DNA of 64,000 nt from Escherichia coli (lineage in GTDB: Bacteria > Pseudomonadota > Gammaproteobacteria > Enterobacterales > Enterobacteriaceae): the NCBI RefSeq assembly GCF_003018255.1, contig NZ_CP027440.1; one strand, 5' to 3'. The notes beneath the pieces are model-generated. The model did no database searches. It worked only from the letters and a program-made list of their open reading frames with translations, and was not told where the DNA came from. A program made the translations under genes and the position numbers. Shown piece by piece: positions 1 through 64,000 of the stretch (position 1 is its first letter; each line of letters starts with the position of its first letter).

Positions 1-688
1 CTGCTTCCGGTCCCGGATAGAGAAAAATGGTGGCTTCCACGCGATACGGGATGATTTCTGCGCTGCGAACCGTAAGACGGTCAGCCACCGGGCGGACGTT
101 CTCACTGTTCAGAGCTTTTTCCACCACGTCCAGCAGGTCTTTTTCTGCAGTTCCATCGCCTTCGCGGCTAAGGACAGTCAGCACCACCTCTGCAGGTGCC
201 GGGCTGGTTGCACTGGCATCCGCCACCCGACCGTCGGCGCTTCGGGCATGAAATTCATAAGCTGCAGTTGGCCCCGCAACAGAAAGCCCTTCAAAGGCTG
301 CAGGCACACGCAGGCGCAACGCTTCATCGCTTTCCATCACAGCTGCAACGGGCGGCACAGCATCATTATCAGCAGGCGTCACCGTCAGGCGTGTCACGTT
401 GTAGTTGGCAGCGAGCTGGTCAAGATCGCCGCCCATCGCGTAAGCCACCATCACCGCCTGCGCGGCTTCGTTAATGCGCTGGCGCAGAAGCAACTCACGG
501 TAAGCGTTCTCCTGCAACAATTTAGTGGCGGGTTCAGATTCCAGTTCCAGCGTGCGGATCACTGCTTCCTGCTCATCTTTCGGATGAAGCGCCACAAATT
601 CTGCCTTGCGTTCGGCAAGCAGCGTCTCAAAGTCCGGCACATCCACAATCTGCGGTGCAGGCAACTGCGAAAGGTCAATCACTGCCAT
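1..688 (-). CDS. Phage baseplate assembly protein (P2 gpJ-like), partial; runs off window start
   Basis: Minus-strand ATG at 688..686 translates MAVIDLSQLPAPQIVDV, like the gpJ N-terminus; sits after gpW in P2 order. Plus-strand ORFs here are antisense shadows. Confidence 0.8.
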   Translation of the reverse strand, partial: MAVIDLSQLPAPQIVDVPDFETLLAERKAEFVALHPKDEQEAVIRTLELESEPATKLLQENAYRELLLRQRINEAAQAVMVAYAMGGDLDQLAANYNVTRLTVTPADNDAVPPVAAVMESDEALRLRVPAAFEGLSVAGPTAAYEFHARSADGRVADASATSPAPAEVVLTVLSREGDGTAEKDLLDVVEKALNSENVRPVADRLTVRSAEIIPYRVEATIFLYPGPEA

Positions 689-1034
689 TCTCTGCTCCTG
701 TTGATACGGAAAGGGACACAGGCACACCGTTATTCCGCCGCCCGGTCAGCTCCACCACCATTGAACCGTCAAAATTGCTGTTGATGGTGATGGAATCCAG
801 CGTCAACCGTGGCTCCCAGCGACTCAGCGCCACATACACTGCAGACATGACCTGCAGGCGTAATGCCGGATTTTGTGGCTGATCTATCAGTGCCGACAGC
901 AGGGAACCATATTCCCGGCGGGCAATACGGCTACCCTGCGGTGTCAGCAGAATGTCCCGCACCGACTGGCGCAGATGATCAATATCAGTAATGACTTTGC
1001 CGCTGGTATTGTTCATCCCGCTATAAAGCGTCAT
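675..1034 (-). CDS. Baseplate protein gpW (GPW/gp25 family)
   Basis: 119 aa; position between gpV and gpJ as in P2; family-like sequence. Confidence 0.8.
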   Translation of the reverse strand: MTLYSGMNNTSGKVITDIDHLRQSVRDILLTPQGSRIARREYGSLLSALIDQPQNPALRLQVMSAVYVALSRWEPRLTLDSITINSNFDGSMVVELTGRRNNGVPVSLSVSTGAENGSD

Positions 1035-1609
1035 ACCGGGCCTCCGGTTGTATCGCCGCCTTTCAGGACGCCAGTATGCTGATGCGCATCAACCACGATC
1101 CCGTTAGAACTCATCGCTCCGCCGCCCTGGGTAACGCCACCATTGATCACCACTTCGCTGTTAATGCGCGTGCGGTCAGCCTCCAGTACAAACTCACTGG
1201 TTTTCATGGTGATGTTGTCAGCAGCCTCAATGACCATTGATTTGATGCCCCTGACATACCAGCGCCCGGTGGCGGGTTCGTATTCAAACCAGCCACCGTC
1301 AGGATGTTCTGTCACGCAGGCGTCCGCCGACGTCGACGGTGGTGCGAACTGATTCGAATAGACAGCGGGCAGCGCAAAGGCGGTTTCCAGATTGCCGCCC
1401 AGACTCAGCAGCACCACCTGCTCACCTTCCGATGGTCGCCACCATGTACGGGCATTCCCGGCACGCAGCGTCAGCCAGCTGATCCAGTTGGTTTCAAGCT
1501 CGCCCGTTTTCACCCGGCAAAGCCAGTTTTCCCTGTCCACTTCGGTGACTACCCCTGTGCGGATCAGGTTGGTGATAAGGCGCATGATTTCGGTTAATTG
1601 TGCGTTCAT
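1031..1609 (-). CDS. Baseplate spike/assembly protein gpV
   Basis: 192 aa; P2 gene order R-S-V-W-J; start overlaps gpW stop. Confidence 0.8.
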   Translation of the reverse strand: MNAQLTEIMRLITNLIRTGVVTEVDRENWLCRVKTGELETNWISWLTLRAGNARTWWRPSEGEQVVLLSLGGNLETAFALPAVYSNQFAPPSTSADACVTEHPDGGWFEYEPATGRWYVRGIKSMVIEAADNITMKTSEFVLEADRTRINSEVVINGGVTQGGGAMSSNGIVVDAHQHTGVLKGGDTTGGPV

Positions 1610-1677
1610 AGGGAAAGGTTGCCATCAGGGGAAGAAAGGCGGCAGTGCTGCAACTTGTATCAGTGCTGATACAAAGA

Positions 1678-2124
1678 TCACCCCGCCAGCCATTGCAGAA
1701 TCATGTCGCGGGTCATTGCCTCAACATCATCATTTACACCCAGCAGGCGGCGCTCTGCGTAACGGACCTCCGGTCCTTTGCGACTGACGCGATCACGCAG
1801 GCCGTAATGGTGAACACGGGCAATACGCTGCACCTTGCCTTCAAACTGTACGCTGGCAGAGTCGGCGCTGGCGGCAGTTTTCAGGTATTTTGTGGTGCGC
1901 AACTTTGCAAACATCTGACGTTTGATGCGGCCTTTTTTGCTGCGTGCTGTTACCCTGCGCGGTTCATAACTGCTGCCATCTGGATTGCGCTGCATCCTGA
2001 TATTCTGCTGCTGTGTCCGGCGCAGTTCCTGCGCCAGCTGGCGCATCATGCGGCTTCTCGTGGCTGGTTCCAGATTCGCCAGCAAGGCACTCAGCCAGTC
2101 GTCCACCTTCTGCAGTTCAGCCAC
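1678..2124 (-). CDS. Tail completion / virion morphogenesis protein gpS
   Basis: 148 aa; position and size match P2 S. Confidence 0.75.
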   Translation of the reverse strand: MAELQKVDDWLSALLANLEPATRSRMMRQLAQELRRTQQQNIRMQRNPDGSSYEPRRVTARSKKGRIKRQMFAKLRTTKYLKTAASADSASVQFEGKVQRIARVHHYGLRDRVSRKGPEVRYAERRLLGVNDDVEAMTRDMILQWLAG

Positions 2125-2569
2125 GTTTCACCGTCCACATTTCTTCAGGTTCATCGGGTTCTGCTACAGCTTCAACGCTCGACACACTGCCGTCAGTACT
2201 GACCAGCACACGTTCCGTCAATTGCAGGTTAAGGCTGATATCACAGACATCGTTGCGCAAAATATCCACCTCAAAGGTGAATAGCTTTTCCCGTAACGCC
2301 GGGTTATTGATGGCATCGGGCTGGTTATCCCGAAGCCACAGTAAAACCGGGGCCATCAGCAGATTCTGGTCGCCGCTGAAATCCTCAATCACCACGTTCA
2401 GGGTGTAGCGGTACTCCCATGACATGGAGCTGGCCCCCGTGGCAACCAGCGAACCGTTATCCACAAACAGATGCAGTTTGTCCGGGTTATTGCGGACATA
2501 AGGCACCGCTTTATTGAGGGCGTGGCGCAGGGATTGTGGTTTGTTCACTGTTTCGCTCCTGACACGCAA
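2117..2569 (-). CDS. Tail completion protein gpR
   Basis: 150 aa; the motif PDKLHLFVDNGSL resembles P2 R as I recall it; true start may lie a few codons in. Confidence 0.75.
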   Translation of the reverse strand: MRVRSETVNKPQSLRHALNKAVPYVRNNPDKLHLFVDNGSLVATGASSMSWEYRYTLNVVIEDFSGDQNLLMAPVLLWLRDNQPDAINNPALREKLFTFEVDILRNDVCDISLNLQLTERVLVSTDGSVSSVEAVAEPDEPEEMWTVKRG

Positions 2570-2801
2570 TAATCATGTCCACTTTGTCTGCACAGACCGC
2601 CCAGGCGGCCTCCGTTTCATCCAGCAACGCGTTCAGGCCACCGTTAGTGCGCGGCGCTGCCTGATCCAGCCGACACGGCGTCACTCGCGGACAACCACTG
2701 ACGGTAAGCTGCACCTCCGGTGAGTGTGGGGCGTTCCCGCAGCCGGATAATGTCAGCAGGCAAAGGAGTATCAGCCCAGCGGCGTAAATCCTCGTTCTCA
2801 C
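2511..2801 (-). CDS. Outer-membrane spanin lipoprotein (LysC/Rz1-like)
   Basis: 96 aa with N-terminal signal and lipobox LTLSGC; partly embedded in the LysB frame, as in P2 lysB/lysC. Confidence 0.6.
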   Translation of the reverse strand: MRTRIYAAGLILLCLLTLSGCGNAPHSPEVQLTVSGCPRVTPCRLDQAAPRTNGGLNALLDETEAAWAVCADKVDMIIACQERNSEQTTIPAPRPQ

Positions 2802-3072
2802 GTTTCAGTTCCTCAATCCGGTGTTGTCGTTGTCTCAGCAGTACACTGGTCTGTTCTGCTTCGGCATAGAGCCGCGCCTGCTCCCGATTATTGGTTTCAG
2901 TCAGAATGGACAGGCTGATAAGCTGGCTGTTGCTCTTTGCCAGTGCCTGGCTTTTGCTCCGAAGCTCGTCTGCCTGCGTGCTGATGGTCTGGCTGGCATC
3001 AGCCAGCCGCCACGTCTGCCAGCCCAGCGCCGCCAGTAATAACGCCAGCACAACCAGCAGCAACCGGTTCAT
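2644..3072 (-). CDS. Inner-membrane spanin (LysB/Rz-like)
   Basis: 142 aa; N-terminal TM helix then coiled-coil-like region; follows lysA. Confidence 0.7.
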   Translation of the reverse strand: MNRLLLVVLALLLAALGWQTWRLADASQTISTQADELRSKSQALAKSNSQLISLSILTETNNREQARLYAEAEQTSVLLRQRQHRIEELKRENEDLRRWADTPLPADIIRLRERPTLTGGAAYRQWLSASDAVSAGSGSAAH

Positions 3073-3446
3073 GCTGCTACCTGTTGCGCAATCTGATTAC
3101 GGATCATCCAGAAGGCAATAACGGTCAGCAGATAAAAGACCAGGGTAATAGCCCACCCCGTCCAGGCGAGGCTGACGACAATCAGCAATCGCATCACCCA
3201 GCTGATAAATACGTTTTCTTTTCGGGTAATGGTCTTTAGCAAAGATGCCCTCAACTCCTGCCAGAGCGGGCCGTTCTTAATTAACGCAGCCAGTGCTACC
3301 GGAATTACCGCCCATGTCAGCAAACAGGCTACCCAGACACCGGACGCTGCCAGTACCGGAAAAATCCCCTGCGGATACACCATTGCTGCGATCAACAGCG
3401 CCATCCATAACATCAGAAACAGCCCGCTGATTACTTTCTTTTTCAT
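3069..3446 (-). CDS. LysA-like polytopic membrane protein (lysis timing)
   Basis: About four predicted TM helices; start taken at MKKKVIS just after the endolysin stop. Confidence 0.65.
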   Translation of the reverse strand: MKKKVISGLFLMLWMALLIAAMVYPQGIFPVLAASGVWVACLLTWAVIPVALAALIKNGPLWQELRASLLKTITRKENVFISWVMRLLIVVSLAWTGWAITLVFYLLTVIAFWMIRNQIAQQVAA

Positions 3447-3447
3447 T

Positions 3448-3960
3448 TCAGTTTGCTCCCTGTAAGCACCAGGCCATCTCCCGCGCACGGCGGTTATCCA
3501 GCCCCTGATTAAAAACACCTTTCACATAAACCCAGCGCGGCAACTGTCGGCACGCATCCGCCCAGCGCCGCTGATTGAGTAATTTCACCAGTGTGGAACT
3601 GCAGGCATTGCCCGTTCCCACGTTGAAGGCAAACGACACCGCAGCGTCATACACCTTCTGCGGCGGCTGTTGCTTCACACACCTTTCCAGCGCCCGCTCC
3701 ACACGCAGCACGTTGGAGATCAGCCCTTCTGCTGCCTGTCGCTCCGTAATGGTTTTGCCGGGAATGACGCCCGACGTATTACCAATGCCGTCGGTCCAGA
3801 CACCCGCGCTGCACTGATACGGCTGCAGACGACAACCTTCGTAATCGGCAATCAGTTTCAGCCCTTCCACTGAGGTGTGAAGCTGCTGAAAACCCGGCAG
3901 CGTGGCAGCAATAGCCAGCACGGCCCCGACAAGGCAGCGTTTAACGATTGATGGATTCAT
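3448..3960 (-). CDS. Phage endolysin (lysozyme, P2 gpK-like), possibly signal-anchor-release type
   Basis: 170 aa; hydrophobic N-terminus CLVGAVLAIAATLPGF followed by a lysozyme-like domain (EGCRLQPYQC...GIGNT). Confidence 0.85.
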   Translation of the reverse strand: MNPSIVKRCLVGAVLAIAATLPGFQQLHTSVEGLKLIADYEGCRLQPYQCSAGVWTDGIGNTSGVIPGKTITERQAAEGLISNVLRVERALERCVKQQPPQKVYDAAVSFAFNVGTGNACSSTLVKLLNQRRWADACRQLPRWVYVKGVFNQGLDNRRAREMAWCLQGAN

Positions 3961-4156
3961 AGTCCTCCCGCGAGATCTGCCCGTCGCGCAGAAGCTGGTA
4001 GGCTTTGTGTTTGTAGTACCAGTTGATAGCCAGCATCAGCACACCAATCATCAGGCCGCCCAGCGTTGAGGCATCCTTGATGGACAAATCGCCCAGCCAG
4101 GCCAGCACGACGGCGATGCAATACGTGATAAAGGCGCTGATTCGCTCAAGCGTCAT
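3941..4156 (-). CDS. Holin (two TM helices)
   Basis: 71 aa with two hydrophobic helices and a charged C-terminus; immediately upstream of the endolysin. Confidence 0.75.
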   Translation of the reverse strand: MTLERISAFITYCIAVVLAWLGDLSIKDASTLGGLMIGVLMLAINWYYKHKAYQLLRDGQISREDYESINR

Positions 4157-4159
4157 AAT

Positions 4160-4363
4160 TCAGTCCCATAGCTGGACGGTCTGCACGGTGGTGGTGGTCG
4201 GAATGTCCGGCAGCTCCACCTGCAGCCCGTGAGGTAAAAAGGGGCCGTATTCGGCAAGCCCCGGATTTGCCTTCAGTACCTGCTCCGTGACACCCTGCGT
4301 GCGCCCGTAATGACGCCAGCAAAGCGCGTCCACCGTGTCATACTGATGCGCACGCACTTTCAT
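4160..4363 (-). CDS. Tail protein gpX
   Basis: 67 aa, same length as P2 X; position L-X-Y-K. Confidence 0.8.
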   Translation of the reverse strand: MKVRAHQYDTVDALCWRHYGRTQGVTEQVLKANPGLAEYGPFLPHGLQVELPDIPTTTTVQTVQLWD

Positions 4364-4890
4364 CAGATAAGCTCCACTGTGCAGTGCGGCGCATCCTGCA
4401 CCCGGCTGATGGCCCAGCGGGCGTCACGCCACAAATCACCGCTTGCTTCCGCCAGTTCCTCGCCCCGCTTCGCACCGGATGCCGTGGCGTCATAGTCCTG
4501 GTAACGTTCGTTGAGCATGGCGCGTGCCCAGCAGTAAACCGCGTTGAAATAGTGCTGAATGCGCTCGCTTTTGCCGTCCAGCTGTTCCGCCGGAACCTCA
4601 GCCAGCGACACATATCCCAGCATCTGCTGGCGTCTGCGAAACTCATACAGCTCTGCGTTGACCTCCGAAATTGCCGACAGGGCAACCTGCTTTAAACGCG
4701 GCTGCGTCACCGTGCCGTCAGTGCGCATCACGCTGCGAAACTCCGACAGGTCCACATCAGGCCAGAACGGCGTATTTCTGATGATTTCCGCCTGTTCCGG
4801 TGCCTGTTCTGGTGCAACAAACTTCATGCTGCTTTCTCCTGAAATAGAGGGCGGTGGACGGGATTTTGATGTGGCTATGCCTTTCGCCAC
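4363..4890 (-). CDS. Head completion/stabilisation protein gpL
   Basis: Position after the small terminase subunit; true start may be the internal MKFVAPEQ. Confidence 0.75.
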   Translation of the reverse strand: MAKGIATSKSRPPPSISGESSMKFVAPEQAPEQAEIIRNTPFWPDVDLSEFRSVMRTDGTVTQPRLKQVALSAISEVNAELYEFRRRQQMLGYVSLAEVPAEQLDGKSERIQHYFNAVYCWARAMLNERYQDYDATASGAKRGEELAEASGDLWRDARWAISRVQDAPHCTVELI

Positions 4891-4922
4891 CCCGTGCCGC
4901 CCGTGCGCGGGGGCACGTTCTG

Positions 4923-5573
4923 TCAGCGGCTGTCATTGCGCAGTCTGCGCTCCAGCTGCTGTTTGTCTTTTTTCACGCCACAGCGGGGAGCGAGCTGTAA
5001 CGCATGGTTGAGATGGTTAAGGGCAGAAGCCGGATTGCTTTCACTCAGGACAGCGCCAATCGCTTTATGCAGACGCGCCCGTGACTGGTCCGGCATATCC
5101 AGACCGTCTGTTAGTTCCAGTGTCTGCAGCAACAGATCGGCATCAAAGCCGGTGGCGGCAAGCATTGCGCTCTGCGCCGCGTCTGCCATTTCCTCTGCCA
5201 GCACGGTCTGCACGTTGCGGTTACCCAGCGGCATCACCCAGCCATGACGCAGGGCATGACGCCCGATCTCCAGCGCCCCGGCATAATCTCCGGCATCAAT
5301 GCGCCACAGCATCACGTACATCAGCACGTCATCCTGTTGAGCGCCTCCGGCAGCCAGAACGCCCTCCGCCCAGGCGGTATATTTCGGCAGCAGCTCCACC
5401 TTGATTTCCGCTTTTTTGACCGTGGACTGAACGCCCTTGAGACGGCGGCGGTCTTCCGCCAGTTGCAGCAGCATCAGGTCATAGCCCGACGCGTGGCAAA
5501 CACTGCCACCCTCGCGAGCGGCCTGTTCAGCCTGAACGCGCAGGCGATGCTGCCGTGCGGGACTCAGGCTCAT
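4923..5573 (-). CDS. Terminase small (endonuclease) subunit gpM
   Basis: 216 aa; position N-M-L as in P2. Confidence 0.8.
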   Translation of the reverse strand: MSLSPARQHRLRVQAEQAAREGGSVCHASGYDLMLLQLAEDRRRLKGVQSTVKKAEIKVELLPKYTAWAEGVLAAGGAQQDDVLMYVMLWRIDAGDYAGALEIGRHALRHGWVMPLGNRNVQTVLAEEMADAAQSAMLAATGFDADLLLQTLELTDGLDMPDQSRARLHKAIGAVLSESNPASALNHLNHALQLAPRCGVKKDKQQLERRLRNDSR

Positions 5574-5576
5574 GAA

Positions 5577-6635
5577 TTACGCTCCGGTTTCTGCTGCGGC
5601 GGCGCTGAAGTCACCAATCTGGATGTTTTCCACCAGTGCAGCGCAGCGATAGTCCTCAACCACATAGGCTTCGTTAACGGATTCAAAATTTTCAATCCGG
5701 TCACGTTTCGGGTTGTCGATAACTGAACGGCGGCGGGTATCTTCCTGCCAGTAGATGGACAGGTTATCCAGACGGGTGATCAGCAGCGCATTCGGCGGGA
5801 AGAACGGCGCACGCACCGCCTGCAGGCCACCCATGCGTTTCTGACTGATGATCATATCGGCAGCCAGTTTTTCACTGTTTTCCTGCTCTTTGTTGACCAG
5901 CGGGAAATACTTGTCAGACAGCAGTTCACGCCCGCAAATCACCACCAGATCGTCATCGTCCTGGTAGACCACGTCGATAAGCTCATTGACCGCATCCATC
6001 ACCACAGCGTCCAGGTTGGCATATTCGCCACCTTTCCCGACTTTCACCGCATCCGGTGTGGTTTCGCCGCCCGTGGTGGTGCTGCCCATGACGTGATCCG
6101 GTGCATCCTCACGGATTTTCTGCAGCCAGCCTTTGTTCACATCCTGCAGCAGCGGGTTTTCACTACGGTTGGAGGTTTTCGCACGCTTCACGCCGTTAAA
6201 GCCGATCATGATGCGGTCCAGTGCCTGACGTTTCACGATGGCGTCACGGATACGCACCTGGAAATCCTGAAACTTCGCCCACAGGTCCAGCTTCGCGTAG
6301 GTCAGCACCGTGTCAAAGTTGGTCTGCTCGCATTTATATTCCACATCGACCATCAGCGTCGGATCGACAGGTTCACGCTCTTTCGCGGTGGTGTCAGTGG
6401 TTCCGGCAATGGTGCTGCCAACACCCAGCCCCAGCAGCTGACCGGACTGCTCAGTCACTGGCGTGACGTTAATCAGCGTCAGGAAAGCGGCGGACTGCTG
6501 GATCTGGTCTTCCAGCGTCTGCTGCACAGACGGCTCCACAGTGAATTTGCTGGACAGTTCTTCAACTGCCACACCGTTCAGACGCGCCAGCTGCTGCAGG
6601 TAAGCGTTAAAAGCAAAGCGGGTATTCTTCTTCAT
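5577..6635 (-). CDS. Major capsid protein gpN
   Basis: 352 aa (P2 N about 357 aa); position O-N-M. Confidence 0.9.
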   Translation of the reverse strand: MKKNTRFAFNAYLQQLARLNGVAVEELSSKFTVEPSVQQTLEDQIQQSAAFLTLINVTPVTEQSGQLLGLGVGSTIAGTTDTTAKEREPVDPTLMVDVEYKCEQTNFDTVLTYAKLDLWAKFQDFQVRIRDAIVKRQALDRIMIGFNGVKRAKTSNRSENPLLQDVNKGWLQKIREDAPDHVMGSTTTGGETTPDAVKVGKGGEYANLDAVVMDAVNELIDVVYQDDDDLVVICGRELLSDKYFPLVNKEQENSEKLAADMIISQKRMGGLQAVRAPFFPPNALLITRLDNLSIYWQEDTRRRSVIDNPKRDRIENFESVNEAYVVEDYRCAALVENIQIGDFSAAAAETGA

Positions 6636-6651
6636 CGGGTTTTGTGCTCCA

Positions 6652-7485
6652 TCAGCAATTGGTCAGAGTGTCAGCGGGGGCGTTACCGCCTGTTGCACGC
6701 TGGCGGTAGTCCTGGCGGCTGTCTTCATGACTCAGCTTGTCCACCAGTTCGTTAAAGGCGGTTTGCTGTGCCTGCAGGGCAGTCTCCAGCTCAGACAGGC
6801 GTTCTTCCTGCTCAGACAGGGATTTTTCGGTGCGTGCGTTCAGGTTCTGCTGCTCAGTGGCGACCAGCTCCACGGCCTTATGCACATCAGAGAACCGGGC
6901 GTCATCGGACTGCTCTTTTTTGGTAAACAGCGCCGTGACGCGGGCAAACAGGGACGGTTTGTCGTCCTGGATTTCTTCCAGTTCGATCACCGTTTCCTCT
7001 GCAGCGGTAAAGAGATTGGCAGGATTCTGCTTGCGGTTTGCCAGCGGGTTATGGGCTGCACTGGCGCTGAATGTCAGCATTTCCGTACCCAGACTGGCAG
7101 GGTCATCAGTGGCAGCCAGGCCGACCAGGTAGGCTTTGCCCGTATCAGCGAACTTCGGGCTGACTTCCATAGAGGTGAATAATTTCTGGCCTTTTTTCAC
7201 CAGTTCCACCAGGGACTCCGTTGGCTCAACGTCGGCATACAGCGCCATCTTGCCTGCCAGCGGACCTTCCGTGATTTCTTCAGCAAACAGCGCCGTCACC
7301 TTGCCGTAGCGGTTAAAGATGCTGTCCGGCAGATAAGACTTGATGTGCTCAAGGTTAATCAGCGCGGTATACACCGCCGGGTTGTAGCTGGCTGCCATCT
7401 GTTCCAGCCATTCACGCTGGATTTCGCGTCCGTCGGTGGTGGCACCTTCCACCCCGATGCGAAAACGCTTTGCTTTCACTGTCAT
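6652..7485 (-). CDS. Capsid scaffolding protein gpO
   Basis: 277 aa; coiled-coil-rich C-terminus; divergent from the P/Q genes as in P2. Confidence 0.85.
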   Translation of the reverse strand: MTVKAKRFRIGVEGATTDGREIQREWLEQMAASYNPAVYTALINLEHIKSYLPDSIFNRYGKVTALFAEEITEGPLAGKMALYADVEPTESLVELVKKGQKLFTSMEVSPKFADTGKAYLVGLAATDDPASLGTEMLTFSASAAHNPLANRKQNPANLFTAAEETVIELEEIQDDKPSLFARVTALFTKKEQSDDARFSDVHKAVELVATEQQNLNARTEKSLSEQEERLSELETALQAQQTAFNELVDKLSHEDSRQDYRQRATGGNAPADTLTNC

Positions 7486-7627
7486 GAGCCGTGCTCCGTT
7501 AGAAAAAACTTACTGGAGCCTTATGGTTGCGGTGATGGGGGCAGTGAAACAATGCGCGGCATTTGTACCGACAACCACACAAACCGCAGGCGGGGAAAGC
7601 CTTCATTCAAGGCTGTAGGTTTGTACC

Positions 7628-9394
7628 ATGAACACCACACTGACACCCGCAGATCTCGATCCCCGTCGGCAGGCCATGCTGCTGTACTTTCAGGGATACC
7701 GCGTAGCCCGCATTGCTGAAATGCTGGGCGAGAAAGTTGCAACCGTTCACAGCTGGAAAAAACGCGACAAGTGGGGTGACTATGGGCCGCTGGATCAGAT
7801 GCAGCTCACCACCGCCGCACGCTACTGCCAGCTCATCATGAAGGAGCACAAAGAAGGGAAAGATTTCAAAGAGATTGACCTGCTGGCGCGCCAGTCTGAG
7901 CGCCACGCGCGGATCGGCAAGTTTAACAATGGCGGCAACGAATCCGACTTAAACCCTAACGTCGCCAACCGCAACAAAGGCCCACGCCGTCAGCCGGAAA
8001 AGAATGTTTTCACCGATGAGCAGATTGAGAAGCTGGAAGAAATCTTCCATTCCTCCATGTTCAACTACCAGCGCCACTGGTGGGAAGCCGGAAAAACCAA
8101 CCGCATCCGCAACCTGCTGAAGTCACGCCAGATCGGCGCGACCTTTTACTTTGCCCGTGAAGCCCTGATTGACGCCCTACTGACCGGACGTAACCAGATT
8201 TTCCTTTCCGCCAGCAAGGCACAGGCCCACGTCTTTAAGCAGTACATCATCGACTTCGCCAAAGAAGTGGAGGTGGAGTTGAAAGGCGATCCGATGGTGC
8301 TTCCTAACGGGGCCACGCTTTACTTCCTCGGCACCAATGCCCGCACGGCCCAGAGTTATCACGGCAACCTGTATCTGGATGAATATTTCTGGATACCGAA
8401 ATTCCAGGAGCTGCGCAAAGTGGCTTCCGGTATGGCTATTCACAAGAAATGGCGACAAACCTATTTTTCCACGCCATCCAGCCTGACACACAGTGCTTAT
8501 CCGTTCTGGTCCGGTGCGCTATTCAACCGTGGGCGCAACAAAGCAGATAAGGTGGACATCGACCTGTCCCACAGCAATCTGGCCCCCGGCCTGCTGTGCG
8601 CAGACGGGCAATACCGCCAGATTGTCACCGTGGAAGATGCAGTGCGCGGCGGATGTAACCTGTTCGACCTCGATCAGTTACGCATGGAGTACAGCCCGGA
8701 CGAATACCAGAACCTGCTGATGTGCGAGTTTGTGGACGATCTCGCGTCTGTGTTCCCACTCAGCGAGCTGCAGGCGTGCATGGTGGACAGCTGGGAAGTC
8801 TGGACCGACTTTCATGCACTGGCACTGCGCCCATTTGGCTGGCGCGAAGTGTGGATCGGTTATGACCCTGCGAAAGGTACGCAGAACGGCGACAGTGCCG
8901 GATGCGTGGTGGTGGCACCGCCAGCCGTGCCGGGCGGCAAGTTCCGCATTCTTGAGCGTCACCAGTGGCGCGGGATGGACTTTCGCGCCCAGGCTGACGC
9001 CATCAAAAAACTGACCGAACAGTACAACGTGACCTATATCGGCATCGACTCAACCGGCGTTGGTCACGGGGTTTATGAGAACGTGAAAGCGTTCTTTCCT
9101 GCCGTCCGGGAGTTTGTCTACAACCCCAACGTTAAAAACGCCCTGGTACTCAAGGCCTACGACATTATCAGCCACCGCCGTCTGGAGTTTGACGCCGGGC
9201 ACACCGACATTGCGCAGTCATTCATGGCAATCCGTCGCGCCACCACCGCCAGTGGCAACCGCCCGACCTATGAAGCCAGCCGCAGCGAAGAAGCCAGCCA
9301 CGCCGATCTGGCCTGGGCAACGATGCACGCACTGTTTAACGAACCGCTGCAGGGCGAATCCGCCAATACCAGCAATATTGTGGAGATTTTTTGA
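7628..9394 (+). CDS. Terminase large (ATPase) subunit gpP
   Basis: 588 aa; P2 P-like length and sequence. Confidence 0.9.
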   Translation: MNTTLTPADLDPRRQAMLLYFQGYRVARIAEMLGEKVATVHSWKKRDKWGDYGPLDQMQLTTAARYCQLIMKEHKEGKDFKEIDLLARQSERHARIGKFNNGGNESDLNPNVANRNKGPRRQPEKNVFTDEQIEKLEEIFHSSMFNYQRHWWEAGKTNRIRNLLKSRQIGATFYFAREALIDALLTGRNQIFLSASKAQAHVFKQYIIDFAKEVEVELKGDPMVLPNGATLYFLGTNARTAQSYHGNLYLDEYFWIPKFQELRKVASGMAIHKKWRQTYFSTPSSLTHSAYPFWSGALFNRGRNKADKVDIDLSHSNLAPGLLCADGQYRQIVTVEDAVRGGCNLFDLDQLRMEYSPDEYQNLLMCEFVDDLASVFPLSELQACMVDSWEVWTDFHALALRPFGWREVWIGYDPAKGTQNGDSAGCVVVAPPAVPGGKFRILERHQWRGMDFRAQADAIKKLTEQYNVTYIGIDSTGVGHGVYENVKAFFPAVREFVYNPNVKNALVLKAYDIISHRRLEFDAGHTDIAQSFMAIRRATTASGNRPTYEASRSEEASHADLAWATMHALFNEPLQGESANTSNIVEIF

Positions 9395-10419
9395 TGGGAA
9401 AGAGTAAGAAGAACCGCGCTGCGGCGACGAAACAGATCCAGCTTAAAAGTCAAACTACAGCCGAAGCATTCAGCTTCGGCGATCCCGTTCCTGTTCTGGA
9501 CCGCCGAGAATTACTGGACTATGTGGAATGCGTACAGATGGACCGTTGGTATGAGCCGCCCGTCAGCTTTGACGGACTGGCGCGCACCTTCCGCGCTGCA
9601 GTGCATCACAGTTCCCCGATTGCAGTAAAGTGCAACATTCTGACCAGTACCTACATCCCTCACCCGCTGCTCAGCCAGCAGGCTTTTTCACGTTTTGTGC
9701 AGGACTATCTGGTATTTGGTAACGCCTACCTGGAGAAACGCACGAACCGATTCGGTGAAGTTATCGCCCTTGAGCCTGCGCTGGCAAAATACACCCGACG
9801 CGGGTTAGACCTGGATACCTACTGGTTTGTGCAATACGGCATGACTACACAGCCGTATCAGTTCACGAAAGGCAGCATTTTTCACCTGATGGAACCGGAT
9901 ATCAACCAGGAGATCTACGGCCTGCCCGGTTATCTTTCTGCCATTCCGTCAGCCCTGCTCAACGAGTCCGCCACGCTGTTCCGCCGGAAGTATTACATTA
10001 ACGGTAGTCATGCAGGCTTCATCATGTACATGACCGATGCCGCGCAGAACCAGGAGGATGTGAACAACCTCCGCAATGCGATGAAAAGCGCCAAAGGCCC
10101 TGGCAACTTCCGCAATCTGTTTATGTACTCGCCTAACGGCAAAAAGGACGGACTTCAGATTATCCCGTTGTCAGAAGTCGCAGCGAAGGATGAGTTTCTG
10201 AATATCAAAAATGTTAGTCGCGATGACATGATGGCAGCACACCGCGTGCCGCCACAGATGATGGGGATAATGCCAAATAATGTCGGGGGGTTTGGGGATG
10301 TGGAAAAAGCGAGTTTAGTGTTTGTGAGGAACGAATTAATACCCTTACAGAAAAGGATGCAGGAATTAAATAAATGGCTTGAAGATAATATATTACAATT
10401 CAAACCATATAAATTTTAA
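9391..10419 (+). CDS. Portal protein gpQ
   Basis: 342 aa; start overlaps the gpP stop; P2 Q-like. Confidence 0.9.
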   Translation: MMGKSKKNRAAATKQIQLKSQTTAEAFSFGDPVPVLDRRELLDYVECVQMDRWYEPPVSFDGLARTFRAAVHHSSPIAVKCNILTSTYIPHPLLSQQAFSRFVQDYLVFGNAYLEKRTNRFGEVIALEPALAKYTRRGLDLDTYWFVQYGMTTQPYQFTKGSIFHLMEPDINQEIYGLPGYLSAIPSALLNESATLFRRKYYINGSHAGFIMYMTDAAQNQEDVNNLRNAMKSAKGPGNFRNLFMYSPNGKKDGLQIIPLSEVAAKDEFLNIKNVSRDDMMAAHRVPPQMMGIMPNNVGGFGDVEKASLVFVRNELIPLQKRMQELNKWLEDNILQFKPYKF

Positions 10420-10460
10420 CGAAAAATCAGCCTTGGCGTTCATAACGTTAGGGCTGTTCA

Positions 10461-12430
<1,970 letters not shown>

Positions 12431-12459
12431 ATTTTGCCTATTTTAGGTGATAGCGCGCG

Positions 12460-12478
12460 CTCGTATCCCCGCCACGCC
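12460..12478. other. Candidate phage cos site
   Basis: Minus-strand read GGCGTGGCGGGGATACGAG; the first 13 nt match the 19-nt cohesive end of phage 186 as I recall it (GGCGTGGCGGGGAAAGCAT). Lies between the tum-like module and the portal side, as expected in the P2/186 map. Confidence 0.45.
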
Positions 12479-12526
12479 TGCCCGCTTTATGTAGTGGTTT
12501 TCATGCACCTGCATGATCTACGCAAA

Positions 12527-12546
12527 AGCCCGCCAGTTCTGGCGGG
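12527..12546 (-). terminator. Rho-independent terminator-like hairpin downstream of the DinI-like gene
   Basis: Perfect 9-bp stem GCCCGCCAG/CTGGCGGGC followed by TTTTG on the minus strand. Confidence 0.5.
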
Positions 12547-12682
12547 CCTTAGCAAAAACGATCCTCAAACGATCATGCGATCTCATGCGGCATAGACATG
12601 CACTACAGAGCTAACGCCTCGCAAGGGCTCGTTGTTCAACCTTGCTGACGCCAGAAACAAGTTCAGACGCCAGCAACGTTTC

Positions 12683-12916
12683 TTAATGCAGCCAGCTGTC
12701 GTCTTCCCACACCTTTTGCATAATTTTCATCACTTGCTTCCTTTCTTCGTCCAGTTGCAGTCCTGTCAGTTCCACACCGTTAGAGCTACCTTTACGGATA
12801 CGAATTACCGTTTTGGGATACAGGGGGCGCAGATTGCGGTAAAGCTCGGATTCAAGGGCGTCCAGGGTAGACTGGCTAATCTTCTGCTCTTTATCGATCA
12901 TTATTTCAATGCGCAT
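12683..12916 (-). CDS. DinI-family protein (Tum C-terminal-like)
   Basis: Start at MRIEIMIDK gives about 77 aa, resembling E. coli DinI (MRIEV...); downstream of a LexA box. Confidence 0.7.
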   Translation of the reverse strand: MRIEIMIDKEQKISQSTLDALESELYRNLRPLYPKTVIRIRKGSSNGVELTGLQLDEERKQVMKIMQKVWEDDSWLH

Positions 12917-12926
12917 AAAAGTCACC

Positions 12927-13115
12927 TCAGCTGATGACATCCATTGAGCGGTTGTATTCGTGGGTTCTGATTTTTGCCATGAGTTCATCTGTCAGTTCAG
13001 AAACCCACTGCAGAGCCAGCCCCTTCTCTTCATCACTACACTCACTAGCCGCTACAAGCTTAAGAAAAAAATCAATGCGCTGGAGCTTCAAAGACTCCAA
13101 AAAATAGTCCTGCAT
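12927..13115 (-). CDS. Small SOS-controlled protein (possible Tum N-terminal part)
   Basis: About 62 aa from MQDYF; overlaps the DinI-like ORF in another frame; first ORF after the LexA box. Confidence 0.45.
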   Translation of the reverse strand: MQDYFLESLKLQRIDFFLKLVAASECSDEEKGLALQWVSELTDELMAKIRTHEYNRSMDVIS

Positions 13116-13158
13116 CTTTCCTCCTATGACACCACACGCAATACTGTATGTATAACCA

Positions 13159-13174
13159 CTGTTTATATTTACAG
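13159..13174. promoter_or_regulatory. LexA (SOS) box
   Basis: Exact CTGT-N8-ACAG palindrome CTGTTTATATTTACAG about 45 bp upstream of the small ORF, in an AT-rich promoter-like stretch. Confidence 0.7.
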
Positions 13175-13268
13175 TATATAATAATCTTACTGATGTAAAA
13201 CGTTTTTTTACATTCATCAGCCTGATATGCCTGGTATTATTAAGAGCACGAATTGTTAACCCGCGTAA

Positions 13269-15710
13269 TTAATACAGGTTCCGCCACTGATCATCTTCCT
13301 GCAAACGCTGGTTCCGATAGAAGATACGCAGGCCTGCTCCTGACGGAATACTGCCTCCGCGAAGGAGTAAATCGACCTCTTTCTCGCTGCCATCAAATCC
13401 TCTGGACTTCAGCTCATACACGAGCTGCAGTCGCTGATGGTCTGTAATTCGCTGTTTGTAGTCTTTACGCCGTTTCGGTTTCACCAGGCGTAACCTTGCA
13501 GCCAGTTCCCGGCGCTCTTTTTTGCTCATACTGTGCAGGTAATCGTGCAACTCCTTGTCATCCATGCGGGTAATGTCCGTTCTGGTATCCCCATCAGCTG
13601 ATTTGTCTTTCCCTTGTTGGTTCAAATTTTCAGCAAGGGGACAGTTATTGCCACGAGTCCAAGGGGCGCAAGCGCCCTGGTCGGCTGCCGCCTCCTGAAC
13701 GTCAACGGCCTTACGAACCATTTTCCACTTCACTGCATGAGTGCAGATCTTGCCCTCTGCAATGGGTGACCAGATGCCATAAATACGAATACCGTGATCA
13801 CCATAGGCGGTCGGCTCTTCGTTGATTTCATAAGCGGTTCTGATCAAGTGATATTTGCGGGGAACCAGTACGCCGCCCTGCTTCATAATGTAGGTGGCAA
13901 AACAGCCAGCATCAGCAGCAGCCAGAATGGCATCAAGGCGCGGGTTATCCAGTACCGACGCACCTGCTTTTTTGTCACCCTGTTGCCTTGCCGCCTGACC
14001 AGCCAGCAATCGCAGTTCACGGTAAGCCTGACGCCCCGGAATGCCAAAGAAGCGGAATTGCTGAACACGATGCAGAGACGCCCAGGCATTAACGTATTCA
14101 GCATTATCACGCAGGGATTTACCCGTTTCCTTGCTGATCTCGCCAGCCAGACCACGCCCGTCAATGTTCTTACTGATGTATTTCGCGATGTAGCTTGTTG
14201 GCGTACCTTTGCGCGGGTTTATCAGCTCAGACTTAAAGCGTGGCCCCGTGTTATTACCCAGCTCCTCGCGGTCTTCACGAATGGCAAACTTACGCAGCAA
14301 AGCAGTAATGGCGCGGCGATCTTTTTTGCGCATGAAACACAACAGGTGCCAGTGAACTGTGCCGTCATGATGCGGCTCAGCCACCCGCACGCCATACCAG
14401 CGCAACCCGGTTTTGTGCATAGCCTTACGAAATGCAGCAAACATGCCGACCAGATAATCGCTGCTTTGTCTTACCGTCGCGTTTGTCCAGGTCGGGTTTG
14501 GTCTGCCGTTATTGAGCGTGGAATGGAAACGCGACGGACAGGTGATGGTGTAGAAAACGGCACAGTCACTGCGCATTTCCGCGATAAGCTCCAGACCTTT
14601 AACACAGGCCATCATCTCATTGCGGCGATGCGCCGGGTTGCTGCTGCTGGCCTTTACCACATCTTCCATATCCAGCGTGTCGCCGTTTTCGTTCACCAGT
14701 TCATGAGAACGGAAAAACTCCAGCGACTTACGGCGCTGCTCACGTTTATGCATCACGGCTTCATAGCTGACATAGGGAGATGCTTTTTTGCTGACCAGGC
14801 AGACAGCACGCAACTGCTCTTCCCGCCATTCGCAGCGCATCTTCCATAATTTCCGATACCACCAGTCGGCACACAACATACGCGCCAGCGAACCCGGAAT
14901 GAGTTCATAGGGCACGGGTTTGCGACGCTTTCTTTTCCGACGAAGTTGCTCAAACGCAGGCGGGATAACATCCAGTCGCAGGGTTTCCGCTGCCACCTTT
15001 TCCCATGTCTTGCGGATTTCTTCTGGCTTAACATCATCGGTGGCGTACAAATCACCACAAGCGGCATCAAGGCACATGCTCATATGCGCAGCTACCAGGG
15101 TGGACAGGCGTTTCACCTGATCCTGACTCATTTCAGGCAGGATCAGCAGGCCGTCCAGCCCTTCATGGCTCGCCATAAAGCGAAAAGAAGTGGATAGCTG
15201 ACTGTCGCGTACATGCTCCAGCCGTTCCAGACATGGCTTAATCGTCTCACGCAAATAGCGAGAATAAGCCTTTGGCCTGCCCAGGCTGCTGAAGTATTCA
15301 ATACGTTGCATCAGCGGCTTGCTGATATGGGAAGGCTGGGCGTTAACGTCCGCCAGAATGACCATGTCCGGATTAAAACGCTGCTGCTCATGCGCCAGCT
15401 TTGCCCGGCTAATGAGCTTATCCTGCTCCATTTCGCGTTGGACAGGATCACGGGATTCATTAAAGAAATAACGCTCCCAGACCTGATCACTCAGTGCCTC
15501 GCGGCGCAGTTGTTCCTGCTCGTTATCGGCAGCGTACAGAGTGATCAGGTTTGAAAGCGCAGAAACCGGCGCAACTTCCGCCGGGTCCAGATAAGGGTTA
15601 ATGGCTTTCTTAGGTAAATTCCACGAATAACCCCCGGCAGAATTCTCAATGCTACCGGAAGTTACACTGACAAATGGATCGGCAAGACGGCCTGTGCTGA
15701 TCTCTGTCAC
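13269..15710 (-). CDS. Replication initiation endonuclease (P2/186 gpA-like)
   Basis: 813 aa; Y-x-K catalytic-tyrosine-like region (YIAKYISKN); position as in P2/186; start overlaps the upstream stop as ATGA. Confidence 0.85.
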
Positions 15711-16717
15711 TCACAGACTCCTGCATATACACTGCTGCACACCGCTTTATCATTCATGCCTGCCAGCAGGTCAAACTGCATACCGCCCCGAGTTGTTAAG
15801 GCCCAGTCCCGATAAGTTTCAATGCCATAAGCATCAACAGTTATGACTTCGATCCGTTTTTCATCACGGCGCGGATCATGCGTGGATGGAAAGAACGTTG
15901 AATTGCCACGTCTTGAACATTCCGCAACCAGTCTTTCCCACTCAGCCACTCGGCGGATTTCTTCTGGCCAGCGTTGGAAAATCTCAGCAAGTTCTGACTT
16001 GCGAGCATGAATACATGGCATACAACCGACACGACTGCATCCCTGCATATAAAGGGGGTTAGGCTTAATGCCATGACGTTTGGCAATAGCAAACACATCC
16101 TCATGCAGCCAATTAAGGATCGGACGATAAACATGCAGGCCCAGAGTATTGTCTGCATCGTCCTCCCACTCAGGCAACAATGCACGTTCCGGTGATTCCT
16201 GCCCCCGGACTCCTTGCCAGCTGATTACCTCATCGTATTCATCCAGAGCCGGATCGATTACCTGTGTACGTATTGGTTCATGTTTTAGTTCAAAAGTGCA
16301 GAAACGAGCTTTTGTTGAAGGGAAGCGACCTTTCCACATGCACAAATCAAGAAACGGAACGCCGGTTGGTTTAAGGATTTCCAGTGCCCGGTAAATACGT
16401 TCCTCAGCCTCATCTGTCGACATACCACATTCCTCAACGAGAGAAATGGGCCACTTTTCCGCAATGAATTTACGTTTCCCTTCTATCTGGCGTGTGAAAT
16501 CCGCTTTGACGCGAATAATCTTGCCCAGCTTTGATTCCAGATAATCCAGATATTCTATTGTCTGTGGATGTTCATGACCCGTATCGGCAAATACAGAAAT
16601 ATGCGGAACATCGTTTTCAATGGCTCTTAACCATTGAGCGAGACTATCTTTGCCACCAGAAGTAGTGATGATGTTAATGGTGCTTGAAGCAAAGCAACGC
16701 GGATCGATAGCATTCAT
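15707..16717 (-). CDS. PP-loop ATP pyrophosphatase, PAPS-reductase-like
   Basis: SGGKDS PP-loop motif near the N-terminus; C-terminal Cys clusters ([18 protein letters not shown]); ATGA-coupled to both neighbours. Confidence 0.75.
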
Positions 16718-17562
16718 GCGCGTACCTCAACGGTACGGTCAGAGCCGCTGGCAAAATCGACACCAAACCACCCAGCTGATTTGGTGGCAATGATTTCTGT
16801 TGCAGATTTACTCTCGCCAGCTGACACGCCAATGCTGCGTTTTGACTTGATGTAGTGGTGAGTGAAATTGCGATACAGCGAACGGATCAGGGATGTGTCA
16901 CTGTTAGAAACAATGACCGGATGACCTTCAGATGATCGATGTTCAAGAACGGATGCCAGGTGATACTGGTCATCTTCAGTGAAGCCATCAGTGTGATAGC
17001 CGGAAAACGTACCGTCATAAGGCGGATCGCAATATACCACATCCCCCACCTTCAACATCGCCAGCGTTTCATCAAAGCTGGCGCAGATAAACGTTGCCCG
17101 CTGGGCTTTCTCTGCAAATGCGCGAATTTCTTTTTCAGGGAAATACGGATTTTTATAATTACCGTAGGGAATGTTGAAATACCCGCTCTTGTTATAGCGA
17201 CATAGCCCACGGTAACCATGACGATTGAGATACAGAAAATATACCGCTTTCATGAAATCAGTAATTTCAGTGGAGTAATTAAACTCCTGCCTTATGTTGT
17301 AATAAGCCACCTCTCTGTTTGCTTCCTCAAATAAAGCTCTGGCACGAGATATAAACGCCTCACAATCAGCAGCAACCTTTTTATAGAGGTTGATTAAATC
17401 AGGATTAATATCCGCAACCAGATAGCTGGGGTAATCCGTCTCCATCATCACAGCACAAGAACCCGCGAAAGGTTCAACCAGTCGCGGGCCAGCAGGAAGG
17501 TATTTTTTCAGTTCGGACATAATGGCGGTTTTATTACCCGCCCATTTCAGGATGGTGCTCAT
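16714..17562 (-). CDS. dam: DNA adenine methyltransferase (Dam-like, N6-adenine)
   Basis: DPPY catalytic motif and an N-terminal SAM-binding region (FAGSCAV); start at [11 protein letters not shown] overlaps the upstream stop. Confidence 0.85.
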
Positions 17563-17861
17563 ACAGCACCTCCTGCAATAACATATCCTAAAGCTTCTAA
17601 TGGGGTTAATGAGCGAATTGATAGCATCACCCATTGTTCTGAAACTGCCATGACGTCATTAACCGGAAGCACATGAGAGATAACCGCGGCCCATTCCCTA
17701 CCCGTAAATACGCCATGCTTCCATTCGCAAAGAGAAAGAACATCACCAACTTTATAGCCACGATCGTCTTTACGAAGTTCAGCCGTCTTTTGACCTGCAA
17801 CCACAGCGTTGAAATACTTAGGTGCAATTTTTAATTGATGGATACGCACAGCCCCTGTCAT
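17559..17861 (-). CDS. ASCH/DUF3850-like small protein
   Basis: About 100 aa from [44 protein letters not shown] overlap with the TraR-like gene. Confidence 0.55.
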
Positions 17862-18085
17862 ACAGCACCTCCGTTGTAATGTTTGCCTTTCAGCTCTGCG
17901 ATTTCCTGACAGGTAATGCAAAGCTGCACTCCTGGAATGGCGCGGCGGCGTGCTGGCGGAATTGGCGCTTCACATTCAATGCAAAGCACGCGAGACACGC
18001 CCGGTGTTTTGGCACGGGCAGCACGGATATGGCGCTGGCGTTCTTCTTCAACGCGCTGCTGTACGAGATCCATTGCATCAGCCAT
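17858..18085 (-). CDS. TraR/DksA-family C4 zinc-finger protein
   Basis: 75 aa with CIECEAPIP...CITCQ four-cysteine finger. Confidence 0.75.
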
Positions 18086-18324
18086 TAGTGGATCTCCTGC
18101 GCTTCGTTCTGGATTGCTTCAGCGGTCACACGCAGCAGTTCTGCCGCTTCGACGTGGTTTAGCTGGCGGGATGTGATATGACACGCAAGACTATCAAGGC
18201 GGGCAGCCATTGCTTCAGCCCTTGCCCGGCGTTCTTCCAGACGAGCCTCTGTCAGTAAAATATTAAGCCCTGCGTCATCCGGTCCGGTTTTAGTCGTGAG
18301 GGTTTCAATATTACGCATAATCAA
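18085..18324 (-). CDS. Hypothetical phage early protein
   Basis: 79 aa ORF in the early operon; no recognisable motif. Confidence 0.45.
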   Translation of the reverse strand: MIMRNIETLTTKTGPDDAGLNILLTEARLEERRARAEAMAARLDSLACHITSRQLNHVEAAELLRVTAEAIQNEAQEIH

Positions 18325-18385
18325 TTCTCCTGAATTTAGATAAAGGGATGCCCGGCGGGTTTACGCCATTAATTTCATTAGCTGG

Positions 18386-18727
18386 TTAATTCGGCATGGT
18401 TAGCCGTCTGGGAAATAAGCTCACCACTGCACGAAAATGATTCATTGCTTTAATCAACTCCCGCTTTTCGTCAGTGGTCAGCTCATTAATGCTGATGCTA
18501 TGACGTTCAGCTGGAATTTTTGCCATAAAGAATATGGCAGCCAGTGCCCGTTTATTTTGTTCGCTATTGATATCCCGTGGATCACGCATATCTTTAATAA
18601 ACCGCTCAAGCTCTGACTCAATATTCAGGCCAAAAACTTTCGCCCTTAACTCCGCAATGTGATTAAGTCCATTCAGGCGTTCACCGGGGCTTAATGGAAC
18701 AGTCGCCGCAGCGCCATTAATTGCCAT
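18386..18727 (-). CDS. Hypothetical phage early protein
   Basis: 113 aa ORF co-directional with the early operon. Confidence 0.45.
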   Translation of the reverse strand: MAINGAAATVPLSPGERLNGLNHIAELRAKVFGLNIESELERFIKDMRDPRDINSEQNKRALAAIFFMAKIPAERHSISINELTTDEKRELIKAMNHFRAVVSLFPRRLTMPN

Positions 18728-18749
18728 AATTCATATCCCCAAAACGCAA

Positions 18750-18974
18750 CTATCGTTCTTTGTTCTTACGGTAACGTTCAAGAGGAGATACATTTTTTCG
18801 TATCGTCTCTTTAACCTGCTCTCCCCGTAAAAACGTCCCATCCTTTAGCGTGAAAAAGTAACTGCCATCGCCCGACAACGACGGATAACAACAGAGCAAA
18901 TCATCTTCAGGTACTGAATAACTCTCCCCTCTGTAACGAAACTGATAAACCACTTCACTTTCCGCTGCATACAT
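18750..18974 (-). CDS. Hypothetical small phage protein
   Basis: 74 aa ORF; overlaps the next ORF in another frame, so only one may be real. Confidence 0.3.
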   Translation of the reverse strand: MYAAESEVVYQFRYRGESYSVPEDDLLCCYPSLSGDGSYFFTLKDGTFLRGEQVKETIRKNVSPLERYRKNKER

Positions 18975-19141
18975 TTTGACTTTCTCCGTTTCCCCGTGGT
19001 CAATTCAGACAGCAATTCATCTTGTGAACGGCACGGATGCCAGCGTTTACCATCCTTACCCATGATCCAGCCGTGACCGTAGTGCATTGCCGGGCTTTGT
19101 TTTACCAGCAGCGATGCAAATGATGGTTCTTTCGTCAGCAT
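18845..19141 (-). CDS. Hypothetical small phage protein in the fil/dhr position
   Basis: Start MLTKEPS lies just after the CII stop; basic C-terminus. Confidence 0.3.
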   Translation of the reverse strand: MLTKEPSFASLLVKQSPAMHYGHGWIMGKDGKRWHPCRSQDELLSELTTGKRRKSKCMQRKVKWFISFVTEGRVIQYLKMICSVVIRRCRAMAVTFSR

Positions 19142-19148
19142 AAGCACC

Positions 19149-19658
19149 TCACAGCAAACCGAATGAAGCACCGAGGCCAGTCACGGTATCAACTGCACTC
19201 GCCATCGCAGGATTAGCCTGTAAACGGGCCTGCAATGAAACAGCCGCCAGCGCCATCAGTCGTGTTACAGAGTTAATGCTGCTGATAGCATCACGACGAC
19301 CTGCACTGGTTTTTACATCGCCAGATACCGCACCTGCCGCGACACGTCCTATCTCTGCAGTTGCACTCATGACGTAATGCGGCAGTTTCTCTTTTGCTAC
19401 CTCATTAATCGGTACACATGGCAGGCAGTGAATCTGTGCCAGAAAACCATCTACCAGCGTTGAATCTTCAGTCAGATCGGTAAGCAACCAAATTTCTGGT
19501 GCGGTTAATAAATGAGGTTGAGCTGGGTTCAGTTTGTTCCGCAGAATCTGCACATTCATGCCTGCACGTTCTGCCAGTTGCACCAGATTGTGGCGCAGTG
19601 CGAATGCACGACAGGCTTCATCAAAATGTGGATGTTTGGAAACTTGGTAATCAAACAT
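19149..19658 (-). CDS. CII-like transcriptional activator (phage 186 type)
   Basis: [19 protein letters not shown]... resembles the 186 CII N-terminus as I recall it; about 169 aa from the internal Met. Confidence 0.8.
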
Positions 19659-19722
19659 GGTTTTCAACTCCGAACTTATCGCAAAATCGAACTCAGCGTC
19701 TTATTGCGAAAATAGACGTCTA

Positions 19723-19926
19723 TTAAGCAGACAAAGCATCAACAGTCAGAGCAGCCAGGTTAATCATTACCTTTTCACGTTTTTTGTCTTTACGAAGACG
19801 ATGACGAGGTAGTCGGCCATCAGCCAACATGTCGTTAATCGTATCAATAGAAAGGCCAGTCAGTTCGCTATAACGTTCGATTGTGACATGTGGTGTATTC
19901 AGAGTAATTGAAATGTTAGGTGTCAT
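19723..19926 (-). CDS. Apl/Cox-like excisionase and repressor
   Basis: 67 aa HTH protein, first gene of the lytic operon, divergent from CI. Confidence 0.7.
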
Positions 19927-20069
19927 AAGGCAACATTCCTTCTAGATATGGCTTGTGGCGAGCCGTTGTTTGTCGTGATTAGTAGTGAAGGCTCCAAAAG
20001 AACACTTCTGGTTCAACTTTAAGATCTCTTTTGGAATCTGTCAACGAATTTTGGATTTCTTTGGAGGAC
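19927..20069. promoter_or_regulatory. Lysis-lysogeny switch region (pR/pL-like)
   Basis: Intergenic region between divergent apl and cI genes; inferred from 186 architecture, no promoter elements mapped. Confidence 0.4.
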
Positions 20070-20641
20070 TTGTGGATTTCAATAGCGGCGGTAAGAAAGC
20101 CATAGAACGTTTAGTTGAAGCATATGGGTTCGGTACCCGTCAGGCTCTCTGTGATCATTTAGGTGTTTCTAAGAGCACCATGGCAACGCGCTATATGCGT
20201 GATATTTTTCCAGCAGATTGGGTAATCCAGTGCGCCCTTGAAACGGGCACCTCGCTTAATTGGCTAACAACAGGGCATGGTTCAAAGCAAGCATCAGCAA
20301 ATACAAATACTATGGAAGTTGCTAAATATGTATTATCTGATGGGGCCTTGTGTGAAGACGGTTTTTATATTTTCGATAGGGAATTTCTACCGTCGGCATT
20401 CAAGAATATTTTTGCAATCACAGATAATAATTCTGAATTTGTTTGTGATAAGGAATTTGATGATATACGTGATGGTAAATGGGTAATAAGTATTGATGGC
20501 GAAATAACGATCCGTGACATTACTCGTTTACCCGGTGGAAGAATCTTCGTCGAGGGTGGAAACAGAGCCTTCGAATGCAAGATAGAAGACATTGAAATAA
20601 TTGGTAAAATTATAAGTTTAACAGTCAAGTATGTTAAATAG
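19985..20641 (+). CDS. CI-type immunity repressor (186 family)
   Basis: HTH region ([24 protein letters not shown]) plus C-terminal domain; ORF start is probably an over-call, true start likely near the GTG at about 20070. Confidence 0.75.
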
Positions 20642-20657
20642 TACCGGGAGGAAAACT

Positions 20658-20849
20658 ATGCTTGGTAAGGTATTTTTTGTGGTTTTGTCATGTTCTTTGT
20701 TATTAAACCCACTAACTACCTATGCTAGAAATTATCCCTGTTCAGGGAAAAAGGGAGGTGTTTCTCACTGTACCTCAGATGGCAAATTTGTTTGCAATGA
20801 TGGAACTATTAGTAAATCCAAAAAAATCTGTACTAAAAACTCACGATAA
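20658..20849 (+). CDS. Small secreted cysteine-rich protein (moron)
   Basis: 63 aa with signal peptide [23 protein letters not shown] and a mature part with six Cys; AT-rich; sits between cI and int. Confidence 0.5.
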
Positions 20850-21037
20850 CTTTTGCTTTTATATCTGCGCCTAAAATAAAAATGAGCCGCAGGTTAACCG
20901 CAAAAATTACATGCTCACATAGCAAAAAGAATAGCCAACTTAATTATGGCTTCAGTGAGATGTATGGTCGTAGGATTTCATACATTGACACTGGTTATAC
21001 ATACAGTGAAAATGCTCTCTACTGGAGGGCATTTTTT

Positions 21038-22081
21038 ATGGCAGTACGAAAACTAACCACAGGGAAATGGCTTTGCGAATGTTACCCCGCCGGACGCAGC
21101 GGGCGTCGCGTGCGTAAACAGTTCGCTACCAAAGGCGAAGCATTAGCTTTTGAGCGTCACACGATGGAGGAGGCAGAAGCTAAGCCTTGGCTTGGTGAAT
21201 CGGTAGACCGTCGAACTCTACAGGATATCGTTGAACTCTGGTTCAAACTGCACGGCAAATCCCTGACCGCTGGCGAGCATGTTTACGACAAGTTGATACT
21301 GATGGTCGATGCTCTCGGAAATCCCCTCGCCACCGATCTAACATCCAAAATGTTCGCGCACTATCGCGATAAGCGCCTGACGGGTGAAATCTACTTCAGC
21401 GAAAAATGGAAGAAAGGAGCCAGCCCGGTAACTATCAATCTGGAGCAAAGCTATCTGAGTGGGGTCTTTAGCGAGTTAGCCCGACTCGGTGAATGGACAG
21501 CACCAAATCCACTGGAGAACATGCGTAAATTCACCATTGCCGAAAAAGAAATGGCCTGGCTGACACATGAACAAATCACAGAGCTTCTGTTCGACTGTCA
21601 ACGCCAAAGCCCCCTGCTCGCTCTTGTCGTCAAAATCTGCTTGAGCACCGGAGCACGTTGGCGCGAAGCTGTGAACCTGACACGTTCTCAGGTCACGAAA
21701 TACCGAATCACATTTGTCAGAACTAAGGGCAAAAAAAACCGCAGCATTCCGATCAGCAAAGAGCTGTATGAGGAAATTGTTGCCCTAGACGGCTTCAAAT
21801 TATTTACTGACTGCTACTTCCAGTTTTTAGCCGTGATGGATAGAACCTCGATCGTACTACCACGCGGGCAACTTACCCACGTTCTACGCCATACGTTCGC
21901 AGCACATTTTATGATGTCCGGCGGGAACATTCTTGCTTTGCAAAAAATCCTGGGCCACCACGATATAAAAATGACTATGCGCTATGCACATCTTGCCCCT
22001 GATCACCTTGAAACAGCACTGCGTTTCAATCCATTAGCCACACTTTCCACTAAAGCAACGAACCTTGAAGCAAACAGCTAA
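21038..22081 (+). CDS. int: Tyrosine integrase (P2/186 family)
   Basis: C-terminal catalytic region HVLRHTFA...MRYAHL; start taken at MAVRKLTTGKW (347 aa). Confidence 0.9.
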   Translation: MAVRKLTTGKWLCECYPAGRSGRRVRKQFATKGEALAFERHTMEEAEAKPWLGESVDRRTLQDIVELWFKLHGKSLTAGEHVYDKLILMVDALGNPLATDLTSKMFAHYRDKRLTGEIYFSEKWKKGASPVTINLEQSYLSGVFSELARLGEWTAPNPLENMRKFTIAEKEMAWLTHEQITELLFDCQRQSPLLALVVKICLSTGARWREAVNLTRSQVTKYRITFVRTKGKKNRSIPISKELYEEIVALDGFKLFTDCYFQFLAVMDRTSIVLPRGQLTHVLRHTFAAHFMMSGGNILALQKILGHHDIKMTMRYAHLAPDHLETALRFNPLATLSTKATNLEANS

Positions 22082-22121
22082 CACGTTAAAATAGCGCACC
22101 TTCCCTTAATAGAGTAAAGCT

Positions 22122-22607
22122 ATGTCCGGCATTGCGGATTTTTTTTCAGTTGTGGCTGCAGTTGGGGCAGTTGTAATCATCCCTGCTGCATATCAACCTA
22201 TTTATCAATCATCTAAAACAAAAAACTATGAGTCTTTGGTAAAAGTTGATTGGGGCAATGAAGGTGACATCTCTACTTCTTATCCACATTTCATACATAT
22301 ACAGTTAGAGAAAGCAGAAGGTGATTGGACTTTTTCAGGAGAACTCATCTGCACAATTAATCCCGAAGAAAAGTTCGTCATTCAGGGTAAACTGAGATGT
22401 CTTAGGACTATAGATGCTGTAATACATCGTACTATTGGCTGGCGGGCTATTGAGATTGGAAAGGCTAAAATCAAGTATGACCGCCGCACAAATCAGTGTC
22501 GATTTATCCCACAAAAGGTTGCTCAGAAGAAACTTGAGACTGATTGCGAACGTGCAATCTTCAGCACCAGCCTCCCTTTATGGGGAAATGACAAATCTCC
22601 GGTATAA
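22122..22607 (+). CDS. Membrane-anchored hypothetical protein (moron between int and the prophage end)
   Basis: 161 aa with one N-terminal TM helix (FFSVVAAVGAVVIIPAAY); AT-rich codon usage unlike phage core genes. Confidence 0.5.
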   Translation: MSGIADFFSVVAAVGAVVIIPAAYQPIYQSSKTKNYESLVKVDWGNEGDISTSYPHFIHIQLEKAEGDWTFSGELICTINPEEKFVIQGKLRCLRTIDAVIHRTIGWRAIEIGKAKIKYDRRTNQCRFIPQKVAQKKLETDCERAIFSTSLPLWGNDKSPV

Positions 22608-22709
22608 GTGGCGACAAAGTGGCGGCAGCGGTTGGCATTGTCCCGTAATCGCCACTCCTTATCACTAACCTAACTTATTGATTGTCTTGCAACTCATTGT
22701 TATTTCTAA

Positions 22710-23699
22710 CCCATTTACATAAATGGCAATAAAGTTGAGCTATACGGCAAGATGGTTGGTGAGCGAATTCTGACCGACCGTGAAAATGGTGAAAAAGGCG
22801 ATAATTCTCAAGATACCTCTTATGCCCGTGTAGGCGTGAAAGGTGAAACTCAGATCAACCCTGAACTGACTGGTTACGGTCAGTTTGAACTAGACCTGGA
22901 AGCATCAAACAGACACAACCCTGACCAAACTCGTTTGGCATATGCTGGTTTGAGTTACAAAGATTTTGGTTCATTCGACTACGGTCGTAATGTCGGTGTC
23001 GCGTATGATGCAGAAGCATTTACTGATATGTTTGTTGAGTGGGGCGGTGACTCATGGGCTGGTACTGACCTGTTCATGACCAACCGTACCAACGGTGTTG
23101 CAACCTATCGTAACACAGATTTCTTTGGCATGGTTGAAGGTCTAAATTTTGCTCTGCAATATCAGGGTAAAAATGAAGGTACAGGCAACTACAAAGCAAA
23201 TGGCGATGGCCATGGTTTATCTGCAACTTACACTATTGACGGTTTCTCATTTGCTGGTGCTTATGCAAACTCTGACCGTACTGATTGGCAGTCTGGTGAT
23301 GGTAAAGGCGAAAGAGCCGAAGTTTGGGCGTTGTCAACAAAATATGACGCTAACAATGTCTATGCTGCTGTGATGTACGGTGAATCTCACAACATGAATT
23401 CCGACGACGGTGATGTTGTGAACAAAACACAAAACTTCGAAGCTGTTCTGCAATATCAGTTCGACTTTGGTCTGCGTCCATCCATCGGTTACTCCTATTC
23501 TAAAGCACTGGACGTAGCAGGTTACAAAGATTCTGATCGTCTGAACTATATTGAAATCGGTACCTGGTATTACTTCAATAAGAATATGAACGTATATACC
23601 GCTTATCAGATCAACCTGCTTGATAAGAGTGATTATGTTCTCGCTCATGGACTGAACACCGACGACCAACTGGCAGTTGGTATCGTCTACCAGTTCTAA
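22710..23699 (+). pseudogene. General porin gene (OmpC/OmpF/OmpS family), 5'-truncated
   Basis: Reading frame aligns to OmpC from about mature residue 3 onward (PIYINGNKVELYGK, then the C-terminal AVGIVYQF), but the signal peptide and promoter are absent and an in-frame stop lies at about 22707. Position upstream of hchA matches yedS in K-12. Confidence 0.7.
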
Positions 23700-23741
23700 T
23701 CAGCCAACGCGCCGAGGCGTGTTACTGTAAAACATAACACC

Positions 23742-23780
23742 AGCCTGAGTTCGTCCCTCATCGAACTCAGGCTTTTTTTA
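23742..23780 (+). terminator. Rho-independent terminator after the porin gene
   Basis: Hairpin CCTGAGTTCG...CGAACTCAGG followed by a T-run. Confidence 0.6.
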
Positions 23781-24294
23781 TTTGCATTTCATCGCCATCT
23801 GCGGCGCACGCAATTGCCAAAGCATATCGATACAGCCCCTTACCCTGCCCCTACTGGCACAATATCCTCTACCAGCAACTCTTCCAGCCAACACCCCAAA
23901 TGCATTTCTTTATAAATTTAATCTGTAACAAAACCGCTTCCCATATAGAAATATTTGCAAAAATAGTGCATGAAAAAAGCTTTTTCCCTACCAATCCGGG
24001 ATATAAATATTCATCAGTACCACAACATTCCACAGCACTAAATCTCTCCCCATCGCCCCCAAACCTCTGATAATGGTCTAAAATCATTGAGGCCACTTGC
24101 GACGACGTTACTCAATAAGGAAAGTTTGGCGTGAATAATATTCAACACCAGTGCAGCATCATAATTACATACTTACACCCGCCGACTACCGCTTTCGATA
24201 TATTGACTCAATTTTCCAGCCTGGGTAAAAATAACGACCAGCTCAGTCGCAAATATAGTGACTACCCTAACTAAGCAACAATAAGGAATACACT

Positions 24295-25146
24295 ATGACT
24301 GTTCAAACAAGTAAAAACCCGCAGGTCGATATTGCTGAAGATAATGCATTCTTCCCTTCAGAATATTCGCTTAGCCAATATACCAGTCCCGTCTCTGATC
24401 TTGATGGTGTGGACTATCCAAAACCGTATCGCGGTAAACATAAAATTCTGGTGATCGCCGCGGACGAACGTTATTTGCCGACCGATAACGGAAAACTGTT
24501 CTCGACCGGTAACCATCCGATTGAAACGTTGCTGCCGTTGTATCATCTCCACGCTGCAGGTTTCGAATTCGAAGTGGCGACCATTTCCGGTCTGATGACC
24601 AAGTTTGAATACTGGGCTATGCCACACAAAGATGAAAAAGTAATGCCATTCTTTGAGCAGCATAAATCGTTGTTCCGCAATCCGAAGAAACTCGCGGATG
24701 TTGTCGCCAGCCTCAACGCTGATAGCGAATATGCAGCAATCTTTGTTCCTGGTGGTCATGGCGCACTTATTGGTTTACCTGAAAGCCAGGACGTAGCTGC
24801 CGCTTTACAGTGGGCAATCAAAAATGACCGTTTTGTTATCTCCCTTTGCCACGGCCCGGCGGCTTTTCTGGCGCTTCGCCACGGCGATAACCCACTGAAT
24901 GGTTATTCCATTTGCGCATTCCCAGACGCCGCAGACAAACAAACGCCAGAGATAGGCTATATGCCGGGTCATCTCACCTGGTACTTCGGCGAAGAGCTGA
25001 AGAAAATGGGCATGAACATTATTAATGACGACATCACCGGGCGAGTACATAAGGACCGTAAAGTTCTCACCGGCGACAGTCCTTTCGCAGCGAATGCGTT
25101 GGGTAAACTGGCGGCGCAGGAAATGCTGGCAGCTTACGCGGGTTAA
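24295..25146 (+). CDS. hchA: Hsp31 glyoxalase III / protein deglycase
   Basis: 283 aa; DJ-1/PfpI-like sequence recognised as HchA. Confidence 0.9.
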   Translation: MTVQTSKNPQVDIAEDNAFFPSEYSLSQYTSPVSDLDGVDYPKPYRGKHKILVIAADERYLPTDNGKLFSTGNHPIETLLPLYHLHAAGFEFEVATISGLMTKFEYWAMPHKDEKVMPFFEQHKSLFRNPKKLADVVASLNADSEYAAIFVPGGHGALIGLPESQDVAAALQWAIKNDRFVISLCHGPAAFLALRHGDNPLNGYSICAFPDAADKQTPEIGYMPGHLTWYFGEELKKMGMNIINDDITGRVHKDRKVLTGDSPFAANALGKLAAQEMLAAYAG

Positions 25147-25253
25147 TCCCTGTTACGTTTGAATGTAAGCGCATAATCAATCGCAGCCGCGTTAGTACTC
25201 ACGACGTGGCTGCGTGTTTTCACGGTTAATTTATGGCGTACTGAAGCCCTATG

Positions 25254-26612
25254 TTAATTTCTTTGCGGTAACGTAATCCGGAATACATTATGCTTATTGA
25301 GATAGTGATACGTAGCACTTCCCCCATGCAATTCGGCAATCGCTTTGACTAAAGAAAGACCAAGTCCCTGACCTACGGAATGACGCGAATTATCTCCCCG
25401 CCAAAATCTACGGAAGAGTTTTTCAGGCTCATGAATTTTCGTTCCAGGGCTGGCGATATCAATATTAAGAGAGCCGTTGGTATCAAGAAAACTGGTTATA
25501 TGAATACGCGATTTTTCTGGCGAATATCGAATGGCGTTAACAATAAGATTCGATAACATTCGTTGCAGTAAAATTTTATCCGCAAAGATTTGCTGATTGC
25601 ACTCGACCTTAAGGCAAATCTCTTTCTCGTCTGAAAGGTATTCAAGATAGTCCAACAAATTTTCGACTTCCTTATTGAGAGAAAGCGAATCCAGTTTCAC
25701 CAAAACATTGTTTTTATCTGCCCTGGCAAGAAACAGTATGTTCTCTGTTAACCGCGAAATATTTTCCAGCTCTTCAATGTTTCCGGCAATTGTTTTTTGA
25801 TATTCAGCGATACTTCTGGTTTGACTGAGCGTAACCTGATTCTGACCCAGTAATGCATTAATTGGTGTTCTAAGTTCATGAGCGAGATCGTCAGCAAACT
25901 GACTTAGACGCTCAAAATCTTTGACTAAAGCATGATGCATTTTATTCAACGCCTGCCCAAGAGGTTTTAGTTCTCTCGGTAATGCGCTAACCTCAACAGG
26001 CTCCCGGTTATCGTTATAATTCAGCGCTTCCGTTACACCACTCAACTTTTTGATCTCTCGTAACCCCGTTCTGATTAACAGCGGACTTAATACTGAGCAA
26101 AGTACAATGGCGACAATGCAAATTATAATGCTATTGATTTTATACTGTTCAAGCATGTTATGTCTGGCTGAAGCCAATTTAGCCACAGTAACCGTTAATG
26201 ATGGCGAAACTTCATCAATATTAATTCGTAAAGCATCTATCTCTGTGTCATTAATAATGCTTCTGTAAATGCCAGCTGCGCTGATTGTCTCACTAGCAGG
26301 TATGTTATTTAACATGCCATCACTGACATTTGTCCGGTTAACAATTTTATTGATGCCATGACCATGAATGATCAAGATATCCTGACTAACATCCATCATC
26401 CGGTTAAAGTACACAGGTAACGTATCTGGATTTACCCCATCAATTAACAACTGCTTGATCTGCGCTGTCCGGTTAATGAGTGTTGTATCATCGCGCCATT
26501 TCAACTCACTTGCCAGGCCATTATAGAGAGTCCAGACAATTCCAGCGCCAGCAACAGACAGCAGCAATATAAAAAGCAAGGTTAAACGGACGGTTATTGA
26601 TAATCTTTTCAT
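25254..26612 (-). CDS. hprS: Two-component sensor histidine kinase
   Basis: 452 aa; two TM segments, HAMP, H-box (ELRTP) and ATPase domains; K-12 position of yedV. Confidence 0.85.
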   Translation of the reverse strand: MKRLSITVRLTLLFILLLSVAGAGIVWTLYNGLASELKWRDDTTLINRTAQIKQLLIDGVNPDTLPVYFNRMMDVSQDILIIHGHGINKIVNRTNVSDGMLNNIPASETISAAGIYRSIINDTEIDALRINIDEVSPSLTVTVAKLASARHNMLEQYKINSIIICIVAIVLCSVLSPLLIRTGLREIKKLSGVTEALNYNDNREPVEVSALPRELKPLGQALNKMHHALVKDFERLSQFADDLAHELRTPINALLGQNQVTLSQTRSIAEYQKTIAGNIEELENISRLTENILFLARADKNNVLVKLDSLSLNKEVENLLDYLEYLSDEKEICLKVECNQQIFADKILLQRMLSNLIVNAIRYSPEKSRIHITSFLDTNGSLNIDIASPGTKIHEPEKLFRRFWRGDNSRHSVGQGLGLSLVKAIAELHGGSATYHYLNKHNVFRITLPQRN

Positions 26613-27283
26613 TATTTTTTTACCGCTACGAATGAATATCCCATCCCACGGATTGTGGCAATGAGCTTTTCAGGAAAAGGATCATCAACTTTTGCGCGGA
26701 GCCTGCGAATGGCGACATCCACCGTATTGGTATCACTATCAAAGTTGATTCCCCAAATTTCACTCGCAATAACCGTTCTGGGTATAATTTCGCCAGCTCT
26801 GGAGGCCAGTAGCCAAAGTAACTGAAACTCCTTGCGCGTCAGTGTAATACTGATATTGTTCCTGCTCACACTTTGACTAACAGAGTCCATTCTTAAGCCA
26901 CTGATTTCTAATGTTGAATTCAAAGCGTGATGTTGCCTTAATTGTGCCCGAACCCTTGCCAGCAACTCAGAAAATGAAAAAGGTTTTACCAGATAATCAT
27001 TTGCCCCACTGTCCAGCCCTCTGACTCTGTCATCGATAGAATCCCTTGCAGTAAGGCAAATAACAGGGGTTTGCTTTGCTGTTCTTAACGTTTGTAAGAT
27101 CTGCCAGCCATCCATACCCGGAAGCATAATATCCAGAATGATCAATGCATAATCATCCTTCAGCGCAAGATAAAGCCCATCTCTGCCATCAGAAACGGCA
27201 TCAATGACATAACCCGCTTCGGAAAGCCCCTGCGTTACCCATTCCTGGGTCCTTTGATTATCTTCAATAAGTAGAATCTTCAT
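26612..27283 (-). CDS. hprR: OmpR-family response regulator
   Basis: Start at MKILLIEDN gives 223 aa; receiver plus winged-helix domains. Confidence 0.85.
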   Translation of the reverse strand: MKILLIEDNQRTQEWVTQGLSEAGYVIDAVSDGRDGLYLALKDDYALIILDIMLPGMDGWQILQTLRTAKQTPVICLTARDSIDDRVRGLDSGANDYLVKPFSFSELLARVRAQLRQHHALNSTLEISGLRMDSVSQSVSRNNISITLTRKEFQLLWLLASRAGEIIPRTVIASEIWGINFDSDTNTVDVAIRRLRAKVDDPFPEKLIATIRGMGYSFVAVKK

Positions 27284-27415
27284 GAAAATAATATGCCATA
27301 AATCATATGTTATAGAAACAGCCTGGTTCATTACAAAATTGTAATGCTGCTGTAAGGTTACCCTGGACGTTTTTTCGCTATCCTCAAAACTCATTCACAT
27401 GACAAGGATATAAAC

Positions 27416-27829
27416 ATGTTAAAGCGTTATTTAGTACTCTCCGTAGTAACGGCTGCATTTTCATTACCTTCTTTGGTCTATGCTGCACAACAAAACATTC
27501 TTAGCGTGCACATTTTGAACCAGCAAACAGGAAAACCCGCTGCCGACGTGACAGTCACTCTTGAAAAGAAAGCGGACAACGGCTGGTTACAACTTAATAC
27601 CGCCAAAACAGATAAGGATGGACGAATTAAGGCACTGTGGCCCGAGCAAACTGCAACTACGGGCGATTACCGTGTCGTATTTAAAACCGGGGACTATTTC
27701 AAGAAACAAAATCTTGAAAGTTTCTTCCCTGAGATCCCCGTTGAATTTCATATTAATAAAGTGAACGAGCATTATCATGTGCCTTTATTACTTAGCCAAT
27801 ATGGGTATTCAACCTATCGTGGCAGTTAA
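27416..27829 (+). CDS. hiuH: 5-hydroxyisourate hydrolase (transthyretin-like)
   Basis: 137 aa with signal peptide and C-terminal YRGS. Confidence 0.85.
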
Positions 27830-27931
27830 TGCATAAATATATAAAAGCAGATCTCTGCTACTGTTAGGGAGGTGACTCCCTGACAGATTAACAGTAAACG
27901 GCTCTTGCTGGCTAACGACAAAAAAGTGTGA

Positions 27932-28942
<1,011 letters not shown>

Positions 28943-29578
28943 ATGCGTCTGACAGCAAAACAGGTGACATGGCTGAAAGTTTGCCTGCATCTTGCCGGAT
29001 TGTTGCCGTTTCTCTGGCTGGTCTGGGCGATTAATCACGGTGGATTGGGTGCCGATCCGGTGAAAGATATTCAGCATTTTACTGGTCGCACTGCACTGAA
29101 ATTTTTGCTGGCGACCTTGTTAATCACACCTCTGGCACGCTACGCAAAACAGCCGTTATTGATACGCACTCGCCGCCTGTTAGGCTTATGGTGCTTTGCC
29201 TGGGCGACACTGCATTTAACCAGTTACGTATTGCTGGAGCTGGGCGTGAATAATCTGGCGTTATTAGGTAAGGAGTTAATTACTCGGCCTTATTTAACGT
29301 TAGGTATTATCAGCTGGGTAATTTTGCTTGCGTTAGCGTTCACTTCAACCCAGGCGATGCAGCGAAAACTCGGTAAACACTGGCAACAGTTGCATAACTT
29401 CGTCTATCTTGTCGCGATCCTGGCCCCAATACATTATTTGTGGTCAGTGAAGATTATTTCACCGCAGCCGCTCATCTACGCTGGGCTGGCGGTACTGCTT
29501 TTAGCCTTACGGTATAAGAAGTTGCTTTCCTTTTTCAACCGGTTACGCAAGCAGGTTCACAACAAATTATCTCTATAA
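28943..29578 (+). CDS. msrQ: Methionine sulfoxide reductase heme-binding membrane subunit
   Basis: 211 aa polytopic membrane protein adjacent to msrP. Confidence 0.9.
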
Positions 29579-29604
29579 CTTCATATTGCCGACAAAGTAC
29601 GCGT

Positions 29605-29645
29605 TATCCCTGCCGGATGCGGCGCGAGCGCCCTATCCGGCCCAC
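29605..29645. repeat. REP (repetitive extragenic palindromic) element
   Basis: GCCGGATGCGGCGCGAGCGCCCTATCCGGCC palindrome just after msrQ. Confidence 0.6.
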
Positions 29646-29775
29646 ACAGATCGCATCAAGTTATGTTTCGTTTGTCATCAACCTCAAATCATCGACATAA
29701 TTTATTTTATTTCAATAAGATAGATAAGCACACCTGAGAGAACTATTCTCTTGTCTCCTAAGAGTTGTTGCATTT

Positions 29776-29797
29776 TGTTATATGTTACAATATAACA
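29776..29797. promoter_or_regulatory. Zur-box-like palindrome upstream of zinT
   Basis: TGTTATATGTTACAATATAACA about 40 bp upstream of the zinT start. Confidence 0.55.
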
Positions 29798-29834
29798 TTA
29801 CACATCATATACATTAACTCTGGAGGAAACTGTT

Positions 29835-30485
29835 TTGGCGATTCGTCTTCATAAACTGGCTGTTGCTTTAGGTGTCTTTATTGTTAGCGCTCCTGCCTTT
29901 TCGCATGGTCATCACTCACACGGCAAACCCTTAACAGAGGTCGAACAAAAAGCTGCTAATGGTGTTTTTGATGATACCAATGTACAAAACCGAACGCTCA
30001 GTGACTGGGATGGAGTCTGGCAATCCGTTTACCCTTTACTGCAAAGTGGCAAACTTGATCCCGTCTTTCAGAAGAAAGCGGATGCAGATAAAACCAAACC
30101 ATTTGCTGAAATTAAAGATTATTATCGCAAAGGTTATGCGACAGATATCGAAATGATTGGCATTGAGGACGGCATTGTCGAATTCCATAGAAATAATGAA
30201 ACAACATCCTGTAAATATGATTACGATGGATACAAAATACTCACCTATAAATCAGGCAAGAAAGGCGTTCGTTACTTATTCGAATGTAAAGATCCTGAAA
30301 GCAAAGCCCCTAAATATATACAATTTAGCGATCATATAATTGCACCACGAAAATCATCTCATTTTCACATTTTTATGGGTAATGATTCCCAGCAATCTTT
30401 ATTGAATGAAATGGAAAACTGGCCAACGTATTATCCCTATCAGTTGAGTAGCGAAGAAGTGGTCGAGGAGATGATGTCTCATTGA
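29835..30485 (+). CDS. zinT: Periplasmic zinc/cadmium-binding protein
   Basis: 216 aa with signal peptide and His-rich stretch HGHHSHG. Confidence 0.9.
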
Positions 30486-30574
30486 TTTTTTTGCGCTGAC
30501 TTCAGTTATTTAACAGAACAGTGCCTGGTAGTAACAACAATAATTTACCAAGACAAATAAGTAAGACAAACTCA

Positions 30575-30608
30575 GACACGCTCATGCTTGAGACGTGTCT
30601 TTTTTATT
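30575..30608 (+). terminator. Rho-independent terminator
   Basis: Stem GACACG/CGTGTC followed by TTTTTTATT. Confidence 0.5.
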
Positions 30609-31154
30609 ATGTCTGTAGAAAAAAACTGAGAAAACGGCGAACAATAAATACACAACTCACCAATACAGACTGGCTGCGCCAATGTCTCCAGGAGCAAGTC
30701 ATCTGTCATGGTAAAGCTAACCAGAAATATAGGTTAATTTTGGTATTTAAACCTTTTTTACTTGTTAGTATGATACAAAGGCTTTCAAAAAAGCTGGGAA
30801 ATTCAACAACTCTTGGAAATTATGGACTTTGTCCCGCGGCTTTAATCTGACGGCCGCGTTCCTTTTTTTGCTCAATTATTGACCCCTTCTCTACGCAAAT
30901 TCAGTTCCCACCACTAACTTTGCGGCAGCTTCGTAGGATCAATGTCTAAAAGAATAATGGTGACCGATAAGAAAACGACTGAATAACTGCAGATTTTCGC
31001 TCGAGACCTTCTTGTCAGATCCATAGCGAATCAAGTGCTGAATGTCACAGTATCGAACAGAAAACAGTGACGATCTAACCCTTCAAGAATATTCTACGAT
31101 TGTTCTGTTTAGGAAAAGCAAGGCGGGAAGTCGGGAGATAAGTCATTGATAAAG

Positions 31155-31244
31155 TGGCGGAGAGAGGGGGATTTGAACCCCCGGTAGAGTTGCCCCTACT
31201 CCGGTTTTCGAGACCGGTCCGTTCAGCCGCTCCGGCATCTCTCC
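31155..31244 (-). tRNA. serU: tRNA-Ser (anticodon CGA)
   Basis: Minus strand reads GGAGAGATGCCGGAGCGGCTGAACGGACCGGTCTCGAAAACCGG...CTCTCCGCCA with a long variable arm. Confidence 0.9.
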
Positions 31245-31337
31245 GTTCAGATGGTTGCCATGATGCCAGGAAATTTGGCATTTTAACAGTCCCTGTCCGT
31301 GCAATTTTGTTCAAGTGACGAGTTTGCGAGCAAAACG

Positions 31338-32135
31338 ATGATTAAGTGGCCCTGGAAAGTACAAGAATCAGCACATCAAACTGCCCTTCCCTGGCAGGAA
31401 GCACTATCGATCCCCCTTTTAACGTGTCTGACGGAACAGGAACAAAGCAAATTAGTCACTCTTGCCGAACGTTTTTTACAGCAAAAGCGGCTTGTTCCTT
31501 TACAGGGCTTTGAACTGGATTCATTAAGAAGCTGCCGGATAGCACTTCTATTTTGCCTGCCCGTTCTGGAGTTAGGACTGGAATGGCTGGATGGTTTTCA
31601 TGAAGTCTTAATTTATCCTGCGCCATTTGTGGTCGATGATGAATGGGAAGACGATATCGGTCTGGTGCATAACCAACGTATTGTTCAGTCAGGTCAGAGC
31701 TGGCAGCAAGGGCCTATCGTTTTGAACTGGTTGGATATACAAGATTCTTTTGATGCTTCTGGTTTTAACCTGATTATTCATGAAGTCGCTCATAAGCTGG
31801 ACACCCGTAACGGCGATCGCGCCAGCGGAGTTCCCTTTATTCCGTTGCGTGAGGTTGCTGGCTGGGAACACGATCTTCATGCTGCAATGAACAACATTCA
31901 GGAAGAAATCGAATTGGTTGGCGAGAATGCGGCGAGCATTGATGCTTATGCTGCCAGTGATCCTGCTGAATGTTTTGCCGTACTTTCTGAATATTTCTTT
32001 AGCGCCCCAGAACTTTTTGCTCCACGTTTCCCTTCATTGTGGCAACGTTTCTGCCAATTTTATCAACAAGATCCTTTGCAGAGACTGCATCACGCTAATG
32101 ATACAGACTCGTTTTCGGCGACGAATGTTCATTAA
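31338..32135 (+). CDS. mtfA: Mlc titration factor A
   Basis: Start MIKWPWK; HEXXH-type motif (HEVAHKLD). Confidence 0.9.
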
Positions 32136-32235
32136 TTAACAACTTTGCAGATTAATTAACCAATTGAAATGACTTATGAAATTTAGTGTTGACAGACAAA
32201 GTACCGCTAAGTAATATGCGCCCCGTTCACACGAT

Positions 32236-32311
32236 TCCTCTGTAGTTCAGTCGGTAGAACGGCGGACTGTTAATCCGTATGTCACTGGTTCGAGTCCAGT
32301 CAGAGGAGCCA
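32236..32311 (+). tRNA. asnT: tRNA-Asn (GUU)
   Basis: TCCTCTGTAGTTCAGTCGGTAGAACGGCGGACTGTTAATCCG...AGGAGCCA. Confidence 0.95.
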
Positions 32312-32623
32312 AATTCTAAAAATTCGCTTTTTAGCGCAATGTCACTGACCTTAGTTGAGCATTGCTTTTTAACGGATAGCGGGTTTTTGACATCTTAAGC
32401 GCCCTCGACCTTTATGGTTGAGGGCGTTTTGCTATGAACGCCATCACCATTTTCCCCTCGATTACAAAACTTGAGTAATTCAGTAGTCTCCCCTCTTGCA
32501 ACTCACACCCAAAACTGCTTAACGAAAAGTTATTAATTTTCAATCATATTGCTATCAGGATTTACATTTTTTCGCTGTGCTAGAAAGGGCGCATTTATGT
32601 TAGCTCGTTCAGGGAAGGTAAGC

Positions 32624-44709: not shown

Positions 44710-44738
44710 AAAAAGCCTGCTTTCTAGCAGGCTTTTTG
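44710..44738. terminator. Terminator hairpin after asnV
   Basis: AAAAGCCTGC...GCAGGCTTTTT. Confidence 0.6.
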
Positions 44739-44758
44739 CTTTCTAATTACCAACGCTC

Positions 44759-45694
44759 TTAAAACATCTGTCTTGAACCAGAACTAATTTGCACAGGCAT
44801 TCCCGATCGACGTTGCAACGCAGCATTTGCGCGATTCACATCAACTTCTTGCCCGTTGATAAACGCCCGCAAAGATGGGGTTACCGGCAATGGCACTTTT
44901 CGGTCAGACTCATATTCAGCACGATTGCGCGATAGCGGCTCATGAACTTCCAGCCACTTTGAACCATCCGGTTCCGTTGTGTATTTCACTGGCTGGTCGA
45001 TAATTTGCACACGAGTACCTACAGGAACATTATCAAACAGATATTTGATATCGTCATTGCGCAGACGAATACAGCCCTGACTTACCCGGAGCCCAATACC
45101 AAAATTGGCATTGGTACCGTGGATGGCATACAACCTGCCAATATAAATCGCGTACAGCCCCATGGGATTATCGGGCCCCGCAGGAACAAATGCGGGCAAA
45201 CTCTCCCCTCGTTTCGCATATTCGCGCCGGGTGTTCGGCGTTGGCGTCCAGGTTGGTGCTTCTTGTTTACGTTCAACGGTAGTCACCCAGTTACGCGGGG
45301 TTTCTCGCCCAGCCTGGCCGATACCAATAGGAAAGACTTCCACAGTATTACTGTCTGGTGGGTAGTAATAAAGACGCATCTCAGCGACGTTAACCACAAT
45401 CCCTTTACGAATAGTGGCGGGCAAAATCAGTTGCTGCGGAATGGTGAGTTGCGAGCCTGACTTCGGCAAGAAAACATCAGCGCCCGGATTCGCTTCCAGC
45501 ATGTTACTTAACCCTTGCCCGTATTGTGCGGCAAAAGTCTCCAGCGGCTGGGTATTGTGATCAGGAACAGTTACAGTAAGCGACTGTCCCACTAAACGGC
45601 TACCCTCTGGAGGTAATGGATAAGTTACCGCCAGGCTATTATGGCTGGCAAAAAGTAGAGCAAATGAGCAAAAAATATTTACACGACGCATCAT
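44759..45694 (-). CDS. ldtA: L,D-transpeptidase
   Basis: 311 aa with signal peptide and YkuD domain (GTNANFGIG...SQGCIRL). Confidence 0.9.
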
Positions 45695-45755
45695 GTCCCT
45701 TTCCTAAGTCGCGAAAGCTATCGGTTAAGTATAGCTTTTATCAGACTTTTCGTTT

Positions 45756-46835
45756 TTAACTGTTCAAATCAGAAGTCGTATTCCCCGGTAGAACAATATT
45801 ACTGGCAGCAAGTTCGCCCATGTTGTTGTATATCGCACAAGCAGCTTCGATGATGGGCATCGCCAGAGCTGCGCCACTCCCCTCACCTAAACGCATCTCC
45901 ATATTGAGATAAGGCTCCAGCCCCAAATGCGACAGCGCTATACGCGCCCCTTTTTCTGCCGACAGGTGAGAAGGAATGAGATACGGTTTGATTGCAGGAG
46001 ACATCTGGCAGGCTGCGAGCGCAGCAGCATAAGAAAGAAATCCATCCAGCAACACGGGTAAACCGCAGGACGCAGCGCCTAACATCACGCCAGCCATTCC
46101 GACCAAATCAAATCCACCCACTTTTGCCAGGACATCAACGCCATCCTGCGTATTTGGTTGATTCAACGTAATCGCCCGGCGCACAACATCAATTTTATTA
46201 GCCAGTTTATCTGTCGGCAGGTTTGCGCCAATCCCAACCACTTCTTCAGGAGCCCGACCAGTGATTGTGCTCACTATCGCCGCTGCCGGTGTCGTGTTTG
46301 CCATCCCCAATTCACCTACACCAAACAGCGTGACACCGTTTTTTGCCAGATCCCGCGTATAGCATATGACGTCCAAAAGCAACGTTTCAGCCTGACGGCG
46401 ACTCATTGCCGGAGCTGAAGCAATATTGTCGCTACCTCGTGCGACACGCATGTTGATAAGCCCGGGGATAGGCTCAGCAGTATCAATACCAACATCAATT
46501 ACGTGGACGCTAGCGCCCGCTTGTGCTGCCAGCACACACACGCCGGTTGTTCCGCGGGTCATATTTTCAGCCTGAATGGCTGTCACTTCTTTTGGGGAAA
46601 TAGCGACCCCTTCCTCCCAGACGCCGTGATCGGCACACATAACCAGTACCGCTTTTTTGCCCACATGCGGTATGCCATTCAACCCCGGCATTCCCGCCAG
46701 TTGTACGCCAAGCGCCTCCAGCCTTCCCAGGCTACCAACAGGTTTGAGTAACCCGTCAATATGCCGTTGTGCACGCGACATAGCGGCAGGATCGATGGCA
46801 GGGATCGTATTCAGTAAATTGGCAAGTGTTTGCAT
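45756..46835 (-). CDS. cobT: Nicotinate-nucleotide--dimethylbenzimidazole phosphoribosyltransferase
   Basis: 359 aa. Confidence 0.9.
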
Positions 46836-46846
46836 GTCACGTCTCT

Positions 46847-47590
46847 TTATAGCAGTGCCAGCAGGAAGACCAGTTCACCAAGCTCTATGGCTGCTCCCAG
46901 CGTATCGCCGGTTTGCCCGCCCAGCGTACGTTTGAGAAGCTGACCGAGGATGAAAATCGCCACCATCGTCACCACCATAGCAGCCACACCATGCATACCT
47001 GGCAATAATACAGCAGCAAAAATAGCGGCTAAACCGAGTGTGACGCAGGTTTGTCGCCCATCAATTTTGCCAATGAACACATTGCCAAGCCCTTCTTCCC
47101 GGGCATAACGATGACGATACATCAATAATGCGGCAGTCCCGCGGCTAACCGCGCATGCTGCCGCCAGCGATGCAAGGATCGGTTCGCCACGCAGAGCCAA
47201 TTCGCTTAACACCAGAATCTTTGCCAGTACAACAAAAATCAATGCCAGACCGCCGTGGGTGCCTAAACGGCTATCACGCATGATTTCCAACATGCGATCG
47301 CGGCTACGTGCAGAAAATACGCCATCACAGGTATCGGCGAGGCCGTCCAGGTGGAATCCCCCGGTCATCAGCGCCAGCACCAGCACGCTAAACAGTGCCG
47401 CCAGTGGTACGCCACACCATGCCTGCAGCACCATGAAGACCAGCCCGCTAATCGCGCCAAGCAATAAACCAATTAAAGGAAAAGTAATAATACCGCGAGA
47501 ATAATGCTCGAAATCCAATCCCTGGGACCAGCGACGCGGCACAGGCAGACGCGTAATAAAAGAGAGCATCGCCCAAAATAATTTACTCAT
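46847..47590 (-). CDS. cobS: Cobalamin (5'-phosphate) synthase
   Basis: Start MSKLFWAML gives 247 aa; ATGA overlap with cobU. Confidence 0.9.
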
Positions 47591-48132
47591 TTGATTTTTA
47601 CTCCAATACCCGAAACCACCAGCCACACTTCATTTGCCGCAGCGGCCAGCTGCTGATTTACCCGCCCGGCAATATCACGAAAATGTCGTGCCAGACGACT
47701 CTCCGGCACAATCCCCATTCCCACTTCGTTAGTCACTAATACAACCTTTGCGGGGCAACGTTGGCAGGCAGCAATCAACGACTGAATCTCAGCATTAATC
47801 GCCTGTTCCATCGCCTGATAATCCCATTCATCAGGGTCTTTATCTCCGCCATAATCAAACAACAGATTAGTCACCATTGTGGTAACGCATTCCAGCAACA
47901 CAGTTTCATGCGGGTTAATGTCTGCATGAATTAATTCATCAAGATGTTGCCAGCGCTCCACCGTGCGCCAGTGCGCCGGGCGGCCTTGCCGATGATGTTC
48001 TATCCGTGCAGCCATCTCATTATCAAGGATTTGAGAGGTGGCGATATACAGAACCTGTGAAGAGTCCCCAATAAGCGCCTCTGCGTGGCGACTCTTCCCG
48101 CTCCGTGCGCCCCCCGTCACCAAAATCATCAT
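47587..48132 (-). CDS. cobU: Adenosylcobinamide kinase / guanylyltransferase
   Basis: Start [14 protein letters not shown] (P-loop) gives about 181 aa. Confidence 0.9.
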
Positions 48133-48264
48133 ACCGACTCCTGATTCAATTGTATGATGGTATTCATTGAACAGAACAATGGATCCCCACCGTTGCTGAC
48201 CGCAAAACATTTACGCGATTAATACTGCGCGTAATACAATTAAAAATCCAGCATTCTCAATCCA

Positions 48265-48771
48265 TTACGAAAGAAGATGGCATTGCGGGATAGCCAGACT
48301 TCCTCGTGTTAACGTACGACAAAATGCGTCATTGACAGCGGTTTCTCTGGAATGACAGATTTCATTCAGATAATGGATTAATGCTACAGCCCCACCAGCC
48401 GGACCAGTCAGCAAACGGGCATTGTGTTCTGCAATCACAATTACCGTCGTTCCTTCAGAATGAGCGAGCCATTCTGGTACGGATATCTCGCTTTCAGCTG
48501 CTATCAATAGCAGCACTGAATAATCGCCATACACATCTGATAACGATTGCACAGGCCCACCGTCAAGAGGCTGGAAATCTTGCTGCCAGTCCTCACCAAC
48601 AAAACAGGTTATTGGCAATATTTCAGCCAGATGTTTCGCCAGGTCCACATCTCCAGATAAGAGGCAAAAAAGAGCTATCGATTCGGGTTTTATCGTTTTC
48701 ATGCCTCTCGCCCTCCACTTAGTTTCCTGTAATGTCGGTCTGGTTGATGAGCCATGAAACAAGATTGCCAC
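48265..48771 (-). CDS. Hypothetical protein, possibly a fused remnant of the deleted cbi operon
   Basis: 168 aa ORF lying exactly where cbiA to cbiP sit in Salmonella, downstream of the riboswitch; no motif recognised. Confidence 0.35.
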   Translation of the reverse strand: MAILFHGSSTRPTLQETKWRARGMKTIKPESIALFCLLSGDVDLAKHLAEILPITCFVGEDWQQDFQPLDGGPVQSLSDVYGDYSVLLLIAAESEISVPEWLAHSEGTTVIVIAEHNARLLTGPAGGAVALIHYLNEICHSRETAVNDAFCRTLTRGSLAIPQCHLLS

Positions 48772-48929
48772 ACCTTAAGTGCAGCCCTGGTGCCTGTCGG
48801 CACTGCGATGAAAGAACTAAATGATGCCGCCATACCCTGATCCTTTCAGGGTGGTAGGGGTATAAAGACGCGCCTGTACTCTACTGGACGCTTCCGGGCA
48901 ACCCACTTCCCACCGAAGTTGTTGGTAAT

Positions 48930-49075
48930 GACTGACTGGCTGGTCTTCTGGCTTAGCGTCATCCTCTCCCGACCTTCCCAATCTCGCGATCAGTGGCATT
49001 TTCGGGTTTGTCAGCATTACAGCAGCGGGGGCTGCGAGGGATTTTCACCCTCTTCCCAGGCACAAATGTGCCACA
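48930..49075 (-). promoter_or_regulatory. Cobalamin (adenosylcobalamin) riboswitch aptamer, cbi-leader type
   Basis: Minus strand reads GGGAAGAGGGTGAAAATCCCTCGCAGCCCCCGCTGCTGTAA...GCCACTGATCGCGAGATTGGGAAGG...AGCCAGAAGACCAGCC, matching conserved riboswitch core and B12-box consensus. Confidence 0.8.
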
Positions 49076-49186
49076 CCTGTCAGCGTATGTTATGAGCTGA
49101 TTTCACTTTTCCCATAACAGGTAAATAACGTTAATTATTCATTGCAGAGTTTATTTAAACCGTCCTCTTTTTTTGGGGCATTTACT

Positions 49187-50101
49187 CTATACCGTTTCCA
49201 TCGCCGCATTTTCATTCACTTGCTGTCGATACACCTGCGGCGTAACCTGATAAGTCTGACGGAAAACTTTGCAAAAATAACTGGTTTGCGAAAAACCTAA
49301 ATTACGCGCAATGCTGGCGATGCTCCAGTCACTATGGCACAGTAACTCACGAGCGCTGGCCATCCGTTGTTGGTTTACCCACGCATTAAACCCAATCCCA
49401 TGGTATTTCTTAAATAACTTGCTGAAATAATAAGGGCTTAGATAAACGTGCGAGGCGACATCTTCCAGACGCAAATCGTCTGATAAATGCGCATCAATAT
49501 AGCGTAAAGCTTTTTTCATTTTATTGTCGTGGGGACCAGGCGCACGAGTCTGGCGCACCGAATCTGACTGAAATTTGTTCTCTTTAATAACAACAAAATT
49601 GAGTTGTTTTTTGAGGCAATTTTCCACAATCAACTTCAACAAATCAGCAGAGGCCATAACTCTTGAGTAATCCATCTCTGGGACTTTGCGAAATTCATTA
49701 AGTAATTCGGGATCTGCCTGCCAGCAATCATCGACATTCAGAATATCGACCAAATCGACATCATCATTACGCAGACGAACTTGCCCGCACAATACAAAAC
49801 CAACTAAATGTCCGGCGATTACCAGTGGAATAGAGAAATCGGTTAATCCGGCATGACAGCGATAAATACAAGGCTGATCGGATTTAGAGGCTTCCAGGCC
49901 CCCACAACGATCGCTCATGCGACATCGAGTACTCAGCTGAGGGTGTTGCCGCATCATCTGACAAAATGGAGTGAAGTTAAACAGCTCGGAAATTTCATCG
50001 CCGTGAATATTGACCACGACAACCGCAAGGCTGGTCGCCTGCGCAAAATCCTGCGCGATTTTATTAATGAGTTCTGAATTAAGTGTCGCCGCAGAAATCA
50101 T
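49187..50101 (-). CDS. pocR: AraC-family regulator of the pdu/cob regulon
   Basis: 304 aa; C-terminal AraC HTH. Confidence 0.9.
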   Translation of the reverse strand: MISAATLNSELINKIAQDFAQATSLAVVVVNIHGDEISELFNFTPFCQMMRQHPQLSTRCRMSDRCGGLEASKSDQPCIYRCHAGLTDFSIPLVIAGHLVGFVLCGQVRLRNDDVDLVDILNVDDCWQADPELLNEFRKVPEMDYSRVMASADLLKLIVENCLKKQLNFVVIKENKFQSDSVRQTRAPGPHDNKMKKALRYIDAHLSDDLRLEDVASHVYLSPYYFSKLFKKYHGIGFNAWVNQQRMASARELLCHSDWSIASIARNLGFSQTSYFCKVFRQTYQVTPQVYRQQVNENAAMETV

Positions 50102-50303
50102 GATAAAACCTCCCAGTTAATTTATTGTTATAGCAAAACAATTGTTTTACATTTAATCTTCACATCATCCTTGATGATTTACTGACGAGAAGCACAAAGG
50201 ACAATAACAAAAGCCTCCGTGAAGCGGGAGACTTTTTAATAAGTTCGGAAAGCAGATCACAAACAGTAAAAAAATAAACGTTTATAACTGCCAGATTATT
50301 TCG

Positions 50304-51113
50304 TTATTCGCTGATTTCTTTAGGCGTTACACTATTGACAGGTAAATTCTTTGCAATGAGATAGCGATAAATCGCCGCACCAACACATGCCCCAATGATC
50401 GGTGCAATAATGGGTACAATGAAATAAGGAATATTGCGTCCACCAGTCATCGCAATTTCCCCCCAACCCGCAAACCAGGTGAAAATTTTAGGTCCAAAAT
50501 CACGCGCTGGATTCATGGCAAAACCGGTTAATGGTCCGGTAGAAGCACCAATAACAGCAACCAGAATACCAATAAGTAAAGGCGCAAGCGGTCCTTTGGG
50601 TACGCCATTACCGTCATCGGTCAACGCCATAATCAACCCCATTAACATGGACGTTATGACCACTTCGACCAACGCAGCTTGCCATACATTAATCGCCGCT
50701 GCCGGATAAGTACTGAAGATACTGGCGAGTTGTAAACTTTCTGCGCTACCACGCACCATATTGTGAGCAGATTCAAAATCGGTAAATAAACTGCTGTAGA
50801 GAGAATATGCCAGAACCGCACCACCAAAGGCACCCGCTAATTGCGCCACACAAAATGGCAGCACTTTACGGGCTGGGAAAGAGGCAAACAGCCACAGAGC
50901 AATGGTAACTGCCGGGTTGAGATGAGCGCCGGAAATACCTGCCGTAAGGTAAACAGCAAGCGAAATCCCTAACCCCCAAATGATACAAATTTCCCACAGT
51001 CCCAGACTTGCCCCGGCAAGTTTCAGGGCGCACAAACAACCAATGCCAAAAAAGAGGAACAGTCCGGTGCCTAAAAACTCGGCAACGCATTGCGCCTTGA
51101 GTGAATCATTCAT
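50304..51113 (-). CDS. pduF: Propanediol diffusion facilitator (MIP/aquaporin family)
   Basis: Start MNDSLKAQ; NPA motifs (HLNPAVT, MNPARD). Confidence 0.9.
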   Translation of the reverse strand: MNDSLKAQCVAEFLGTGLFLFFGIGCLCALKLAGASLGLWEICIIWGLGISLAVYLTAGISGAHLNPAVTIALWLFASFPARKVLPFCVAQLAGAFGGAVLAYSLYSSLFTDFESAHNMVRGSAESLQLASIFSTYPAAAINVWQAALVEVVITSMLMGLIMALTDDGNGVPKGPLAPLLIGILVAVIGASTGPLTGFAMNPARDFGPKIFTWFAGWGEIAMTGGRNIPYFIVPIIAPIIGACVGAAIYRYLIAKNLPVNSVTPKEISE

Positions 51114-51623
51114 AGTGACACCTTCTTTACGGAGTTTTTCTTTATCAGCCAACTATGCGCTGATTGTTGTGTATACCGAGCGTAACTATAAAAAATTGCT
51201 CTGCAGAAAATATTGCCAACATGCATGACAGACTCGTGTAAAAATCGTGCTAACATAACAAATTATTGTCATTGCCGAATCATGCAACACAGCGTTAATC
51301 AGTGTTGAAAGTAATAATTACTGTCAAACTTTCACAATAAAAAATTGCCATCATGATATAATAAAATTGAAACAAATATCACAGTTCCTTCCTCGAACTA
51401 AACTCAACGAAATATTACTCGCGATTAAACTCACTAGCCAACGCAATTAATTCACATTGAAATATCCACAAAACAACTAATAAATTAACAACATATAGTT
51501 CATAAAAGCAATTTTATAATATTTGTTCTCTATTAATTTTCTCATTAGCCGATTAAGTCAGCCATTCTTTTTCCTCGCTTTTTTTTATAGTCATATCGTC
51601 AAAAAAATCCAGGCGAGGTCTTT

Positions 51624-51908
51624 ATGCAACAAGAAGCGTTAGGAATGGTAGAAACCAAAGGCTTAACTGCCGCCATAGAGGCCGCAGACGCCATGGTGAA
51701 GTCGGCAAATGTTTTGCTGGTCGGCTACGAAAAAATAGGTTCCGGGCTGGTGACCGTCATCGTTCGTGGTGATGTCGGGGCGGTAAAAGCGGCAACAGAC
51801 GCAGGTGCCGCAGCTGCGCGTAACGTCGGCGAAGTAAAAGCCGTACATGTTATTCCCCGCCCACATACCGATGTCGAAAAAATCTTACCAAAGGGAATTA
51901 ACCCATGA
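51624..51908 (+). CDS. pduA: Microcompartment shell protein (BMC-H)
   Basis: 94 aa BMC domain. Confidence 0.9.
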
Positions 51909-52717
51909 GCAGCAATGAACTGGTCAAACAGATCATGGCGCAGGTCATCGCTCGCGTAGCGACGCCAGAGCATGAGGTTCTCCCGAAAACCACTCATCAA
52001 ATACGAGAGACGGCTATGGCAGAAAAAAGCTGCACGTTAACAGAATTTGTTGGCACCGCTATTGGCGACACTGTAGGTCTGGTCATTGCGAACGTTGATA
52101 GCGCCCTGTTGGACGCGATGAAGCTTGAAAAACGCTATCGTTCCATTGGCATTCTGGGTGCGCGTATTGGCGCAGGGCCACACATTATGGCCGCTGATGA
52201 AGCGGTAAAAGCCACCAACACTGAAGTTATTAGCATTGAACTTCCTCGGGATACTAAAGGCGGTGCCGGACACGGCTCATTGATCCTCTTAGGTGGCAAC
52301 GATGTTTCCGACGTGAAACGCGGTATTGAAGTCGCCCTGAAAGAACTCGATCGGACCTTTGGCGATGTCTATGCCAACGAAGCCGGACATCTTGAGCTGC
52401 AATATACCGCCCGCGCCAGCTATGCACTGGAAAAAGCGTTTGGTGCACCATTGGGACGGGCTTGCGGCGTTATTGTCGGCGCTCCGGCTGCTGTGGGTGT
52501 TCTGATGGCAGACACCGCGCTGAAGTCCGCCAATGTGGATGTTGTGGCATACAGCTCCCCCGCTCAAGGCACCAGCTACAGCAATGAAGTCATTCTGATT
52601 ATCTCGGGTGACTCCGGCGCAGTCCGCCAGGCGGTCATCTCCGCACGCGAAATCGGTAAAACCGTGCTTTCGACTCTCGGCGATACACCGAAAAACGATC
52701 GCCCTTCCTACATCTGA
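51905..52717 (+). CDS. pduB: Microcompartment shell protein, tandem BMC
   Basis: 270 aa; an internal Met about 37 codons in could give the shorter PduB' form. Confidence 0.9.
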
Positions 52718-52735
52718 ATTCTCTGAGGCAGATTT

Positions 52736-54400
52736 ATGAGATCGAAAAGATTTGAAGCACTGGCAAAACGCCCGGTCAACCAGGACGGTTTCGTTAAAGA
52801 GTGGATTGAAGAAGGCTTCATTGCGATGGAAAGCCCGAACGATCCTAAACCGTCAATCAAAATTGTTAACGGCGTCGTTACCGAACTGGATGGAAAACCC
52901 GCCAGCCAGTTTGACCTGATCGACCACTTTATCGCCCGCTACGGCATCAATCTCGCGCGCGCCGAAGAAGTCATCGCGATGGATTCGGTAAAACTTGCCA
53001 ATATGTTGTGCGATCCAAATGTCAAACGTAGCGATATCGTTCCCCTTACCACAGCAATGACGCCTGCAAAAATCGTCGAAGTGGTTTCGCAGATGAACGT
53101 GGTAGAGATGATGATGGCGATGCAGAAAATGCGCGCCCGTCGAACACCATCACAACAGGCTCACGTCACCAACGTTAAAGATAACCCGGTACAAATTGCC
53201 GCCGACGCAGCTGAAGGCGCATGGCGCGGGTTTGATGAACAGGAAACCACCGTTGCCGTTGCTCGCTATGCACCGTTCAACGCCATCGCCCTGCTGGTCG
53301 GCTCACAGGTGGGACGTCCGGGCGTCTTGACCCAGTGTTCACTGGAAGAAGCCACCGAACTGAAACTCGGTATGTTAGGCCACACCTGTTACGCCGAAAC
53401 AATTTCTGTCTATGGTACAGAACCTGTTTTCACCGATGGCGATGATACCCCGTGGTCAAAAGGGTTTCTCGCGTCATCCTATGCGTCTCGCGGCTTAAAA
53501 ATGCGCTTTACTTCCGGCTCCGGCTCTGAAGTACAGATGGGTTACGCGGAAGGCAAATCAATGCTTTATCTCGAGGCTCGATGCATTTACATCACCAAAG
53601 CCGCAGGCGTTCAGGGTCTGCAGAATGGTTCGGTAAGCTGTATCGGTGTTCCATCAGCTGTGCCATCAGGCATCCGCGCAGTATTAGCGGAAAACTTAAT
53701 TTGCTCATCGCTGGATCTGGAATGCGCCTCCAGTAATGACCAGACCTTTACCCACTCGGATATGCGCCGTACCGCACGTTTCCTGATGCAATTTCTGCCA
53801 GGTACCGACTTTATCTCTTCCGGTTTTTCCGCTGTGCCGAACTACGACAACATGTTTGCTGGTTCAAACGAAGATGCTGAAGACTTCGATGATTACAACG
53901 TCATTCAGCGTGACCTGAAGGTTGATGGCGGCCTGCGACCAGTACGCGAAGAAGATGTTATCGCTATCCGCAATAAAGCCGCTCGCGCTTTACAGGCTGT
54001 CTTTGCCGGTATGGGACTACCGCCTATTACCGATGAAGAAGTCGAAGCGGCAACCTATGCCCACGGTTCAAAAGATATGCCTGAGCGCAATATTGTAGAA
54101 GACATCAAGTTCGCCCAGGAGATTATCAATAAAAACCGGAACAGCCTGGAAGTGGTGAAAGCCCTGGCGCAAGGCGGTTTTACCGATGTCGCCCAGGACA
54201 TGCTCAACATGCAAAAAGCAAAACTGACCGGCGATTATCTCCATACCTCAGCCATCATCGTCGATGACGGACAAGTGCTCTCTGCGGTCAATGACGTCAA
54301 TGATTACGCCGGACCGGCTACAGGTTACCGCCTGCAAGGGGAACGCTGGGAAGAGATCAAAAATATTCCCGGTGCACTTGATCCCAACGAAATTGACTAA
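52736..54400 (+). CDS. pduC: B12-dependent diol dehydratase large subunit
   Basis: 554 aa. Confidence 0.95.
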   Translation: MRSKRFEALAKRPVNQDGFVKEWIEEGFIAMESPNDPKPSIKIVNGVVTELDGKPASQFDLIDHFIARYGINLARAEEVIAMDSVKLANMLCDPNVKRSDIVPLTTAMTPAKIVEVVSQMNVVEMMMAMQKMRARRTPSQQAHVTNVKDNPVQIAADAAEGAWRGFDEQETTVAVARYAPFNAIALLVGSQVGRPGVLTQCSLEEATELKLGMLGHTCYAETISVYGTEPVFTDGDDTPWSKGFLASSYASRGLKMRFTSGSGSEVQMGYAEGKSMLYLEARCIYITKAAGVQGLQNGSVSCIGVPSAVPSGIRAVLAENLICSSLDLECASSNDQTFTHSDMRRTARFLMQFLPGTDFISSGFSAVPNYDNMFAGSNEDAEDFDDYNVIQRDLKVDGGLRPVREEDVIAIRNKAARALQAVFAGMGLPPITDEEVEAATYAHGSKDMPERNIVEDIKFAQEIINKNRNSLEVVKALAQGGFTDVAQDMLNMQKAKLTGDYLHTSAIIVDDGQVLSAVNDVNDYAGPATGYRLQGERWEEIKNIPGALDPNEID

Positions 54401-54409
54401 GGGTGAGAA

Positions 54410-55078
54410 ATGGAAATTAACGAAAAATTACTGCGTCAGATTATCGAAGACGTGCTGGCAGAAATGCAAACCAGCGACAAGCCCGTTTCATTTCGCGCAC
54501 CTGTCTCTGCAACTGCCTCTTCCGCGCCAGATACCGGAAATTTTCTGACCGAAATTGGCGAAGCCCAACAAGGCACTCAGCAAGATGAAGTCATTATTGC
54601 TGTAGGCCCGGCGTTCGGCCTGGCGCAAACCGTCAATATCATCGGTATTCCGCATAAAAACATTTTGCGCGAAGTGATTGCCGGTATCGAAGAAGAAGGC
54701 ATTAAAGCCCGTGTGATTCGCTGCTTTAAATCGTCCGATGTCGCATTCGTAGCAGTCGAAGGCGATCGTCTTAGTGGTTCAGGTATTGCTATCGGTATTC
54801 AGTCGAAAGGCACAACGGTTATCCACCAGCAGGGACTTCCTCCCTTGTCTAACCTGGAACTTTTCCCACAAGCGCCTTTGTTGACGCTGGATACTTATCG
54901 TCAGATTGGCAAAAACGCCGCGCGTTATGCGAAGCGCGAGTCTCCACAACCGGTGCCGACCCTCAACGATCAAATGGCGCGGCCGAAATACCAGGCCAAA
55001 TCTGCCATTTTGCATATTAAAGAGACGAAGTACGTGGTCACTGGCAAAAAACCGCAAGAACTGCGCGTGACGTTTTAA
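54410..55078 (+). CDS. pduD: Diol dehydratase medium subunit
   Basis: 222 aa. Confidence 0.9.
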
Positions 55079-55092
55079 CAAAGGAAACCTTC

Positions 55093-55611
55093 ATGAATAC
55101 CGATGCAATTGAGTCGATGGTCAGGGACGTGTTGAACCGCATGAACAGTTTACAGGATGCAGCTCCTGTTTCTGCGGTCCCCAGCGAGTCAATACAGAGC
55201 GCCAAAGTGACGGATTACCCGCTGGCAAATAAACATCCGGAATGGGTTAAAACAGCAACCAATAAAACGCTCGACGATTTCACTCTGGAAAATGTGCTCA
55301 GCGATAACGTCACCGCCCAGGATATGCGCATTACCCCTGAAACATTGCGTATTCAGGCTGCGATTGCCAGAGATGCTGGTCGCGATCGCCTGGCGATGAA
55401 TTTTGAACGCGCCGCTGAGCTTACCTCAGTACCGGATGATCGCATCCTCGAAATCTACAATGCGTTACGCCCTTATCGTTCGACTAAGCAAGAGCTTATT
55501 GCCATTGCTGACGATCTTGAACGGCGTTATCAGGCCAAAATTTGTGCTGCATTTGTCCGTGAAGCTGCGGAACTTTATGTCGAGCGCAAAAAACTGAAAG
55601 GCGACGATTAA
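55093..55611 (+). CDS. pduE: Diol dehydratase small subunit
   Basis: 172 aa. Confidence 0.9.
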   Translation: MNTDAIESMVRDVLNRMNSLQDAAPVSAVPSESIQSAKVTDYPLANKHPEWVKTATNKTLDDFTLENVLSDNVTAQDMRITPETLRIQAAIARDAGRDRLAMNFERAAELTSVPDDRILEIYNALRPYRSTKQELIAIADDLERRYQAKICAAFVREAAELYVERKKLKGDD

Positions 55612-55620
55612 GGACGAACT

Positions 55621-64000: not shown

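Follow-up and report, generated by a model that had tools for sequence, protein, structure and literature searches.

A cobalamin riboswitch kept with two relic reading frames after loss of the cbi operon in Escherichia

Introduction

What does a riboswitch regulate once the operon that it controlled has been deleted? The question is raised by a locus of Escherichia coli (RefSeq contig NZ_CP027440.1, of which we analysed a stretch of 64,000 nucleotides, hereafter the window) in which a cobalamin riboswitch lies between pocR and the cobUST genes. A riboswitch that outlives its operon is a natural test of cis-regulator upkeep, setting translation-coupled polarity onto salvage genes against a co-opted gene fragment. 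The individual elements are known already, being annotated automatically by PGAP in RefSeq, where the E. coli copies carry the labels 'riboswitch' and 'hypothetical protein'. Full-text literature searches found no paper describing the Escherichia scar, its riboswitch, their conservation across the genus or the loss of the promoter.

Results

Remnants of the cbi operon between pocR and cobU

The riboswitch occupies positions 49095-48921 of the minus strand, 91 nt past the stop codon of pocR (50101-49187, minus strand), whose product is an AraC-type regulator that activates the pdu/cob regulon (552 bits with NCBIfam NF047788, cutoff 500). pduF (51152-50304) is on the same strand as the riboswitch, and pduA, pduB and pduC run divergently from 51624. 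Downstream, again on the minus strand, are cobU (48132-47587; NF004469, 246 bits against a cutoff of 161), cobS (47590-46847; TIGR00317, 305 bits against 110) and cobT (46835-45756; NF000996, 463 bits against 306), after which ldtA and a tRNA-Asn gene follow on the riboswitch strand. CobU, CobS and CobT, which serve nucleotide-loop assembly and cobinamide salvage, all pass their curated NCBIfam cutoffs, and their genes are intact and adjacent.

A preliminary description of this locus, made from the sequence, had started cobU at 48210 and put it only about 700 bp from the riboswitch. We place the start at the ATG at 48132 (181 aa), as PGAP also does, since the alignment to NF004469 begins only at residue 27 of the longest ORF (207 aa). 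The gap between the aptamer and cobU is indeed short, but measured to the corrected start it is 788 nt. Likewise, the ~17 kb that had been given for the corresponding interval in Salmonella proved too large, since the two landmarks are 14.2 kb apart in both Salmonella arizonae and Citrobacter sedlakii.

The central claim of the preliminary description, that the interval is the scar of a cbi operon deletion, was borne out: between pocR and cobU one can still recognise the cbiA leader and ATG, an N-terminal remnant of cbiG and the final ~140 nt of cbiP. Three deletions made the scar: one took the native promoter-like block and the first ~200 nt of the leader, one ran from cbiA to cbiF, and one began in the middle of cbiG and reached nearly to the end of cbiP. 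The locus that they left, a relic of both ends of the enterobacterial cob operon that occurs throughout the genus, consists of pocR, the riboswitch, a mini-ORF of 44 codons (cbiA'-'cbiF), the cbiG' ORF of 145 codons, the 'cbiP spacer and cobUST. Where Salmonella has a cbiA-cbiP block of 14.1 kb, the window has only the two relic ORFs.

The mini-ORF (48833-48699, minus strand) begins at the native cbiA start (MAAS...), which reads ATGGCGGCA at 48833, and its TGA overlaps the ATG of cbiG' (ATGA). In 8 loci, which represent at least 6 lineages, it is open and ends in a stop/start overlap. All six loci from outside E. fergusonii have 44 codons and a 4-nt overlap with cbiG', and the E. fergusonii form has 49 codons and a native-like 20-nt overlap. 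At the DNA level its homology to cbiA can be followed with confidence no further than ATG+9. The 3' end is assigned to cbiF because of its position, the native-like overlap in E. fergusonii and a weak HY(R/S)KL similarity; the mini-ORF is thus probably a cbiA'-'cbiF fusion relic. A permissive tblastn search with a distant full operon (L004) gave only noise, with no CbiF or CbiP signal in the scar. A terminator-like hairpin lies within the mini-ORF at 48785-48767; its structure is not conserved in E. albertii or in locus L010, and we dropped it as a mechanism.

The larger ORF, cbiG' (48702-48265, minus strand), had been described as a 168-aa orphan, possibly a fusion remnant of CbiA and CbiP. 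It is instead an N-terminal piece of CbiG, aligning to positions 1-125 of 351 in NF004463 (67.6 bits, E 1.1e-18), albeit far under the 546-bit cutoff, and its family profile reaches the CbiG homologue 3eeq in the PDB (E 5e-4). The 168-aa length comes from a GTG at 48771 and is an upstream extension. The best start is the ATG at 48702, giving 145 aa, because all homologues and native CbiG start there (MKTIKPES in the homologues, MNTVKPES in native CbiG; PGAP call WP_000849050.1). Open homologues are 144-156 aa long across Escherichia.

cbiG' has diverged far from its ancestor. GATGIAVRV has become AAESEISV with a deletion of 7 residues, LLSGHxGGAN has become RLLTGPAGGAV, and the derived motifs EDWQQxF and HNARLLxGxxGxAxALIxYLNE are common to the remnants and unlike full-length CbiG. 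A Pfam scan found no domain in cbiG', whereas a full-length relative (P0058) has the CbiG N, mid and C domains. A match of the ORF to Pfam Nup96 (E 0.024) was set aside as chance. A word-indexed protein search with cbiG' returned truncated Escherichia/Shigella forms only, and an exhaustive search returned 31 matches, with the full-length CbiG representative at only 37% identity. The AlphaFold 2 (AF2) model has a mean pLDDT of 62 with residues 118-145 disordered, and a Foldseek search of the PDB gave no fold match at E <= 0.001. On this sequence evidence, cbiG' is a degenerate N-terminal domain of CbiG (cobalt-precorrin-5A hydrolase), CbiG-derived yet no longer a CbiG.

The non-coding spacer between cbiG' and cobU (48269-48133, minus strand) is an out-of-frame relic of the cbiP 3' end. 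Local DNA alignment, for which the closer operons (L011 and L022) were needed to reveal the relic, matches the 137 nt from 48269 to the cobU ATG to the last ~46 cbiP codons of C. sedlakii and Salmonella, the alignments spanning 48269-48100 with C. sedlakii and 48239-48101 with Salmonella arizonae. The relic is one base out of frame with cbiG', whose stop lies exactly at the junction. Where the operon is intact, cbiP ends in a stop codon that overlaps the ATG of cobU.

The aptamer and its expression platform

A scan of the whole window with Rfam (cmscan) found one cobalamin riboswitch, an untruncated match to RF00174 that covers all 189 positions of the model (E 5.8e-26) and, at 107.5 bits, exceeds the gathering score of 31.5. 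The preliminary description had reported an intact riboswitch on the pocR strand, 3' of pocR, and this stands. Functional orthologues in species with full operons score alike, at 107.1 bits (Salmonella arizonae), 107.7 bits (Klebsiella) and 114 bits (C. sedlakii). The B12 box reads AAGCCAGAAGACCAGCC around 48955-48939, and a check of RF00174 membership found the box AAGCCAGAAGACC present. Mutations at conserved positions that might disable the aptamer were sought. The only one is an A.A mismatch at one of the 10 P1 pairs (window position 48937), which occurs in E. coli sensu stricto only; every other conserved position is undisturbed. Among the 75 consensus pairs in an alignment of the aptamer with its relatives, 11 have double-sided changes. 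In E. fergusonii both sides of the helix at columns 129-134/139-144 are altered with pairing kept, and the outgroups have the E. coli state. A conserved hairpin (49118-49089) flanks the aptamer on its 5' side, so that aptamer and hairpin together cover 49118-48921. Judged by its sequence, this is a true RF00174 riboswitch, orthologous to the one in the Salmonella cbiA leader.

The expression platform (48920-48834, minus strand) is nearly identical to those of Salmonella, Citrobacter and Klebsiella. It contains an invariant segment, CCAACAACTTCGGTGGGAAGTGGGT, and an alternative pairing partner, CCCCTACCACCC. The Shine-Dalgarno sequence sits in the loop of the RBS hairpin ACCCTGA-AAGGA-TCAGGGT (48852-48834), whose last base lies 1 nt ahead of the cbiA ATG at 48833; hairpin and start together are almost identical to those of Salmonella and Citrobacter. 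The platform sequence CCACCCUGA is able to pair either with an upstream GGUGG segment or with UCAGGGU, the latter pairing burying the Shine-Dalgarno sequence and the AUG. The MFE fold of the platform shows the alternative GGUGG/CCACC pairing. Folded in isolation, the platform has a z-score of -0.42, which is uninformative alone.

Loss of the native promoter and a model for regulation

The leader had been likened to that of Salmonella cbiA, and much of this likeness stands: in both species the leader follows pocR on the same strand, with a 107-bit aptamer, the same invariant platform segment and a nearly identical RBS hairpin (ACCCUGA...UCAGGGU) and start. The likeness ends at the 5' part, where the promoter-like block and ~200 nt of leader are gone. 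Between pocR and the 5' flanking hairpin, the window has a short, poorly conserved spacer (49186-49119, minus strand), at which enterics with full operons hold ~245 nt more, among them the promoter-like block and the leader's first ~200 nt. The distance from the end of pocR to the B12 box is 485 nt in Salmonella and 236 nt in the window; it is 231-280 nt in Escherichia against 375-708 nt elsewhere.

An alignment of leaders showed that Salmonella, Citrobacter and Klebsiella have two conserved blocks in common between pocR and the aptamer, both of which are missing from all Escherichia loci compared. Block 1, CAATAAATTGTCATAGCGCAA, has TTGTCA-17-AAAAAT inside it and was present in about 45 full-operon loci fetched and in 0 of 7 Escherichia-type loci. 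In Salmonella this block holds the only plus-strand sigma-70-like site of the region (TTGTCA-17-AAAAAT at 3468-3496), and that site would imply a leader of about 475 nt, close to the 468 nt that Richter-Dahlfors and Andersson reportedly gave for the cob leader in 1992. Promoter scans found no promoter-like or sigma-70-like site in 48050-49300, and there is no minus-strand terminator between pocR and the aptamer (49186-49096). The riboswitch has thus lost its own promoter-like block. With no promoter of its own and no intervening terminator, it is therefore most likely transcribed from pocR. Two features of a Salmonella-type leader are consequently lacking in the window, an own promoter with a long 5' leader and a cbi operon to control.

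We give about an even chance to the reading that the riboswitch is a working AdoCbl OFF switch of the Salmonella cbiA type, which would gate the relic ORFs and, via Rho, read-through into cobUST. With B12 bound, the conserved hairpin would hide the Shine-Dalgarno sequence and AUG of the old cbiA start, leaving the mini-ORF untranslated. Translation of cbiG' would be blocked as well, if it is coupled to that of the mini-ORF as the ATGA overlap by itself suggests. The ribosome-free RNA would then be liable to Rho-dependent termination ahead of cobU. When B12 is scarce, the mini-ORF and cbiG' would be translated, and transcripts entering most likely from pocR would continue into cobUST. The result would be a propanediol-induced, B12-repressed component added to the output of cobUST's own promoter(s), and selection would thereby maintain aptamer and platform and keep the reading frames open and coupled.

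The two halves of this model differ in strength: conservation lends good support to the predicted B12 control of the relic ORFs, and B12 control of cobUST is plausible but unproven. As to the first, Ravnum and Andersson are said to have found in 1997 that the Salmonella cob leader represses translation of cbiA via an RBS hairpin. As to the second, translational riboswitches in E. coli can reportedly act via Rho, as Hollands et al. described in 2012, and in the window the riboswitch and cobU lie on the same strand with no conserved terminator between them.

Selection on the riboswitch and the relic ORFs

We compared the window segment by segment, using JC distances, with four nearer relatives (E. 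whittamii, E. albertii and loci L008 and L010) and with E. fergusonii. The aptamer gave distances of 0.05-0.10 to the nearer four and 0.13 to E. fergusonii, with no indels, and the platform gave 0.05-0.11 and 0.08. The corresponding distances were 0.06-0.36, with indels, and 0.85 for the spacer between pocR and the hairpin, 0.23-0.35 and 1.22 for the rest of the mini-ORF, and 0.19-0.24 and 0.53 for cbiG'. The 'cbiP spacer gave 0.11-0.29 for the nearer four and is not comparable in E. fergusonii, where the cobUST region is absent. In flanking genes, dS amounts to 0.3-0.6 against the nearer lineages, roughly 1 against E. albertii and >1.2 against E. fergusonii. The aptamer and the RBS-hiding platform diverge 4-10 times slower than neighbouring synonymous sites. 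They are 88-95% identical even to E. fergusonii, in which the adjoining mini-ORF and spacer are at or near saturation. Because the conservation is so sharply local, neither recent transfer nor a low mutation rate explains it, and the pattern indicates strong purifying selection on the riboswitch across the genus Escherichia.

The relic ORFs evolve under a milder regime. For cbiG', each of the 15 species pairs gives a dN/dS within 0.22-0.61 (Fisher p as low as 6e-11), and both shifted frames give higher values than the coding frame; for the mini-ORF, dN/dS is 0.20-0.59. Values for the neighbouring genes, including cobUST, are 0.01-0.24, and that for cbiG' is 3-10 times higher. If the observed substitutions fell at random, the cbiG' frame would stay free of stops with a probability of 0.07-0.12 for each pair, or 0.01 in the case of E. 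fergusonii. The only indel that separates cbiG' of the four nearer relatives from that of the window is 3 nt long and keeps the frame, compared with gap totals of 2, 8 and 11 columns in the 'cbiP spacer. Overall, these comparisons indicate that the constraint on the relic ORFs is weak but real.

Could the riboswitch and ORFs nonetheless be pure relics, without present function and kept by chance or by hitch-hiking with pocR? Both the regulated operon and the native promoter are gone, and in most E. coli the entire element has been lost at no obvious cost, as this explanation would allow. It is disfavoured, however, by the sharply local conservation of aptamer and platform, and also by the accumulation of double-sided, pair-preserving changes and by ORFs that have stayed open in all lineages, their dN/dS falling below 1 in the coding frame and in no other; we consider it very improbable. 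Since the switch and the two leftover ORFs are kept under selection across Escherichia, the riboswitch probably still regulates something.

Distribution of the scar in Escherichia

Among 5426 complete E. coli genomes, pocR is present in 644, the riboswitch with the mini-ORF in 644 (12%; all copies are chromosomal and single-copy) and the cobU region in 5397, with 88% of the genomes having cobUST without the riboswitch. In genomes that lack pdu, the deletions end inside cbiG'. One end lies at ~48605 beside a pduV fragment (strain H7 type), one at ~48436 beside IS5 (K-12 type; about two thirds of genomes, as judged from 20 of 30 evenly spaced rows) and one at ~48391 in O157:H7; there are also a few other end positions.

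E. whittamii and E. albertii have the scar too, as do two more Escherichia lineages that are filed as E. coli (E69 and SCPM-O-B-8794); in all of these the riboswitch scores 109-113 bits and lies exactly 218 nt ahead of the cbiG' ATG. Protein clusters add E. marmotae and E. ruysiae for cbiG'. In E. fergusonii the riboswitch, the mini-ORF and a 156-aa cbiG' are present with ldtA directly next, and cobUST is absent from the locus; this species is unlisted among the salvagers carrying CobU/S/T in a published metabolic reconstruction (PMC8123684). The E. albertii type strain has a cobU pseudogene and has lost cobT by deletion, while cobS and both relic ORFs are intact. Because the remnants share derived characters (the 7-residue deletion, the loss of GATG and the motif RLLTGPAGGAV), the scar predates the radiation of the genus.

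This distribution weighs against control of cobUST. The salvage genes need no riboswitch, as the 5397 genomes with cobU and the 644 with the riboswitch attest, and the frequency of the riboswitch in E. coli equals that of pocR rather than that of cobU. The riboswitch and ORFs also persist in E. fergusonii, which lacks cobUST at this locus, and in the E. albertii type strain, in which cobUST has decayed, although this is weak counter-evidence because the losses of cobUST could be recent. A simpler explanation would have the riboswitch act directly and chiefly on cobUST, with the ORFs as inert filler. The shared strand, the 788-nt distance and the lack of a conserved terminator would suit it; repressing salvage genes by B12 also makes physiological sense and is common among cobalamin riboswitches. 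We regard it as distinctly unlikely, however, since both ORFs stay open, coupled and under some constraint, and most E. coli maintain cobUST with no riboswitch. In addition, the 'cbiP spacer is fairly conserved, as expected if it holds a promoter of cobU's own, and Lawrence and Roth reportedly described several promoters for cobUST of E. coli K-12 in 1995.

A different possibility is that the selected target lies on the pdu/PocR side, either as a new role for the cbiG' protein (as an anti-activator or in corrinoid handling) or as an effect of a 3' UTR riboswitch on the fate of pocR mRNA. The equal frequencies of riboswitch and pocR would fit, as would the persistence of riboswitch, mini-ORF and cbiG' without cobUST, or with a dead cobU and no cobT. 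The frame-specific purifying selection on cbiG', the derived motifs conserved among the remnants and the loss of the native promoter, which makes co-transcription with pocR probable, point the same way. Two observations also sit badly with the OFF-switch model: a need for translation alone would not predict constraint on cbiG' at the amino-acid level, and there is the P1 mismatch in E. coli. On the other hand, adjacency to pocR alone could account for the matching frequencies, the AF2 model of cbiG' is weak and has no significant fold match, the LLSGHxGGAN motif of CbiG is degraded and no Pfam domain is left. Moreover, dN/dS for cbiG' exceeds that of its neighbours, and we know of no precedent for a CbiG N-domain acting alone. 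A target on the pdu/PocR side is thus possible, if on the unlikely side, and an OFF switch acting through translation of the relic ORFs is the reading that we prefer.

Discussion

The Escherichia riboswitch resembles several characterised systems and differs from each. In Firmicutes, B12 riboswitches are tied to regulators of pdu and eut, as with AspocR of Listeria and EutX of Enterococcus. The Listeria RNA Rli55 likewise ties a B12 riboswitch to the regulator of a B12-dependent microcompartment pathway (PMC5282855). AspocR, Rli55 and EutX share with the scar a cobalamin riboswitch adjoining such a regulator, in a host to which availability of the cofactor matters. They are, however, antisense or sequestering non-coding RNAs with transcription terminators, whereas the scar riboswitch is in sense orientation, 3' of pocR, with an RBS-sequestering platform and coding relics.

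Within E. coli, the cobalamin riboswitch of btuB is a translational OFF switch that hides the RBS (PMC5282855). It is of the same Rfam family and in the same host genus as the scar riboswitch, but it has its own promoter, serves a functional transporter gene and is universal in E. coli, whereas the scar riboswitch is found in a minority of complete genomes and is followed by gene remnants. Short ORFs have been linked to B12 riboswitches in Mycobacterium tuberculosis, where translation of uORFs is reported to be gated and linked to downstream expression (PMC11260477). The parallel is limited by the unrelated lineage and by the atypical aptamers there, and the short ORF of the scar is instead a relic of cbiA fused probably to cbiF.

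The scar records a history of the B12 genes in Escherichia in which an ancestor had contiguous pdu, pocR, cbi and cobUST, cbi was lost by internal deletions with pdu kept, and most E. coli later lost pdu and the riboswitch through the deletions that end inside cbiG'. This history bears on the Lawrence-Roth debate over 'loss and reacquisition'.

If the riboswitch only trims read-through into cobUST, it is a tidy but ordinary case; the upside would come if the cbiG' fragment proved to be a co-opted, B12-regulated protein. Pdu-positive E. coli, which make up 12% of complete genomes, include gut and pathogenic lineages in which propanediol use matters, and a B12-sensing input beside pocR would be a directly testable regulatory node. 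If the selected target does lie on the pdu/PocR side, Escherichia, unable to make B12, would gain an input of B12 availability to the pdu regulon. We think it doubtful, and offer it tentatively, that after losing B12 synthesis Escherichia recruited the cbiG' protein or the riboswitch-bearing 3' region of pocR as a B12 input to the propanediol-utilisation regulon. Were this so, the locus would be a proteobacterial counterpart of the logic of AspocR, Rli55 and EutX in Firmicutes, and a gene fragment would have become a new B12-repressed small protein, conserved for the lifetime of the genus.

Haplotypes beside cobU follow pdu status

We compared the cobU-proximal segment of the window (48100-48436), which is common to both pdu-negative and pdu-positive E. 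coli, with its counterparts in other E. coli genomes. Identity to the pdu-negative, K-12-type genomes was 92-92.6%, whereas identity to pdu-positive genomes was 97-98.8%. These values indicate that the segment exists as two deeply diverged haplotype classes that follow the presence or absence of pdu.

Variants of the scar and loci with doubtful labels

We observed one variant at the junction between the mini-ORF that begins at the native cbiA start codon and cbiG', the remnant of the CbiG N-terminus. In a cbiG' homologue from a Logan contig (P0001), 2 nt are missing directly before the cbiG' start (window 48715-48720), and this loss joins the mini-ORF and cbiG' in frame, giving a single 188-aa protein from the cbiA ATG. 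E. coli Combat13F7 (NZ_CP019245.1; H67) was the only genome with a partial riboswitch segment (query positions 150-416). Because this segment adjoins a gene for ATP:cob(I)alamin adenosyltransferase, it suggests a local rearrangement.

A metagenome-assembled contig named 'Citrobacter sp.' (L006) shares 95-99% identity with the E. coli scar, and is therefore probably Escherichia DNA. The locus labelled 'Escherichia sp. MOD1-EC7003' (L036) has a cbiG of the full-length type, the promoter-like blocks found between pocR and the aptamer in full-operon enterics, and a PocR with 85% identity. Either its label is wrong or it represents a lineage in which the operon is intact.

RNA genes in the surrounding region

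The interval that separates pduF from pocR contains, on the strand opposite to both genes, a match to the STnc230 sRNA (window 50162-50245, + strand; 76.3 bits against a gathering score of 50), which is accompanied by a terminator-like hairpin. This position is common to E. fergusonii, Salmonella, Klebsiella, Citrobacter and other Escherichia loci. Elsewhere in the window, positions 31155-44703 contain a tRNA-Ser(CGA) gene together with four tRNA-Asn(GTT) genes that are identical in sequence and alternate in strand; nac and ldtA are close by. This is the E. coli serU/asnT-W-U-V neighbourhood, which places the window in E. coli or a very close relative; the soil strain VCSW7 gave the best match, at 98.8%.

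Decay or absence of cobUST in related species

The E. fergusonii locus (L005) is without cobUST. Its cbiG' remnant is followed by 226 nt (6472-6697) that include a REP-like palindrome, and then by ldtA, and a glycyl-radical-enzyme microcompartment cluster is on the far flank. In E. albertii NBRC 107761 (L009, 950-2390), cobU is a frameshifted pseudogene that has lost the P-loop, and cobT is deleted. The cobS gene of this strain is nevertheless an intact 247-aa ORF with a dN/dS of 0.02 relative to E. coli, a lone cobalamin synthase gene retained by selection.
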